NCBI GenBank assembly: GCA_024274695.1
Contig: JAJSAI010000019.1
Location: forward strand, 1-64,000
Direction of reading: 5' to 3'
Length of the DNA stretch: 64,000 nt
From: an archaeon
GTDB taxonomy: Archaea > B1Sed10-29 > JAJSAI01
Each line of letters opens with the position of its first letter. The first letter of the stretch is position 1. The translations under genes were made by a program, and so were the position numbers. Shown here piece by piece: positions 1-64,000 of the stretch. The notes under the pieces are model-generated. The model did not search any database. It worked only from the letters and a program-made list of their open reading frames with translations, and was not told the DNA's origin.

Positions 1-62
1 CCGTACACTACCGCGTGCTCTCCTGAGAAGAAAATGTTCCCAGGAGCCGAGCTCTGTTCCAC
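1..62 (-). CDS. mvk: Mevalonate kinase-like GHMP kinase, 5' end only (runs off the window)
   Basis: Manual translation from GTG at 62 gives MEQSSAPGNIFFSGEHAVVYG, matching the mevalonate kinase N-terminal motif SAPGK..xGEHAVVYG. Not in the ORF track. Confidence 0.7.
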   Translation of the reverse strand, partial: MEQSSAPGNIFFSGEHAVVY

Positions 63-160
63 GAAGAGTATTAGGGGCCCAGCCAGTTCTTAAAACTGCC
101 CACGGCAATCGCCGCCAAAAGAGAGTAGAGTATAAAAAAGGGAACGGTGTTTATACTAGC

Positions 161-1216
161 ATGGTTCCCGAGTTCCTGACGGTCAGCGTGTACGGGTTCA
201 AGGCGTACGAGCTGTTGATCGCAGCGGTGGTGTTCTTCGTTACCCTTGTTATAGCGAAGGCCGTCGTGACAATAATAAAGAGGAGGGTGCACGAGCTCTC
301 CAAGAAGACCAAGACAGAAGTTGACGATATCGTGGCGGCCATGATCTCAATATTCGGGTGGCCGTTCTACGTTCTCATAGCGTTTTACGTGACCCTTCAC
401 GCTGTCAGCGCCCCTGAGTATGTCAGAACCTGGTTCGGCTACCTTACCGTGGTGGTGACCGCGTACTATGCAGCCAAGGCTGTGAACAAGGCGCTTGACA
501 TGAGCATCACGGTCCTGGTCAAGGAAAAGCGCAGGAGGGGAGAGAAGATAGACCGGACGATCCTGGACTTTTTCGCGAAGATCGTGAAGGGCGTGGTGGC
601 TGCAGTGGCAGTGCTTTTCGCGCTCTCAGGCCTTGGTTACAATGTCACGGGAATCGCTGCCGGGCTAGGGATCGGGGGAATAGCGGTGGCCTTCGCGGTC
701 CAGAACATTCTGTCAGACTTGTTCAGCGCCCTTTCAATCTACTTTGACAGGCCCTTCGAGCTAGGGGACTTCATTTCATTTGACGGTGTCAGCGGGACCG
801 TGAAAAGAATAGGCATAATGACCACAAGACTCACGAGCCTCACAGGAGAAGAGCTCGTGGTTTCTAACAACGACCTGCTGTCCACCCGTATACACAACTA
901 CGGCAGGCTCAAGGAAAGAAGAGTTTCCTTCAAAGTAGGGATAGAATACGGGACCCCCCTGAAAAAGGTTGAGAAGGCCAAAAAGATAATCAGGGAGATA
1001 ATAGAAAAGCAGGAGGGGGTCAGGCTTGAGAGGGTCTACTTCACCGAGCTCGGGGAGTACAGCCTGGTCTTTGAGGTTGTCTACTACGTGCTCTCCCCAG
1101 CTTACGAGGACTACCTCAAGGCCCAGGAGAAAATAAACACCGAGATCCTGCGCAGGTTCGAGAAGGCGGGGATAACCCTGGCGTACCCGACGCAGACCGT
1201 TTTCGTGAGGAAGTGA
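161..1216 (+). CDS. Small-conductance mechanosensitive channel (MscS family)
   Basis: N-terminal TM helices, GLGIGGIAVAFAVQNILSD pore helix, RPFELGDFI..GTVKRIG beta domain, C-terminal YPTQTV. Confidence 0.93.
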   Translation: MVPEFLTVSVYGFKAYELLIAAVVFFVTLVIAKAVVTIIKRRVHELSKKTKTEVDDIVAAMISIFGWPFYVLIAFYVTLHAVSAPEYVRTWFGYLTVVVTAYYAAKAVNKALDMSITVLVKEKRRRGEKIDRTILDFFAKIVKGVVAAVAVLFALSGLGYNVTGIAAGLGIGGIAVAFAVQNILSDLFSALSIYFDRPFELGDFISFDGVSGTVKRIGIMTTRLTSLTGEELVVSNNDLLSTRIHNYGRLKERRVSFKVGIEYGTPLKKVEKAKKIIREIIEKQEGVRLERVYFTELGEYSLVFEVVYYVLSPAYEDYLKAQEKINTEILRRFEKAGITLAYPTQTVFVRK

Positions 1217-1222
1217 TGACTG

Positions 1223-1624
1223 ATGGATCCTCCTGAGAACCTGCCTTGGACCAGGGAGAAGAGGACCCTTGGGCAGATCGCGGCTGACAAGATGACAGAA
1301 TGGGTCGGGAGCTGGACGTTCATCTTCCTCCTCCTGCTCTTCATGGGAGTATGGATAGCGGTGAACTTGTACGCGTGGTTCATGGTCTGGGACCCGTACC
1401 CCTTCATCCTGCTGAACTTCGTGCTCAGCACTCTCGCGGCAATACAAGCGCCCATAATACTCATGAGCCAGAACAGGGCCGCGGAGAGGGACCGGCTCAT
1501 GGCAGTGTACGATTACGAGGTTGACAGGAGGGCTGAAGCAGAGGTCGCGGACATGCAGAGGGATCTTGACGAGATAAAAGAAATGCTCCGTGACCTGAAG
1601 AAAGAGATCAGAAGGAGGAGGTAA
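1223..1624 (+). CDS. DUF1003-family membrane protein
   Basis: GSWTFI, WDPYPFILLN and AAIQAPIILMSQNR motifs typical of DUF1003. Confidence 0.85.
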   Translation: MDPPENLPWTREKRTLGQIAADKMTEWVGSWTFIFLLLLFMGVWIAVNLYAWFMVWDPYPFILLNFVLSTLAAIQAPIILMSQNRAAERDRLMAVYDYEVDRRAEAEVADMQRDLDEIKEMLRDLKKEIRRRR

Positions 1625-1626
1625 AA

Positions 1627-2013
1627 ATGCCTGTGAAAAAGCACAGGATCCTGAGAAAGGAAAAGGGGCCCAAGGAGGTTTTCAAGAAGCACCTGGAGTT
1701 GCTGAAAATGCTTGACGCTGTTGAAGGAGTCAAGAAAGGAGCGCATCCATTGGTCAGGAAGGAGGAGCAGCTCAGGGAAGCGGTGCAGGTCTCTTCAAAC
1801 TATCCGTTCATGAAAGAACGAATAGAACAGACCGCGAGGGTCTTGTACCGTGACCTTAAGAGACAGGCCCTGAAACTGACAGGTTGGAACGAGGAGAAAG
1901 CTGACAGGCTCGTGAAAGAGTACCTTCTTGATGTGATAAGGGAAGAATACAAACGTAAGGGAAAGCGGCTGCCCAAGGGCATGAAACAGAAGATAGAGTC
2001 CCTGGGAGAATAG
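1627..2013 (+). CDS. Hypothetical K/E/R-rich protein
   Basis: GGAGG-type SD upstream; follows the previous gene closely; no recognisable motif. Confidence 0.7.
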   Translation: MPVKKHRILRKEKGPKEVFKKHLELLKMLDAVEGVKKGAHPLVRKEEQLREAVQVSSNYPFMKERIEQTARVLYRDLKRQALKLTGWNEEKADRLVKEYLLDVIREEYKRKGKRLPKGMKQKIESLGE

Positions 2014-2025
2014 GCTCCCATGGCC

Positions 2026-2574
2026 TCAGCCGAACAGCCTCATCCTGTGCCAGTGAGAGTATATGCCCATGGCCAGCATTCCCAGGGTGAAGAACAGCAA
2101 GAACATGGGTAGCAGGAACGCCTGCACGCTCGCCAGGCCAGTGGCCCTTGAAACGTCCTGCTCCTCAGTGTCAGGAGTGGCGAACGCCTGCCACGTGAAC
2201 TGAGGCTGCTTGGCAGGCTCTCCCGTGATCTTCTGAGGAGGATAATACGTGCTTTCCTGCCCCGGCATGAACAAGAACACCGAGAACGCGAAGAACGCGA
2301 GCACGGTCAGGACCAGAACGACCCTGACGAACTCCTGAGCCTCTTTCAAGGTCTTCGTCATCCTGGGCTTCCGGATTTTCTTTGGAGTGAACTTGAGTTT
2401 CTTGTACTGGCTCTCGGTCACCTCCAGAGGAAGCCCGAGATAACCGCAGTTGTGACAGTAGTACTTTTCAGGGAGCCCGAGCCCAACCATTCCGGCTCCT
2501 GTGAGGCTCGCGATTTCTATTTCCCTGCTCCCGCAGTTAGGACACACGAGAAACGTCCGGCTCTTCCTTCTCAT
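2026..2574 (-). CDS. Hypothetical Zn-ribbon protein with two TM helices
   Basis: CPNC...CHNC pair followed by two hydrophobic segments; 4-nt overlap with the upstream gene. Confidence 0.7.
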   Translation of the reverse strand: MRRKSRTFLVCPNCGSREIEIASLTGAGMVGLGLPEKYYCHNCGYLGLPLEVTESQYKKLKFTPKKIRKPRMTKTLKEAQEFVRVVLVLTVLAFFAFSVFLFMPGQESTYYPPQKITGEPAKQPQFTWQAFATPDTEEQDVSRATGLASVQAFLLPMFLLFFTLGMLAMGIYSHWHRMRLFG

Positions 2575-2927
2575 TCCAGCACCCTCAGTATCGTCCTGTA
2601 CTCTTTTTCCATGCTGACCTTGTCGTACCTTCCCGGGTGGGTCAGGAGGGTCACGCTAACAGTGTACTCCCCGGGGGTCACGTTGAACTTGGGGTATATC
2701 CTGAAGCTCGCGGTCTTCTCTCCTTCGGCTGGAACATAGTCGAGCCTCTGCCTCTTTTCCCGGGAAATGCAGCTGGGATCAAGCCCGAGCCCGGGAGGTA
2801 CCCTCACGATAACCGTGGAAAGAACTTCCTCATCTCCCGGGTTCTTCACTATCACGTCAAGGTTCACAGGCTCTTTCTGGCCTATTATTATCCTTATCGG
2901 CGTGAACCTAGTCTTAACGGTCAGCAT
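2571..2927 (-). CDS. Hypothetical beta-rich (Ig-like/CARDB-like) protein
   Basis: Alternating beta-strand pattern (VIVKNPG, GEKTASF, PGEYTVSVTL); no signal peptide; SD-like GGTGA upstream. Confidence 0.65.
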   Translation of the reverse strand: MLTVKTRFTPIRIIIGQKEPVNLDVIVKNPGDEEVLSTVIVRVPPGLGLDPSCISREKRQRLDYVPAEGEKTASFRIYPKFNVTPGEYTVSVTLLTHPGRYDKVSMEKEYRTILRVLE

Positions 2928-3028
2928 CCCATTTCACCGCATCCTTTGTTAACACACTACTCACTTAAAAACAATTCCCCTGTCCCTCCCTATCACCTTT
3001 TTTAATAACCATTCCCTTATGTAGGCTC

Positions 3029-3478
3029 ATGACACGGATACCGGAGGCCGAACTGGTTAAGAAGACGGTCACGTTCAGGGTAATGAAGGTTCCTGACGAT
3101 CCCGTGATGCCCAAGGATTCCCTGCTCAGGTGGCTTTGCCTGTGCCTTGGGCTGATAAGCGAGAACGAGTCAAGGGACACTGTGGTCAGGGTGCTCGATT
3201 CTGTCCTGTCCTGGCAGGCCAAGGGCGTTGATCCTACCGCCGAAGAAATAGCAGAGGAGGTTCCTGGTGCTTCCGAGAAAACGGTAAGGTACCATCTGAA
3301 GAGAATGTGCGATGCTGGAGTGCTTGAGAAGAACGGGAAAAAGTACTCCCTGACGAGGGCCGACGATGATCCGAGACTGCTGTCCTTCCCGAAAGCGTTT
3401 TTTCTCAGGAACGCTGACGAGGCCTCTGCTCCCGCTGAAAAGGTATTCGCAAGGCTTCTTGAAAAGTACTCACGGTAA
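3029..3478 (+). CDS. Winged-helix (ArsR-like) transcriptional regulator
   Basis: TAEEIAEEV...SEKTVRYHLKRMCDAGVLEK..KKYSL wHTH pattern. Confidence 0.75.
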   Translation: MTRIPEAELVKKTVTFRVMKVPDDPVMPKDSLLRWLCLCLGLISENESRDTVVRVLDSVLSWQAKGVDPTAEEIAEEVPGASEKTVRYHLKRMCDAGVLEKNGKKYSLTRADDDPRLLSFPKAFFLRNADEASAPAEKVFARLLEKYSR

Positions 3479-3484
3479 GCGGGG

Positions 3485-4051
3485 TCACGGGTTGTAGATC
3501 CTTGCCTTGAGCAGTGTTTCTTTCAGGTCGTTCAGTACCTTCCTGGCGACGTCCTGCTTGTGCTTTAGCCCTGGTACGATGCTGTTCGGGTATGCTAGCC
3601 CTGCGTACTCTGCGTACAGGTCTTCCAGGCTCTCGTATAGGCTTCGTGCTTTCTCGTGCTCTCCTGCCGCCGCGAGTTCTAGTGCGTACCTCTTAAGTTC
3701 TCCTATAGCGTCTCCCAGCCCGAGCAGGAAGTACTTTGCTGGGACTCCTGGGTCCACTATCCTCCCTTTTTCAACCATCCCGAGGTAGACGACGAGCTCG
3801 GCGTACTCCTGGTAGGCGCTTCCCAGCACGCTGTCCCTAAGGTCAGGATACTGTTTCAGCATCTTCTCAATCTCTTTTATCCTGCGCTTTATTCTTTCAG
3901 CCTCCTCTCTCGCCTGCCCGAACTTTCTCAGCTGAACGAGCCTTATCGCCCTCGCGCACGTTGGAACGATTTCCCTGTTCGCTTTCAAGGCCCTTTCTCT
4001 TGCTTCAAACTTTTTGTCAAGCTCTCCTTCCACTTTCTTGAGTACTCTCAT
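3485..4051 (-). CDS. Translin/TRAX (archaeal C3PO-like) family protein
   Basis: RERALK..REI, AYQEYAE, FLLGLGDAIGELKR and LKHKQDVAR motifs of the translin family. Confidence 0.85.
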   Translation of the reverse strand: MRVLKKVEGELDKKFEARERALKANREIVPTCARAIRLVQLRKFGQAREEAERIKRRIKEIEKMLKQYPDLRDSVLGSAYQEYAELVVYLGMVEKGRIVDPGVPAKYFLLGLGDAIGELKRYALELAAAGEHEKARSLYESLEDLYAEYAGLAYPNSIVPGLKHKQDVARKVLNDLKETLLKARIYNP

Positions 4052-5160
4052 GATACCACCAGTGTCAGTGGTTCTTCAAGAAGATCTCTCGCTCTGAGAA
4101 CTTCTTCCGGGCTGAGGGACATAATACTCTCAATCCTTTCCTCAGGCGTCCTGTTGCGCAGGCCTATTTCCCTCGCGTAGTCTCTCGCGAGTGACGAGGT
4201 CCTTTCCTGTTCATCGAGCCACAGGTAGTACTCCATTTTTTTGGATTTCCTGACGCTTCTTTCCGTGGGGACTGTTTCCTCAACAATCCTCCTGGCTATC
4301 CTGACAGCCTTTTCTCCCCTGCCCTTTTTCACGCCTCCTTCCACGCCGAACAAGGCGTAGTCCTTTCCGCTCGTGTCCATGAACGCTCTCACGCTGTAAG
4401 CCCAGCCTCTCTTCGTCCGTATCTCGGTGAACAGCTTGTTCTTCAGCCACAGCACCCTCCAGTACAATCTCAAAGCATCCTTGGTCCTTTCCTCACCCGT
4501 TTTCATGGGCCATAGTATTAGTATCCTCTCCTGCTCCAGCCCCCTTTCCTCGTGGTACTCTCCTACCTTGAAAACAGGCTTAGGATCTCTCGGTCTCCTG
4601 CCCCCTTTCCGGAAGGAGGGTATCACGGAGGGAAGTCTGGCGCCTGCGCTGACAATAAAACAGTTCTCCTGAGAATAGTACTTCTTGTAATGGTTTTCAA
4701 GATCATGCTTCGTGATATTTTTCACGGTCTCCTCTGCTCCCGCAGCGCCCACGCCAAGCCTTTTGCCCATTAGCAGGATCCTGCCCTTCTCGCGCGTGTA
4801 CGCTCCGGGGTTATTGTGCTTTCTCCTTATTTCCTCGATTATGACCTCCTTTTCTTTCTCGTAGTCGTCGAACACGGGTTCTTCCAGCATTCTTTTGAAC
4901 TCCTTCCACGGTGTTCTTTCAGAATAGTGGGCGCGCAGGTAGTAGTCGGTCATCCTGTCGGAAGTGGACGCGTTGAACCCTAGCGCATAGCACTCCTTCA
5001 TTCTCCTCATGATCCTGTTATTGTCATTCCTTCTGGACATCATGTGCTCAACAAAGTGGCTCAAGCCCTCCTTTCCTCTCGGGTCATGGTTTTTTCCAAC
5101 CCTGAAAAAAACGTGCAGGGCCAGAATCTCGTACCCTGTTTTTATGATGTACTCTCTCAT
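4048..5160 (-). CDS. M16 (pitrilysin/insulinase) family Zn peptidase
   Basis: Inverted Zn motif GLSHFVEHM, FNASTS, EKEVIIEE, LFTEIRTKRGWAYSV. Start re-assigned to the ATG at 5160. Confidence 0.88.
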   Translation of the reverse strand: MREYIIKTGYEILALHVFFRVGKNHDPRGKEGLSHFVEHMMSRRNDNNRIMRRMKECYALGFNASTSDRMTDYYLRAHYSERTPWKEFKRMLEEPVFDDYEKEKEVIIEEIRRKHNNPGAYTREKGRILLMGKRLGVGAAGAEETVKNITKHDLENHYKKYYSQENCFIVSAGARLPSVIPSFRKGGRRPRDPKPVFKVGEYHEERGLEQERILILWPMKTGEERTKDALRLYWRVLWLKNKLFTEIRTKRGWAYSVRAFMDTSGKDYALFGVEGGVKKGRGEKAVRIARRIVEETVPTERSVRKSKKMEYYLWLDEQERTSSLARDYAREIGLRNRTPEERIESIMSLSPEEVLRARDLLEEPLTLVVS

Positions 5161-5252
5161 GAGAGTAACTGGCGCATGAGAGAATATAAAACAATTGTGC
5201 GGGAAAAGGGTTTTAAGCAGCGCCTTCCTAAAAAATAGTGGAGGAGAGGATC

Positions 5253-5729
5253 TCACTTCTTCTTCCTGGTTGTTTTCCTGGAGGTCGTTTTCCTTCTGGT
5301 GGTCTTCTTGCTTGCAGTCTTCTTCTTTGCTGTTGTTTTCCTGGAAGCCGTCCTTTTCTTGACTGTCTTCTTTGAGGTTGTCTTCCTCGTTTTTGCTGCA
5401 GTCACCTTCACTGGCTTCAGTTCTAGTTTCTCTATTTCCCTCTGCACTTCCTCGAGCTTCTTCAGGATCCTCTGTCTCGCCGCTCTTCTCGGAACGTACT
5501 CGAGGGCCAGGAAGGACATTACCGCCACCCCAAGGTTCAGCAGGGTGAACACAACATCTCCCAGCCAGTACGCGTACATGGTCAAAAGCACTGCTCCGAA
5601 GAACATCAGCAGCTCGAACTCTGGAGAGACCCTCCGGCCCCTTACAGAGTCCTTGAAGAGCGGTATCCACGCTAGGAATACTAGGAAAGCGCCTAGCGCT
5701 CCCACAAAGTATGCTCCTGGGTCTATCAT
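5253..5729 (-). CDS. Three-TM SemiSWEET/PQ-loop-like membrane protein with histone-H1-like K/T/A/R tail
   Basis: Three hydrophobic helices with the ..Y....D......N pattern, then a coiled coil and a repeated KKTTxR/K tail. Confidence 0.7.
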   Translation of the reverse strand: MIDPGAYFVGALGAFLVFLAWIPLFKDSVRGRRVSPEFELLMFFGAVLLTMYAYWLGDVVFTLLNLGVAVMSFLALEYVPRRAARQRILKKLEEVQREIEKLELKPVKVTAAKTRKTTSKKTVKKRTASRKTTAKKKTASKKTTRRKTTSRKTTRKKK

Positions 5730-5783
5730 GTTTTCTGTGAAGGAATGCCTTGTTTTTAAAGGTTATGGGCGGAGAATAAGGAA

Positions 5784-8462
5784 ATGCGCATGAAATCACT
5801 TGACCTGTTATTGAAAGAGTTCGGTAGACTAACGGTAGTGCAAGAGAAAGGGATTCCGGCAGTGTACTCTGGGAAGCACGTTCTCGTGATGGCTGGCACG
5901 GGAGAGGGTAAGACTGAGACTGCAGTGCTTCCTGTTTTCGAGAGAATCTCCGGCAGAACCGTGTCGGGAGTGAGCGTGCTTTACATTACTCCCTTAAGGG
6001 CCCTGAACAGGGATCTTACCAAAAGGATAACAAAATGGGCCAAGGCCTTCGGGCTGACCGTATCGGTCAGGCACGGGGACACGAGCCAGTACAACAGGAG
6101 CAAGCAACTCCGTTCTCCCCCTGACGTTCTGGTCACGACCCCTGAAAGCCTTGCGGCCATGCTCTCCGCTCCCAAGATGTCCGGAAACCTGAAGACTGTC
6201 AGGCACGTGATCGTTGACGAGGCCCACGAGCTGTACCCTAGCAAGAGGGGAACGATGCTCGCTGTCCTGCTTGAAAGACTTGCTGAAAAGGCGGGAGACT
6301 TCCAGAGAATCCTCCTGTCGGCCACAATATCTGATCCTGAGAAGACCGCGGAATACTTTTTCGGAGGAAGAGAGCACGAGATCATCACAGGATTCTCTGG
6401 CAGGAAGCCTGTGCTGATGGTAGAGCTTATTGACCCGGAAGAGAATGACAGGACACTGGCCCGGGCGCTTGACACTCCAGCGGAGGTCATAGCAAGGGCC
6501 AGGAGGATAATAGAGCTCTCTGACTCAAGCATCTGCTTCGTTAACACCAGGTCAGTGGCTGAACTGCTGGCCAGCAGGATCAAGGCCCTCGGAGGAAATC
6601 TTAGAGTGCACCACTCCAGCCTCGGCAGGACAGAGAGGCTGGACGTAGAAGCTGCCTTGAAAAAAGGGGAAGTGAAAGGAGTTATAGCCACGAGCTCGCT
6701 AGAGCTGGGAATAGACGTTGGAAGAATAAGCAGAGTAATACAATACGGGAGCCCGAGGCAGGCTGCCAGGCTCCTGCAGAGGGTCGGAAGATCAGGACAC
6801 TCAAGGGATAAGACCCCTGAAGGGGTCATAATCGCCACAAGCCCTTTTGACGCGCTGGAGTCAGGCGTCCTGTGCGAGCTAGCCCTAGAGGGGTTCCTTG
6901 AACACGATCCCCCTCCTGAAAAACCGTACGATGTGGCAGCGGTACAGTCCGCCGGAATGCTCCTGTCAAAAGGAAGACAGAAGACGAGCGCATTGCTTGC
7001 CCTGCTCCGCAGGACAATCCCCTACAAGAGTCTTGAGCCAGAGGAATACTCAAGGATCCTGAAACAACTGGACTCGGAGGGCCTTGTGTGGCTTGGTCAG
7101 GAAGAGGCGGGCCAGACCAGGCTCACAAGAAAATACTACTACGAGAACCTTTCCATGATCCCCGACGAGAAAAAGTTTTTTGTCAAGGAAGCTGGAACAG
7201 GGAAAACGATAGCCGTGCTGGACGAGGCCTTTGTCGAGGACGGCCTGTCCGACAAGAAGGTCTTCATAGTAAAAGGCCAGGCGTGGGAGGTCATAGAAGT
7301 TACTGACCAGGAAGTGATAGTAGAGCCGAGAACAGAGTACCAAGCAGCAATACCAGCCTGGGAAGGAGAAAACATTCCCGTGTCACACGAGACAGCAGAG
7401 AGGGTGAGGCAGGTCATTGCCGGAGAAAGGCCTGTTCCAGAAGTCATAGTGCATAAGAACAGGGTAAGCCGGTTCGTGCGCGATCAGAGGAAGTGCTTCG
7501 TGCCACGGAAAAACGTGTTCTGGACAGAACAGGCGGAAGACTTCCTGATAGTACACTCTTTCTTGGGAACAAAGGCCAACAACACGCTGGCAAGATACTT
7601 CGGCTTCTTGGCTTCAGAGCTTCTCGGCAGGACAGTGGCCGTGTCAAGCGGAGCGTACCACATCGTGTTCCAGGGCCTAGAAGGGCCCGGCGTGCTGGAA
7701 GAAATACTCTCAGGAGAACACGACCTCGAGCCAGTGCTCAGGAAAGCCGTCATCCAAACAGGCTTGTACCAGCACAGGCTACTGCACGTGGCCAAGAGGT
7801 TCGGCCTGATCCCTAAAGACTCTCGGGTGCGCTCGCTCAAACGAATTTCCCGAATCCTGTCAGGCACGGTGATACAAGAGGAGGCTGTGAAAGAAGTCTT
7901 CTCCCAAAAGTTCGACCTGCGCAAGGCAGGAGAAGCGCTTTCCAGGGCAAGAGTGAAACACCATACCGGAAGGCTCTCGCCCCTGGGTCTGAGGGTCATG
8001 CTGGAAGAGCTGAGGCTCCCTGAACTGATGATCCCGGACAGGCCAGTCGAGCAGATCATCCAAGCAGTGAAGAAAGCGCTCGACGAGAAGATCGTCATGC
8101 TCTACTGCACGTACTGCCGGAAGCCCTTCTATCGGAGAGTGGCTGACCTTCCCGAGAAAATCGTGTGCCCTTACTGCAACAGCACGCAGGTCGCGCTCGT
8201 GAAAAGAGAAAGGATGTCAGCCGCGCTGAAAAGGAAGCGGCTCTCAACAGAAGAGAAAGAGTTCGTCAGGGAAGTGATGGACACCGTTCCCGTAATAGAC
8301 TCTTACGGGAAGAAAGGAGTCTACGCTCTCCTCATGCGAGGAATAGGCCCGAGCACGGCCAAGAGAGTGCTCGCAAGGTCAAGAGCTGATGAGAGAATGT
8401 TCTGGAAGGACCTGCTCGACGCCCAGAGGGAGTACTACCAGCACAGGCAGTACTGGGACTGA
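5784..8462 (+). CDS. lhr: Lhr-family SF2 ATP-dependent helicase
   Basis: GTGEGKT, YITPLRALNRD, RHGDT, DEAHEL, HHSSL, ATSSLELGID, QRVGRSGH, C-terminal Zn ribbon. Confidence 0.92.
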   Translation: MRMKSLDLLLKEFGRLTVVQEKGIPAVYSGKHVLVMAGTGEGKTETAVLPVFERISGRTVSGVSVLYITPLRALNRDLTKRITKWAKAFGLTVSVRHGDTSQYNRSKQLRSPPDVLVTTPESLAAMLSAPKMSGNLKTVRHVIVDEAHELYPSKRGTMLAVLLERLAEKAGDFQRILLSATISDPEKTAEYFFGGREHEIITGFSGRKPVLMVELIDPEENDRTLARALDTPAEVIARARRIIELSDSSICFVNTRSVAELLASRIKALGGNLRVHHSSLGRTERLDVEAALKKGEVKGVIATSSLELGIDVGRISRVIQYGSPRQAARLLQRVGRSGHSRDKTPEGVIIATSPFDALESGVLCELALEGFLEHDPPPEKPYDVAAVQSAGMLLSKGRQKTSALLALLRRTIPYKSLEPEEYSRILKQLDSEGLVWLGQEEAGQTRLTRKYYYENLSMIPDEKKFFVKEAGTGKTIAVLDEAFVEDGLSDKKVFIVKGQAWEVIEVTDQEVIVEPRTEYQAAIPAWEGENIPVSHETAERVRQVIAGERPVPEVIVHKNRVSRFVRDQRKCFVPRKNVFWTEQAEDFLIVHSFLGTKANNTLARYFGFLASELLGRTVAVSSGAYHIVFQGLEGPGVLEEILSGEHDLEPVLRKAVIQTGLYQHRLLHVAKRFGLIPKDSRVRSLKRISRILSGTVIQEEAVKEVFSQKFDLRKAGEALSRARVKHHTGRLSPLGLRVMLEELRLPELMIPDRPVEQIIQAVKKALDEKIVMLYCTYCRKPFYRRVADLPEKIVCPYCNSTQVALVKRERMSAALKRKRLSTEEKEFVREVMDTVPVIDSYGKKGVYALLMRGIGPSTAKRVLARSRADERMFWKDLLDAQREYYQHRQYWD

Positions 8463-8499
8463 CCTAAAGAATAAATACTCTTCCTGAGAATTTTTTGGT

Positions 8500-8950
8500 A
8501 TGGTCAGGAGAACAAGAGAAATGTTAAAGCGCAGGAAAGAGGTACTGCGGAAGATAGGGCTTCCTGAAGAGAAGGCTGGAAGATGGCTTGTTCTGGAAAG
8601 CCCTCCTAAGAACATTGAAGAGTACAAGGCAATCCTCAGAGAGGTCAAGGAAGAACTGAACTCCGTGAGCCAGAGGCTTAAAAAAAACCAAGGGAGAAAG
8701 CGCCAGGAGAGATCTTGAAGAAAGGCAGAAGCTCTTAGAAGCCGTGATCAATAAGGCCGAAAATAAGATAGCAGAATACGAGAGCAGGGAACTGGGCAAA
8801 AAGATAACCGAGAAGGCCGTGGAAGAACTCAAGGAAGAAGAGTACGCTGCTAGGAAGAGGAAGCGGGGATCACAGGAAGGAGAAAAGAGGAAAAAGGCTT
8901 ACGAGGACCTCAAGGACCTCCTCAAGAGCCTGAGAAAGAAAGGATTATAA
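8500..8950 (+). pseudogene. Coiled-coil hypothetical gene split by a frameshift in an A8 run (pseudogene, slippage site or sequencing error)
   Basis: ORFs 8500-8718 and 8744-8950 join into one ~149-aa frame if one A is removed from the A8 tract at 8680-8687. Confidence 0.6.
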
Positions 8951-8973
8951 AGCTAGGGGATCCTGCTTATCCC

Positions 8974-11900
8974 ATGGCGCGCTTGGCCACACTGCTGTTA
9001 GTGTTACTCGTCCTGTCAACAGCAGGACTTCCCTGGTCGAACAACTGGCCGATGTTCAAGCATGACCTCACGAGAACAGGCCGCAACCTAGGAGCAGGGC
9101 CCCTGTCTCCTCACCTGATCTGGAAGTATGCTACTGACAGCGGGGTCTTTACAGGGTCTTATTCTTCTCCTGCGGTCGTGGACAACATAGTCTACGTGGG
9201 GTCCAACAACGGCTCGTTCTACGCGATCTACGCGAACAACGGTAGTCTGCTCTGGACGTACGTCACAGGGGGAGACATAGACTCGTCCCCGGCGGTCTCT
9301 AACGGGATAGTGTACTTCGGGTCATGGGACGGCAACGTTTACGCCTTGAACGCGAGCACGGGAGCCAAGATATGGAACTACACCACGATCAGCAGTAACA
9401 GCATAGTCTACTCTTCTCCCGCAGTCTATAACGGAATCGTGTACATTGGGGCGAATGACAACAACACGTACGCTCTTAACGCCAGCACTGGAGTCAAGAT
9501 ATGGAACTACTCCACCGGAGACATAATCAGGTCTTCTCCGGCGGTGTACAATGGAGTGGTCTACGTCGGGTCAGTTGACTACAACGTTTACGCTCTTAAC
9601 GCGAGTACAGGAGCGAAAATATGGAACTATACCACTGGAGGGATAATAGACCAGTCCTCTCCAGCCATTGCGGACGGCGTGCTGTACATCGGCTCCAACG
9701 ACTACAACGTTTACGCCTTGAACGTGAGCACCGGAGTGAGGATATGGAACTATTCTACCGGCGGAAGCATTCAGTCCTCTCCCACCGTGGCGGGAGGTGT
9801 TGTCTACGTGGGCTCAGGAGACAACAACCTGTACGCCTTGAACGCGACTACTGGTGCCAAGATCTGGAACTACACAACCGGAGGGAGCGTTGACTCATCC
9901 CCTGCTGTTGTCAACGGAGTTGTGTACTTCGGTTCAGGGGACAACAAAATCTATGCCTTGAACGCCAGTACGGGAGCGGTCATCTGGGTTTACACTACTG
10001 GAAATTCTGTGTGGTCGTCTCCTGCTGTTGTGAACGGCGCGCTCTACGTCGGGTCATACGACAATTACTTGTACGCTGTAGGCACTGACGTTTATGTTGA
10101 CAGGTGCACTCCACTCAACATTTCAGGAGTCACGTATCACCTTGTTGCAAACCTCTCCAGCGTCCAGGGATCGTGCTTCAGTCCCGCTAACGACACCGTG
10201 CTGGACTGCGGAGGGAACAGAATAGAAGGAGACGGCACTGGTTTGGACGCTGGAATAAAGCTTGCTTCCAGGAACAATGTTACAATCAGAAACTGTAACG
10301 TTTCACTGTTTGAGACAGGGATTCACGTCCAAGATTCCAACAACGTTGTGGTGGAGGACAGTGAGAGCAGGGACTGTAAGTCAGCGTTCGGGTCGTGCAA
10401 GGTCTTTTACCTTTACGCTTCCAAGAACGTTAGCATCTCGGACTCAAGCCTTTACAACGGAGAAGCTAGCCTTCAGGCCAACCCTTCGGGAGGAGGATAC
10501 AACCTTTCAGCCAACAACCTGTACGGGTACAATGTCTCACTATACCTTTCAGGAGACAATTCCACCACCATATCCGGCCTGAACCTCACAGGAGACAGCA
10601 AGCTCAGTTTCTCGTCACAGGTAGACGAGCTAAGGTTCAATGTCCAGAACTCCTACATTAACGGAAAACCAATATATTGGATAAAGAACAAGAACGGGTA
10701 CAGCGTCCCGGCGGACGCGGGCGTTGTTGGGATAATAGACTCTTCTAACGTGAACGCTTCAGGCCTTGTCCTGGACAAGAACAAGGAGTACTCTCTCGTC
10801 ATAGGAAACTCTTCCTACATTAACCTTGTGTCCCTCACCCTGGCGAACACCACAATCCTTGTTACAGACTATTCCAACAACATTTCGGTGTCAGGCTCCA
10901 CTTTTGACAACGCCAGCTTCTCCGTCAGCAACAGCGTAAGCAATGCTTACAACATAACCGTAGAAAGCTCCTCCTTTTATGTTGACGGCAATGCTGACAC
11001 TTGGAACACCGCAGTGGAAGACGGGGGTTGCATGGCGTACGGTTTCAGCGTCTCCAATGTTAACATCACGATGGTGAATGACGCTACAGGAGTTTACTAC
11101 TGTACTGACGGTTCCATGACCCTGTCAAACGTTAGGATCACAGGAACGGGAAGAGGGATTGATATTGACGGTGATCCATCATATCCCGCGGTCACGCTGT
11201 CCCAGGTTACTGATTCATCATCAGTAGGGGTAAGATTCCTTAGCCCGGCGGTGATAGATGGAACCAACTTCTCAAAACTGTATTCTTACGCGACCGTGAA
11301 CATATCAAACGCAGTATCCGGATTTTTCCAGGCAGGGGACCAGTTCACTCCTGGCACGATAAACCTACTGTCCAACACGAGCCTTGACGGAGTCGGAATG
11401 ACCGGCTCTCTTGTGAACAAGACAGTCTACAAGGTCTCAAGCCCGCCGGCAGGATACCCTGCTGACGCGAACAAGAGCATCAGCAAGTACGTGAACATCA
11501 CGAACAACACAGCGTTCTACGGAGTGTTTTCTTTCAGGATGTACTATTCCAGTTCTGATCTTGTCGCCGTGAACGAAAGCACCCTGCGGTGTTACTGGTA
11601 TAATGAGTCTTCTGGCGCGTGGGAGAATGTTAGTGCCTCGAGCGTGAACACGGCTGAGAATTATGTTGAGTGTAACACCACTCACTTCAGCGTTTTCGGG
11701 GTTTTCGGCCAGGCCCTGCCTGACAATCCTCCGAGCGTCACGCTAAGCTCTCCCTCTGACGGCGCGACGGTGCAGCCCGGGAACATCACGTTCACGTACG
11801 TTCCCTCTGACGATTACGGGCTCGTGAACTGTACGCTCTGGGCTAACTTCTCCGGATCATGGCAGGCTAATCAGACGGACACGAGCCCGGTTAACGGGAC

Positions 11901-12144
11901 CGCGAACAATTTCACGGTCTCAGGATTGTCTGAAGGAGTCTACACATGGAACGTGCAGTGCTACGACAACAGGGGACAGGAAGGCTGGGCGTCCAGCAAC
12001 TACACCCTGACCGTCAGCTCTCAGGCAGGCCAGGTGTCCGGCGCTGTCAGTGTCGTGAGCGCTCCGGGAACAGATCTCTCAGTGGTTATTCTTTTGTTCG
12101 CGGCAGCCATTCTGCTCCTGGCCAGTACCGGGCAAATAAAATAA
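8974..12144 (+). CDS. Cell-surface glycoprotein: PQQ/BamB-like beta-propeller, parallel beta-helix, Ig-like domains and C-terminal TM anchor
   Basis: Signal peptide, WPMFKHD..RTG start, repeated SSPAV..G.VY.GS.D..VYALNASTG.KIW, many N-x-S/T sequons, hydrophobic C-terminus. Confidence 0.88.
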   Translation: MARLATLLLVLLVLSTAGLPWSNNWPMFKHDLTRTGRNLGAGPLSPHLIWKYATDSGVFTGSYSSPAVVDNIVYVGSNNGSFYAIYANNGSLLWTYVTGGDIDSSPAVSNGIVYFGSWDGNVYALNASTGAKIWNYTTISSNSIVYSSPAVYNGIVYIGANDNNTYALNASTGVKIWNYSTGDIIRSSPAVYNGVVYVGSVDYNVYALNASTGAKIWNYTTGGIIDQSSPAIADGVLYIGSNDYNVYALNVSTGVRIWNYSTGGSIQSSPTVAGGVVYVGSGDNNLYALNATTGAKIWNYTTGGSVDSSPAVVNGVVYFGSGDNKIYALNASTGAVIWVYTTGNSVWSSPAVVNGALYVGSYDNYLYAVGTDVYVDRCTPLNISGVTYHLVANLSSVQGSCFSPANDTVLDCGGNRIEGDGTGLDAGIKLASRNNVTIRNCNVSLFETGIHVQDSNNVVVEDSESRDCKSAFGSCKVFYLYASKNVSISDSSLYNGEASLQANPSGGGYNLSANNLYGYNVSLYLSGDNSTTISGLNLTGDSKLSFSSQVDELRFNVQNSYINGKPIYWIKNKNGYSVPADAGVVGIIDSSNVNASGLVLDKNKEYSLVIGNSSYINLVSLTLANTTILVTDYSNNISVSGSTFDNASFSVSNSVSNAYNITVESSSFYVDGNADTWNTAVEDGGCMAYGFSVSNVNITMVNDATGVYYCTDGSMTLSNVRITGTGRGIDIDGDPSYPAVTLSQVTDSSSVGVRFLSPAVIDGTNFSKLYSYATVNISNAVSGFFQAGDQFTPGTINLLSNTSLDGVGMTGSLVNKTVYKVSSPPAGYPADANKSISKYVNITNNTAFYGVFSFRMYYSSSDLVAVNESTLRCYWYNESSGAWENVSASSVNTAENYVECNTTHFSVFGVFGQALPDNPPSVTLSSPSDGATVQPGNITFTYVPSDDYGLVNCTLWANFSGSWQANQTDTSPVNGTANNFTVSGLSEGVYTWNVQCYDNRGQEGWASSNYTLTVSSQAGQVSGAVSVVSAPGTDLSVVILLFAAAILLLASTGQIK
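9120..10083 (+). repeat. About eight imperfect tandem ~120-nt coding repeats (beta-propeller blades)
   Basis: Recurring tacgccttgaacgcgag / atatggaactac units with ~40-aa periodicity. Confidence 0.85.
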
Positions 12145-12226
12145 ATACCTTGAACTCCTTTTCTTCTTCTAGTAGGAATACCAGACTCTCCTGAAATGAG
12201 GGAACTGGTTTAGAGGGCGATGCGCT

Positions 12227-12769
12227 TTGCCTGTCCGGAGGAGAAAAAGAACGTTCAAGAATCTTCCTGGGTATGACGAGGAAGGGACAGTCCGCCTGCG
12301 AGAGCAGGTTTTCCGGGACCTGGTGGACAGTGGCGTCAGCCCAGAAAAAGCCAGGAGAATGGTCTGGCAGGCGTTCGAGTCAACCGTGAAGCTGAAAAAA
12401 CCAGGGGCTGGCGAGGGCCTTCCTGAGAAAAAGAAGGAGTACAACGAGCTAGTGCGCGCGATGAAGAGGGAGAGGTCAAGGCTCAAGAGGCTGCTGAAGG
12501 ACGTCTCGTCCGAAGAGCGTAAGAGAGCGCTCGTGAGAGAGCTTGTCATCCTCTCCAACGCGATAGAAGAAGCGGAGTACAAGCACGTGCGGGCTATTGA
12601 AAAAGAAAGCGTTCCTCTGGACGAGAGGATAAAAACCTTTGACCGGCTTTTCAAGAACGCCACCTCAGACAAGTTCTACGACGAAAAAGAAGCCAGCTTT
12701 TACAAGGAGTACCGGGATTTTCTCAAGGAACTGAAGGAATGGCTTGAGGAAAAGGAAGGGGGAGAATGA
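12227..12769 (+). CDS. Hypothetical K/E/R-rich protein
   Basis: TTG start after a GAGGG-like SD; 4-nt overlap with dtdA; no known motif. Confidence 0.65.
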   Translation: MPVRRRKRTFKNLPGYDEEGTVRLREQVFRDLVDSGVSPEKARRMVWQAFESTVKLKKPGAGEGLPEKKKEYNELVRAMKRERSRLKRLLKDVSSEERKRALVRELVILSNAIEEAEYKHVRAIEKESVPLDERIKTFDRLFKNATSDKFYDEKEASFYKEYRDFLKELKEWLEEKEGGE

Positions 12770-13539
12770 ACGCGATCGTGTGCTCTGTCAAGGATCCTGC
12801 AGGAATGAGAATATTCGATTTCCTCACGCAGACAGAGTTCTCTCCTTCTGACGACAGGTGGGAGGGCATGACAGTCTACGAGAACGGCAGGGGATGGATT
12901 CTGGTCAGGACAGAAAGCGAGCTCGTGTACGCTGACAACCTGAATGATCTTGATGTTGAAAGAATTGTTTTCGCCAGCAAGCACGCTGCTGTTTCAGGAA
13001 AGCCCACGCTCACGACCCACGTTAACGGGAACTTCGGGCCAGCGGACTACGGCGGCAGGCCAGCCGAGCTGGCGGCGGCTGACGCGCTCACCGAGCTCAA
13101 CATCTTCCTGCAGCTCTCACAGGATCCTCCCAGGGGGTATGAAGTGTCCCTGGAGGCAACGCATCACGGGCCGGCTCTCGACATCCCCTCCTGCTGGGTA
13201 GAGCTCGGGTCGGCCCCTGAACAGTGGAAGGATGAGAGAGCGGCAGAATATCTTGCTAACGCGATACTCGAGGGCATCAGGTCAAAGGAAACCGCTCCAG
13301 TTGCAGTGGGCGTCGGCGGAGGGCACTACTGTCCAAAGCTCACTCCCCGCGAGGGAGAGTACGCCTTCGGTCACATTTGCCCAAAGTACGCAATAGATTA
13401 TCTTGACGAGAACACCGCGGGCCAGATGATCGGACGAACAGTCCCGAACCCTGAGTATCTTGTTGTTGACACGCAGGGAGTAAAACAGAAGACCCGAATC
13501 CTTTCACTGTTCGAGGGCATTGACGTGATTATGGTTTGA
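12766..13539 (+). CDS. dtdA: D-aminoacyl-tRNA deacylase (archaeal DTD2)
   Basis: DPAG, FASKH..SGKPTLTTH..GN, EATHHGP, VELGS...W, GVGGGHY, GHICPKY. Confidence 0.92.
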   Translation: MNAIVCSVKDPAGMRIFDFLTQTEFSPSDDRWEGMTVYENGRGWILVRTESELVYADNLNDLDVERIVFASKHAAVSGKPTLTTHVNGNFGPADYGGRPAELAAADALTELNIFLQLSQDPPRGYEVSLEATHHGPALDIPSCWVELGSAPEQWKDERAAEYLANAILEGIRSKETAPVAVGVGGGHYCPKLTPREGEYAFGHICPKYAIDYLDENTAGQMIGRTVPNPEYLVVDTQGVKQKTRILSLFEGIDVIMV

Positions 13540-13580
13540 CGTTCACCGTGGAAAATGGTTTTATAGGAAAGCAGCTTCCT

Positions 13581-14363
13581 ATGACGAGGATGGACTTGAG
13601 GCAGACCGCCTGCAGGGTCAGGGCAAAGGCCCTAAGGGCAATAACCCGAGCTGGTTCAGGACATCCCGGAGGCTCCCTATCCTGCGCAGACCTGCTTGTT
13701 TTCTTGTACTTCGAGTGGATGAAACCGGTGGACGAGTTCATACTCTCGAAAGGTCATGCGGCCCCAGCATTGTACGCAGTGCTGGCAGAAAAAGGAGTGA
13801 TAAAAGAAAAGGAGCTTGAAGGACTCAGGAAACCGTGGTCCAGGCTGCAGGGTCATCCTAACCGGAAGACTCTTCCCCTGCTTCCCGTTTCCACAGGAAG
13901 TCTTGGTCACGGACTGGCAGTCGGGACGGGTATCGCGCTAGCAAAAAAACTTGACAAGAGTCCTGCGAGGGTCTTCGTGATGCTCGGGGACGGCGAGCTT
14001 GATGAGGGGGAAGTATGGGAGGCGCTCGCCCTCGCGGGCCACAAAAATCTTGATAACCTCATCGCCGTTGTGGACAGGAACAACCTTCAGCTTGACGGCC
14101 GCACTGAGGAAATTCTCTCGCTGGAGCCCCTGAAGGAAAAAATCTCGTCATTCAAGTGGGCTGTCACAGAATGTGATGGGCACGATTTCGAGAGCATAAG
14201 AAGAGCGTTCTCAGAACCGCACCCTGGCAGGCCATTGTGCGTGATAGCCAGGACTGTGAAGGGAAAAGGTGTTTCGTTCATGGAAGGCAATCCCGCGTAC
14301 CACGGGAAGCCTCTGACAGAAGAAGAACTGGAGAGGGCATTGGATGAGATTAGACTCTGCTAG
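13581..14363 (+). CDS. Transketolase, N-terminal (TPP-binding) subunit
   Basis: SGHPGGSLS, LSKGHAAPALY, LQGHP, TGSLGHG, GDGELDEG..WEA, TVKGKG. Start uncertain. Confidence 0.93.
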   Translation: MTRMDLRQTACRVRAKALRAITRAGSGHPGGSLSCADLLVFLYFEWMKPVDEFILSKGHAAPALYAVLAEKGVIKEKELEGLRKPWSRLQGHPNRKTLPLLPVSTGSLGHGLAVGTGIALAKKLDKSPARVFVMLGDGELDEGEVWEALALAGHKNLDNLIAVVDRNNLQLDGRTEEILSLEPLKEKISSFKWAVTECDGHDFESIRRAFSEPHPGRPLCVIARTVKGKGVSFMEGNPAYHGKPLTEEELERALDEIRLC

Positions 14364-15282
14364 GAAAGCGTACGCTGAAGAGCTTGTCAGGATAGGAGAG
14401 GAGGATGAGAGGGTAGTGGTGCTTGATGCTGATCTGAGTTCCAGCACGGGCACCAGAGAGTTCGGGAAAATGTTTCCTGACAGGTTCTTTAACGTGGGAG
14501 TTGCCGAGCAGTGCCTGGTGGACGTGGCCGCAGGCCTTGCCGTATCAGGAAAAACCGTTTTCGCAAGCTCTTTCGCGATGTTCCTTGCGGGAAGAGCGTT
14601 CGAGCAAGTCAGGAACACTGTAGCACACGATCACCTGAACGTGAAGCTCGTGGCCACTCACGCGGGGATAACAGTGGGGGAGGACGGGTCAAGCCACCAG
14701 TGCGTTGAGGACCTCGCCCTGATGAGGGCAGTACCAGGAATGAGGGTTATCGCCCCAGCTGACCCTGAAGAAACGAGGCAGGCTGTCAGGACCGCGCACT
14801 CAGAAGAAGGCCCGTTCTACCTGAGAATCCCAAGACCAAAGGTACCCGTAATTTTTGACAGCTCGCATGAGTTCAGATTAGGGAAGGTGTACGTTGTCAG
14901 GGACGGAAGCGATCTCACGATCGCGAGCACGGGAATGATGTTGTACAATTCTCTGGAGACAGCCAATGCCCTTGAAAAGGAAGGCTATTCTGTGAGGGTA
15001 TTGCACGTCCCCACCCTAAAGCCAGTCACAAAAACAGAGATAGTGAAAGCAGCTTCAGAGACCGGAACAATATTCACAATCGAGGATCATAATGTGATCG
15101 GAGGGCTTGGGTCCCTCGTCACAGAAATAGTTTCGAAACACAGGCCCTGCCAGGTCCACAGGTTCGGAATCCCTGATGTTTTCGGAAGATCAGGCAAACA
15201 CGATCTCCTTCTCGAGGAATTCGGCCTGTCTCCTGACAGGCTGCGCAACAGGATAAAAAAGATTTTGGAGGAGAGAGTATGA
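14344..15282 (+). CDS. Transketolase, C-terminal subunit
   Basis: DADLSSST, NVGVAEQ, GEDGSSHQ, EDHNVIGGLG. Confidence 0.93.
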   Translation: MRLDSARKAYAEELVRIGEEDERVVVLDADLSSSTGTREFGKMFPDRFFNVGVAEQCLVDVAAGLAVSGKTVFASSFAMFLAGRAFEQVRNTVAHDHLNVKLVATHAGITVGEDGSSHQCVEDLALMRAVPGMRVIAPADPEETRQAVRTAHSEEGPFYLRIPRPKVPVIFDSSHEFRLGKVYVVRDGSDLTIASTGMMLYNSLETANALEKEGYSVRVLHVPTLKPVTKTEIVKAASETGTIFTIEDHNVIGGLGSLVTEIVSKHRPCQVHRFGIPDVFGRSGKHDLLLEEFGLSPDRLRNRIKKILEERV

Positions 15283-15923
15283 AAATCTTCCTTGACACCG
15301 CGAACCCGGAAGAAATAAGAAAGGCTTGTGACACGGGCCTTGTTGATGGGATCACCACGAACCCCACGCTTGCCAGCAGGGAGGACAAGCCCTTCCAGGA
15401 ACTAATAAAAGAGATACTAGACATCGTCAATGGCCCAGTGAGTGTTGAGGCAGTGTCACGCGATTCAGCCGGTATGGTGAGAGAGGCGAAAGGGTACTCC
15501 GACTGGGGAGAGAACGTTATTGTGAAGATCCCGATGACCGTGGAGGGAATGAAGGCAGTGAAAGCCCTCTCAAGGGAGGGAGTAAAAACTAACGTCACGC
15601 TGGTGTTCTCAGCCAACCAGGCTTTTCTGGCCGCGAAAGCAGGAGCAACATACGTTTCTCCTTTTTTAGGAAGGCTGGATGACAGGGGGCACTCTGGGAC
15701 CATTCTCCTGCAGGACATAATGCAAGTGTACAAGGCCAACGGGTTTGGCACGCAAGTGATTGCTGCAAGTGTCAGGAGCCCGACTCACGTGCTGCATGCC
15801 GCAAGGCTAGGAGTCCATGTGGCCACCCTGCCCCCGAGGGTGTTCTGGCAGTTGTTCGAACATCCTCTCACAAAAGAGGGTCTTGAAAAATTCGAGAGGG
15901 ACTGGCAGAAAGTAAAACCCTGA
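15279..15923 (+). CDS. tal: Transaldolase / fructose-6-phosphate aldolase family
   Basis: FLDTAN, GITTNPTL, VKIPMT, NVTLVFS, YVSPFLGR, AASVR. Confidence 0.92.
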   Translation: MKIFLDTANPEEIRKACDTGLVDGITTNPTLASREDKPFQELIKEILDIVNGPVSVEAVSRDSAGMVREAKGYSDWGENVIVKIPMTVEGMKAVKALSREGVKTNVTLVFSANQAFLAAKAGATYVSPFLGRLDDRGHSGTILLQDIMQVYKANGFGTQVIAASVRSPTHVLHAARLGVHVATLPPRVFWQLFEHPLTKEGLEKFERDWQKVKP

Positions 15924-15927
15924 CCTT

Positions 15928-16626
15928 TCATTTTATTCTCTTGTAAATGTATTTCGTGCGGTAAGACTTTTCTTCTTCCACCACCTTCTCCAGTTTTATT
16001 CTCTTGTCCCTTATCTTGTCGGGCTCCACGTCAGTGACTATGTACCCTCCCTTCTTTGTCGAGTCAACAACGTGCCTTATCGCCACTTCCCTCTCGTCCC
16101 TTGTCAGATAATGCTTTACGTTCAAGAACACGGTCACGTCCGCTTTCCTGCTAGGCACTGCAGTCACTATATCCATGCCCGCAAACTTCGCCTTTTCCCT
16201 GTACTTCTCAGGCTTTTGTTCTTCTGTCAGCCTTGCCTTGAACGGGTAGTAGTCGTAGCCCCAGTAGTCTACTCTCGCGCCGGTGTTCTCCAGCGCGTTT
16301 ATAAGCTCCCAGGGTTGTTTCGTCCTGCTCTTCCTGAACCCCGGCTCCCCGTACCCTATGTCATTAACGATTATCTTTTTCTTCCCTTGCAAGAGCTCTG
16401 CAAGTTCTCTGAAGGTTTTCGAGTGCCTTTTTGGGTATGTTGTTTCCCGTGGTGCAAGAAGCTCTTGCGAGAGGTCCTTTATCCCAGGAAGCCTTGCAGC
16501 GTTGCCCATGAGTTCTAGTTCTTCGCGGGACAGTTTTTCCCCAGCACTCCTTCTTGCTGCCAGAGTGTGATATCTGCGTTTCCAGGCTCTGAGTAGCATG
16601 ATTTCAACGTATTTTTTCCATCTCAT
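15928..16626 (-). CDS. Hypothetical protein, probable class I SAM-methyltransferase-like fold
   Basis: IVNDIGYG (motif I-like), YWGYDY, DVTVFLNVKHYL, STKKGGYIV. Confidence 0.55.
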   Translation of the reverse strand: MRWKKYVEIMLLRAWKRRYHTLAARRSAGEKLSREELELMGNAARLPGIKDLSQELLAPRETTYPKRHSKTFRELAELLQGKKKIIVNDIGYGEPGFRKSRTKQPWELINALENTGARVDYWGYDYYPFKARLTEEQKPEKYREKAKFAGMDIVTAVPSRKADVTVFLNVKHYLTRDEREVAIRHVVDSTKKGGYIVTDVEPDKIRDKRIKLEKVVEEEKSYRTKYIYKRIK

Positions 16627-17966
16627 ACTGTCATCTCCTTGCTCACCACTAATAAAAACTCTTCTAATTTTTCCTCTGGGATGGTGGCCCCTGCCGCGAT
16701 CCTGTGGCCTCCTCCCACACCTCCTGTTTTCTCGGCCGCGGCCCTCATTATTCTTCCCAGGTTCAGGCCGTTCCGCACCAGCGCCCAGGTGCCTCTGGCA
16801 CTGATTTTTATCATGCCTCCGTCGGTCCGGCTTCCTGCGAGCACGGGCTTGTTCAGGGGGATTATTCCTCCCTGCGCCATTCCCGCGACAGTGCCTATGA
16901 TCGTTTCAGGAATCTCGTCCGCCTCAAAATAGTAAAAGCTTCCCATGTCCTCGTACCCTTTTTCCTGCACGAGCTCTATACCGCGCCTCAGGTTCTCCCT
17001 ATGTTTTCTGAGCAATGCCAGGGCTCTTCTGGCGGTCTCCCCCCGTTCTCCCATGCAGATTCTTACTCCAAGGTCGTACGCTTGGTTCCTGCCGCACGCG
17101 TTGAGCAGGGTAGCGAACTCTTTGGCCTCGCTGAATACCGTGCGAGGTTCTTCCTTTGGGAGATCGTACACTTCCCCGATCAGGCTCTTGAGCAGGTCTT
17201 CTGGAACTCCTGCTGAAAGGGCTGTCTTGTAAAGCTCGGTGAAGAGAGCCGTCTTCTCCGCCTGGGACAGGTCGCAGTAGTACCTCCACTCGTCTCCTTG
17301 TTTGAGTCTTATCCCAGCCCTCCTTAGCAAGTCAAGACTGCCTCGCTCGCTCCCGCTAACCCCTGGAATGAAGGGATCGGTCGCGTAGAACAAGAACTGC
17401 ACCAGAGGCCTGCTGTTCCTGCCGAACAGCACCAGGTCTTTCTTGACCTCCACCTCCCCAGAATCCACAGCATCAAGCAACACAGTCCTGTTCATGCTGA
17501 CAAGACCAGTTCTCCTGTCCTGCATGTCTCCTACAGAGCCTATCACAGCAAGCTTGGCCACTTCCTTGCCAACGCCGAGCTCTCTCGCGACAAGATAGCA
17601 CGCGGTGCTCCCTGAAAACTCCTTGTCCCCATTATACCCCTCCTCGCGCGGGTTGTACTGGACTCCCTTCAGGACCCCGTTCGCCTGGTGGTGGTCTATG
17701 ACCGCGTACTCGTTCAAGAACTCGTTTATCATGCCCAGAGACCCTGACCCGAGGTCAACGAACACCGTTCTCCTGTCCTCCTCTTTCACTCTCTTCATGC
17801 TCTCTGGGTCAAGCTGTTTGACGCCCATGAACTTGTACTCCTTACCAAGTTTCTCGAGCGCCAGACCCAGGATCCCAGCCGAGCACAGGCCGTCCGCGTC
17901 GTGATGGTGCACAATAAGAAAACCGTCATTCTCGCGGATGAACCTGGCGACTTCCAGCAAGGGCAT
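16623..17966 (-). CDS. RecJ/GAN-like DHH family exonuclease
   Basis: HHDADG, VDLGSG, IDHH, GDMQD, LLNACGR, GGGHRIAAGA. Confidence 0.92.
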   Translation of the reverse strand: MPLLEVARFIRENDGFLIVHHHDADGLCSAGILGLALEKLGKEYKFMGVKQLDPESMKRVKEEDRRTVFVDLGSGSLGMINEFLNEYAVIDHHQANGVLKGVQYNPREEGYNGDKEFSGSTACYLVARELGVGKEVAKLAVIGSVGDMQDRRTGLVSMNRTVLLDAVDSGEVEVKKDLVLFGRNSRPLVQFLFYATDPFIPGVSGSERGSLDLLRRAGIRLKQGDEWRYYCDLSQAEKTALFTELYKTALSAGVPEDLLKSLIGEVYDLPKEEPRTVFSEAKEFATLLNACGRNQAYDLGVRICMGERGETARRALALLRKHRENLRRGIELVQEKGYEDMGSFYYFEADEIPETIIGTVAGMAQGGIIPLNKPVLAGSRTDGGMIKISARGTWALVRNGLNLGRIMRAAAEKTGGVGGGHRIAAGATIPEEKLEEFLLVVSKEMTV

Positions 17967-18075
17967 ACCAGAAATTATGGGTGGTAAATAATAAAATAAG
18001 AGGAGGTTTTCCCTTCACCAGGTCCGATGCCCTTAAATACTTTGCATTCCTCTTGACTAAGGAGGGTGGTTGTGA

Positions 18076-18603
18076 ATGCCTGCAAGGAAGAAGGGGGCTG
18101 TGAAAAGGGTTTTGAGAAAGCCTGACGTGGTGAAGGTAAGTCTTTCTCCGGAAGAAAAGCAAGCGGCCTTGAAGGAAACGTTTGACGTTCTTAATAGCCT
18201 GAAGAAGGAAGAGTTCAATCTTATCGCGAGCCTGGGCAAGCCGGGGGTTGACAGGAAGGCTGTCGAGCAGAGGCTCATGGAACTCAGCAAGGAGATAGAA
18301 TCTCTGAAGAAGACGATAACAGAAGCCCCGAGCCTAAGGTCAAAGACATTCCAGAAGGCCTTGGAGCCTCAGATAGGCTCGTTATTCGTGTCAAAGCCAG
18401 GGCGAGAAGGGTACGCGGAAGTCAAGCGGAACATGAACCAGATCCAGGACTTTATCAACAATGCGAAGGACATAATCACGAGCGGCAGGCTCGGTCCAGA
18501 GACACGGAAGAGCTTGAGCAAAATGATATCAGAGTACGAGAAACAGCTGGAAATCCTCAGAGAGTACGAGAAGAAGTACCTGAAAAGAAAAGGGTTGAGG
18601 TGA
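18076..18603 (+). CDS. Hypothetical K/E-rich coiled-coil protein
   Basis: Strong SD (AAGGAGGGTG) and TATA-like CTTAAATA upstream; no known motif. Confidence 0.75.
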   Translation: MPARKKGAVKRVLRKPDVVKVSLSPEEKQAALKETFDVLNSLKKEEFNLIASLGKPGVDRKAVEQRLMELSKEIESLKKTITEAPSLRSKTFQKALEPQIGSLFVSKPGREGYAEVKRNMNQIQDFINNAKDIITSGRLGPETRKSLSKMISEYEKQLEILREYEKKYLKRKGLR

Positions 18604-18611
18604 ATGGGTTT

Positions 18612-19973
18612 TCAGTAAAGCCCTTGGTCCAGCATCGCGTCCGCAACCCTCTTGAACCCAGCGATGTTCGCGCCCACCACAAGGTTTCCTGGGCTCCCGT
18701 ACTCTTTTGCAGCGTTCCAGGCCTGCTCGTGTATCCTTTTCATTATCTGCTTTAGTCTCTCGTCAACCTCTTCGGCTGTCCACTGCAGGCGCATGCTGTT
18801 CTGGCTCATTTCAAGCCCGCTTACCGCCACTCCTCCCGCGTTAGCCGCTTTCGCCGGGCCGAACAGCACGCTGTTTTCCAAGAACAAGCGGACCGCTCCA
18901 GGTACGGAAGGCATGTTGGCTCCTTCAACCACTGCCTTCAGCCCGTTGTCTATCATTTTCTTGGCGTCCTGTTCTTTTATCTCGTTCTGCGTGGCGCACG
19001 GCATTGCAATGTCTATCTTTTCCAGTTTTTCAGCGATCTCCCATGGCATTTTTCCAGGATAGTACTGGACCCCGTACTCTTCAGCGTACTCTTTTATCCT
19101 GCCTCTCCTGACGTTCTTCAGTTCCATCACGTACTCCCACTTCTCTCCTTTTATGCCCTCGGGATCGTACACCGTGCCGTCCGAGTCTGACAGGGTTACC
19201 ACTATTCCTCCCAGCTGGCTGACCTTCTGAGCAGCGTACTGGGCGACATTCCCTGCTCCGGATATTGCCACGACCTTCCTTTCTACTCCCTCTCCTCTCG
19301 TTTTTAGCATTTCTTCCAGGAAGTAAGTGACCCCGTACCCGGTGGCCTCCGGCCGGATGAGCGAGCCTCCCCACTCGTACGCCTTTCCTGTCAGCGCTCC
19401 CTCAAACCGGTTCACTATCCGCTTGTACTGTCCGAACAGGTACCCTATCTCCCTGGCTCCTACTCCAATGTCTCCTGCCGGGACGTCCGTGTCCGGGCCT
19501 ATGTGCCTGTAAAGCTCGGTCATGAAAGCCTGGCAGAACCTCCTGACCTCTGAATCGCTCTTCCCCTTGGGGTCAAAGTCAGAGCCTCCCTTGCCAGCCC
19601 CCAGGGGCAGTCCAGTGAGAGAGTTCTTGAAGATCTGCTCGAACCCCAGGAACTTGACCAGCCCCAGGTAGACGGAGGGATGGAACCTAAGGCCTCCCTT
19701 GTACGGGCCAAGGGCGCTGTTGAACTGCACCCTGTACCCTCTGTTAACGTGCACTTCCCCGTTGTCATCCTCCCACGCGACCCTGAACATGACCACTCTC
19801 TCGGGCTCTGTAATCCTTTCAAGTATCTTTGCTTTCATGTACTCTGGTTTTTCTTTTAGCAGGGGCGTCACGGACTCCAGGACTTCCCTGACAGCCTGGT
19901 GAAACTCTTTCTCGCCAGGATTCTTTTCCTCAATCTTTTGTATCACACTCTCCACGTACTCTTCTGCGTTCAT
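18612..19973 (-). CDS. gdhA: NAD(P)-dependent glutamate dehydrogenase
   Basis: GPYKGGLRFH, GKGGSDFDPKGKS, DVPAGDIGVG, RPEATGYG, KAANAGGV. Confidence 0.96.
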   Translation of the reverse strand: MNAEEYVESVIQKIEEKNPGEKEFHQAVREVLESVTPLLKEKPEYMKAKILERITEPERVVMFRVAWEDDNGEVHVNRGYRVQFNSALGPYKGGLRFHPSVYLGLVKFLGFEQIFKNSLTGLPLGAGKGGSDFDPKGKSDSEVRRFCQAFMTELYRHIGPDTDVPAGDIGVGAREIGYLFGQYKRIVNRFEGALTGKAYEWGGSLIRPEATGYGVTYFLEEMLKTRGEGVERKVVAISGAGNVAQYAAQKVSQLGGIVVTLSDSDGTVYDPEGIKGEKWEYVMELKNVRRGRIKEYAEEYGVQYYPGKMPWEIAEKLEKIDIAMPCATQNEIKEQDAKKMIDNGLKAVVEGANMPSVPGAVRLFLENSVLFGPAKAANAGGVAVSGLEMSQNSMRLQWTAEEVDERLKQIMKRIHEQAWNAAKEYGSPGNLVVGANIAGFKRVADAMLDQGLY

Positions 19974-20108
19974 GATCAGTCCTCCTTTTCAGAACTAATT
20001 ATGACGAGTGGAGAGGTTCAGGAGAGCTTATTTTAAATTCTGATGTTGCCCAAGCAACAACTTTTTTATGCTCCTCTCCCGGATGATCTTCAGAGGAGGT
20101 GTCATGTT

Positions 20109-20990
20109 TTGCGTTGCGTTAGGTGCGGGGAAAAGGCAGTGGCCTTGGCTGCAGGGCGGACAGCGTACTGCAGGCAGCACTACCTGGAATGGTTTGAGGA
20201 AAAGGTTTCGAGAACAATAAAAAAGCTGGGCATGTTTGGGACACGGGACAGGATCCTGGTGGCCGTTTCAGGAGGCAAGGACTCCCTCGTGTTATGGCAC
20301 GTTCTCAACAGGCTGGGTTATTCCGCGGACGGAGTGTTCGTGCACCTGAAGATCCCGGAGTATTCTGACAAGAGTTTTGAAGTGACAAAACGTTTTGCCG
20401 AGAAGGAAGGCCTGCGCCTGCTGGTTGTGGAGTCCTCATCTCCCGTGAGGATCCTCGCGAGGAAGAGCAGGAGGAAGACGTGCTCTGCCTGCGGGATAGT
20501 CAAGAGGCACGAGCTCAACAGACTCGCTCACGAGCAGGGGTACTCTGTCCTGGCCACCGGACACAATCTTGATGACGAGACCGCAGTGCTCTTGGCGAAT
20601 GTCATGAAATGGGACTCTCAGGCCCTGGCCAGGCAGTCTCCCGTGCTCCCTGGTTCTGGAAAACTGGTCAAAAGGGTCAAGCCATTATGCTTCTTGACAG
20701 AGAAACATTCTGCCCAGTACGCGTTGCTCGCAGGAATAGACTACGTGCAAGAAGAATGTCCTTTTTCGCGCAACGCCTCGACCACGTTTTACAAGAAGAT
20801 GTTGAATGCCCTGGAGCAAAGGTTTCCTGGAACCAAGAAAAACGTTTACAAGAGGTTCCTGGAGTTCAGGAAAAACATTCCCCAGGAAGAGATGGTACTG
20901 AAGGACTGCAGAGAATGCGGTTATCCCACGACAGGAGACATTTGTTCTTTCTGCAGGATTGTCAGGGGATCACTTCAACCCCGTTGTTAG
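20109..20990 (+). CDS. tRNA 2-thiolation protein, TtuA/Ncs6 (PP-loop) family
   Basis: N-terminal CxxC..C..H, SGGKDS, CSACG, TGHNLDD, ECPF, C-terminal CxxC..CxxC. Probable TTG start 7 nt after GGAGGTG. Confidence 0.9.
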   Translation: MRCVRCGEKAVALAAGRTAYCRQHYLEWFEEKVSRTIKKLGMFGTRDRILVAVSGGKDSLVLWHVLNRLGYSADGVFVHLKIPEYSDKSFEVTKRFAEKEGLRLLVVESSSPVRILARKSRRKTCSACGIVKRHELNRLAHEQGYSVLATGHNLDDETAVLLANVMKWDSQALARQSPVLPGSGKLVKRVKPLCFLTEKHSAQYALLAGIDYVQEECPFSRNASTTFYKKMLNALEQRFPGTKKNVYKRFLEFRKNIPQEEMVLKDCRECGYPTTGDICSFCRIVRGSLQPRC

Positions 20991-22047
20991 GATTAGGGTA
21001 GTCAAATTCCCCGAGCCTTATCCTGCCCTTTTTTATAAGGTCCTCCACTTCCGGTTTTATCTCCTGAAGGACGTTCACCAGGTGCCTCACGCTCTGGCAT
21101 ACTTTCTTGAAGCCTTCTTCTCCCCACAGTTTCGTCCGGTTGGCGAACAAGCACCTTCCCCCGCACGCCCACAGGATATCGCAGGAAGTGCACGGCTCGA
21201 CGAGCCCTACCGTGTTCCTCAACTGTTCAGGCTTCTTTTCCCTGATGTTCCCGAGTCTTAGGAAGTCCCAGTCAGGGCCTATCGGGCACGCGAGCACGGT
21301 CCCGTCAGGCGCTATCGCGAACGCGTCCTGGCCCGATCCGCACCTCAGCCCAGAAGGCTTTCCTGTCAGCAGGGTGTGCATGACCCCTTGGAAGGGTGCG
21401 ATCCCGAGCACTGTCCCGTCCCGCATCCAGTCCAGCCAGAGTCCCGCGAGCCTGGTGACTCCCTTGTTGTACTCCTGGAGCCAGGAGTCAAAATCCACTT
21501 CCTCCCACGTCCCAGGAGCGCTCCAGAACACGTCAAGCTGCCAGTGCACGTGATCGTACAACCTCCTGCCATCGTGCTCCAGGAAGAGCAGGTGGGTCAC
21601 GTCATCGTACACGCTTGAGTGGTCAGAGACAGCCATCCTCGCGACAAGGTCTCTTGTGAATCCCCTCTCGCGCGCGTTCCTCGCGTTCCTGATGGCAGCC
21701 TCGTACACTCCTTTTCCCCTGTAATGGTTCGTGACGTTCTTGTCCCCGTCCACGGACGTTAGTATTGTGTCAAGCCTGTGCAGGTACTCGTCCGGGAGCT
21801 CGTGCAACAAGAGCGCGTTGGTCTGCAGATGCCAGTACCTTGCGGGCACCTCGTCCATGATCCTTTCAACCAGGTCCAGCGCGAGCAGCGGCTCTCCGCC
21901 GTAAAAGCTTATCCCTGCCTCAGGATCCCTTGAGATGAACCGTTTGAGCAGGCTCACGTCAATCTCCCCGGGCTTCCCTGGCCAGTCTCCTCCGCAGTAC
22001 CTGCACCTGAGGTTACATTTTCCTGTGACGATAACGTGGTAGAGCAA
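20962..22047 (-). CDS. Radical SAM/SPASM enzyme (AF0577/TIGR04084-like)
   Basis: CNLRCRYC, FYGGEPLL, HWQLD, SPASM Cys pattern (C..G...CP...CTSC....CGGRC). Confidence 0.85.
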   Translation of the reverse strand: MLYHVIVTGKCNLRCRYCGGDWPGKPGEIDVSLLKRFISRDPEAGISFYGGEPLLALDLVERIMDEVPARYWHLQTNALLLHELPDEYLHRLDTILTSVDGDKNVTNHYRGKGVYEAAIRNARNARERGFTRDLVARMAVSDHSSVYDDVTHLLFLEHDGRRLYDHVHWQLDVFWSAPGTWEEVDFDSWLQEYNKGVTRLAGLWLDWMRDGTVLGIAPFQGVMHTLLTGKPSGLRCGSGQDAFAIAPDGTVLACPIGPDWDFLRLGNIREKKPEQLRNTVGLVEPCTSCDILWACGGRCLFANRTKLWGEEGFKKVCQSVRHLVNVLQEIKPEVEDLIKKGRIRLGEFDYPNPNNGVEVIP

Positions 22048-22061
22048 AATCTCCGCTCCCT

Positions 22062-23252
22062 TCAGTTTAGTAGTCCTATCAGGTACAAGGGTATGCTGTT
22101 TCCTGACGTGTCAAGACTCTCTTTTAATATGTACCCTTTTGTTCCTGTTTGCGCCCTTCCTTTTGACCTTCCGCCTATCTCAAAGATCTTGCTATCGGCC
22201 ATGTAGTCAGGGGCTTTTCTGCCCGATTCTCTCACGTAGCACGCGTTCTTCACGAACTCTGTGAAAAAGTCTTCTCTGACCCCCCCTACATTCTCAGGAG
22301 CCCCATACTCCGTGCACAACTGTTTCCTGAACGGAAACGCTAGTAGGAATTTCGCCTGTTTCCTGACGCTCTTGTGACCCCTACCGCAGGCGTTCACTTT
22401 CCTGAGTATCCCTATGCTATTTAGGTCTTCCAAGAGCGAGATCACGAACTTCGTGCTTTTCATTAAAGTTCTCGCGAGTCTGTTGTAACTCACTTGTCCC
22501 GGAGGGGAAGTGGCTATCACGCGCATGATCTTGAACGCCGCGTCCACTGTCTCCTTGTCGACCTCTCTCACGTATGCGAGGTCATTGTTTATCATTCTTT
22601 CAAGGATGCTCATGAAGACGTCTGGGTTTTTCGTGGAATAGTATGCTGGGAGTGCTTCTCCTCCAGCGTATTTCTCAAAGGACGGCACAAAGGGCGCGAT
22701 CTGCCTGGCAAGTTCCCTTTTTTGAGAGATTATCTCGTCAAGCGTTTTCTTGGGCAAGAGCCTGCCATGCTTTAGGAAAACGTATTCCCTGAAAGAGAGG
22801 GGACCCAAGAATATTTTGCGCACCCTTCTTGAAAGCTCTGTAGCCTGTGCTATAAGTCCTATCATGGACGATCCGCTGGCCCACACTACCGTCCGGGTGG
22901 AATCGTAGAAGATCTTAACGTCCTTTTCCCACTCTTGGAAGGAGTGCACTTCGTCCACGAGCACTCTGGAGTACCCTCTGTCGTGCACTTCTTGCAGAAA
23001 GTCAAGAAGGTCAACACCTAACCTGACAAGAACTTCTGCGTTAACGTAAAAGCTTTGAGGATCTCTTCTTGCGATCTCTGTCAAGAGTGTTGTCTTGCCC
23101 ACTCCCCTGATTCCGTATAGGACGACAACGTCTTTGCAGTCTTGGGTCTCCTTGATTATTTCCTCTGTCGCCGGCCTTAGCCTGTCAACCCTCTGAGACT
23201 CTACCTGGGATTGTGACAGTGAGAATATTCTTGTGAAAATTTTTTCCTCCAT
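22062..23252 (-). CDS. AAA+ ATPase (AAA_14/DUF4143 type)
   Basis: GIRGVGKTT, VLVDEVH, SGSS, ELSRR, LGPLSFREY, C-terminal PDY..FEIGG. Confidence 0.85.
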   Translation of the reverse strand: MEEKIFTRIFSLSQSQVESQRVDRLRPATEEIIKETQDCKDVVVLYGIRGVGKTTLLTEIARRDPQSFYVNAEVLVRLGVDLLDFLQEVHDRGYSRVLVDEVHSFQEWEKDVKIFYDSTRTVVWASGSSMIGLIAQATELSRRVRKIFLGPLSFREYVFLKHGRLLPKKTLDEIISQKRELARQIAPFVPSFEKYAGGEALPAYYSTKNPDVFMSILERMINNDLAYVREVDKETVDAAFKIMRVIATSPPGQVSYNRLARTLMKSTKFVISLLEDLNSIGILRKVNACGRGHKSVRKQAKFLLAFPFRKQLCTEYGAPENVGGVREDFFTEFVKNACYVRESGRKAPDYMADSKIFEIGGRSKGRAQTGTKGYILKESLDTSGNSIPLYLIGLLN

Positions 23253-23286
23253 GTTTTTAAATAACTCAAATCACATATAAAAACTT

Positions 23287-23332
23287 TTTCCTAAAGGAAA
23301 CAAAAATAGCAAATTTTGTTGCCTTAAGGAAA
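23287..23332. promoter_or_regulatory. Pair of imperfect palindromes upstream of the AAA+ ATPase promoter (candidate operators)
   Basis: TTTCCTAAAGGAAA (23287-23300) and TTGCCTTAAGGAAA (23319-23332), 32 bp apart, next to a minus-strand TTTTATAT box. Confidence 0.45.
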
Positions 23333-23354
23333 TAAAAAACTAAAAAAAGGGGTT
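23331..23354 (-). terminator. U-rich archaeal terminator after the histone gene
   Basis: On the minus strand a T7 and a T6 tract follow the stop codon almost immediately. Confidence 0.55.
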
Positions 23355-23531
23355 TCAGAGGTCGTGAGCTCTCACGGTCTGCCTGCCGTTCTCCTTTGCT
23401 CTCCTGGCAGCTTTTTTGACAAGCTCTTCAACCTGCCTGCTGAGAGCATCAGTGAAATCGCTGCTTGTCCTCATGTTGAGCTTCTTAACGAGCTCTTTGA
23501 TCTTGCTCTGTACCACGAGAGTTTCAGCCAT
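23355..23531 (-). CDS. Short histone-fold protein, 58 aa (alpha3-truncated type)
   Basis: Manual translation MAETLVVQSKIKELVKKLNMRTSSDFTDALSRQVEELVKKAARRAKENGRQTVRAHDL; histone RxTxxxxD motif; strong SD GGAGGAGG, TATA box and U-tract. Below the ORF-track cutoff. Confidence 0.9.
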   Translation of the reverse strand: MAETLVVQSKIKELVKKLNMRTSSDFTDALSRQVEELVKKAARRAKENGRQTVRAHDL

Positions 23532-23574
23532 ACGCCATTCCTCCTCCTTTTTTCTGGGGACAAACCAGGAACCA

Positions 23575-23600
23575 GGGGTATAAAAGGTTTTTCACGGGCA
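23575..23600 (-). promoter_or_regulatory. BRE-TATA promoter of the histone gene
   Basis: Minus strand reads GTGAAAAACC-TTTTATA about 50 nt upstream of the ATG. Confidence 0.55.
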
Positions 23601-23634
23601 AACAATAAAAAAGTTTTAAAAAGTATTCTCTCGC

Positions 23635-24345
23635 GTGAGAGCCAAGAGAATGCAGGCTTCCCTGAAGCGCGCTGCCAAGGAAGAGCTTGAGAAAAAGAAG
23701 AGGAGGAGAGAATTCCTGCTGGACTGGCTGGGCGTCCTGTCAAGCAGGGCTAGGACAGAGGGATACCTGCAGGTGCAGGAAGAGGTTCTTGAGGTCCTGG
23801 AAAAGCTGGACGAGGTTACCCGGGAGATAAGAGAGCTTGAGGAAGACCTTGAGAAAGGAGCGCCCGGCCTCGGGCTAAGAGAGTTCCAGGAGCACTTGCA
23901 AGGAAAGTACAACATCGTGTTCACTCGGGGAGTGGGGGAGGAAGCCCGCAGAGAAGTTGAAGAAAAAATAAGGAAAAAGAAGCAGAGAATCGAGTCCATT
24001 GAGGAAGGCATCCTGCTTGCGACAGACCTTCCCACCCGGAACGTTCTTTCAAGAATTCTTGCCAAGGAGAAAGAAGAGCTGAGCGTGCTGGAGAACGCCA
24101 TGAACGCGTTCAAGAGAAGAAGAGGTCTCCTGATCCCAGAACTTGAGGAGAGGATAAGAAACCTTGAGAAAGAGCTTGAGGTCGCGAGAAAAGAACGGGA
24201 GAAGCTCGTTAACGAGTACAAGAGGACAGGCAGGGAAGAGCTCGCTGACCTGTTCACGAAGCTGAGGGGCGTTGAACAGTCAATCCAGCACAGGATTAAC
24301 CTGTTGAAGGAAGAGCTTGCAAGAGAAAAAGAAAAGCAAGGGTAA
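23635..24345 (+). CDS. Hypothetical coiled-coil protein
   Basis: E/K/R/L heptad-like composition; TTTTAAA box just upstream of the GTG start. Confidence 0.7.
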   Translation: MRAKRMQASLKRAAKEELEKKKRRREFLLDWLGVLSSRARTEGYLQVQEEVLEVLEKLDEVTREIRELEEDLEKGAPGLGLREFQEHLQGKYNIVFTRGVGEEARREVEEKIRKKKQRIESIEEGILLATDLPTRNVLSRILAKEKEELSVLENAMNAFKRRRGLLIPELEERIRNLEKELEVARKEREKLVNEYKRTGREELADLFTKLRGVEQSIQHRINLLKEELAREKEKQG

Positions 24346-24378
24346 TCTTTTTATCCGAGCGCCTTTTGGTACACTAGC

Positions 24379-25494
24379 ATGCACTTCACTCTGCACAGAC
24401 TGAACATCCTTTTGTCCGGGACAGAGACGAGAAGCATTTACGTTAACGGAATGATAAGATCTCTTGCCTTCGGAATAGCAGGGGTCTTCATACCCATATT
24501 CCTGCTGGAAAACGGCCTGCCCCTGCCAGGAATAGGCCTGTTTTACGTGACCCAGTACCTGTTTTTCGCGATATTCGCCCTGCAGAACACCTTTTTCGAG
24601 GAGCTCTTGGGAGGGATAAAGAAGATGATCATCGCAGGAACAGCGTGTTCCGCGATCTTCCTGGCCACTCTGGGAAGAGTCCCTGTCTGGATGTCTGCAA
24701 TGCTCGCAGGAGCAGGGCTGGGGCTCTACTGGGTGTCAGTGAACACGGACTTTTCTCTGCACGTCCGGAAAGGGAAGGCTGGGAGCACGTTCGGGAAATG
24801 GACTTCCCTCGCCTCGGTCCCTGCCCTGTTCGCTCCCCTGCTCGGCGGCTGGCTGCTTGACGTGATAGGCTTCAGGCTCGTGCTGTTCATTTCCTCAGGA
24901 ATCCTCGCGCTGTCCCTCATTCCCTTCGTCCTGTCAGAAGACATTTTTGTGAGGCCCAGGAGGAAAATCAGAGAGGTCCTGGGAGGAGAGCTCTCGGCAG
25001 AGTTCATCCTGCAGGGAGTTGTGTTCATCGCCTTCATCCTCTGGCCGGTGTACATCTTCTCCACCGGGAAAGACCTGCTCGTGGTGGGTGGTTTGTCAGT
25101 CCTCTCCTCCCTCGCCCTCATCCTCTTCAAGTACTCTTACGGCAGGCTGGCGGACAGGCTGAGCAGGCTCGCCCTCATGAAAGCAGGGGCTCTTCTTAAC
25201 GCTGTAGTCTGGGTTCTGGCAATGCTCTCCGAGGACGTGGTGTCCCTTTCTGTGGTGTCCGTGCTGCTCGGGTTCACAGGGTCTCTTGTGGGCACGCCTT
25301 TGTTCGTCTTCTTCTCAGAGTACTCAAAAAAAGACCCTCTCGCCTGGATGTCCCTCAGAGAAGTCTCCCTGTGCCTGGGGAGGATAACAGCGGCCCTGCT
25401 GTTCTTCTGGTTCCCTTCCTTTGATTTCGCGTTCGCCCTGGCGGCCTTAGCCTCCGTGGGGCTTGCAATGGTAAAGCCAGTGCACTCTGAATAA
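24379..25494 (+). CDS. MFS transporter
   Basis: About 12 hydrophobic segments; motif A-like YGRLADRLSR; APLLGGWL. Confidence 0.85.
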   Translation: MHFTLHRLNILLSGTETRSIYVNGMIRSLAFGIAGVFIPIFLLENGLPLPGIGLFYVTQYLFFAIFALQNTFFEELLGGIKKMIIAGTACSAIFLATLGRVPVWMSAMLAGAGLGLYWVSVNTDFSLHVRKGKAGSTFGKWTSLASVPALFAPLLGGWLLDVIGFRLVLFISSGILALSLIPFVLSEDIFVRPRRKIREVLGGELSAEFILQGVVFIAFILWPVYIFSTGKDLLVVGGLSVLSSLALILFKYSYGRLADRLSRLALMKAGALLNAVVWVLAMLSEDVVSLSVVSVLLGFTGSLVGTPLFVFFSEYSKKDPLAWMSLREVSLCLGRITAALLFFWFPSFDFAFALAALASVGLAMVKPVHSE

Positions 25495-25524
25495 AATTTA
25501 AAGGAGTGTGTGATATAATTCCGC

Positions 25525-26565
25525 ATGGAGCCAATAGTTATAGTTGGTGCAGGCCCTGCTGGCCTATCCCTTCATGAGAAACTGTGCGAGTCTGGGATCA
25601 AAAGTTTGATCATAGAGCGTAAGAAAAGCGTTGGAGAATATGGCAATAGGGTAATAAATCTTGATACTTTCAAGTTATTTGGATCTCCTGAAGAAATAAT
25701 CTCTTATAAAATAGATGAAGTCGTGTTTTCTTCCCCTTCTGGTGAAAAGTTACGCGCCAAAAAAGAAAGGGGGTACGTTATTAATAAGAGGGATCTAGAA
25801 TTATGCTTGCTTGATAGGATTTCTGAGCCTAACATAGTATATGGTAAGGCAGTAATAAAATTAAATAAGAAAAAGAAAAAACTTCTTACTTCTGATGGGA
25901 CGATCTTTTCTTATTCTATACTTGTAGGATGCGATGGAGTCCATTCTACAGTACGAAGTTCTGTGACAGATGAACAGATTAAGACAATAAATTGTTACGC
26001 GGAAGAATACGATGGCCAGGAACCCACTACCGTATTCGTAGAACCTGATTTGGCAAAAGGCTTTTATGGTTGGATAATGCCCCTGTCAGATAAGAGAATT
26101 GAGATAGGTATAGGTAGTGTCAACAGAGGAGTTTCCCAAAAAGAACTTTTTCATATCTTGAAAAAAAAACATGGATTAGATAAATATTCTAGGTCACTTA
26201 AGATAACGGGAGGAACACTTCCTGTAGACTTTCTGAAAAGAGAAGTGTATTCTGATATTGTTCTGATAGGGGATGCTAGTGGAGGAGAACCCGCAATGGG
26301 GGGATCACTTCACAAGACTGTTGATGAAGTTAATCTACTTTTCAATATTCTTTCTGAGAAAAAAAATTTAGAGGAGTATGATATCTTATGGAACGGATTT
26401 TTCCTTGAAGAGTTTAAAACTCAAAGAAAACTTAGAAATGCGATTGACTCTGCTACAGAGAAAGATATTGACAAAGTGTTCAAAAAGTTACATAAAAAAA
26501 GATTACCTGATAAGGGGCTCGTTACCACTATATTTAAAGAGATTGCTCTTAATCTTGAAAAGTAA
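25525..26565 (+). CDS. Geranylgeranyl-reductase-like FAD-dependent oxidoreductase (divergent)
   Basis: IVGAGPAGL, GCDGVHS, GFYGWIMP, LIGDASG..P.MGG. Confidence 0.8.
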   Translation: MEPIVIVGAGPAGLSLHEKLCESGIKSLIIERKKSVGEYGNRVINLDTFKLFGSPEEIISYKIDEVVFSSPSGEKLRAKKERGYVINKRDLELCLLDRISEPNIVYGKAVIKLNKKKKKLLTSDGTIFSYSILVGCDGVHSTVRSSVTDEQIKTINCYAEEYDGQEPTTVFVEPDLAKGFYGWIMPLSDKRIEIGIGSVNRGVSQKELFHILKKKHGLDKYSRSLKITGGTLPVDFLKREVYSDIVLIGDASGGEPAMGGSLHKTVDEVNLLFNILSEKKNLEEYDILWNGFFLEEFKTQRKLRNAIDSATEKDIDKVFKKLHKKRLPDKGLVTTIFKEIALNLEK

Positions 26566-26600
26566 AACTTTTTAATTTCTTTTAATTCTTTTGAAGAGAT

Positions 26601-27251
26601 ATGTTGACATATCCAGAATTAGTAAAGTTAATGCTTTCTGGGAAAATGAAGCTTTCTTTCGGAGAAATACTATTCCTTGGACATCCTTTTTCTCTGATGC
26701 CGATGTACTTTTACGAAGAACTTACTAAGAGACTTATTGAAGATCCTGAAGAAAGAGAAAAGGTATATTTTGACGCATGGAAAGCGGGGTTTAAGTTTAC
26801 CTTAGATATAGTGAACAAGTACTCTCTAGAAAGCTTTGAAGATAGATACAAACTTGCGATGGACTTGGTGAGCATGTCTGGTTTTGGGGATTATAGAACG
26901 ATTGAATTCTTTCCAGGTTACGCTATTTTCAAGATAATAAACAATCCATTTCCAAAATTATTCTATCCCTCAAATCTTAAAGTTGATCACATTTTGAGAG
27001 GCATTAATGCGGGCGGCGGAACCGTTGTTCATGAAAGAATAATAAATTGTGTTGAATTGGAATGCGCTGCTGAGAACAGTAAATATTGCTTGCATGTGAA
27101 CGGGAGTCAAAAATATTTAGAAGAAAGAATAGAAAATGAAAAAATTCTGGAAGAACAACTTGGAGATATTAAAAATCTTCAAAAGAAACAAGTTTCTTAT
27201 TTGAAAAGGAATTACAAAAAAATATATAAAAAATATTCTATAGAAAAATAA
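26601..27251 (+). CDS. V4R-domain (4-vinyl reductase-like) ligand-binding protein
   Basis: GEILFLG.PF.LMP, SGFG, DHILRG...G and C-terminal CVELECAAENSKYC (E-x2-C-x7-C). Confidence 0.7.
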   Translation: MLTYPELVKLMLSGKMKLSFGEILFLGHPFSLMPMYFYEELTKRLIEDPEEREKVYFDAWKAGFKFTLDIVNKYSLESFEDRYKLAMDLVSMSGFGDYRTIEFFPGYAIFKIINNPFPKLFYPSNLKVDHILRGINAGGGTVVHERIINCVELECAAENSKYCLHVNGSQKYLEERIENEKILEEQLGDIKNLQKKQVSYLKRNYKKIYKKYSIEK

Positions 27252-28083
27252 CAAACAATATTAAGAATAATAAAATTATTAAAATTCTTTCATAAGCATA
27301 TACTTTAGTATAATTTTTTTGCCATGTTATTATTAGAGCTAAAATAATAAACAATAAACTAACAAGGGATATCACATGTTGATTAATGATTAATGTAAAT
27401 AATCCTAATAAAAATCCTGAAGAAAGTATCCATTTTCGAACTATTCTCATACCCTTTTTTGTACCATATTTTGTTGCCAAAGTCTTTTTTCCGTATACTG
27501 CATCGTATTTAGCATCTTTGAAGTCTTTAGTTGAGATGAGCGCGGAAATAAATAGCGTTAACAAAAAGAGGTTAACGATGAACTGAAAGCTAATCTGCTC
27601 AGTTAAAATTATTAGTCCCAATACTCCTGTCACAAAAAATGAGCCGTAAGCTAAGGTGATTGGCCCTACAAAAGGAATTCTCGCAAGCCATAGTGAGTAA
27701 GATATCCCTATTATAAGTAGTGAAAGAGCAAGCATTATACCCCAAAATCCTCCCATAACCCCAACAACTAATCCAGAACTCCAGAGTATATACATCACTC
27801 TTTTAGCTTCGTGTATGCTGATTCTTCCAGAGGTAAGAGGTCTGTAGGGCATGCTTTTTTTATCTATCTTGTAATCAATTATATCATTTAGGATTGCTCC
27901 TGCAGAATACATGGAAAAGATGATTGCTGCAGAAATAGCAATTTTTGACCAATCAAATTCCTGAGCAAATGCTGCAGCATAGAACAATGCCAAGAAATAA
28001 ATAAGGCTATTCCAAGGGCGCATAAGGTCTATGAAAGAAAGGATCTTATTTTTGGAGAGTTTTTCGGAAAAGAATTCTTCCAT
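27238..28083 (-). CDS. UbiA-family prenyltransferase (DGGGP synthase-like)
   Basis: LMRP.N, NDIIDYKID....RPL.SG and KDFKDAKYD..YGKKTLA aspartate motifs; many TM helices. Confidence 0.9.
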   Translation of the reverse strand: MEEFFSEKLSKNKILSFIDLMRPWNSLIYFLALFYAAAFAQEFDWSKIAISAAIIFSMYSAGAILNDIIDYKIDKKSMPYRPLTSGRISIHEAKRVMYILWSSGLVVGVMGGFWGIMLALSLLIIGISYSLWLARIPFVGPITLAYGSFFVTGVLGLIILTEQISFQFIVNLFLLTLFISALISTKDFKDAKYDAVYGKKTLATKYGTKKGMRIVRKWILSSGFLLGLFTLIINQHVISLVSLLFIILALIITWQKNYTKVYAYERILIILLFLILFVIFL

Positions 28084-28087
28084 AATT

Positions 28088-28918
28088 TCACTTTAGTAAC
28101 AGGCTTCTTCCTTTTTCTGTGTTCACAACAATCCCTTTACCTCTTATTATGTCAAATGAGAAAAATGCTTTTTCATGCTGAGTTAGTCTCATCTTTCTGA
28201 TCTGTAAGTTTCGGGAGGACTCTCCTGCAATTCCAGTAAAGTATAGCAGAATTACTCCATCTACCATAAACTCACTGAATGAGTCTCTACTAAGAGACTT
28301 AGAGTCTTCTAGCAATTCTGACGTGATCAGAACACTTGCTTTGGTATCTCTCAATGTTTTGAAGAGTCTCATGAGGATAAATTTGTTTATTAGTTTGTCG
28401 TTTAATGGAAGGGGTATTACAGTATCCTCTACAACGGTATAAGGTGTAGAAATAAAATGAGAAAAAATAGCGTTAAGGTCTCTAATCCCTTTTTGTGAAA
28501 GTATTGTTTCATATTTTTTTGGCAGGACCATAGAATAACTGTCTAACAGGGTTGTGACAGAATCTATCACAACTCTTTTTGGGCCAAACTTTTTACATTC
28601 CTCTTTAATTTTGTTGATCATACAACCCTCTTCAGGATTGAGAGAAATAACACGAAGTTTCTTGGATTTTTCATCTTTTTTCAAGTCTATATTAAACTGT
28701 TTGGCTTGTTGAATTATCATTTCTTCGGATTCTTCAGTGGTAAAGAAAAGAGTTTTCTCATTATTTTCCGCCCCTGCATGTGCATAATGTATGGCAAATG
28801 TTGATTTTCCAGTTCCTGCCCCTCCAGATATGAGAATAATGCTTCCTTGAGGAAACCCTCCTTGTACAAGTTTGTCAAAGCCTTCGACACCTGTTTTTAT
28901 TCTTTTCATAAGCACCAC
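28088..28918 (-). CDS. Single-domain KaiC/GvpD/RAD55-family ATPase
   Basis: RIKTGVEGFDKLVQGGFP, GGAGTGKS, TEES, VVIDS, EFMVDGVI, IRKMRLTQH. Confidence 0.9.
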   Translation of the reverse strand: MVLMKRIKTGVEGFDKLVQGGFPQGSIILISGGAGTGKSTFAIHYAHAGAENNEKTLFFTTEESEEMIIQQAKQFNIDLKKDEKSKKLRVISLNPEEGCMINKIKEECKKFGPKRVVIDSVTTLLDSYSMVLPKKYETILSQKGIRDLNAIFSHFISTPYTVVEDTVIPLPLNDKLINKFILMRLFKTLRDTKASVLITSELLEDSKSLSRDSFSEFMVDGVILLYFTGIAGESSRNLQIRKMRLTQHEKAFFSFDIIRGKGIVVNTEKGRSLLLK

Positions 28919-28966
28919 CGCTTATTAACCTCAAAAGATAAATTTATTTAAAACTTTTTTGATTGC

Positions 28967-30274
28967 TCATATGACGATCTCTTCCCCGGGCTCGGGAATG
29001 CTGTTCTGTATTCCCTTCTTTTCCAGGGTCCTGGAAAAGCTCTTCTGTTTCTCTTTCTCCCCGTGAACCAGGAACACCTGCTCCCGCGGATGGTTCTCTT
29101 TTATCCAGTTCAGCAGATCGTTCCTGTCAGCGTGGGCTGAGAGCCTGAGCTGGTGTACCCTGAGCTTTATTTCCACTTCCTCGTCCCCGATGATCACGTT
29201 CCTCGCTCCCTCTGATATCTGTCTTCCGAGAGTGCCTTCGGCCTGGTACCCTACGAGTATGACCGAGTTGTCCTTGTCTCCCGCCAGTTTTTTCAGGTAG
29301 TATACGCTAGGCCCTCCTGTCAGCATCCCGCTCGTGCTGACTATTATCGCCCTCTCTTTCTCCAGCACGTCCCTCCTGTCCTTGGTTCTCGGGGTCTTCC
29401 AGAACCTTGACTTGAATGGATCGTCGTCCGCGAGCAGGATCCTTCTTGGTATTTCCTCTTTTAGCCAGAGGACGTTGTGCCTGTATATCCTGCTCGCCTT
29501 TTTCACCATCCCGTCCGCGTAACCGTGCTCGTTGGAAAGGAATCCTGACCTGACGTAGTTGTCTATGATCATCATGACCTCCTGTCCTCTTCCCACCCCG
29601 AAAACGGGGATGAGCACTTTCCCAGGAGTGCTCCTGATTATTTCGGCCAGTTCCCTTGAAACTGTTTTCAGGCTCGGCAGGAGATCGTCAGGACCAGAAT
29701 AGGTTGACTCTGTTATAAGATAGTCTGTCCTGGGGATCTTTTTCTCCGCCCCGTACAAGAGGTTGGTTTCCCTCGTGTTCATGTCCCCAGTGTAGTACAG
29801 GCTCTTCCGACCCTTTTTCACCCTGAACCCTGCGGCCCCGAGTATGTGTCCTGCGTTGTAAGCGGTGACCTCGAACCCTGCCACCCTGACAGGCTTCTTG
29901 TACTCCAGGAAAGAGAACCTGGACAGGATCTTTTTGACATCGTTCCTGCTGAAGTTAATGTCCTTTTTCGCCACGCCCAGCCTGTAGTAGTCTGCCAGCA
30001 GGACCTGGACGAGGTCAAAGGTCGGCTTGGTGCTGTACACTTTCCCCCTGAACCCGAGCCTTTCCAGGTCAGGCAGGAACCCTGAGTGGTCAAGGTGGGC
30101 GTGGGTCACGAAAACGGCCTTAAGCGACCTCGCAATCCTCTCGTCCAGCAGGGGATACTCTTTAGGGTCTCCTAGTTTGACCCCGCAGTCCAAGAGAATC
30201 CTTTTCCCCTTGTCCTCCAGCATTACCGCCGATCTTCCGACTTCTCCGCAGGCTCCCAGAAAACAGACCTTCAT
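28967..30274 (-). CDS. MBL-fold beta-CASP ribonuclease (short CPSF-like paralog, no KH domains)
   Basis: GACGEVGRS, THAHLDHSG, AGHILG, YTGD, ESTY, GYQAEGT, SAHAD, VHGE. Confidence 0.9.
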   Translation of the reverse strand: MKVCFLGACGEVGRSAVMLEDKGKRILLDCGVKLGDPKEYPLLDERIARSLKAVFVTHAHLDHSGFLPDLERLGFRGKVYSTKPTFDLVQVLLADYYRLGVAKKDINFSRNDVKKILSRFSFLEYKKPVRVAGFEVTAYNAGHILGAAGFRVKKGRKSLYYTGDMNTRETNLLYGAEKKIPRTDYLITESTYSGPDDLLPSLKTVSRELAEIIRSTPGKVLIPVFGVGRGQEVMMIIDNYVRSGFLSNEHGYADGMVKKASRIYRHNVLWLKEEIPRRILLADDDPFKSRFWKTPRTKDRRDVLEKERAIIVSTSGMLTGGPSVYYLKKLAGDKDNSVILVGYQAEGTLGRQISEGARNVIIGDEEVEIKLRVHQLRLSAHADRNDLLNWIKENHPREQVFLVHGEKEKQKSFSRTLEKKGIQNSIPEPGEEIVI

Positions 30275-30330
30275 CAGAACTTAAGTAGGGGGCCAGTGTT
30301 TTTAAACTCTCCAGGCTTATTTAGCCTTTA

Positions 30331-31716
30331 ATGGATCCGTTTGTAGTACTCGGGCTTGCCGCGCTGGCGGCCTTGGGAGCGTTCGTGGCCGCGATAGTTT
30401 ACAAGGCGAGGAAGACCTCAGGGCCTACTGTTAAGGAGATAGAGTCCTTGTACGCCGAGTTCGACAGGCTGATAAAAAGAAAGGCGAAGTACCTGTCAAT
30501 GCTCGAGGTTCTTGATGACGCGAAGAAGTACGGGAGGATCTCCACGTCCCAGTACGCCGAGCAAGCGGGCAGGATAAAAAAGAAGGTTCAAGAGACAGAC
30601 AAGAAAATTGATGAAGTGATCAGCAGGCTGGCGCTACCATACTACAAGAAGATACTGAAGCAAGAGACTGCTGTTGAAGGAAAGAAACTGAACTATCTGC
30701 TCGTGCTGCAGGAGGACAAGAAAAAACTGCAGCAGAAAGTGCTTGAACTAGAAAAGACCCTTGACGCCCTCAGGCGGAAGCTCAAGATAACAGAAGAAGC
30801 TAGGGACGAGCTTGAAGAAGAGGTTAGGTCCCTGGAGGAAAAGCACAAGAACAGCATGCTCGAGATGGAGTCCAGGCTTGATGCGGCAAGCAAGAAGATA
30901 GCTGCACTGCAGAACGAGCTTGAGGCCCTGCGCAAGGAAAAGGAAGAGATTGAAAGGAAACTGGTTGAAGTGTCGGAAAAAGAGAAGGAGTACAAGAAGA
31001 GAGCGTGGGCCGCTGAAAAACAGCTTGAGGCAAGGGGGGCTAAAGAGGAGGAAGTTAGCAGGGTTGTTGAAAAGTACAGCGCGGAGGAAGAGGAGCTGAA
31101 GAAGAGTCTTGAGAAGGCCAAGAAGAGGATGGAGGAGTACTATCACAAGATCCTGTTGTTGCAGACCATAATAGACAGGTACGCTGACAAGATAGAAACA
31201 GAAGAGGCCAGGACCATTCAGCAGGTGAAGGAGAGCGTGCAGCCGAAGAACAAGAAAGTGCTTGAAGTGTGCGAGATAATAACGTCAGAAATCCCCGAGT
31301 ACGATCCCAAGAGAGATCTTTTGAAAGCCTGCCAGCTCGCGTACGAGAGGGTTTCGGAAAGAATAGCGTCCGTGAAGGGCCCGGGTATAACGTTCTGGAT
31401 GACAATAGACGAGATCCTTGACAAGAGGATCGCGGACTACGAGGACAAGGCGATCCTCTTGTGCTCTGTCCTGAGGGCCTTAGGGGCCGACGCGAGCGTT
31501 CTCATACTCCAGATGTCGGACGGGGCCAACTTTCCGGTGGTAGAACTCAGGCACGGGGAAAAAGTTTACTGGCTTGACCCCAACCACCCGCACGAGTTCA
31601 ACAAGTACTCTGCAGGTTCCCGGGAAGAGGTAATGAAAGAGTTCTCGGCAGAAGGAGCAAAGCCCGTGAGCGTGTTGTACGAGTTCAACGATCAGGAGTA
31701 CAAGCAGAAGGAGTGA
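30331..31716 (+). CDS. Membrane-anchored long coiled-coil protein with C-terminal inactive transglutaminase-like domain
   Basis: N-terminal TM, long heptad region, then FW...E......ADYEDKAILLCSVLRALG and WLDP. Confidence 0.7.
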   Translation: MDPFVVLGLAALAALGAFVAAIVYKARKTSGPTVKEIESLYAEFDRLIKRKAKYLSMLEVLDDAKKYGRISTSQYAEQAGRIKKKVQETDKKIDEVISRLALPYYKKILKQETAVEGKKLNYLLVLQEDKKKLQQKVLELEKTLDALRRKLKITEEARDELEEEVRSLEEKHKNSMLEMESRLDAASKKIAALQNELEALRKEKEEIERKLVEVSEKEKEYKKRAWAAEKQLEARGAKEEEVSRVVEKYSAEEEELKKSLEKAKKRMEEYYHKILLLQTIIDRYADKIETEEARTIQQVKESVQPKNKKVLEVCEIITSEIPEYDPKRDLLKACQLAYERVSERIASVKGPGITFWMTIDEILDKRIADYEDKAILLCSVLRALGADASVLILQMSDGANFPVVELRHGEKVYWLDPNHPHEFNKYSAGSREEVMKEFSAEGAKPVSVLYEFNDQEYKQKE

Positions 31717-31722
31717 CCTCTG

Positions 31723-32406
31723 TTGCTGCAGGTGCTGCTCGCCACCCTGGCCGACAGTGTCATTGCACTTGTAGGAGTAGCAGCCCTCAAGGCCAAGAAT
31801 CTTGAAAAAACATCCTCTCTTCTGGCTGCTTTTGCCGCAGGCACCCTGCTCGTCGGAGGCCTTGCCCACCTGTTCGCAGAATCTCTTGATGGGATAGGCG
31901 CGGACGCCGCAGTGCTCTTCTTTTTGATAGGGTTCTCCTTCTTCCTGTTGTTAGAGTTCTTCCTGAAATGGCACAAGTGCGGGTGCAAGGCAGAGCCCTT
32001 CACTTACATGATACTCTTGGCCGACGGGGTGCACAACTTTTTTGACGGCGTTATAATCGGGGCCAGCTTTCTGGTGAACCCCTTGTTCGGCTGGATCACC
32101 ACCGGGCTCATAATACTGCACGAGGTGCCCCAGGAACTGGGAGACTTTGGGATCCTTGTCCAAGGAGGGCTCGGGCCGGCCAAGGCCCTGGCATACAATC
32201 TCGCTTCCCAGCTCTCGTGCGTTCTCGGAGGGGTCCTGGGATGGTTTGCTGTTGTTGGGGTGGTCCCGCATGCCCTTGCGTTCTCTGCAGGCGGGTTCGT
32301 GTACATAAGCGCGGCTGACCTCGTGCCCAGGATGAGGGACAATGCAGCTGTGATCGCCTTCTTTTCTGGCCTGATCCTGTTAGAAGCGCTCAAGATAGTT
32401 TTATAA
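31723..32406 (+). CDS. ZIP-family metal transporter
   Basis: ADGVHNFFDG, ILHEVPQELGDF, AGGFVYISAADLVP. Confidence 0.92.
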   Translation: MLQVLLATLADSVIALVGVAALKAKNLEKTSSLLAAFAAGTLLVGGLAHLFAESLDGIGADAAVLFFLIGFSFFLLLEFFLKWHKCGCKAEPFTYMILLADGVHNFFDGVIIGASFLVNPLFGWITTGLIILHEVPQELGDFGILVQGGLGPAKALAYNLASQLSCVLGGVLGWFAVVGVVPHALAFSAGGFVYISAADLVPRMRDNAAVIAFFSGLILLEALKIVL

Positions 32407-32427
32407 ATTAATAAAATTATAAAATTT

Positions 32428-32835
32428 GTGATGGATGTTCTCGCCAATTTTGAGGTCTTGTTCAAAGCAAGGGGCCTCTCAGCGGTCCACGGCAGAGTGT
32501 TCGGCACCCTGCTCTTGTCAGGAGCGCAGATGACGCAAAAGCAGATAGCCAGAGAATCAGGGTATTCCGTCCCAGCGGTGAGCATTGCCCTTGACGAGCT
32601 CGTCAAGCTTGGGCTGGTAAAAAAGAGGAAAAAACAGAGGACCTTCTACTACTCTGCCGACGCGGACCTCCCTAAAATAATGCACGACTTCCTTAAAACA
32701 ATAAAAAAGGACTACGTGGAGCCCTTCCTCCGGGAGATAAAAGAGTACCCGAGGACGGAGCCCGTGAAAAAGTTTGAGAAGAGCATGAAAAACCTTGACA
32801 ATTACCTGTCAAGATTACTGGAGGTGCGAGTATGA
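32428..32835 (+). CDS. GbsR/MarR-like HTH regulator
   Basis: GRVFGTLLLS...TQKQIARESGYSVPAVSIALDEL..GLV. Confidence 0.8.
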   Translation: MMDVLANFEVLFKARGLSAVHGRVFGTLLLSGAQMTQKQIARESGYSVPAVSIALDELVKLGLVKKRKKQRTFYYSADADLPKIMHDFLKTIKKDYVEPFLREIKEYPRTEPVKKFEKSMKNLDNYLSRLLEVRV

Positions 32836-33017
32836 CCAAAGGAGTTTTTATTGACAAGACCAAGTGCATGTACTGCGGAGGGTGCACAGCAGTATGTCCT
32901 GTCAACGCCCTCGAACTTAAGGAGACGTACATAGAGTGGGATCCTGAAAAGTGCATATACTGCGGGGCGTGCGAGAGGTTCTGCCCCGCTGGAGCAATAA
33001 AGGTGGTGAGAGAATGA
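32832..33017 (+). CDS. 2[4Fe-4S] ferredoxin
   Basis: Two CxxCxxCxxxCP motifs. Confidence 0.93.
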   Translation: MTKGVFIDKTKCMYCGGCTAVCPVNALELKETYIEWDPEKCIYCGACERFCPAGAIKVVRE

Positions 33018-34222
33018 GACAATGGCTTCAGGAAGAGTATGATGTCATAGTCGTCGGGGCCGGGCCCGCTGGAAGCACTGCCGCGAGAGAGTGCGCTAAA
33101 CGGGGCCTGAAAACCCTGGTCCTTGAAAAAAGACAGGAGGTAGGAGTCCCGAAAAGGTGCGGGGAAGGACTAGGAGAAGGCTGGTGCAGGATAGCAGGAA
33201 TAACCCCTGACCCGAAGTGGGCGAGGTACGAAATGCACGGGGCAGTGCTCTGGTCCCCCTCCGGCAAAAAAGTGGTGATACCCACGCCCACGAAAGGCTG
33301 GATAATAGAAAGAAGAGTCTTCGACAAGTGGCTGGCCGAGAAAGCGGTCATGGCAGGAGCGAGGATGATAACCAAGGCAAGAGTCATAGGAGTCATAAAA
33401 GAAGAAGACACAGTAAAGGGTGTGATCGTGGAAACCCCTGACGGGGACTTCGAAGTCATGGCAAAGATAGTGATAGCCGCTGACGGGGTTGACAGCAAGA
33501 CCGCAAAGTATGCTGGGCTTAACACAGTAAACCCCGCCACCGAAATAGACTCAGGGTACCAGTACGAGATGGTCGGTCTCAAGATCCCAGAGCCCACGGA
33601 CATGATACACCTGTACTTCGGGTGGGACGTTGCCCCCAGGGGATACGTCTGGATATTCCCGAAAGGACCTGACCACGCGAACGTGGGAATAGGGATAGGC
33701 GGGCACATTGACAAGGGAACCGCAAAAGAATACCTTGACAGGTTCATAGAGTCCCATCCCGAAATCTTTGAGAACGCTGGGATAGTAGAAGTGAACGCGG
33801 GAGGAATCCCTGTAGGCGCTCCCCTGAAAAAACCGTACGCGAACGGCCTGCTCGTGATAGGAGACGCCGCGCACATGGTCAACCCCATACACGGCGGAGG
33901 AATAGGCACTGGCATGGAAGCAGGAATACTCGCGGCAGAGATAGCTGAAAAAGCAGTGAGGTCCGGCAATGTTTCAGAAGACGTCCTGAAAGAGTTCGCG
34001 GAAAAGTGGTACGAGAAGAGAGGAAACCAGTTGCTCCAGGTGCTCAAGGTCAGGAAGTTCTTCGAAGACCTCACGGACCAGGACATGGAAAAACTAGCGG
34101 ACATACTGGACGACAAACAGCTCCTGCTGGACTTCGCGGACGGCAGGAGGACAGCCGCGTTCCTGAAGTTCCTGGCCAAAGCGCCCAGGATCGCGCTGAA
34201 GGCGGCAAAGCACCTCAAGTGA
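33014..34222 (+). CDS. Digeranylgeranylglycerophospholipid reductase (archaeal GGR)
   Basis: VGAGPAGS, RCGEG, AADG, PRGYVWIFP, GDAA..VNP.HGGGI. ATG at 33014 overlaps the ferredoxin stop. Confidence 0.92.
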   Translation: MRQWLQEEYDVIVVGAGPAGSTAARECAKRGLKTLVLEKRQEVGVPKRCGEGLGEGWCRIAGITPDPKWARYEMHGAVLWSPSGKKVVIPTPTKGWIIERRVFDKWLAEKAVMAGARMITKARVIGVIKEEDTVKGVIVETPDGDFEVMAKIVIAADGVDSKTAKYAGLNTVNPATEIDSGYQYEMVGLKIPEPTDMIHLYFGWDVAPRGYVWIFPKGPDHANVGIGIGGHIDKGTAKEYLDRFIESHPEIFENAGIVEVNAGGIPVGAPLKKPYANGLLVIGDAAHMVNPIHGGGIGTGMEAGILAAEIAEKAVRSGNVSEDVLKEFAEKWYEKRGNQLLQVLKVRKFFEDLTDQDMEKLADILDDKQLLLDFADGRRTAAFLKFLAKAPRIALKAAKHLK

Positions 34223-34270
34223 AACCCAAAAACCCTCCTTTTATAATCTTCTCCTGAGTCTATTACCAGG

Positions 34271-35200
34271 ATGAAGACAAGACCTGTCCTAACGATAGCA
34301 CTGATCCTTCTCACGCTGGGCACCTACTTCGCCTTCAGTAACGCGTACCTGTACATCCGCCAAGACAGGCTGCTTGCTCTGGCGTTCTCCTGGCACAACG
34401 TCTTCCCTGGAATAATCACGTACATGTTCGCTCACATAGGACTAAAGCACCTGTTCGGCAACATGCTCCTCCTCCTTCTGGTAGGAGCAATCTGCGAGGA
34501 AAAACTCAGGAAAAAAGACTATCTTGCGATATACTTTGCCTCGGGGGCGGCGGGAGCTGTGCTGTTCTCGGCAATAAACCCTAACGTCGCGCTGGCAGGA
34601 GCCAGCGCATGCATCGCGGGCCTTATGGTTCCTGCAATGATAATAAACACGCGGCGGTTCGTGCTGGGAATGATCCTGGTTGCGGTTTTCTCCACGACAG
34701 TCATGATGCCGGTCCTGACAGTATTCTCAGAATCCTTGCACCAGAAGACGGTTAAGGAATACACTGTCCTGAAACAGGAGTACGAGAACGTAACAAAAGA
34801 AAAGCAAGAGCTTCAGACAATAATACTGGAGCTGAACAAGACCGAAGAAAAGGTTAGGGAAAAGCTTGAGAAGGGAGAGATAACGGAAAGAGAGTATATG
34901 ATTATAATCCAGAACGTGAGCTTGCAAAGGAACGCCACGCTGGCCAAGCTCGCTGAAAAAGAACAGGAAGAGAAAAAGGTCAGTGAAGGGGTGAACAAGA
35001 CCCTTGAGCTCAAGGAAAACCTTGAGCAGGGGATAGAAAGAGAAAAAAGGATGGTCACCAGCGTGCTGGTGCACGCTCTCGGGTCGGTGGTTGGTGCAAC
35101 ATACCTGCTGTTGTTCAGGAGGGACATCCTGTACGACGCTGTCTTCGAATGGAAGAACGCTGCATGGAGGTTGAAAAAACGCTTAGCACGATCTTCTTGA
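34271..35200 (+). CDS. Rhomboid intramembrane protease with large coiled-coil insertion
   Basis: FAH....HLFGNM, catalytic GASA, and the catalytic His in VHALG placed after a ~110-aa charged insert. Confidence 0.82.
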   Translation: MKTRPVLTIALILLTLGTYFAFSNAYLYIRQDRLLALAFSWHNVFPGIITYMFAHIGLKHLFGNMLLLLLVGAICEEKLRKKDYLAIYFASGAAGAVLFSAINPNVALAGASACIAGLMVPAMIINTRRFVLGMILVAVFSTTVMMPVLTVFSESLHQKTVKEYTVLKQEYENVTKEKQELQTIILELNKTEEKVREKLEKGEITEREYMIIIQNVSLQRNATLAKLAEKEQEEKKVSEGVNKTLELKENLEQGIEREKRMVTSVLVHALGSVVGATYLLLFRRDILYDAVFEWKNAAWRLKKRLARSS

Positions 35201-36168
35201 GGCACCTGGCAAGAGAACTGGACTCTGAGCTATCAGGAGGGTTCTTCGATAAAGCGCAGCAGATAGGGCCCGCGGAGTTCAAGCTCTCATTCCGCACGAA
35301 GGCAGGGAAGAAGGATGTTATTGTAAGGCTCCCTGGGCTCGTGAACATCACCTCATACAAGATCCCTGCCCCGAGAAAGCCGAGCAACTTCGCCATGAAG
35401 CTGAGGAAGGAGATCTCAGGCAAGAAAGTTCTGGCAGTGAAGCAGCACGACTTCGACAGGGTCATCGTGCTCGACTTCGGCGAAAAAAAGCTCGTGATAG
35501 AGCTCTTCTCAAAAGGGAACCTGGTCCTGACAAAGGACGGCAGGATACTCGCCGTTTTCAGGTCAGAAGAGTGGAGGGACAGAAAACTACGGTTCGGGGA
35601 AGAGTATGTCTTCCCGAAGAAAAAAGCAGACCCAGAGTCAGAAGACTTCCGGGAAATGCTCTGCAGAGAAGGAGAAAGGGCCCTCGCCCTTGCTGTGGGC
35701 AAGGAGAACGCGAGGCTCCTGCTGAAATCGCTTGGCATCCCGCAAGGTCAGAAGGAGTACTCTGAAGAACAGGCCGGCAGAATACTCTCCCGGCTGGAAG
35801 AGATTCTAAACTCTGACACCAAGCCAGTGGTGCAAGAGGGCATACTGCTGCCGGTCCCCATCCTGTCCTCAGAGCCGGAGAAGGAGTACAGGACAGCGAG
35901 CCAGGCAGTGGACGAAGAGCACCCTCCTGAACTGAGAAGAGAGGAAGGGAAAGAGTCCAAGCTTCAGAGGATGCTGGAAATGCAGAAGAAGACCCTGCAA
36001 GAGTACCAGAAGAAAGCAGAGGAAGAAAAGCAGATAGGTGACCTGATAATGCAGAACGCTCACGTGATAGCAGAGGCCATAAGGCTATTCAAAGAAAAGG
36101 ACGTTAAGGGCCTGGAAAGGCTGGGGGCGAGGATAACCAAGGACGGAAAAATAGAGATAGACCTCTGA
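35164..36168 (+). CDS. NFACT/RqcH (FbpA) family protein, C-terminally short
   Basis: FAMKLRKEI.G, QHDFDRV, LVIELFSKGNLVL, then a coiled coil; ends without an NFACT-R domain. Confidence 0.8.
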   Translation: MEVEKTLSTIFLRHLARELDSELSGGFFDKAQQIGPAEFKLSFRTKAGKKDVIVRLPGLVNITSYKIPAPRKPSNFAMKLRKEISGKKVLAVKQHDFDRVIVLDFGEKKLVIELFSKGNLVLTKDGRILAVFRSEEWRDRKLRFGEEYVFPKKKADPESEDFREMLCREGERALALAVGKENARLLLKSLGIPQGQKEYSEEQAGRILSRLEEILNSDTKPVVQEGILLPVPILSSEPEKEYRTASQAVDEEHPPELRREEGKESKLQRMLEMQKKTLQEYQKKAEEEKQIGDLIMQNAHVIAEAIRLFKEKDVKGLERLGARITKDGKIEIDL

Positions 36169-36213
36169 CCTGCTGACGAAGATTCTGAGAAACGGTTCGG
36201 CTGGACGAAAAAA

Positions 36214-36474
36214 TCAGGAGATCAGGCTCTCGTCAACCACTATAACGTCACTGACGGCGAAAACAGACTTGTAAGGAACGTGCCCGAGTTTTCCCACTTT
36301 CTGGAGTCTGCTGGCAGTCCTTGAGTCGCTGTTCACCTCTATGAGCAGGCCTTCTATCCTCCCTGTCTCCTCGTCTATGGTCAGGTCCGCGAGCCTGCCC
36401 AGTTCCTCACCAGAGTTTGTGATCACCCGTTTTCCCCCGAGCTGCCTGGCTATCACGAACTTCTTTGAAGCCAT
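36214..36474 (-). CDS. PRC-barrel protein (CdpB-like)
   Basis: LGGKRVITNSGEELGRLADL.IDEETGRI; VPYKSV.AV.DVIVV. ATG at 36474 after GGTGGTG. Confidence 0.85.
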   Translation of the reverse strand: MASKKFVIARQLGGKRVITNSGEELGRLADLTIDEETGRIEGLLIEVNSDSRTASRLQKVGKLGHVPYKSVFAVSDVIVVDESLIS

Positions 36475-36596
36475 TAAACACCACCTTCTGGAATAAAATG
36501 CCTGCACTGTATTTAAACATTTCCCCCAAAAAACCATGTTACGTCAAAAGACGAACCCGAATCCGTTAGTTATTTAAACTTGTTCTTGTCTTATGC

Positions 36597-37640
36597 TTGC
36601 TCGTGGCAGGCATTGTTGGTTACGGAGCGTACGTGCCCAGGTACCGGATAAAGGTTGAAGAGATCGCGAGAGTGTGGAACAAGGACCCTGAGGCGATCAA
36701 AAAGGGATTGAACCTTCTAGAGAAAAGTGTTCCCGGTCTGGACGAGGATTCCGTGACAATCGCTGTTGAAGCGAGCAGGAACGCGCTTTCCCGCGCTGGA
36801 ATAAGCCCTGAAAAAATAGGGGCTGTTTTCGTCGGTTCAGAGTCTCCTCCTTATGCTGTCAAGCCCTCTGCCACCATAGTAGCTGAAGCAATAGGCTCTG
36901 TCCCAGTGATGATGGCTGCTGACCTGGAGTTCGCGTGCAAGGCCGGGACCCAGGCGGTTCTGAACTGTATCGGGCTCGTGGACTCAGGGATGATAGATTA
37001 CGGACTGGGAGTAGGATCTGACACGAGCCAGGGCAGGCCTGGAGACGCGCTTGAGTACTCTGCTTCAGCCGGAGGGGCGGCGTTCATCATAGGGAAGAAG
37101 GACGCGCTCGCGGAAGTGGAAGAATTCTACTCCTACACCACGGACACTCCCGACTTCTGGAGGAAAGAAGGTCAGGAGTACCCGCGGCACGGGGCAAGGT
37201 TCACGGGAAGGCCCGCGTACTTCAAGCACGTGCTCAGCGCGAGCAAGGGGGTCATGGAAAAAGGAGGATACTCTCCCAGCGATTTTGACTACGCTGTCTT
37301 CCACCAGCCCAACGGAAAATTTCCCCTGCTCGCGGCAAAACAGTTGGGCATACCAAAAGAAAAAGTCCTGCCAGGCCTCCTGAGCCCGGTGATAGGGAAC
37401 ACGTACTCAGGAGCGACCCTGTTGGGTCTCGCGGCAGTCCTTGACAGGGCAGGTCCCGGGGACTTGATCCTCGCAACCTCTTACGGTTCTGGCGCGGGAT
37501 CAGACGCGATGGTTATCAGGGTCACTGACAGGATAGAAGAAAAAAGGGACAAGGCACCCAAGGTTGAGGAGTACGTCTCACGCAAGAAGCACGTGACGTA
37601 CGGGGAGTACGTGAAGCTCAGACGCAAGCTCAAGGTGTGA
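36597..37640 (+). CDS. Archaeal hydroxymethylglutaryl-CoA synthase
   Basis: [49 protein letters not shown]. Confidence 0.95.
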
Positions 37641-38824
37641 TGATCATGAGAAGAGTCGCGGTCATAGGCGCTGGCATGACCCGGTTCGGGGAAAGATGGG
37701 AAGAGGGAATGAGAGAGCTAGCAGTAGAAGCGGGAGTAAGAGCACTAGAGAGTGCTGGGGTGAGAGGAAGCCAGATACAAGCCCTGTACGTGGGGAACAT
37801 GAGCGGAGGCAGGTTCATTGGACAAGAGCACATAGGAGCCCTCGCGGCAGACTACCTCGGGCTGAACCCCATCCCGAGCACAAGAATTGAGGCTGCTTGC
37901 GCGAGCGGCGGCCTGGCTTTCAGGCAAGCCTACCTCAGCATCGCGGGCGGAGAGTTCGACCTGGTGGTCGCGGGAGGAATAGAAAAAATGACGGACGTTC
38001 TCACAGGACAGGCCACAACAACCCTGGGAGGCGCTGCTGACCAGGAGTGGGAGACCTTCTTCGGGGCAACCTTTCCCAGCATATACGCGCTCATGGCAAG
38101 AAGGCACATGCACGAGTACGGGACTACAGAAGAACAGCTTGCCATGGTAGCGGTCAAGAACCATGACAATGGTCTGAAAAACCCCTACGCCCAGTTCAGG
38201 AAAAAGATTACTGTCGAGGACGTGCTAAACTCTTCTCCGGTGGCCACTCCCCTCAAGCTGCTTGACTGTTCTCCCATCACTGACGGGGCCGCGGCAGTCG
38301 TACTCGCGAGTGAGGAAATGGCCAGGAAGATCACGGATGACCCCGTGTGGATTAACGCTTCAGCCCAAGCGAGTGACACTCTAGCCCTTCATTCCAGGAG
38401 CTCGTTTACTTCAATTCCTGCCACGCGCCTGGCAGCAGAAAAAGCGTACCAGAAAGCAGGAATAAAACCGAAAGACGTTGACGTTGCCGAGGTGCACGAC
38501 TGCTTCACCATCGCAGAGATAATGGCTGTTGAAGACCTTGGGTTCGTGCCAAAAGGAGAAGGGGGGAAAGCGTACGAAGAAGGGATGTTCGAGCTGGGGT
38601 CTGACATTTCAGTGAACACGTCAGGAGGACTCAAGGCCTGCGGGCACCCTGTTGGGGCCACGGGAATAAAACAGGTCGCGGAAGTGTTCTGGCAGCTCAG
38701 GGGAGAAGCAGGCGAGCGGCAGATTCCTGACGCAGAGATAGGGCTCACGCACAACGTCGGAGGGTCTGGAGCCACAGTAGTCGTGCACGTGCTCTCAAGA
38801 TATCCTGACCTCAGGCAGAGGTGA
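37637..38824 (+). CDS. Acetoacetyl-CoA thiolase (SCP2-type)
   Basis: [37 protein letters not shown]; lies in the HMGS-thiolase-DUF35 cluster. Confidence 0.93.
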
Positions 38825-38829
38825 AAAGC

Positions 38830-39243
38830 ATGGCAGAACAGGGGAGCATTCCACTCATTTGGAGGAGGTATCCTCAGAGGTACAGGCTGGAAGGGAACAA
38901 GTGCGAGAACTGCGGGACCTACTTTTTCCCTCCCAGGCTCGTGTGCCCGAATTGCAGGAGGAGAGGAAGCCTTACCAAGCACGTTTTCTCAGGGAAGGGA
39001 GTTGTGGAATCCTACACGGTGGTCCACGTTCCTCCTGACGAGATGGCGGGCCAGGAGCCCTACGTGCTCGCACTAGTGAGACTGGAAGAAGGTCCTGTAG
39101 TTACAGCAGTAGTAACAGACGTTGACCCAGAAGACGTGAAAATCGGGACAAGGGTCAGGCTCGCGTTCAGGAGAATATCAGAACAAGGAGAGAGCGGTCT
39201 GGTGTGCTACGGGTACAAGTTCGCGCCCGAGAAAGGATTTTAA
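38830..39243 (+). CDS. DUF35 Zn-ribbon/OB-fold scaffold protein
   Basis: CENCG..FFPPRLVCPNC, VRLEEGP, YGYKF. Confidence 0.92.
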   Translation: MAEQGSIPLIWRRYPQRYRLEGNKCENCGTYFFPPRLVCPNCRRRGSLTKHVFSGKGVVESYTVVHVPPDEMAGQEPYVLALVRLEEGPVVTAVVTDVDPEDVKIGTRVRLAFRRISEQGESGLVCYGYKFAPEKGF

Positions 39244-39269
39244 AAGAGGCCTGCTGAACACCAGAACGC

Positions 39270-40214
39270 ATGGACAACAAGACCTATCTTGAGGCTCTCA
39301 GGAAACAGCACTACGCGATATTCGGGAAGAGAGAGCATTCTGCAGCAAAACTGTGCACCTGGACCAAAAAAAGCCTGAGGGGAGAGGGGGTCTGCTACAA
39401 GCAGCTCTTTTACGGGGTGCAGTCCCACAGGTGCCTGCAGATGACCCCTAACATTTACTGCAACCAGAGGTGCGTGTTCTGCTGGAGGTCCTGGGAGCAC
39501 GCTCCAACGGTATTCCAGCCGACGGAATGGGACGATCCCGCGGAGATTGTTGAAGAATCAATACGCGCCCAAAGGAAACTGCTGTCAGGGTACGGGGGCC
39601 TGCCTGGGCTTGACCAGAAAAAGTACCACGAGGCCCTGAACCCGAACCAGGTCGCGATCTCCCTGGCCGGAGAGCCCACGATATACCCGAGGATCTGGGA
39701 TCTGGTGCACGAGTACAAGAAAAGGGGTTTCACGACCTTCCTCGTGTCCAACGGGATGCTGCCAGAACGGTTTGAGAACATGACCGAGAAGCCCACCCAG
39801 TGGTACCTTTCCCTGGACGCGCCTGACGAGCAGACTCACAAGAAAGTGAACGTTCCAATGCTGCCGGACTCCTGGCAGAGGCTCAACCGGAGCCTGGAGA
39901 TAATGAGCACCCTGCCCGACGTCAGGCGGGTAATAAGAATAACAGTGGTCAAGGGATTGAACGACAGGGATCCTGAAGGATATGCCAGGCTCGTGGAAAA
40001 GTCAGGAGCTGATTTTCTGGAGGTCAAAGCGTACATGTTCGTGGGAGGGAGCAGGCAAAGGCTGTCAATAGCCAACATGCCAAGCCACGATTACGTGAAA
40101 GAGTTCGCGGGCAAGATAAACGAGGTTCTCGGCTGGGAGTACGGGGGAGAACAGCCGGCCAGCAGGGTTGTGGTTTACTCCAGGGGAAGCAAAAAGCTTA
40201 GAATAAGAGGATGA
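39270..40214 (+). CDS. taw1: 4-demethylwyosine synthase Taw1/TYW1 (radical SAM)
   Basis: HSAAKLCTW, CYKQLFYG..SHRC.QMTP, CNQRCVFCWR, SLAGEPT, EVKAYMFVG.SR.RL. Confidence 0.94.
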   Translation: MDNKTYLEALRKQHYAIFGKREHSAAKLCTWTKKSLRGEGVCYKQLFYGVQSHRCLQMTPNIYCNQRCVFCWRSWEHAPTVFQPTEWDDPAEIVEESIRAQRKLLSGYGGLPGLDQKKYHEALNPNQVAISLAGEPTIYPRIWDLVHEYKKRGFTTFLVSNGMLPERFENMTEKPTQWYLSLDAPDEQTHKKVNVPMLPDSWQRLNRSLEIMSTLPDVRRVIRITVVKGLNDRDPEGYARLVEKSGADFLEVKAYMFVGGSRQRLSIANMPSHDYVKEFAGKINEVLGWEYGGEQPASRVVVYSRGSKKLRIRG

Positions 40215-40250
40215 TACCAAGCGGTTTATATTCTCCTGGGCCCCTATTTC

Positions 40251-40757
40251 TTGGTGATGGTCAGGAAGACAAGGCGGCGGGACCTTGCGGAAGAAATGAT
40301 GAGAGAGATAAAAAGAAGGCTCTCTTCAAGGGGTTACTCTCCGAGCGTTGAGGAACTGAAGCAGCGTTTTCCCGGAGTGTCCAAGGGAGAGCTTTACATC
40401 GTTTTCAGGAAACTGGTTGAGGAGGGCAGGCTCCCTGAGGCCGTGATCGGGAAAACTCTTGAGAAGAGAGAAGTCCCTCTCAGTATTAATGATCTTGCTC
40501 TTCTCACAGCAGCCCAAGAGTTCAGGGCAAAGTACGGCAGGAAGCCCACGATAGAAGAAGCGGCCGAAATGGTGGAGCTCCACACCAAAAGAAGCCTGAA
40601 AAGGTACAGGCGCGTTCTGGAGGAAAAGCTTGGTAAGGAGACGTTCAGCCAAATCTTTTCCCTTCAGAAGAAGGGCCGTGTGCCTCCTAAGACAAGGCTT
40701 GCTGCCCGGGACGAGGAGCACGAGAAAGAGCTTTTCGAAGAATTATACCGGGACTGA
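40251..40757 (+). CDS. Hypothetical basic protein with HTH-like segments
   Basis: SPSVEEL and GRKPTIEEAAE resemble HTH lead-ins; TTTATA upstream. Confidence 0.6.
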   Translation: MVMVRKTRRRDLAEEMMREIKRRLSSRGYSPSVEELKQRFPGVSKGELYIVFRKLVEEGRLPEAVIGKTLEKREVPLSINDLALLTAAQEFRAKYGRKPTIEEAAEMVELHTKRSLKRYRRVLEEKLGKETFSQIFSLQKKGRVPPKTRLAARDEEHEKELFEELYRD

Positions 40758-40769
40758 GGCGTGCTGTCC

Positions 40770-40966
40770 ATGAAACTGTTCGGATTCCTCAAGGGAGGTA
40801 AAGAAAAAGTCCTGTCAGAAGAAAAGCAGGAAGAGCCTGTTCCAAAGTACGCGGACAAGGAATGCGCGTTATGCGGCAAGCCAGAGGCGGACAAGAAGTG
40901 AGGAGGCAGTACTGGCACAAGAAGTGTCTCAGGAAAGCCAGGAAAATGGCCAAGAACGCGTTCTGA
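40770..40966 (+). pseudogene. Small C3H zinc-finger gene interrupted by a one-base frameshift
   Basis: MKLFGFLKGG...ECALCGKPEADKK stops at TGA 40899; the shifted frame continues QYWHKKCLRKARKMAKNAF to the stop at 40966. Confidence 0.6.
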
Positions 40967-41013
40967 ACCAGGGCACCAAAAAAATTATATTCGGGCAGTG
41001 TTTTAGTGTGCTG

Positions 41014-42354
41014 ATGCCCGTAGTAAAACTGTTTTCTGTGACCGGGCGCGAAGGCCCTGGCCCGGAAGAAACCTCCGCCTTCGGGGCCCTCGGCTGCTTT
41101 GAACAAGACGACTCGTTCTCGTTGTACCAGAAGCTAGCAGGGGACCAGAAGAAGGTAAAAGGGGTGCTCAAGAATTCTGCGGGCAGGGGCCACGGGTCGG
41201 TACAGGACCAGAACCTGTTCATATTCAGCATCCGGGATCTGTCCAGGGCGGCGACACTGCAGTTGTGCCTGCCCCAGTACCTGATGCACCTGCAACAATC
41301 CCTCAGGAGGGCCAACGCGGACAGAGGCTTCCACGTCCCAGAAGGCATGAGCAGGGAGTCCACAGAACTCATGTCAGACGCCTTCAGGCTCTACGAGAAA
41401 ATGAAGGAAGAAGGGATCCCGGGAGAAGACGCGAGGTACATACTCCCTTTGTACACTAAGACGAACATCCAGACCGCGGGTAACGCCAGAGAACTTTCCC
41501 ACCTGTTCTGGATGACAGAACACTCTGACGCGCCCTCTGAAGTAAAAGCAGTCGTGAGGAGCATGCGCACGTTAGCTGAAGAGATCGCGCCGAACCTTTT
41601 CAGGGACTGGGGGTACAACTACGAGGCCCTCGCGTGGTACCCTTCAGCACAGCTCTACTCAGACAATCCAGTCATGGACGAGATCGTGCGCAGAAAAGGA
41701 GCAGGGGGAGTAAGGCTCGTGGAGTACGATATTCCCGAGGAGCAGGTGAGCAGGGCAGTGCTGGAAAGGGACGAGGCAATACTCTCTGTCTTAAAGCACT
41801 CTCACAACGGGGGCAGCGTGCAAGGGTTTCTGGCCAGGATGTCCCTGGCCGCGTTCCACCAGGCGATAAGACAGAGGACCTGGGACCAGGCCGTTGAATC
41901 GGTCTTCTCTGCAGCAGAGAGAGGAGAGCTGATCATACCCAGGACAGTCCGGGCGAGAGGCTTTGAGAGGGAGTTCACTGAGCTTGCCAGGAGCATGCTG
42001 ATAGCATACCGTGAGGAAAAGGAAAGAATAGGAAGGCATGACGCGATAGGAGTGGTGCCGCACGCGCTCGCCCTGTACGACCTGATACACGTTAACGGAT
42101 GGAACGCGATACACTCCATAGGAAAGAGAACGTGCATGGAAGCCCAGTGGGAGATAAGAGAAATCGCGGCAGGGATTTCCAGGATCATAAAAGAAAAGAA
42201 CCCTGCGATAGGCAGGTGGTCAGAGCCCCAGGGGGTGGTCTACGGGTACTGCCCTGAAAGAAACCCCTGCGGCTACTGCGAGAAAGTGTTGGACAACAGG
42301 GGAAAAAAGAGAGGTGGAGGGGAAGAGAGTGAGCCTGAAGGAATTAGACCCTGA
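41014..42354 (+). CDS. thyX: FAD-dependent thymidylate synthase, tandem two-domain form
   Basis: [24 protein letters not shown], second domain HQAIRQRT and RTC..AQWEIR; adjacent to glyA. Confidence 0.8.
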
Positions 42355-43576
42355 ACTCGCAGGAGTGCTTCAAAAAGAGCTCGAGAGGCAGAGGAACACC
42401 GTGGAGCTAATAGCATCTGAAAACTTTGTCCCTGAAGAGATCCTACTCGTGATGGGCTCGGTCCCGACAAACAAGTACGCGGAAGGATACCCCGGCAGAA
42501 GATACTACGGGGGAAACCAGTACATTGACGAGATAGAGCGGCTCGCGATAGAACGGGCGAAACAGTTGTTCGGGGCAGAGCACGCTAACGTGCAGCCCCT
42601 CTCAGGATGCCCGGCAAACCTGGCCGCGTACGCTGCTTTCCTGGAGCCGGGAGACAAGATACTTGGAATGAGCCTCGCGTCAGGAGGTCACCTGAGCCAC
42701 GGCTACAAGATGAGCATCACCGGAAAATACTACAGGGGGATCGCGTACGACGTTGATCCTGAAACAGAAACTCTTGACTATGACGCAATACTAGAACAGG
42801 CCAGGAGAGAAAAGCCGAGGATGATAGTGTGCGGGGCCAGCGCTTATCCCAGGATAATAGACTTCAAGGCATTCAAGGAAATCGCTGATGACGTGGGCGC
42901 GTACCTGATGGCTGACATCGCGCACATCGCTGGCCTTGTAGCCGCAGGCTTGCACCCCAGCCCGGTCCCCTACTGTGACGTGGTCACCACGACCACTCAC
43001 AAGACTCTCAAGGGCCCGAGAAGCGGTCTTATAATGTGCAAGCAAGAGCACGCCAAGAAAATAGACAGGGCCGTTTTCCCAATGCTGCAAGGAGGACCTC
43101 ACGAGCACACGATAGCCGCGAAAGCCCTTTGCTTCAAGCTCGCCATGCGGCCGGAGTTCAAAGAATACCAAGCACAGGTTGTGAAGAATGCTAAGGCGAT
43201 GGCAGAAGTGTTCCTGGACCACGGTTACCGGCTGGTCACAGGAGGCACGGACAACCACCTGCTGCTCGTGGACGTGGCCCAAAAAGGAATAGGGGGAAAA
43301 CAAGCGCAGGACGCTCTTGAAGAGGTTGGAATAACAGTGAACAAGAACATGATCCCCTTTGACAAGCGAAAACCAGTGGACCCGAGTGGGATAAGAATCG
43401 GGACGCCCGCGATAACAACAAGAGGCATGAAAGAAGACGCGGCAGCCAGGATTGCAGAACTGGTGGTAAAGGTCTTGGAGAACGTTGATGACGCGAGCGT
43501 GAAAGAAAGGGTCGCGGGGGAAGTTAGAGAACTGCTAGAGGAATACCCCCTGTACCCTGGCTTGTCCTACGCGTGA
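42329..43576 (+). CDS. glyA: Serine hydroxymethyltransferase
   Basis: [42 protein letters not shown]. Confidence 0.97.
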
Positions 43577-43588
43577 ACAGCGGAAGCA

Positions 43589-44824
43589 CTATTCCCAGAA
43601 CCCCTTCACTTTTTCCAGAACCTCCTGCTCGTCCACTCCAAGAACCCTCTCACCATCGTACGCTATTCTCCCGTTGACCATGGTCATGACAACGTCAGAC
43701 CCTGACCCAGAGTACACGAGGTTCGAGAGCGCATCGTGCACCGGCTGCATGTGCGGTTTCTTCAAACTAACCAGAACAAGGTCGGCCAGAGCCCCTTCAA
43801 AAATTCCTGCATCCAGGCCCAGGGTCCTGTACGCGTTCTCAGTAGCCATCTTGAAAACCTGCTCTGCCTTAAGGCAGGAGGGGTCCTTGTGAAGCGCCTT
43901 TTGCAGGAAAAGGGCTGTTCTCATCTCCTGCACCATGTCAAGGTTATTGTTGCTGGCGCACCCGTCAGTCCCGAGGGTCACGTTCACTCCTTCCCTCAGG
44001 TACTCCACCACGGGCGCGACCCCGCTCCCGAGCTTGGCATTGCTCTCGGGATTGTGCGAGACACTAGCCCCAGCCTCTTTCAATAGCCCGATCTCCTGGT
44101 CAGTCACCCAGACCCCGTGGGCGATCATGGTCCTGTTGTCCAGGACTCCTATCGCGTGCAGGTACTCCACGGGCCTCATGCCCGTCTTCTCCATGAACTC
44201 CTTGACCTCTGTCATGTTCTCCGCCGCGTGTATCTGCAGGAGAAGACCGCGCTCCTCAGCAAACTCCTTCGCTCTAACGAGTTCTTCTTCGCTACACCCG
44301 TAAACCGAGTGAGGCGTGACGATCACCCTCGCGAGTTCCGTAGCGTTATCCAGGAGGCTCTTCACCCTGTCAAGAGTCCTGTCCACAGGCTCCATGACCC
44401 CAAGGATCCCTTCTCCTGCCCATACCCTGATCCCTGTTTTTTCGCTGGCCTGCATGACCTTATCCTCATGAAAGTACATGTCAACAAATCCAGTGGTCCC
44501 GCTCCTGAGCATTTCAACGCAGGCGAGCAGGGTGTTCCAGTAAACGAATTCAGGATTAACCTTTTCTTTTTCAGCGGGCCATATGTGGCCTTCAAGCCAC
44601 TCCTGCAGGGGCAGGTCGTCGGCTATTCCCCTGAACCCTGTCATGGCCGCGTGAGTGTGAGTGTTCACGAGCCCTGGGATGAGCAGGCAGCCTCTCCCGT
44701 CAACCACGTGCTCGTGTTCTCCGCTTATCCTCCTGCCGATCTCAGCAATCCTGTTCCCTATCACGCTCACGTCCGCCTTTTCTCCCCACGGGAGCGCAAC
44801 ATCCTTTATGAGAACGCTCGTCAT
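43589..44824 (-). CDS. Amidohydrolase, MTA/SAH deaminase-like
   Basis: PGLVNTHTH, PHSVY, IHAAE, AHGVW, HNPESNAKLGSG, GTDGCASNN. Confidence 0.88.
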   Translation of the reverse strand: MTSVLIKDVALPWGEKADVSVIGNRIAEIGRRISGEHEHVVDGRGCLLIPGLVNTHTHAAMTGFRGIADDLPLQEWLEGHIWPAEKEKVNPEFVYWNTLLACVEMLRSGTTGFVDMYFHEDKVMQASEKTGIRVWAGEGILGVMEPVDRTLDRVKSLLDNATELARVIVTPHSVYGCSEEELVRAKEFAEERGLLLQIHAAENMTEVKEFMEKTGMRPVEYLHAIGVLDNRTMIAHGVWVTDQEIGLLKEAGASVSHNPESNAKLGSGVAPVVEYLREGVNVTLGTDGCASNNNLDMVQEMRTALFLQKALHKDPSCLKAEQVFKMATENAYRTLGLDAGIFEGALADLVLVSLKKPHMQPVHDALSNLVYSGSGSDVVMTMVNGRIAYDGERVLGVDEQEVLEKVKGFWE

Positions 44825-45399
44825 CCTACCTCCTCCTCAACTACTTTCCCCCCAGGCTCCTCTTCTGAGAACACCTGGGCAGTGAAAAGGTAGACCATCG
44901 TGTCAAAGTCCTTCCACGCGCTCGCCTCAATCCCTGCCTTCAGGCATGCGTCCGACAAGAACTCCTCAGGACCGAGATCGTACTCCACCGCTACTTGGGG
45001 GAGGAGCAGTCCAGAATATTGGCCCTTCCTGATTATTATCCCATGCTTTCCTATGACAACATGCTCCGGCCTTTCCTCTGGCCTGCAGTCAAGCCGCTTT
45101 GGTTCTGAGAGCACGCTTACTTCTACCACTATCTTGTCCAGCTCGTCAGGGGATACTGGGAAGAACCGGGGGTCTTCAAAAGCCGCTGCCCGCGCGGCCT
45201 CTCTGACCGCTTCCCCCAAGGGCTTCACAGGGTAAGGGAATCCTATGCACCCCCTCAGGGTTTTGTCAGGGAAAGAGTAGAGTGTCACGAACACCCCCTT
45301 CTTCTCCTTCAAGAACTCGTCACGATGTTCTCTTTCTTCTCCTTTTATGGCTTCTCTGGCCATTCTGACCAGCAGAGCTCCCTGCTCCAGTGACAGCAT
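44821..45399 (-). CDS. AMMECR1-family (TIGR00296) protein
   Basis: GVFVTL, LRGCIG, AAFEDPRF, EVSVLS, GLLLPQV. Confidence 0.93.
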   Translation of the reverse strand: MLSLEQGALLVRMAREAIKGEEREHRDEFLKEKKGVFVTLYSFPDKTLRGCIGFPYPVKPLGEAVREAARAAAFEDPRFFPVSPDELDKIVVEVSVLSEPKRLDCRPEERPEHVVIGKHGIIIRKGQYSGLLLPQVAVEYDLGPEEFLSDACLKAGIEASAWKDFDTMVYLFTAQVFSEEEPGGKVVEEEVG

Positions 45400-45494
45400 G
45401 AATACACTACCCCCGACTGTTTTAAAAGGTTAACCAGGTCAAACCCTCACCGTTTTGCGAAAGATTATATCAGCACCAGGCAAGACAGGGTATC

Positions 45495-47780
45495 ATGAGC
45501 GCTCTCGCCTACACGGTCCTCGCGCTACTGGCTGTTAACAGCCTGTTCTCTGTTTCGGACTACTACGCGCGGGTCACGACCCTGAAGACTCCTGAAAACA
45601 TTCCTGCTGCTGTCATGCAGTACTCCATGCCCGGGAAAGAGTACTACCTCTCCTCCCTTAGGACCGCGTGGGAGAAGGCAGCTGACGCCAAGAGAGAAGC
45701 GGGAAACATGTTAGAAGTGTACATAAAGGAATCTCTTTCTAACCTCGCCTTTTCCAGCTACTGCCGGTCCAAGCTCTCCGAGGTATACGGTTATGCCGGG
45801 TCAGCGTTCTACGCGACGGTCTCGCTCTTGGAAAGGGACGCCGCGGTCCTGAGGGACGCGGGCGTGGAAAACCCCAAGTACTCGGGCAGGGCCAGGCCAG
45901 TGTATCTCAGCCTGCTCCAGGCGGTCAGCGCGGTAGAGCATCCTGACAACCTCTCCTCGTCAGAATCGTCCCGCAGGATAAGGGAAGGGCTGAAGGCAGG
46001 AAACTCAGACTACTTCAACGCGCTCGTAGGATACCCTGACGGTCTCTTCAGGGTAATGCTTGACGAGCACAGGATGTTCCTGCTGGCCCTTGACTACCTT
46101 GACGCTGAGTACAAACAAGCGCTAGCAGAAGTGGAGTACAGGAACAGGCTACTGTCCTACAGGGCGAGAGAGTACGAGGCCAACAGGCTGGACGAGGTGG
46201 CGTGGAACAGGATCAGGCTAAGGGGAGGGATACTGTCCGGGGAAAGCTCTCCGGAGAACCCTGCCAGAGCATACCAGACCGCTAGGGAGTGGTCCCTGAA
46301 AACAACCGCTGTCACTGGCTCTGCTAGGGCGCTGTACTCAGCCGGAAGAAAGGCTGACGCCATAGTCCTGCTGCACGATCACTGCCTGGAAACAGAAAAG
46401 GTGATACGCGCTCTTGAGGGCGCGGTGGAAGCGGCCCGCGCGGTTGAAGAACAACTGCACCGCAGAGCGGTTAAGGCGTTTTCAAGCGCTTCAAGAGAGA
46501 GCGCGGGGTACTCGCTGGCGGAAAAAGCCTGTTCAGAGCAGAGTCCTCTTCTGGGAGAAAGCATCCTCCTCTTACAGAAGTGCATCCGCTTGTCCGAGAA
46601 GACAAGAGAACCTGACCCTTCCTCGCTTGAGGGGGAAGAACTGGCGGATAACCTTTCAAGACTTGCCTGGGACAAGTACTACCAGCTGGAACAGTACCTT
46701 GACGATCCTGTCTTCCTGGACAGGATCAGGACAAGCCTTCAGCTGTTGGACGCGTCGTCGGACGATCCGCTGCAGGCCGCTGCAGGATACCAGAAGCTCG
46801 TGCTGGAAATGGATGAGAAGCGCGCGGGGCTTGAGTCAGAGTATTCCGTGGTGCTGGAGAGCAGGGTGCTGGATTGCGGGAAGGAACAGGAAGTGAACGC
46901 CACAGTGTACTTCTCAGGCCCGCGCACCAGCGTTTACAGGGCAAGGGTCTTTCTCCCTGAACGAGTAGCGTTCCCTGACGGGTCAAAAAGCAAGATACTG
47001 TCTTCAGAAAACCAGTCCCTGAAGATCCCTGTGCACGTGTCCCCTGAATGCGTCAAGGTTTCTGAAGAACAGGTGAAGGCTGACGATACAAGGGTGTACT
47101 ACGAGGAAGAGTGGAAGGTGAGATCCCCTCTGCCCGTGAGGCTTGCTGACGGGACGGTGACAGCGTCCCTCGCGAAGGTGCTCGTGTCACGCCCCTCGTG
47201 GCTGGTGGTGGGCAGGAAAGAACAGGGCAGCATGCTCGTGCTCACAGTCTTCAACCCAGGAGACACTCTGAAGAACGTGGTCCTGTCAGCAGACACTACC
47301 CGGGAAGTGGAGGAGTGCAGCTCCTGCATACTCAGGCAGGGGAAAGTTCTTTTCTTCATTCCATTAGTCCGCGGAGGAGAGAAAAAAGTGCTGGAGGCCA
47401 GGCTCTCGGGGAACAGGACAAACGCCCTTTCCGAAAGTGTTCCCGAAGAACAGGAGGACTACAAGAACACTCTGCTGCTAGGACCCTTGAACACGAGCGG
47501 TTACAACGCCTTCATAGAGTCACGCGTGTTCGCTCCAGCGGCAGACGCTGGGAGCGAGGGCACGAACATCACTCTACAGGGTGAGGGCAAGAAAGACATT
47601 GTCCAGAGAAGAAACGTGTTGAAACCAGTCTCCCTGGAGGCACGTGAGGCCAGAGAACCTGACGAGCGTTCTAGCGGCAACTCCTACAAGTACTACGTGA
47701 TACCCCTTGGTTTTGCTGTGCTTTCGTTCATGCTCCTGAAGAGGAAGCCCGCGAGGAAGAAGATTGGGAGGGTCATATGA
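45495..47780 (+). CDS. Large hypothetical exported/membrane-anchored protein
   Basis: N-terminal hydrophobic signal, helical N-half, beta-rich C-half, C-terminal TM followed by a basic tail. Confidence 0.7.
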   Translation: MSALAYTVLALLAVNSLFSVSDYYARVTTLKTPENIPAAVMQYSMPGKEYYLSSLRTAWEKAADAKREAGNMLEVYIKESLSNLAFSSYCRSKLSEVYGYAGSAFYATVSLLERDAAVLRDAGVENPKYSGRARPVYLSLLQAVSAVEHPDNLSSSESSRRIREGLKAGNSDYFNALVGYPDGLFRVMLDEHRMFLLALDYLDAEYKQALAEVEYRNRLLSYRAREYEANRLDEVAWNRIRLRGGILSGESSPENPARAYQTAREWSLKTTAVTGSARALYSAGRKADAIVLLHDHCLETEKVIRALEGAVEAARAVEEQLHRRAVKAFSSASRESAGYSLAEKACSEQSPLLGESILLLQKCIRLSEKTREPDPSSLEGEELADNLSRLAWDKYYQLEQYLDDPVFLDRIRTSLQLLDASSDDPLQAAAGYQKLVLEMDEKRAGLESEYSVVLESRVLDCGKEQEVNATVYFSGPRTSVYRARVFLPERVAFPDGSKSKILSSENQSLKIPVHVSPECVKVSEEQVKADDTRVYYEEEWKVRSPLPVRLADGTVTASLAKVLVSRPSWLVVGRKEQGSMLVLTVFNPGDTLKNVVLSADTTREVEECSSCILRQGKVLFFIPLVRGGEKKVLEARLSGNRTNALSESVPEEQEDYKNTLLLGPLNTSGYNAFIESRVFAPAADAGSEGTNITLQGEGKKDIVQRRNVLKPVSLEAREAREPDERSSGNSYKYYVIPLGFAVLSFMLLKRKPARKKIGRVI

Positions 47781-47980
47781 ACACCATAGTGCAAGTGCTC
47801 GGGGAGAACGTGCTGACTGTTCTCTGGGACGAGGAAAGAAAAGAGTACGCCCCTATTTCTAACGGCAGGAGAAGAGTTTTTATGGACAAGCAGGAGCTCC
47901 AGAGAACGCTTGCAGAGTCATGTGGTGAGGAGGCGGCGGAGATTGTTTTACATTATCTTGAAGACAGTGGTGTACTTTAG
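47777..47980 (+). CDS. Small hypothetical protein
   Basis: GGAGGG SD and ATGA overlap with the upstream gene. Confidence 0.55.
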   Translation: MNTIVQVLGENVLTVLWDEERKEYAPISNGRRRVFMDKQELQRTLAESCGEEAAEIVLHYLEDSGVL

Positions 47981-48054
47981 GGTGATGGGCCTCAGTCCTC
48001 CTGTCAGGCTGGTGAGAATTAATCTCTTAAACCTGCCTCTCCTTTAGAGTAGAT

Positions 48055-48432
48055 ATGAAAGGTCTTACTCCCGTGGTCTCGGTTGTTCTCATAATAGGGA
48101 TGATGGTCGTCGCCTCCGTGGCGTTCTACTACTGGATAATGCCGTACACCGGAAAAAAGGCGACCCCTGAAACAACGTACTACTCCATGCATGTTGAATC
48201 GTGCAACCGGAGCCACATAACAGTCCGGAACACAGGGCTCCCGAGGTTCCATGACGCGAACGTTTCAGTCTATGATTCAACAGGGTCCAAGGTCGCCTGG
48301 TTTTATATTGACAGCCTGAACACGAGCGAGTCAAAATCCTTCCAGCTGAACCAGTCGCTCGAGCTCGGGCAAGAGTACACCCTCAGGTACGAGAAGATCC
48401 CGGGAGTCACGTTCGTGTGCAACGAGTACTAG
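48055..48432 (+). CDS. Archaeal type IV pilin-like protein (class III signal peptide)
   Basis: MKG|LTPVVSVVLII.. prepilin motif; ITVRNTG. Confidence 0.85.
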   Translation: MKGLTPVVSVVLIIGMMVVASVAFYYWIMPYTGKKATPETTYYSMHVESCNRSHITVRNTGLPRFHDANVSVYDSTGSKVAWFYIDSLNTSESKSFQLNQSLELGQEYTLRYEKIPGVTFVCNEY

Positions 48433-48953
48433 GCTCTTTCAAGAATCCAGTCAGAAAAATCAACACGCTCTTTCTTCCTTTTCTTCCCTTCTGCTATTCT
48501 GGCGCATTCCTCCACCACTTCCTCCACTGTTTTTCCTGTGGTGTCCACCTGGAAGACCCTCTTGCTCCCGTACTCCTCAATCGCTCTGATGGTGCAGTAG
48601 TCCAGGGCTTCTGCCTCCGCGTTCTCAAGAACCTTTTTCTTGCTGTACCCTCTTCCAGAAATCCTCTTCATGAGCTCCTCAGGATGGGCTCTCAGCACGA
48701 TAACGATAGAATCAGGCAGTCTCACCTCGCACGCTATGTGCCCTTCTATTATCACGTCCTCCTCTTTTGACAGTTCTTTCCTAAGCCTTTTCAGGTCTAC
48801 CACGAGCTCTCCTTCATGCGTTCCTGTGTAAAGCTTTTTTTTCTTGATGTACTCTGTAAGGTGGATTACTGGTTTTTTCAGACGCTTCCCAAGCTCTTCA
48901 GCGACAGTCGTTTTCCCGGTCCCAGGGGATCCTGTGATCACAAGCCTTTTCAT
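48429..48953 (-). CDS. Adenylate kinase, AK6/Fap7 family
   Basis: ITGSPGTGKTT, IIEGH, LRAHP.EL..R...RGY...KV.EN.EAE. Confidence 0.9.
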   Translation of the reverse strand: MKRLVITGSPGTGKTTVAEELGKRLKKPVIHLTEYIKKKKLYTGTHEGELVVDLKRLRKELSKEEDVIIEGHIACEVRLPDSIVIVLRAHPEELMKRISGRGYSKKKVLENAEAEALDYCTIRAIEEYGSKRVFQVDTTGKTVEEVVEECARIAEGKKRKKERVDFSDWILERA

Positions 48954-48993
48954 CCAGTATGCTACTCTCTTCTCATTATTTAAAACGGTTCCC

Positions 48994-49067
48994 AGGAGAA
49001 TCAGGTTTTGGGAGGATCCTTCTTGTGAAAGGATCCTCCAGGGTTAGGTGAGCCTCTCCTCTTTTTT
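48994..49067. repeat. Intergenic inverted repeat / hairpin
   Basis: GGAGGATCCTT (49011-49021) pairs with AAGGATCCTCC (49029-49039); outer AGGAGA/TCTCCT stem; T6 run follows on the plus strand. Confidence 0.7.
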
Positions 49068-49191
49068 GGCAGCATATACTGACGCTGATCTGGTATAAAA
49101 ATTTTACTATCCACAAAACACGATAATGAAAAAATGTTTACTTTTTGACGCTTAATTTTTAATCCTGTTCATTTTGAGGGTGTTTTTTTGT

Positions 49192-49929
49192 TCAAAAGTA
49201 TTTTTCGAGTTTCGCCTGTTTCTGGCGGGAGTTGGCGACCTTGGTGGTACTGCCCACCTCGTACTCTATCTTCTTGTACTCCATGCCTTCCTTTTCCAGG
49301 AACCTTTTCGCGTGGGCTGTAATGTCAGGAGCGCACAGGATACCCCTTACCCTGGAGCCCTTTCTCTTCCTGACCTCTTCCACGTACCTCTTCAGTTGTG
49401 AGACCGCGTTAAGCCCTGCCTTTCTTCTCTTGACCTCTATCAGCACGGTGTTGCCCTGCGCGTCCTCCGCCCAAATATCCACCATGCCCTTCGGGAGGAT
49501 CCCCTCTCTTTTTACTGGCCTGAGCCCCTCTTCTATCACGCTCAGGTCCTGGGCGAGGGCGTCAGAAAGATGGGACTCTACCCCCACGACACAGGACCTC
49601 TGACGGTCCCTCAGGTCAAGAACGTGTAGTGCTATTATCCTGGAAAATGATACTGAGAGGACCTCCCCCTTGTTCCTCCCTGTTATTGTGATCTTCTCCC
49701 CGTCATAGTCCGTTGTGAACACTGTCCCTGTCTTCTGATAATTCACTGGAGGGGTCTTGAACGGCTGATGCACCAGGAACGTCCCGTCAGGCTTTATTAT
49801 CACGATCCTCTCTCCAGGACCGAGCTTTGAAGCAGCCCTCCCGGCGTACGAGACCGTGCACTCTCCCACTATTATTATCGTCTTCTTCTGCTCCAGCCCC
49901 CTGTCTATGTCCCTCTTGCTTGAAAGCAT
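49192..49929 (-). CDS. nucS: Endonuclease NucS/EndoMS
   Basis: CTVSYAGRA, IKPDG..LVH, PVNYQ, VDI..D....IEVKR, SQL.RY; C-terminal PIP box QAKLEKYF. Confidence 0.93.
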   Translation of the reverse strand: MLSSKRDIDRGLEQKKTIIIVGECTVSYAGRAASKLGPGERIVIIKPDGTFLVHQPFKTPPVNYQKTGTVFTTDYDGEKITITGRNKGEVLSVSFSRIIALHVLDLRDRQRSCVVGVESHLSDALAQDLSVIEEGLRPVKREGILPKGMVDIWAEDAQGNTVLIEVKRRKAGLNAVSQLKRYVEEVRKRKGSRVRGILCAPDITAHAKRFLEKEGMEYKKIEYEVGSTTKVANSRQKQAKLEKYF

Positions 49930-50018
49930 TAGACTCTTCTTCCTCTCGGGTGGTATAAAAAAGCAGGGGCGAAAAGGTTAAAAAACACCCGGCCGGAATT
50001 CTTCAAGGGTGTTGTTTT

Positions 50019-50489
50019 TTGTTCAAGAAGAGCATGTCCTTTCCGGAGAAAGAGCTTTTCATCCGAATGTGTCTGCCCGCGTATTCTCTCACCGAGGACG
50101 TCAGGGGAAGGCTCCTCTACTACCTGAAGAAAAGAAGCGTCCCGGACAATCTCCTGCGCGAGGCGTTCCCTGAGGACTATGACAGGATAATGTCGACAGT
50201 GATGCTGGAGAAGGGCTTCTTTTCCCTTAAGCCAAGGCTTGACCTGGTGATCAAGTACTTTCTGGAATACCACAACAGGGAAACGCCTTGCAAGGTTGAG
50301 GAAGGAAGGGTTGTTGGGTTCAGAGCGGAAAGAAAGGGAGGAGAGAACACCCTCATCGCAAGAGTCGCCCTTAAGTCAGGTCGCACGGTTAACGCGTCAA
50401 CCAAGCTGGCTCCCGGGCTTGTTGTTAGAATAAACTTGAACGACAGGGTTTTCGTGCATAACAAGAAGGTCTGCCACGTGTTAGAATGA
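50019..50489 (+). CDS. Hypothetical protein with HypC-like OB-fold C-terminus
   Basis: C.VEEGRVV...ARV....GRTV....L......DRVFVH pattern; overlaps the maturation protease start. Confidence 0.5.
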   Translation: MFKKSMSFPEKELFIRMCLPAYSLTEDVRGRLLYYLKKRSVPDNLLREAFPEDYDRIMSTVMLEKGFFSLKPRLDLVIKYFLEYHNRETPCKVEEGRVVGFRAERKGGENTLIARVALKSGRTVNASTKLAPGLVVRINLNDRVFVHNKKVCHVLE

Positions 50490-50917
50490 ACAGGATAGCC
50501 GTCGCGTCCCTCGGCAACCCCCTGAGAAGGGATGATGGGATTACAGAGGTTGCCTGCAGGATGATGGAAGAGAGAAACCGTTTTAAGGCAGACTACTACT
50601 ACGGGGATCCCTTGAACTACCTGGGCAGGCTCGTTTCTTACGATCTCGTGTTCCTTGTGGACGCCGTGCTCTCAGAGGACCCTCCTGGGAGGGTCAAGCT
50701 CCTGGACATTGACTCTGTTTCAGGCCCTGGCCTTTCAACACACTCAGCGTCACTGGACCTCGTTAGAAGAATGCTTTCGGGAAAAAAAGTTTTCCTGATA
50801 GGCGTGACAGTCAGGGACACGGGATACGGGACCGGCCTGAGCCCGGGTGTGGATCCTCAGAGGATCGCTGAAGAAATAGAGAGGATCATACTCGCCCGCG
50901 CTTCCGTCAGGCATTGA
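50486..50917 (+). CDS. Hydrogenase maturation protease (HycI/HyaD family)
   Basis: LGNPLRRDDG, LVDAV...PPG.V, STH, GLSP. Confidence 0.9.
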   Translation: MNRIAVASLGNPLRRDDGITEVACRMMEERNRFKADYYYGDPLNYLGRLVSYDLVFLVDAVLSEDPPGRVKLLDIDSVSGPGLSTHSASLDLVRRMLSGKKVFLIGVTVRDTGYGTGLSPGVDPQRIAEEIERIILARASVRH

Positions 50918-50927
50918 TCTCATTTCT

Positions 50928-51260
50928 TCATTTTACCAGGTTCTTCAAATCCTCTTTCCTGGTGCTGGAGTAGTCGTACTCTGTGGAGAACGCTATCGCC
51001 TTAGGTCTCGCGGGGCACACGTCCCGGCACAGCCCGCACAGTATGCACTTTCCCATGTCAAAGTCTATCCTCCCCTTCTCGTGGAAGACTATCGCGTTAA
51101 CAGGACAGTTCCTCTCGCACAGCCTGCATCCTATGCACCGTTTGGAATAGTATACTATTCTTCCCCTAAACCTCTGGTAGGGTTTCTTCTTCTGCTCGGG
51201 ATAGTTCTCTGTCACCGGCCTCCTGAAAAGCCACGCGAGCACCTCTGTTTTCAAGCCCAT
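50928..51260 (-). CDS. Group 4 hydrogenase 2[4Fe-4S] subunit (NuoI/MbhN-like)
   Basis: PVTENYP, RFRG, CIGCRLCERNCP, CILCGLCRDVCP. Confidence 0.9.
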   Translation of the reverse strand: MGLKTEVLAWLFRRPVTENYPEQKKKPYQRFRGRIVYYSKRCIGCRLCERNCPVNAIVFHEKGRIDFDMGKCILCGLCRDVCPARPKAIAFSTEYDYSSTRKEDLKNLVK

Positions 51261-52108
51261 GAGCCCACCCACAGTACCCTCATCAAGTCTATTACCGCGA
51301 CAAAGAACGCTGCCAGCACGTACCACACGGTGGTGTGCAGCGTAAACCTTGGAGTGGTCGCGTCTGAATACGCCATCGCCATGAACAGGATCACGAAACT
51401 CACTATCCAGAAGAGCAAGTTTCCTCCTGCGAACAGGCTTGACAGCAGGCTTATGAAAAAGAACCTTTTCAGCATCTCCCCGAGGTCCAGGAAGAACAGG
51501 GACCTTCCGGAGTACTCCGTGCTAACCCCTGGAAGGATCTCGCTTTCCGCGGCCCCGGTGTCGAACTGGGTTACCTTGCTTTCCACGAGGGCCACGGCTA
51601 TCAGGGCAACGGCTGACGGGACCAGTCCCAGAATGCTCAGGTCCTTTATTCCTGCAAGCGTGATCGTGCTAGAGTACACGACGAACGAGATGATCGCGGC
51701 GGCGAGGGCCGTCTCGTATATTATCATGAGCCTCATTTCCCTCATGCTGGCGAGCATGCCGTAGGGGGAGTCAGAGCTTATTCCCGCGAGCACGTAAAAA
51801 GCGCTTGAGAGCACGGTCACGTACAATAGGAAAATGAAGTCGTACGGGAAAGAAATCACCTGGAACGGGACCAGCATCAGTCCCACGAAAAGGGTGGTGC
51901 AGTACATGAATGGCGAGATCATGAAGAACCAGTCGTTCTTGGTCGGGATCCTCTTCTTTGCCCAGAGTTTCCTGAGATCGTAAAAAGGTTGTACTACGGG
52001 AGGGCCTCTCCTGCTCTGCATTCTCGCGATCACCTTGCGGTACACCCCGTCAGCGAGGACCGCGAGGAAAGGGGATGCAACCCAGAGCACCAGGTTCAGC
52101 CAGGGCAC
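51251..52108 (-). CDS. Group 4 hydrogenase membrane subunit (NuoH/MbhM-like)
   Basis: RKVIARMQSRRGPPVVQPFYD..KL, SPYG....RE, FD...AESEI.PG...EYSG. Confidence 0.92.
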   Translation of the reverse strand: MPWLNLVLWVASPFLAVLADGVYRKVIARMQSRRGPPVVQPFYDLRKLWAKKRIPTKNDWFFMISPFMYCTTLFVGLMLVPFQVISFPYDFIFLLYVTVLSSAFYVLAGISSDSPYGMLASMREMRLMIIYETALAAAIISFVVYSSTITLAGIKDLSILGLVPSAVALIAVALVESKVTQFDTGAAESEILPGVSTEYSGRSLFFLDLGEMLKRFFFISLLSSLFAGGNLLFWIVSFVILFMAMAYSDATTPRFTLHTTVWYVLAAFFVAVIDLMRVLWVGSWA

Positions 52109-53253
52109 GAGTACTTCCTCCTGAACTCTTTTTCCCTGAGCTCTTCAACCCTGCCGTTCTTTTCTACAAGGACTCTTTCAAGGCAGGAGAAGCAGGGGTC
52201 AAGGGACGCTACTATGACGGGCACGTCTCCTACGACCATGCCTGGAAGCAGTTCTTCAAGGATCTTCATGTAAGAAAAGCTGGGTGTTCTTATCTTCGCT
52301 CTCTCCACCCTGTTGTTCTTGAACCTTAGGTAGTAGAAGAGCTCTCCTCTCGGCGCTTCCACCCGGGCGTGACCCTCTCCCTCAACCCTGGAAAGAGAGT
52401 GGGGAGGGATCTTCTCGTCCGGGAGTCCTGAGAGCACGCGTTCTACTATCCTCGCGGATTCCATGACCTCCGTGAGCCTGACCTTCAGCCTTTCCAGCGC
52501 GTCCCCCCTCTTCCCGGCCGCCATTTCAAAGTCTATCCTGGAGTACCAGTCGTACGGGTCTATCTTACGGGTGTCTATCCTCACTCCTGACGCCCGGGCT
52601 ATGGGGCCTGTCAGCCCCCATTCCAAGGCCATGCTCTTCGGGATCGTTCCAACGTTCTTGAGCCTTGACACGACAACTTCTTCCTTCATGCAGTCGTTGT
52701 AGTAATCTCTGGTTTTCCTTGCCACGCTCCGAACCTGCTGTAGTATGAACTCGGGATCCTCTTCTTCCATGTCGTACCGCAGTGTTCTTATCTTGTTAAT
52801 GTTATGATGGACCCTGCCCCCGGTTATTTTTTCAAAGCAGTCAAGCACCTTTTCTCTTTCCCTCCAGAAGTAGTTGAAAAGGGTTTCAAGGCCTATCTCG
52901 TGCATCATGAACCCTGCCCAGAGAAGGTGGCTCTGCATCCTCTCAAGCTCGAACAGCACTGTCCGGATGGCCTTCACTCTTTCAGGAGCATCGTACCCGA
53001 GAATGTTTTCCACCGTGCGCACGTACGCCCTCTCGTGAGTAATACTGCATATACCGCATACCCTTGAAGCAACGTACAGGGCCTGGTCAGGGTTTTTCCC
53101 CTCCAGCAGGTACTCTATCCCCCTGTGAGTGTACCCCGTTACCATCCTGACCTTCTGGACCTCCTCTCCCTCAAGGCAGACCTTGAGGAGTATGGGCTCT
53201 TTTATCGCAGGGCTCTGTGGCCCGACGGGCATTACGAAGTCATGCACTCTCAT
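52096..53253 (-). CDS. Group 4 [NiFe]-hydrogenase large subunit
   Basis: L1 RVCGIC and L2 DPCFSCLER with a C-terminal extension; EAPRGE; IRTPS. Confidence 0.93.
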   Translation of the reverse strand: MRVHDFVMPVGPQSPAIKEPILLKVCLEGEEVQKVRMVTGYTHRGIEYLLEGKNPDQALYVASRVCGICSITHERAYVRTVENILGYDAPERVKAIRTVLFELERMQSHLLWAGFMMHEIGLETLFNYFWREREKVLDCFEKITGGRVHHNINKIRTLRYDMEEEDPEFILQQVRSVARKTRDYYNDCMKEEVVVSRLKNVGTIPKSMALEWGLTGPIARASGVRIDTRKIDPYDWYSRIDFEMAAGKRGDALERLKVRLTEVMESARIVERVLSGLPDEKIPPHSLSRVEGEGHARVEAPRGELFYYLRFKNNRVERAKIRTPSFSYMKILEELLPGMVVGDVPVIVASLDPCFSCLERVLVEKNGRVEELREKEFRRKYSCPG

Positions 53254-53557
53254 CCCTCCTCATGGGCGGCTTGCCCTTCCAGTCCTCGGGCAGGAAGAGT
53301 TTCAGGTGCAGGTTCTTGTTGCCCTCGAACTCAACCCCGTAAAAGTCGTGGATCTCCCTCTCATAGAAGTCCGCGGGAGGAAACTCTTCCGCCAGGCTTT
53401 CCACGACCGGGGACTCTTTAGGCACCCTCAGTTCCTTGAAGAAAATGTTGTGATCCTTCCCGTCAAAGTAGTACCTCAGCCTGAACTCCTCCCCCATGTC
53501 GTCGCACACTATCGCGATAAGCCTGTTATCCTTTAGAAGCTCTTTCAAGAACCTCAA
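53240..53557 (-). CDS. Group 4 hydrogenase NuoC/MbhK-like subunit
   Basis: ADFYEREIHDFYGVEFEG, LPEDW...PMR. Confidence 0.9.
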   Translation of the reverse strand: MRFLKELLKDNRLIAIVCDDMGEEFRLRYYFDGKDHNIFFKELRVPKESPVVESLAEEFPPADFYEREIHDFYGVEFEGNKNLHLKLFLPEDWKGKPPMRRDESA

Positions 53558-53942
53558 CCCCCTTTAGTATGCCGTCTATTACAGCTTCCGGTCGCGGCGG
53601 GCATCCTGGGACGTACACGTCCACGGGTATTATCCTGTCCAATGGCCCCGCGTGATTGTACGATTCCGCGAAAGGCCCGCCTGACACCGCGCACGCTCCC
53701 ACAGCCACCACCACCTTCGGGCTTGCCATCTGGTCGTACACCGTTCTTATCCTGTCAGCGTTTTTCTTGTTTACCATCCCCTCCACCACGAGGATGTCAG
53801 CATTCCTCGGGCTGTGCTTTATCACTATCCCGAGCCTTTCCACGTCGTACCTGGGCGTGGCCACGGCGAGCACTTCAAGATTGCACCCGTTACAGCCAGC
53901 CCCGTGGAACACGAACACCCACGGAGATTTTTTGAAAGTCAT
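53526..53942 (-). CDS. Group 4 hydrogenase small subunit (NuoB/MbhJ-like)
   Basis: KSPWV, GCNGCNLE, SPRNAD, GACAVSGG, VPGCPPRP. Confidence 0.93.
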   Translation of the reverse strand: MTFKKSPWVFVFHGAGCNGCNLEVLAVATPRYDVERLGIVIKHSPRNADILVVEGMVNKKNADRIRTVYDQMASPKVVVAVGACAVSGGPFAESYNHAGPLDRIIPVDVYVPGCPPRPEAVIDGILKGVEVLERASKG

Positions 53943-54094
53943 ACGAGCATCACCGAGATGGAGAGTACTGCCAGCGAGATGAGCACTGCCGCGAGCTCCC
54001 ATGGCTCGAAGAACGCTTCATAGCTCTCCGGAAGCACTCTGCCAACATCCCTCTCCCCTCCGAGGTATACTGTGACCTTCTCTTTTCCGTTCAT
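53939..54094 (-). CDS. Small single-TM hydrogenase-associated subunit (51 aa; possibly MbhI-like)
   Basis: MNGKEKVTVYLGGE...plus one TM; ATGA overlaps with both neighbours. Confidence 0.55.
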   Translation of the reverse strand: MNGKEKVTVYLGGERDVGRVLPESYEAFFEPWELAAVLISLAVLSISVMLV

Positions 54095-54957
54095 GTCATC
54101 AGCCCCAGGATGGTCTCCTGCAGCCAGGGGAACACGCCTAAGAGTATGACTGCTGCCGCCAGCGCGCCCGCGAACGCGAGGCGCGCTCTGTCTTCCTTTT
54201 TCCGTCTCCCCGGGCCTGCCAGCAGGTAGTACGCCACCTTGTAGTACATTATGAACAGCATCATGGCAAGGAATATTCCAAGAAGTGTTATAAGCGGGTC
54301 CATCGCGAACCCTTTCGTGAAAAGAATCCACTCAGAGACGAAGATGTTGAACCCGGGAAGTCCTGCCAGGGAAAGGCAGGCTATTACAGTGAACAGGTCC
54401 GCCCACCTGCTCACGAACCAGCTTCCCATAAGGTCGCTCAGCCTCTCCTTCCTACGCGCGACCATTCCAATTCCCAGGAACAAGAGGGATCCTGCGATCG
54501 TGTAGTCGAACACTTGTATCGTCTTCAAGAGGCCAGGGTCTGCTGACGCGAACGCAACACTCAGATCAAGGGCCACGAAACCTATCTGCGCGAGGCTGCT
54601 TGCCGCCAGGAACCTGTACATCCGCGGCTCAAGGATACCGTACACCGCAAGCCCTCCTATGCCGAGAGCGAACAGTATCGCGAGCTGCTTTGACCCTGGG
54701 AGCAGCCCGTGCTCGTAGTACCAGAGGAGAGAGCTTGACACCAGTACAGCGGAGAGCATGTTAGCGTGCGCGAAAACAGAATAAGATCTTATTCTCGGGG
54801 ACGCTATCACGATCCCCAGCGCCAGGACTCCTGCAGGAGAGTCCATCAGGAGCAGGGCCGCAGCAGAAGAGGCGAGTATCACTACTGCCTCCTTTTTCCC
54901 GCGCGCCAGCAGGAGGCTTGCGACCGTGACCAGTCCTGTGAGGAACGTCCAGAGCAT
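54091..54957 (-). CDS. Antiporter-like subunit (MrpD/NuoM/NuoN family), half length
   Basis: RFLAASSLAQIGF, LFLGIG, LSLAGLPGFNIFVSEW; only 288 aa. Confidence 0.8.
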   Translation of the reverse strand: MLWTFLTGLVTVASLLLARGKKEAVVILASSAAALLLMDSPAGVLALGIVIASPRIRSYSVFAHANMLSAVLVSSSLLWYYEHGLLPGSKQLAILFALGIGGLAVYGILEPRMYRFLAASSLAQIGFVALDLSVAFASADPGLLKTIQVFDYTIAGSLLFLGIGMVARRKERLSDLMGSWFVSRWADLFTVIACLSLAGLPGFNIFVSEWILFTKGFAMDPLITLLGIFLAMMLFIMYYKVAYYLLAGPGRRKKEDRARLAFAGALAAAVILLGVFPWLQETILGLMT

Positions 54958-55009
54958 GCTATAAGAGGAAGGGCAGGCTGGTTAATAATGCTTTAGGGTT
55001 TTTCTGGTC

Positions 55010-56293
55010 TCACGGGTAGTACCTGTTCACGGTCCTTGGGAAGGGCACTACGTCACGAATGTGGGGCAGGTCCAGAATCCACTTCAGTGTTCTCTCGGTC
55101 CCTAGCCCGAAGCCAGAGTGGGGCACTGACCCGTACCTCCTGAGGTCAACGTACCACTCGTACGCTTTCGGGTCAAGCCCGAACTCTTTTATCTTTTTCT
55201 CCAAAAGGTCCTTATCCCATATCCTCTCACTGCCTCCTATTATCTCCCCGTGCCCCTTCGGGGCCAGCATGTCCGCTGCCTTTACCTTGCCAGGATTCTT
55301 CTCGTCAGGCTGCATGTAGAATGCCTTCATGTCCTCTGGGAACGAGTGAATGAACAGGGGCTTGTCCAGGTCTTTGGTCAAGGCTTCTTCGTGTGGTGCT
55401 CCGGGGTCGTCCCCGTACTCTATGTCAAACCCTTTCTTCTGAAGCTCTTCTATGGCCTCGTCGTAGGACATTCTCGGGAAGGGAGGCTCGACCTTCTTTA
55501 GATCAGCAGGATCCCTGCCGAAGTACTCGAGCAGCGCTTTCTCGTTCTCCGCCATCTTCTGGCAAACGTAGGAGATCATTCTCTCCTGGAAGTCCATGTT
55601 CTTCTCCTGGTCCCACCACGCCATTTCAGCCTCAAGATGCCAGTACTCTGTCAGGTGTTTGGAAGTGTGGCTCTTTTCTGCCCTGAAGCTGGGCGTCAGG
55701 GAGTACACTTTTTCCAGGGAGAATATGAGCGCTTCCAGGTAAAGCTGGGCGCTCTGTGACAAGTAAACCTTTTTCCCGAAGTAGGGGACTTCGAAAAGGG
55801 TAGCACCTCCTTCCGCTCCCGCGACAGTGAATATGGGTGGGAACACCTCATGGAACCCTTCCTTTTCGAAGAACTCCCTGAAGTACTTCATCATCTTCTC
55901 CCTGGCTATCATCGCCCTTGTGATCTTCTGGGCCCTCACGCTCAAGTGCCGCACGTCCATCAAGAACTCGGTGGACTGGTCCTTTGTTATCACGAAAGGC
56001 TCTCTGTTGCACACTACCTCAAGCTTCTCTGCTTTCAGCTCCGCGCCCCCAGGAGCCCTCTCGTCAGGCCTGACCTCTCCTTCTATTATCACGCTCGATT
56101 CTATGTACAGGTCAGACGCCTTCTGGAAGTCCGGGTTATCAGGCTTGAAAACGCACTGTATCACTCCTGTGGAGTCCCTTAGCAGCACGAACACCGCGTT
56201 CTTGGTGACCCTGTGCCTGTACACCCATCCCCTTAGCCTGAACCCGCCCTGCTTTTTTTCAAGGGCCTCCTGGACGCTGGCGAAGGATTCCAT
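55010..56293 (-). CDS. asnS: Asparaginyl-tRNA synthetase
   Basis: OB-fold LRGWV..LRDSTG, EGGATLF, YLSQSAQLYLE, FRAEKS, EIIGGSER, RYGSVPHSGFGLG. Confidence 0.88.
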   Translation of the reverse strand: MESFASVQEALEKKQGGFRLRGWVYRHRVTKNAVFVLLRDSTGVIQCVFKPDNPDFQKASDLYIESSVIIEGEVRPDERAPGGAELKAEKLEVVCNREPFVITKDQSTEFLMDVRHLSVRAQKITRAMIAREKMMKYFREFFEKEGFHEVFPPIFTVAGAEGGATLFEVPYFGKKVYLSQSAQLYLEALIFSLEKVYSLTPSFRAEKSHTSKHLTEYWHLEAEMAWWDQEKNMDFQERMISYVCQKMAENEKALLEYFGRDPADLKKVEPPFPRMSYDEAIEELQKKGFDIEYGDDPGAPHEEALTKDLDKPLFIHSFPEDMKAFYMQPDEKNPGKVKAADMLAPKGHGEIIGGSERIWDKDLLEKKIKEFGLDPKAYEWYVDLRRYGSVPHSGFGLGTERTLKWILDLPHIRDVVPFPRTVNRYYP

Positions 56294-56335
56294 GGATCAT
56301 TATACCCTGTCACGTTTTAAAACACTTGCCTGTTC

Positions 56336-56617
56336 CTACCACACCTGCGCGCTCGGGGGGAACACGAGGCCAGCCAGAACGCTCGCCAGCACAATAACCC
56401 TGAGAACCAGCCTAAGCTTTTTACCTATTCTCGCAGGACTCTCTTGGGTTCTTGCGCTCAAGAGTTCGTCGAACTCTATGACTGCTATCATGACCGGGTA
56501 CACTATCCTCTGGAACCCGAGAATCCAGTCCCCCACGGTCCTCGTCCCGAGCAGCATGCTCCCGAGGATAACGCTTGGGATGACTGAGAACAGGAGAACA
56601 AGCACCCCGGTTACCAC
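56336..56617 (-). CDS. Small hypothetical membrane protein
   Basis: Hydrophobic segments; co-oriented within the operon. Confidence 0.5.
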   Translation of the reverse strand: MVTGVLVLLFSVIPSVILGSMLLGTRTVGDWILGFQRIVYPVMIAVIEFDELLSARTQESPARIGKKLRLVLRVIVLASVLAGLVFPPSAQVW

Positions 56618-57018
56618 CAGGCTCTTAAGGTCCCTCGCCAGGGTTTCACGTTCTTCTCGGCCAGCACGCTGGCCTGGTCCACAGCCAGGTACACGATCCC
56701 CAGGGAAGTGCCGATGCTAAACCCCAGCGTTCTCGGGACGAAGGTAAAGAAAAGCTCGGGCCCGAAGAGGAAAAGGGTGAACACCGTGTTAAGGTAGGAG
56801 AAGATCTTCAAAAGGCCCGCTGGATCAGGCCTGCTGCCGTTAGCGTACCAGTCCAGGGCCTTCAGCCCTGCCGCGATAACACCGCAAGCCATGAGGCCCG
56901 TGTAGTAGAATCCTGTGATCCAGTAGACGCGCGATGAATGCTTTACTAGTTCGGCCAGCCCGACGAGAAGGGTGTTCCAAGCCAGTAACAGCAGAACCCT
57001 TTCAGCCCTCGTGTTCAT
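56611..57018 (-). CDS. Hypothetical four-TM membrane protein
   Basis: Four hydrophobic segments; starts 6 nt after the aCPSF1 stop. Confidence 0.6.
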   Translation of the reverse strand: MNTRAERVLLLLAWNTLLVGLAELVKHSSRVYWITGFYYTGLMACGVIAAGLKALDWYANGSRPDPAGLLKIFSYLNTVFTLFLFGPELFFTFVPRTLGFSIGTSLGIVYLAVDQASVLAEKNVKPWRGTLRAWW

Positions 57019-57024
57019 CCAGCA

Positions 57025-58917
57025 TTACCTTAGCCTGATGCTGTCAAGGTTCCTCGGGCTCATGGTTTCTACCCTGAACTTGTACCCGATGCTCCTCGCG
57101 AGGTTAAGGCACTTTGATTCTTCCCCGTGGACGGTCAGGACCCTTTCAGGCTTGGGGGTGAGTTTCTTGTAGAACCCGAGCAGCTGGTTATAGTCCGCGT
57201 GGCCTGAGAGCCCGTCTATTGTTTCTATCCTCATGTTTATCTTGTACTGTTTCAGCCTGCCGTTGTCCTCCAGCGCGACTTCTCTCGCTCCCCTTTGGAT
57301 TTTCCTTCCAAGGCTTCCTTCCGCCTGGTATCCTGCGAACATGAGCGTGTTCCTCTCGTCCTCGGCAAGGTGCTTGAAGTATTCTATCACCGGGCCTCCT
57401 GACATCATTCCAGCAGGAGAGAGTATGATCGCTCTTCCCTCGTCTATTATGCTCTGTCTCTTCTTGGGGTCAACGTTCTGGAATACCGGAGAATCGAAAG
57501 GAGAGTCATCGTGCAGTATCCTCCTCTTGACGCTCTTTTTCAGGTACTCCGGGTACGCTGAGTGTATGGCGCTGGCTTCTTTTATCATCCCGTCAAGGTA
57601 TACTGGGATGTCCCAGTCGTTCTCCCGGGATGCCTTTTCTATTATCAGCATTATCTCCTGCGCTCTTTCCACGGCAAAGCTGGGTATGAGGACGATGCCG
57701 TTCTTTTCTATTGTTTCCTTTACTATGTCAAGCATTTTCTTTTCTGCCACGTACCTTGGAGGGTGAACGTCCTTGTTACCCCCTCCGTACGTTGATTCTA
57801 TTATCAGGGTTTCTATCCTCGGGTAGCTTACGTCAGCAGGGTCAAGGAGTTCGGTGTACCCGAACTTCATGTCACCAGTGTACACGAGGTTGTGTGCGCC
57901 TTCTCCGACGTGCAGGTGGATTATGCTTGACCCGAGTATGTGTCCTGCGTTGTGCAGGGTGAGCCTTATGTCAGGGGCGATGTCCGTGACCTCCCCGTAC
58001 TCTCTCGGGATGCAGTATTTTATCTCTTTTTTTATCTCCTTCTGCGAGTACGGAGCCTCTTCAGCGTTCCGGTACGCTATGTTAACGTAGTCTTTCTGGA
58101 GCAGGGCCATCACGTCCCTAGTTGCTGGAGTGCAGTACACTGGTCCCTTGTACCCGTACTGGAACAAGTAGGGCAGGAACCCTGAGTGGTCAAGGTGGCC
58201 GTGAGAGATTATCACGGCGTCAAGCTCGTCCAGGGAAAAGTCTACGGAGCTCATGTAAGGGAATGCTCTCTTGGGGTCGCTGGTGGCCACGTTCACGCCG
58301 CAGTCCAGCAGGACCTTGCTCTCAGGAGTTTCCAGCAAGAAGCAGCTTCTCCCAACTTCTCTTGCTCCTCCCAGTGCCGTGAGCCTTATCCACTCTGTCT
58401 TCTTCCCCTCGCGGTAGATGTTCTTCCCAACATTCTTCAGGAACTTTTTGATGTCCTTGCTCTCCTTGATGAGCGTGTTCCTTATTCCTTCCATCATGTC
58501 TGACTTTGCGGTGGGCACTCTCCAGAGTCTCGGGCTCCAGCCTGTTTCCTTTGTTATCTGCTTGAGCGTGGACCCTCTGGGGCCTATAACGAGCCCAAGC
58601 TTTTTGGCTTCTATCACGACCTCGTGGAACTCTGGCCTGAAGCTGATCCTGGTTATCTCTGCTTCGGGGGGAACGATTTCTCTTATCTTCTTTTCAGCCT
58701 TTTCAGGGTCTGCCAGAAGGCCTGCTGACGCCCTTAGTATAAAGTGCTTTTTGAGCTTGCTCGCAAGGCCCCTTATTATGCTCTCGTCGTTCATGAACTC
58801 TTCTATCTTGCTCGTATAGAGCACTATCTCCGGGCCTTCCACTTCTACCTTGTCCACCAGGCTCTTGTCAGGCAGACTTTCAAGTACCCTTTTCTCTATT
58901 TCCTTCGCAAAATCCAC
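57025..58917 (-). CDS. fttA: aCPSF1/FttA beta-CASP ribonuclease (transcription termination factor)
   Basis: N-terminal KH domains (EGPEIVLY, GLVIG..G), HGHLDH, AGHILGS, SGHAD, HGE; adjacent to psmB. Confidence 0.93.
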   Translation of the reverse strand: MDFAKEIEKRVLESLPDKSLVDKVEVEGPEIVLYTSKIEEFMNDESIIRGLASKLKKHFILRASAGLLADPEKAEKKIREIVPPEAEITRISFRPEFHEVVIEAKKLGLVIGPRGSTLKQITKETGWSPRLWRVPTAKSDMMEGIRNTLIKESKDIKKFLKNVGKNIYREGKKTEWIRLTALGGAREVGRSCFLLETPESKVLLDCGVNVATSDPKRAFPYMSSVDFSLDELDAVIISHGHLDHSGFLPYLFQYGYKGPVYCTPATRDVMALLQKDYVNIAYRNAEEAPYSQKEIKKEIKYCIPREYGEVTDIAPDIRLTLHNAGHILGSSIIHLHVGEGAHNLVYTGDMKFGYTELLDPADVSYPRIETLIIESTYGGGNKDVHPPRYVAEKKMLDIVKETIEKNGIVLIPSFAVERAQEIMLIIEKASRENDWDIPVYLDGMIKEASAIHSAYPEYLKKSVKRRILHDDSPFDSPVFQNVDPKKRQSIIDEGRAIILSPAGMMSGGPVIEYFKHLAEDERNTLMFAGYQAEGSLGRKIQRGAREVALEDNGRLKQYKINMRIETIDGLSGHADYNQLLGFYKKLTPKPERVLTVHGEESKCLNLARSIGYKFRVETMSPRNLDSIRLR

Positions 58918-58927
58918 GGTTTCCTCC

Positions 58928-59557
58928 TCACAAGAGTTTTTCTATCTCGTGCTTTGTGAGCTTCCTGAACCCTTTCTCGTCTATCACGGCAATGTTTATT
59001 CCTTCTCCTGAAGCTGAGTCCCTTTGCATGGCAGCCCAGACAGCCTTGGCTGCTACTGGAAGAGCTTCCTTCACGGTGTACGTTTTCTTGTCCCTCAGCT
59101 TTTCTTCCAGCACACCGTAGGCCACAGGAGAACCTGAGCCGGTGCTCATGAAGCCTGCGGACATTTTCCCGCCCGCAGCATCAATCTCGTACAAGGCGGG
59201 CCCGTTGTCATCATATCCGCCCATTAGTATCTCTACCCAGTAAGGGAAGTACTTTGACTCCTGCAGTATGTTCGCGAGAAGCGTTGACGCTGCCTCCACG
59301 GAGATCCTTTTTCTCTTCTGCTTCTCGTAGAGAGAGCAGTTAACTGACATTATCCTTGCGAGACTCTGGTTGTCTCCCACAAGCCCTGCTGTTGTTATCG
59401 CGATGTGGGGCTGGATGGGCAGGATCTTTTCAACTTCCTTGTTTGCTATGAAGTGTCCCATGGTTGCTCTCATGTCAGCGGCGAGTATAACCCCGTCACT
59501 GCACTTTATTCCAACTGTAGTAGTACCAGTCTTGATTGAATCGCGCATGAAATCCAC
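58928..59557 (-). CDS. psmB: Proteasome beta subunit
   Basis: Propeptide then G|TTTVG, AADMRAT.G, TGSGSP.AYG, RDSASG. Confidence 0.96.
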   Translation of the reverse strand: MDFMRDSIKTGTTTVGIKCSDGVILAADMRATMGHFIANKEVEKILPIQPHIAITTAGLVGDNQSLARIMSVNCSLYEKQKRKRISVEAASTLLANILQESKYFPYWVEILMGGYDDNGPALYEIDAAGGKMSAGFMSTGSGSPVAYGVLEEKLRDKKTYTVKEALPVAAKAVWAAMQRDSASGEGINIAVIDEKGFRKLTKHEIEKLL

Positions 59558-59673
59558 CTAAAAATTTGGTGTTGTCTCTTGGGTGAGCTCTAACAGTTTT
59601 CCTGCAGTGAGTATTTAAAGGTTATGGTTTTGAGGGGTTTACGGTTATTGCCGTGGTCCTGTTCCCGCGCGCT

Positions 59674-60321
59674 TTAGTACTCTTCCACTATCCTGACCTT
59701 CTTTTTCTTCAAGTGCTTTTTGACGAGCTCCGCGAACAGCGCCTTTCTCACGTCAAGACTTCCAAGCTTTCTTGCTTCTTCTGGAAGGGTTATCTCCAGC
59801 ACATCTCCCTCAATCTTCCAGCTTGGCTTGACTCCCGGAAACGCGAGCTCTGCCATTATCTTGACCTTATCGTCGTCGGTCTCAGCCTTTTCAACCACCT
59901 TGACCCAGTACTCAACCTCTTTTCCAGCCAGCTCGTGGTTGAAGTCTATCTGGACCCTACCGCTTGACACGCTGAGCACTCTCGCCCTTCTTCCCTCTAC
60001 TTCCACAGGCATTCCTGGGACGGGAGTGATATTGTTCTTTTTGAAAACACTCTCCGGCACGACTGTTATCAGGCTAGGATCTCTCTTGCCGAACGCTTTC
60101 TCAGGAGGAATCTTAACAGTCTTCTCCTCTCCCTTTTTCATTCCCTTCAAAGCCTCTTCAAGCCCAGGGATAACCTGCCCGTCGCCGACGATTACAGGGA
60201 GAGGCTCGTACTTTATCTTGTCAGAGTAGATGTTCTCCTTTTTCGCGACCTCTGCTATTGTCGTGTCGAACACTTTTCCATCCGCTTTTGCGGTAAAGTC
60301 TATTTTTACAAATTCTGCCAT
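59674..60321 (-). CDS. FKBP-type peptidyl-prolyl isomerase (long archaeal/SlyD type)
   Basis: GKVFDTT, VIPGLEEAL, IPPEKAFG.RD, DFNHELAGK. Confidence 0.93.
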   Translation of the reverse strand: MAEFVKIDFTAKADGKVFDTTIAEVAKKENIYSDKIKYEPLPVIVGDGQVIPGLEEALKGMKKGEEKTVKIPPEKAFGKRDPSLITVVPESVFKKNNITPVPGMPVEVEGRRARVLSVSSGRVQIDFNHELAGKEVEYWVKVVEKAETDDDKVKIMAELAFPGVKPSWKIEGDVLEITLPEEARKLGSLDVRKALFAELVKKHLKKKKVRIVEEY

Positions 60322-60396
60322 GCTTGCAACCTCCGAAACGAATTTAATAAGCTTTCTTGTATAACCTTCCTATCCTCACGTTTAAAAGGGTGTTGT

Positions 60397-61524
60397 TTGA
60401 TGAAGACGGAGACAAAAATTCTGATACTCGCGCTCGTGCTCACCCTCTCAGCGGGTCCTCTTGCCTGGGTGTTCAGCTCGCCCGCAGTGAAGCAGCTTCC
60501 TCCAGTAAGCCCTGAGAAGGAGCACGGGGTGTCCAGTCTTGTGTCCTCGGTGAGCTTTGTTGTTCCCGCGAACATAACCCGTGCCGGGGACACTCTCGTG
60601 GTCTCGGGAAAATCACTGTTCGCCATGAAGGACACGGCAGAAGAGCTCGCCTGCGGTGTTGCTAAAGAGTACAACATCTCACAGGACAACTGCGAGGTGC
60701 TGATGGCCTTGAACCCTGACGGGCCGGGATACGTGTACACGGTCCAGGTTTCAGGGGTTAATGACAGCATAAGAAAAGAGCTCGGTTTCAGGATAGTTTA
60801 CAGGCTCAGGAGAGCGGGAGTTTTCGGCTCGGCGGTCGTGCCCCCCGTGTTCTCGGCGGTAGTCAGCCTGCCTGACACGATAGTCCTTCCTGATAACACC
60901 ACGCTGAACAACTCAAAGCACATGGCCCTGTCAGGAGTGCCTGTGGTGTACTCTAGCAGGACCAACGAGACAGTGCTACTGAACTGCACCGCGGCGGTTA
61001 TAAGGAACAAGATACTCTCCCTCTCCGCGTGCAGGGACGTGAGAGCAGTTCCGGACGACAGGTTCATGGGACTGTCCCCCTTTGACCTCATGATAACCCC
61101 CCTGAAGTACTCTGAAGAGAACATTACCGTCGTGGCACAGAACGAGACCAGGATCACAGCATCCTTTGACCCGTCACTTAACATAACAGAGGAACAGGTG
61201 AAAAGCGCGCTGAACTGGACGAACGTTTACTCCGTGGCTATAGGGAACGGGTCCATGTCACTGCTCATAGCGCCTCTTGCCAATGTCTCCAGGGCAAGAT
61301 CATCCCTGCAGGCCCTCGGTGCGTCGGTTGACTCGGTGGAGTGGAACACCAAGTTCCTGCTGGACAAGCCCAAGATTACTTTGGACGGGAAGGAGTACCT
61401 GCTCCTGATAAACTTTTTCCAGGAATGGGTTAACGAGTCCCTTTCTCCTGGAACCGTCCTAGAAAAAAGGCTGGAGTTCAGCACCAAGTACGGGGAGATA
61501 ATAGGCGTTGGGCTCGCTAGCTAA
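60397..61524 (+). CDS. Hypothetical exported glycoprotein
   Basis: N-terminal hydrophobic helix; many N-x-S/T sequons. Confidence 0.7.
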   Translation: MMKTETKILILALVLTLSAGPLAWVFSSPAVKQLPPVSPEKEHGVSSLVSSVSFVVPANITRAGDTLVVSGKSLFAMKDTAEELACGVAKEYNISQDNCEVLMALNPDGPGYVYTVQVSGVNDSIRKELGFRIVYRLRRAGVFGSAVVPPVFSAVVSLPDTIVLPDNTTLNNSKHMALSGVPVVYSSRTNETVLLNCTAAVIRNKILSLSACRDVRAVPDDRFMGLSPFDLMITPLKYSEENITVVAQNETRITASFDPSLNITEEQVKSALNWTNVYSVAIGNGSMSLLIAPLANVSRARSSLQALGASVDSVEWNTKFLLDKPKITLDGKEYLLLINFFQEWVNESLSPGTVLEKRLEFSTKYGEIIGVGLAS

Positions 61525-61840
61525 GCCGGAGTATCGCCTCTGCAATGTCCCCTCCGGTTTCACGCAGCGCTTTTTCAGCCTCTTCTGCTGTTCTCCCTGT
61601 CTTTTCTGCCACGAGCTTCACGTCATCCTCAGAGAACGGTTTAAGCTCCTCCTCAACCGCGTTACCCATAACCTGCCAGGTCTTCTGGCCCTGCGCCTCG
61701 ATAAGAAGCACCTGAGGATTCGTTATCCTGATTATCTTGTCTGATGACTTGATTATCACCTCGTCCGCCGGGACGGGAGACTGTTTTATTCCAAGCTGCT
61801 TCATCATCTTTTCCATCATCTTCGGATTCATTCCCATCAT
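61517..61840 (-). CDS. nac: Archaeal nascent polypeptide-associated complex protein
   Basis: MNPKMMEKMMKQLGI, I.NPQV, EDDVKLV..., GGDIAEAI. Confidence 0.94.
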   Translation of the reverse strand: MMGMNPKMMEKMMKQLGIKQSPVPADEVIIKSSDKIIRITNPQVLLIEAQGQKTWQVMGNAVEEELKPFSEDDVKLVAEKTGRTAEEAEKALRETGGDIAEAILRLS

Positions 61841-61914
61841 GAACCTTCTTCTAAACGTTCTGTTTTAAAGCACTTGTCGTTACTTTTTTAACCGCCTGCT
61901 GCCTAACCTTCCAC

Positions 61915-62544
61915 ATGATAGTTATCGGTAACCTGAAGGCTTACGAGAAGGTGTTTCAAGGGACTGACGTTGACAGCGCTGTGCTTGAGGCAATAAGGGA
62001 ATACGTTTCCTCAGGAGGTGTGATCAAGCTTGAGAGTGTTACCCCCATGAAAATCGCGTACCCCAGCAGGAACAGGCTCAAGGCCCAGCTTGACGAGGTC
62101 AGGGCAAAAAAGAGGAAGATCACAGAGGAAATGAGGAACCTGCGCAGAAAACAGGAGAAAGGAAAGAAAGCCCTCCGGAAAATAAAGGTTATCGCAGACC
62201 CCTTGTATTGGAAGCACAGGATAAAACTGCTCGCCGATCCAGGATACCGGAAAGCGTACGAGACCGTTGAAATGCCGGTAGCGGCCATGACAGACCCTAA
62301 GCACAGGAAAATGGTGGAGATGTTTGTCACGAACCCAGAGTACCGCGAGAGGCTGGTGGAGGCCAGGACATCTGTCATAGGAAGGTCCAGGGGTTCCATA
62401 AGAGAGAGTGTGGAAAAGTCGGACAAGTTCAAGGAAGAAGTGATAAGCGAGAGGCTCGGCAAGCTAGAGAAGGAACTTGAAAAGTACGAGCGGAGGGAGA
62501 AGGCCCTCAACACACTGCTACAGTTTTCAAGCAAGGTTTTCTAA
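61915..62544 (+). CDS. Hypothetical coiled-coil protein
   Basis: Long charged ORF with a TATA-like box upstream; no known motif. Confidence 0.7.
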   Translation: MIVIGNLKAYEKVFQGTDVDSAVLEAIREYVSSGGVIKLESVTPMKIAYPSRNRLKAQLDEVRAKKRKITEEMRNLRRKQEKGKKALRKIKVIADPLYWKHRIKLLADPGYRKAYETVEMPVAAMTDPKHRKMVEMFVTNPEYRERLVEARTSVIGRSRGSIRESVEKSDKFKEEVISERLGKLEKELEKYERREKALNTLLQFSSKVF

Positions 62545-62723
62545 AACCAGAGTGGTCTTCCTTTTGCGATGAATGCGATTACTTCCAGGATCGTGGGAAG
62601 CGCGAACAGTATCACGGCTCCCTTTGCCTGATTCTTTTCCAGCACGTTTCCCCTGTCAGCAGCGCCCACGAGCACCGCGAGCAAGAGCATGCTAAAGAGC
62701 CAGCTGAACACCCACTCTATCAT
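62541..62723 (-). CDS. Small two-TM membrane protein
   Basis: 60-aa ORF with two hydrophobic segments filling the gap between genes. Confidence 0.5.
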   Translation of the reverse strand: MIEWVFSWLFSMLLLAVLVGAADRGNVLEKNQAKGAVILFALPTILEVIAFIAKGRPLWF

Positions 62724-62776
62724 AGGATACGAAAGGAAGCGATCGTTTTTATTGTTTTCCAGCGGAGAATACTCTC

Positions 62777-64000
62777 GTGGACAAGGAGGAGATAATAAGA
62801 AGAGTGCTGGAAGCGCACGGGATACAAAGGCTGAACCCTGTCCAGGAAGAGGCCGTGACCAAGGGCCTTTTCAAGCACAGGAACATGGTCATCTCAGCCC
62901 CGACAGGATCAGGGAAAACGCTGTGCGCTGAAATGGCTGCCCTGCACACAGCCTACTCAGGAGGGAAAACGGTCATCCTTTCTCCCCTTCGCGCTCTTGC
63001 TTCAGAGCACTACGAGACATTTTCAGAAATCCACCCCAGCACAGCCCTCAGCATAGGAGACTATGACAGCCAGGACGCCTACCTGAAAAAGTACGACATC
63101 ATCAGCTGCTCGTACGAAAAGTTCGACTCTCTCCTCAGGCACAGGAGCCCGTGGATAAGGGACGTGAGGCTTCTTGTTGTCGACGAGGTCCACGAGATAG
63201 ACTCTGACAGGGGGCCGGTGCTCGAGACTGTCATGTCAAGAATAATGCACATGGTTCCCGAAGCGAGGATACTCGCGCTCAGCGCCACGATCCCTAACGC
63301 GTTCGAGATCGCGGAATGGCTTGACGCCGCGCTAGTGATATCTGAGTACAGGGCAGTGCCCCTGAAGGAGGGAGTTTACTTTGAGAGGGTGATAGACTAC
63401 GGTGACCACGCAGAGAAAGTGGAGTCAAGCAGGTCCGAGGACATCCTCTCGATCCTGGAGCACGCGGTGCGCAAGGGACAGCAGGCCCTCGTGTTCGCCA
63501 ACACCCGGAGGAACGCAGAATCCCTCGCCAAAAAGGCAGCGGCCATAACAGCCGGGCACGCTCCTCCTGAGGCCGGCGAGGCCGCAGAAAAGGTTCTGAG
63601 CGTGCTCGATCCGCCCACAGAACAGTGCGCTAAGCTCGCAGGCCTTGTGAAAAAGGGTGTGGCGTTCCACCACGCAGGGCTCGTGCAGAAGCAGAGGAAG
63701 ATAATAGAGGACGCCTTCAGGGAAGGTGTGATAAGAGTGCTCTGCTCAACTCCCACCGTGGCCGCGGGCGTGAACCTTCCAGCGCACTACGTGATAATCC
63801 CCTCCGTGCACGTTTACAGGGACGGCCCCACCCTCATGAGCGTGAGGGAATACAAGCAAAAGGTGGGAAGGGCTGGGCGCATAAAGTACGATTCTCTTGG
63901 AGAAGCGATAACAATAGCCAGGTCAGAACCCGAAAAAAAGATGATCTTCGACAAGTACATCAACGGGGTGCCCGAGAGAGTGGACTCCAGGCTCGGGAGC
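62777..64000 (+). CDS. hel308: Hel308/Ski2-like SF2 helicase (partial, runs off the window)
   Basis: Manual translation from GTG 62777: LNPVQ, APTGSGKT, PLRALA.E, DEVH, LSATI.N, FHHAGL, TPTVAAGVNLPA, GRAGR. Confidence 0.9.
   Translation, partial: MDKEEIIRRVLEAHGIQRLNPVQEEAVTKGLFKHRNMVISAPTGSGKTLCAEMAALHTAYSGGKTVILSPLRALASEHYETFSEIHPSTALSIGDYDSQDAYLKKYDIISCSYEKFDSLLRHRSPWIRDVRLLVVDEVHEIDSDRGPVLETVMSRIMHMVPEARILALSATIPNAFEIAEWLDAALVISEYRAVPLKEGVYFERVIDYGDHAEKVESSRSEDILSILEHAVRKGQQALVFANTRRNAESLAKKAAAITAGHAPPEAGEAAEKVLSVLDPPTEQCAKLAGLVKKGVAFHHAGLVQKQRKIIEDAFREGVIRVLCSTPTVAAGVNLPAHYVIIPSVHVYRDGPTLMSVREYKQKVGRAGRIKYDSLGEAITIARSEPEKKMIFDKYINGVPERVDSRLGS

Follow-up and report, generated by a model that had tools for sequence, protein, structure and literature searches.

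An AT-rich four-gene block in an archaeal genome

Why does an archaeon with its own ether-lipid genes also carry, within 3.5 kb of DNA of a different base composition, another prenyltransferase and another reductase-type flavoprotein beside a V4R-type protein and a KaiC-like ATPase, and what might these four proteins do together? We examined this locus in a stretch of 64,000 nucleotides from one archaeal contig (hereafter the window; features in Table 1). The block fills exactly the interval between the stop codons of two converging host genes, for an MFS transporter and a short ribonuclease, and the GC content changes within 100 bp or less at each end, from 0.523 and 0.529 in the 5-kb flanks to 0.343 inside; the next-lowest non-overlapping 3.47-kb segment of the window has a GC content of 0.506. 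The four open reading frames form two converging pairs, the GGR-like gene followed by the V4R-fold gene on the forward strand and the KaiC-like gene followed by the UbiA gene on the reverse strand, and the 3' ends of the V4R-like and UbiA genes overlap by 14 nt. No further open reading frame with a family match was found in the island. The first-pass annotation had described a sharply bounded low-GC block of exactly four genes in two convergent pairs, and both the GC step and the reading frames agree with this. Third-position GC sets the four genes apart as well (GC3 0.295-0.308, whereas the genome's 530 ORFs of at least 200 aa average 0.623 with sd 0.095; z -3.3 to -3.4), only 9-13 of the 530 ORFs having a lower GC3. 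The island has company, with 13 segments below a GC content of 0.40 in the 825-kb assembly (1-kb windows); the low-GC genes in seven other scanned stretches are mostly glycosyltransferase, sugar-modifying or radical-SAM genes.

Table 1. Features of the island and of its surroundings (positions refer to the window)
Feature	Position	Strand	Evidence or remarks
AT-rich inserted block	25495..28966	none	3,472 bp, GC 0.343; composition and empty site in congener G006
MFS transporter, left boundary gene, host GC	24379..25494	+	PF07690 67.8 bits; G006 orthologue adjoins beta-CASP
30-nt region upstream of GGR-like gene	25495..25524	+	TTTAAA at 25497-25502, 23-28 nt before ATG
GGR-family flavoprotein, rare subfamily, 346 aa	25525..26565	+	TIGR02032 103.7 bits, fold 3oz2
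Stand-alone XylR_N+V4R-type ligand-binding protein, 216 aa	26601..27251	+	Fold and transitive profile matches
UbiA-superfamily membrane prenyltransferase, 281 aa, divergent DGGGP-synthase-like paralogue	27238..28083	-	PF01040 109.6 bits
Single-domain KaiC-like RecA-superfamily ATPase, 276 aa	28088..28918	-	PF06745 172.4 bits (cut-off 26.6)
48-nt region upstream of KaiC-like gene	28919..28966	-	TTTTAAAT 28-35 nt, GAGGTT 9-14 nt before GTG start
Short beta-CASP/aCPSF-like ribonuclease, right boundary gene, host GC	28967..30274	-	G006 orthologue 80% identical
Canonical geranylgeranyl reductase of host, outside island	32951..34222	+	TIGR02032 246.6 bits, GGR_cat

In the same-genus genome G006 (95% complete) the transporter and ribonuclease genes are adjacent with none of the four genes between them, and the V4R-like gene is absent from that genome; at E<=1e-25 the V4R-like profile found its family in two of 31 genomes of the phylum, G000 included. 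By its composition, by the empty site of a close relative and by its patchy distribution, the block has the marks of a horizontally acquired island, and it is an insertion of foreign composition. Family profiles detected no integrase or transposase among the four genes, no tRNA or Rfam family was found at the island, a search for flanking direct repeats or a target duplication returned low-complexity repeats only, and no relatives of the island were found on viral contigs. An anti-phage defence identity was considered and rejected, the KaiC-like protein giving just weak P-loop-level PADLOC matches (best 6.4e-7, mad8) and the UbiA and V4R-like proteins none. The TTTAAA upstream of the GGR-like gene we take, from the archaeal promoter consensus, to be TATA-box-like, the mRNA being possibly leaderless; the promoter reading of TTTTAAAT upstream of the KaiC-like gene presumes a consensus in the same way.

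Identity of the four proteins

All four identities given in the first-pass annotation stand. The flavoprotein belongs to the GGR family by full-length similarity to solved geranylgeranyl reductases and by its Y-x-W-x-x-P motif: its subfamily profile (A4) matches Thermoplasma acidophilum Ta0516 (3oz2, E 3.7e-13) and the Sulfolobus acidocaldarius GGR (3atq, E 1.1e-11) over positions 1-334, its best fold match is 3oz2 (TM 0.76), and GxGxxG, Y-G-W-I-M-P (FYGWIMP) and GDASGG motifs are present, while its TIGR02032 score stays below the curated cut-off (158.8 bits). The same profile matches hydroxylases at residues 3-36 only, i.e., the dinucleotide-binding N-terminus. Homologues are rare: a search of 5.8 billion proteins gave just six clusters at E<=1e-10. 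The cysteine of the P-C-G-G motif, which the canonical GGR has, which occurs in six of seven other aligned flavoproteins and which is presumably functional near the flavin in GGRs, is missing in the island protein and its five closest homologues, which carry G-x-Y-G-N-R-V-I-N instead, so the protein is perhaps no ordinary reductase.

The V4R-type protein has no Pfam match even at E<=10; it does not reach the gathering score of PF02830, and three of nine family members match that model weakly (best E 0.0064). Its assignment follows from fold and transitive homology. With its structural model (pLDDT 81.7), Foldseek retrieved the phenol-sensor domains of MopR, PoxR and DmpR (E 1.7e-8, TM 0.66-0.72, about 195 columns), the V4R protein MJ1460 (1.2e-4) and Bet3/TRAPP subunits, one of them covalently palmitate-bound (6aq3), and the family profile finds Pfam V4R proteins (22 of 34 sampled, two of which contain XylR_N too). 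Residues H144, E145, E152, C155 and C163 are invariant in the family.

The prenyltransferase scores well above the PF01040 cut-off (34.2 bits) and retains both Asp-rich motifs, NDxxDxxxD (NDIIDYKID, residues 66-74) and KDFKDAKYD, which align to Methanocaldococcus jannaschii DGGGPS (6m31), its closest solved relative (E 1.2e-10). Its best NCBIfam models are PRK12884 (94.8 bits, cut-off 269) and DGGGPS (73.4 bits, cut-off 296), and it reaches neither DGGGP synthase equivalog, NF009521 or NF009522 (73.4/296 and 50.3/353 bits). The ATPase, which ends 4 nt before the UbiA start codon, shows Walker A (GAGTGKS), Walker B (VVIDS), the conserved catalytic Glu and the R-K-x-R motif of the KaiC-like family, and G32, G35, G37, K38, E54, E62, D119, R241, K242 and R244 are invariant among 11 aligned module KaiCs. 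Circadian KaiC has two KaiC domains in tandem (about 500 aa in all) and works with KaiA and KaiB; the island protein, with a single domain of 276 aa and a circ_KaiC score of 92.4 bits (cut-off 546), was rejected as such.

Recurrence of the gene set in other genomes

The V4R-like family was found at 13 genome loci in several DPANN phyla. In 11 of them the V4R-like gene is immediately preceded by a KaiC gene, mostly with a spacing of 12 nt or less or with an overlap, a UbiA gene occurs within 3 kb in 10, a GGR-type or FAD flavoprotein nearby in seven, and a polyprenyl synthase beside the module in four. All four families are present together at five of these loci and, in a search from the reductase side, at four of eight annotated metagenome loci, three more of which are cut by contig ends and are consistent with the set. 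The four families therefore co-occur elsewhere, and the prospect raised in the first-pass annotation that they never do falls away. One locus (G010:C3) holds the KaiC-V4R pair only, so the pair may also work with other partners. Across several phyla the order of the module genes is reshuffled; the module has a lower GC content than its flanks at 11 of 12 loci (by 0.10-0.13 at three), and the difference is about zero in hosts that are already AT-rich. No published description of the four-gene module was found in the literature.

In the phylogenetic tree of UbiA, nine of the 10 V4R-linked UbiAs form one clade with L021 (95/98), which includes the island protein and is separate from the DGGGPS-like group of the C12 type. 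The L021 UbiA also turned out to be V4R-linked. Likewise, the island KaiC clusters with module KaiCs (97/91) and not with 11 other tested paralogues among the 17 KaiC-like open frames of this genome. Both the recurrence of the gene set and the module-specific clades of UbiA and KaiC are direct observations. The statement in the first-pass annotation that archaeal KaiC-like genes often adjoin V4R genes is true of this genome, which has a native KaiC-KaiC-V4R operon on contig C23.

Native lipid genes of the host

The host has a complete ether-lipid pathway of its own, separate from the island, comprising G1PDH, GGGPS, CarS, two polyprenyl synthases, a second DGGGPS-like UbiA (C12) and the canonical GGR that had been noted at 33 kb, which exceeds the TIGR02032 cut-off and is syntenic in six relatives. 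The island set accordingly stands apart from the housekeeping lipid genes, and its UbiA is neither the only one in the genome nor grouped with the housekeeping enzymes. The C12 gene is interrupted in frame by a TAG at codon 150 (of 284 codons), a triplet that this genome uses as a normal stop (in 110 of 650 long ORFs); the G006 orthologue of C12 is intact, with Ser at this site. Because the rest of the gene is undecayed (71% identity to the orthologue over the full length), the TAG is perhaps a sequencing error or a minority variant. A KaiC-like gene (62-89% conserved) directly precedes the housekeeping UbiA in all five genomes of the phylum examined, a link that was not found in the literature searched.

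A probable laterally acquired module and its alternatives

We favour, at about even confidence, the explanation that the island was acquired laterally as one copy of an undescribed module conserved among DPANN-type archaea, which would provide an accessory route, controlled by a ligand, to a variant prenyl lipid. Lateral movement is the well-supported part of this explanation; the mechanism would be as follows. The UbiA enzyme would, like DGGGP synthase, attach a polyprenyl chain to a lipid-type acceptor, the chain being probably geranylgeranyl, and the flavoprotein would reduce double bonds of the chain, by a chemistry that may be altered since its subfamily lacks the usual cysteine. The V4R-type protein may bind a hydrophobic substrate, product or intermediate and either gate the KaiC-like ATPase or hand the ligand over with its help; gating would resemble that of an ATPase by the same sensor fold in XylR, DmpR and MopR, except that the ATPase here would be of the RecA type and gated in trans. 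However, several findings count against this explanation: both enzymes score far under the curated equivalog cut-offs, the best structural relatives of the V4R-type protein bind phenols and not isoprenoids, the flavoprotein partner varies across module loci (at least three sequence types, absent in six of 13), the island departs from the usual KaiC-then-V4R order by having the two genes on opposite strands, and no mobility gene, tRNA or target duplication accounts for the insertion.

The first-pass annotation had gone further and suggested that the enzymes produce, rather than bulk lipid, a prenylated molecule dedicated to signalling (between cells, at host contact or on membrane state), with V4R and KaiC as the cognate receptor. 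Its gene identities, foreign composition, separateness and co-occurrence hold up; no result supports the signal role. Each pair does couple one enzyme with one sensor or ATPase, and the module lies apart from the native lipid pathway and shows the patchiness, mobility and reshuffling that are usual for variable signalling loci, but exporters, secretion signals, DNA-binding outputs and receptor kinases are all absent from the island, both enzymes have bulk-lipid enzymes as their nearest characterised relatives, the polyprenyl synthases beside four of the 13 loci point to lipid supply, and a KaiC placed before the housekeeping UbiA throughout the phylum fits control of an enzyme better than signalling, and we therefore consider a signal unlikely. 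A narrower proposal, which we regard as slightly less plausible still, is a make-tailor-recognise cassette exchanged between DPANN phyla, in which a strain-specific prenyl lipid with its cognate binder and ATPase switch would serve surface or host-contact recognition or signalling and not bulk synthesis; its swapping in and out would resemble that of the pherotype loci of quorum-sensing bacteria. Handling of the substrate has somewhat more in its favour, although we still rate it as improbable: the V4R protein would carry a greasy substrate and the ATPase would power its loading, or its extraction, at the membrane for UbiA. The Bet3/TRAPP matches, including palmitate-bound 6aq3, agree with this, and there are precedents for substrate carriers in BchJ (a proposed carrier) and Bet3 (which holds an acyl chain); the tight KaiC-V4R spacing at most loci and the 4 nt between KaiC and UbiA, a pairing conserved for the housekeeping UbiA, point the same way. 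Yet neither protein has a membrane anchor, the top fold matches of the V4R-like protein are ligand sensors, and we know of no RecA/KaiC-type single-domain ATPase that acts as a lipid extractor.

The in-frame TAG raises the question of whether the island UbiA, which is intact with both Asp motifs, has replaced a broken native gene in housekeeping DGGGP synthesis. That TAG is an ordinary stop here and that the G006 orthologue reads Ser would fit such a replacement in progress, but the native gene is otherwise undecayed and other module-bearing genomes retain both UbiA types, making it quite unlikely. The phenols bound by the closest structural relatives of the V4R-like protein allow a prenylated aromatic product, quinone-like or phenolic, to be envisaged, with UbiA as an aromatic prenyltransferase (many UbiA enzymes prenylate aromatics), the flavoprotein, which has a PHBH-type fold (TM 0.57-0.65) and weak hydroxylase matches, as a ring hydroxylase or reductase, and V4R as a phenolic sensor; we judge this very doubtful, as the profile of the flavoprotein covers 334 residues of GGRs against a mere N-terminal segment of hydroxylases, and the top UbiA scores belong to DGGGPS-type models and not to 4-HB or DHNA prenyltransferases. 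The extreme composition step, in a metagenome-type assembly of 32 contigs, could raise the suspicion that the assembly is chimeric or that a contaminant fragment was joined to the contig. We consider this highly improbable: the joins are precisely intergenic and lie inside a 93-kb contig with flanks syntenic to six relatives, similar low-GC modules are present in independent assemblies (among them one closed chromosome of 833 kb and one contig of 522 kb), and a dozen further islands of low GC content lie in this genome.

The general view is that DPANN archaea rely on their hosts for membrane lipids, and neither a regulator nor an accessory factor of ether-lipid synthesis in archaea is known to us. 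Under the module explanation, this four-gene set, recurring in several groups of tiny symbiotic archaea, may make and control an extra membrane lipid, and the V4R/KaiC pair with its dedicated prenyltransferase and reductase offers concrete, clonable candidates for lipid control or substrate handling, four small proteins on which in vitro work is possible without culturing the organism. The empty site in the congener and the AT-rich composition in GC-richer hosts indicate that the module acts as a transferable unit, suggesting that the lipid chemistry of the membrane or surface can be exchanged as a trait between these symbionts.

Comparison with known systems

The last steps of archaeol synthesis (DGGGPS and GGR) employ the same two enzyme superfamilies and provide the best solved relatives of the island enzymes, which share with them the Asp-rich motifs and the GGR-type Y-x-W-x-x-P. 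The island pair differs in lying far under the equivalog cut-offs, with its UbiA in a separate clade and its reductase subfamily lacking the P-C-G-G cysteine, and in being mobile, AT-rich and tied to KaiC and V4R in a host that keeps canonical copies. In the aromatic-sensing activators XylR, DmpR, MopR and PoxR, a sensor domain of XylR_N and V4R gates an AAA+ ATPase. The whole 216-aa protein superposes on this domain and keeps an E-x2-C-x7-C cluster, which we take to be part of the zinc site of MopR, and it is likewise encoded with an ATPase; unlike in the activators, the sensor is unfused, the ATPase is a separate protein of the RecA/KaiC type, there is no sigma-54 or DNA-binding output, and the context is isoprenoid metabolism and not aromatic catabolism.

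A gene arrangement with a V4R protein (bchJ), a UbiA-type bacteriochlorophyll synthase (bchG) and a GGR-type reductase (bchP) is found in the photosynthesis clusters of purple bacteria. The three protein families are the same and there concern one prenylated product, and the island proteins have secondary matches to ChlG/BchG and BchP/ChlP models; the island, however, adds a KaiC-like ATPase, and its best matches are ether-lipid and not chlorophyll enzymes. Archaeal single-domain KaiC-like ATPases, finally, were reportedly proposed as signal-transduction hubs by Makarova, Galperin and Koonin in mBio in 2017. The island ATPase resembles them in its single KaiC domain, its intact Walker motifs, its many paralogues and the proximity of such genes to small sensor proteins such as V4R, as in the native C23 operon, whereas it resides in a mobile enzyme cassette and has a paralogue fixed before the housekeeping UbiA.

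Genomic setting of the island

It is well supported that the AT-rich island at 25495-28966 of the window is an inserted copy, foreign in composition, of a four-part module that is conserved and undergoes reshuffling. The island comprises 3,472 bp with a GC content of 0.343, whereas its 5-kb flanks have 0.523 and 0.529; at both ends the change is complete within 100 bp, and the second-lowest 3.47-kb stretch of the 64-kb window has a GC of 0.506. The host assembly (G000) amounts to 825 kb in 32 contigs (91% complete, GC 0.514), a size in the class of DPANN archaea. Exactly four genes are present in the island, arranged as a plus-strand pair and a minus-strand pair which converge and overlap by 14 nt at their ends. 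Their GC3 values (0.295-0.308, versus a genome mean of 0.623, sd 0.095, for 530 long ORFs) place all four among the 14 lowest of these ORFs, and their proteins show an excess of Ile, Lys, Phe and Leu and a deficit of Ala, Arg, Pro and Val.

The same-genus relative G006 (95% complete) carries an empty site: the right-hand neighbours of the island are present as orthologues in conserved order (canonical GGR, 89% identity; two unnamed genes, 84% and 70%; the beta-CASP gene, 80%), and the MFS transporter gene follows straight after the beta-CASP stop, with no gene in between. The V4R-like profile found no match in G006. Among the 31 genomes of the phylum, the host included, this profile matched only the host and G010 at E<=1e-25, and five genomes at E<=1e-5. 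No integrase, tRNA or Rfam family was found in or beside the island, nor were convincing direct or inverted repeats flanking it; the V4R-like and GGR-like families had no relatives among viral contigs, and the island proteins had no meaningful match to the PADLOC defence models. A donor search identified none, and none can be named because the best identities of the island proteins are only 32-46%.

The neighbourhood itself shows two further features. The G006 locus corresponding to window positions 28967-35200 (L040, G006:C1:100000-112351) has a GC of 0.40-0.48 versus 0.52-0.55 in the window, with proteins 61-89% identical, which is a large GC shift within a genus. The short beta-CASP gene adjoins a gene for a coiled-coil (SMC-like) protein of 461 aa, whose C-terminal domain is CEP76-peptidase-like, an arrangement conserved in six relatives.

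Features of the island, the host genome (G000) and compared loci (L numbers)
Feature	Location	Strand	Remarks
GGR-like flavoprotein gene	window 25525-26565	+	ORF
V4R-like 216-aa protein gene	window 26601-27251	+	ORF
KaiC-like ATPase gene	window 28918-28088	-	ORF
UbiA gene	window 28083-27238	-	ORF
461-aa SMC-like protein gene	window 30331-31716	+
Canonical GGR	window 32951-34222
G1PDH-like gene and GGGPS	G000 C2		adjacent
Two polyprenyl synthases	G000 C19
CarS	G000 C14
Third GGR-family gene	G000 C26
DGGGPS-like UbiA	G000:C12:8076-8747 (L001:1384-2232)	-	PRK12884 227 bits; 6m31 E 6e-24
KaiC-like gene upstream of C12 UbiA	G000:C12:8844-9512		counterparts L086-L089 (G009, G010, G012, G006)
Native operon: KaiC, KaiC, 258-aa V4R/MetOD1-like, unnamed 239-aa protein, Usp, PLD-like (PLDc_2)	G000:C23:2305-6196 (L094)		normal GC
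Twelve other low-GC segments	C21:16.1-24.3 kb, C26:20.3-30.8 kb, C13:7.9-13.9 kb and others; L052-L058
Two-ORF class-I aminoacyl-tRNA synthetase (C13)	L054:1546-2769 and 2773-3972	-
NUDIX hydrolase genes adjoining the module	L003:9052-9552, L009:5680-6577, L063:5608-6024
Unnamed 379-aa protein	L061:11367-12506	-

The host genome has 13 low-GC segments, the island included. Seven other stretches were scanned and hold mostly glycosyltransferase, sugar-modifying, radical-SAM, carbamoyltransferase and DNA methylase genes, together with sugar dehydrogenase or epimerase and aminotransferase genes. A carbamoyltransferase and radical-SAM pair of this kind also flanks the module in L004. On C13, a class-I aminoacyl-tRNA synthetase (Leu-type editing-domain match) is encoded by two ORFs lying side by side (399 and 407 aa, GC 0.41-0.43) and represents either a split or an interrupted gene.

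Recurrence of the gene set

Species-representative genomes were scanned with the V4R-like family, and the neighbours of the matches were typed by tblastn and Pfam. The scan returned 13 loci spanning Micrarchaeota, Iainarchaeota, Aenigmatarchaeota, 'Marsarchaeota' and unclassified archaea. At 11 of them the V4R-like gene is immediately preceded by a KaiC-like gene in the same orientation; the exceptions are a 1.5-kb contig and L009, whose KaiC gene lies close by on the opposite strand. Of the 13 loci, ten have UbiA within 3 kb, seven have a GGR-type or related FAD protein, four have a polyprenyl synthase in the vicinity, and five have all four families (L003, L006, L007, L012 and L015). An extra copy in genome G001 (L021) combines KaiC, V4R-like and UbiA genes. 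The V4R-like protein on a 1.5-kb contig (L013, binned as 'Methanosarcinales') is nearly identical to that of a Micrarchaeota MAG (L010; branch lengths 0.02 and 0), probably through a binning error or because both derive from one organism.

A search with the rare reductase subfamily recovered 27 metagenome loci, and in 13 of these the identity is 31-37%. Eight loci with usable flanks were annotated. The four families are complete in half of these (L059, L063, L066, L071); three end at contig edges and hold two or three families each, and in L061 the KaiC gene is 4.4 kb away, adjoining an unnamed protein. The KaiC-then-UbiA order of the window is also found in L071. NUDIX hydrolase genes adjoin the module in three loci, immediately upstream of UbiA in L063, and could possibly encode prenyl-diphosphate phosphatases. 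Our search of the available literature, including PMC5847659 and PMC3149612, found no paper describing the four-gene set; neighbours of the V4R type may be mentioned in the KaiC-hub paper (Makarova et al. 2017) and its supplements.

At 11 of 12 loci the module is poorer in GC than the DNA flanking it. The contrast is greatest in the window (0.18), reaches 0.10-0.13 in L003, L010 and L011 and 0.04-0.07 in four other loci, and is about zero where the host already has a GC of 0.29-0.35. This pattern fits repeated transfer out of AT-rich lineages; alternatively, the composition of the module may itself be constrained.

Phylogenetic relationships

In the UbiA tree (18 rows), nine of the ten V4R-linked enzymes and that of L021 form one clade (support 95/98), apart from the other UbiA of the host, which groups with L018 (99/96). 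The window enzyme has a long branch (2.06), as does that of L006, the sole V4R-linked enzyme outside the clade. The island KaiC groups with KaiCs from modules in AT-rich loci of Iainarchaeum type (97/91), apart from 11 other KaiC paralogues of the host, and the V4R-like protein of the window groups weakly with L004/L005 (81/77), apart from its counterpart in G010, the phylum's other carrier. Two sub-clades are broadly common to the three trees (L003, L007, L010 and L021; L012 and L015), and the window's own parts give mixed signals.

Lipid and KaiC genes of the host

The host ether-lipid genes listed in the table have normal GC. The UbiA gene on C12, 284 codons long, contains an in-frame TAG at codon 150; its G006 orthologue is intact, with Ser at this site and 71% identity over the full length. 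Recoding of TAG was rejected, because 110 of 650 long ORFs end in TAG, an ordinary stop in this genome; the codon may have arisen by a recent nonsense mutation, or may represent a variant or an error. Directly before this type of UbiA, a KaiC-like gene is present in all five genomes of the phylum examined (G000, G006, G009, G010 and G012), and it is more conserved (62-89%) than the UbiA itself (39-70%); in three genomes from outside the phylum, none was found beside the corresponding UbiA. The KaiC-then-UbiA order thus occurs twice in the host, once native and once in the island, which argues that the KaiC-like ATPase is tied to the prenyltransferase itself.

KaiC domains matched 17 open frames of the 825-kb genome, 16 of them above the Pfam cut-off, and five lie in the first 4 kb of C23. 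The native operon on this contig provides the host with another KaiC/V4R set besides that of the island, and its PLD-like protein is possibly a lipid head-group enzyme.

Properties of the island proteins

The island UbiA matches PF01040 (109.6 bits); its top NCBIfam models, PRK12884 (94.8 bits) and DGGGP synthase (73.4), score far under their cut-offs. Its closest solved relative is the DGGGP synthase of M. jannaschii (6m31, E 1.2e-10), with which both Asp-rich motifs align. The flavoprotein likewise scores under the TIGR02032 cut-off (103.7 versus 158.8 bits) and belongs to a rare subfamily: a search of 5.8 billion proteins returned only six clusters of homologues at E<=1e-10. The subfamily profile matches the archaeal GGRs 3oz2 and 3atq across 334 positions, whereas matches to aromatic hydroxylases are limited to the first 36 residues, and 3oz2 is also the nearest structure to the model (pLDDT 72.6, TM 0.76). 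The Y-G-W-I-x-P motif is retained; the P-C-G-G stretch is replaced by G-x-Y-G-N-R-V-I-N, so the usual Cys is absent.

The 216-aa protein had no match in Pfam. Its model (pLDDT 81.7) aligns with the sensor domains of MopR, PoxR and DmpR in their phenol-bound form across some 195 columns (E 1.7e-8 to 8e-7, TM 0.61-0.72); further matches were the V4R protein MJ1460 and, at lower strength, Bet3/TRAPP subunits. Only this fold search linked the family to solved structures, whereas its profile matched no PDB sequence at E<=10. When the profile was run against 1.84 billion sequences, 17 representatives passed a threshold of E<=1e-30, 174 passed E<=1e-10 and 453 passed E<=1e-3; Pfam V4R was present in 22 of 34 sampled matches, two of which also had XylR_N. 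Invariant residues of the family are H144, E145, E152, C155 and C163, with an E-x2-C-x7-C cluster. Some matches are tandem proteins of 375-440 aa, with two matched stretches each. The 379-aa protein immediately downstream of the KaiC-like gene in L061 lies within this size range.

The island ATPase has one KaiC domain (172.4 bits), in which Walker A, Walker B, the Glu residues and an R-K-x-R motif show no variation across 11 module orthologues. Complex prediction for the KaiC-like (alignment A2) and V4R-like (alignment A1) proteins gave a score of 0.00 (mark 0.32), which counts neither for nor against an association.

Discussion

Family kinship and linkage suggest that the island UbiA would carry out DGGGPS-like prenyl transfer and the flavoprotein a GGR-like reduction, with possibly altered chemistry, while the V4R-type protein would bind a hydrophobic ligand and the KaiC-like ATPase might be gated by, or act as a partner of, this protein. 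The first-pass annotation had further proposed that the product of the cassette could serve as a signal, a conceivable role for which we found no specific support. The closest working analogy is with XylR, DmpR and MopR, in which an ATPase domain is controlled by the sensor fold shared with the V4R-type protein of the island.
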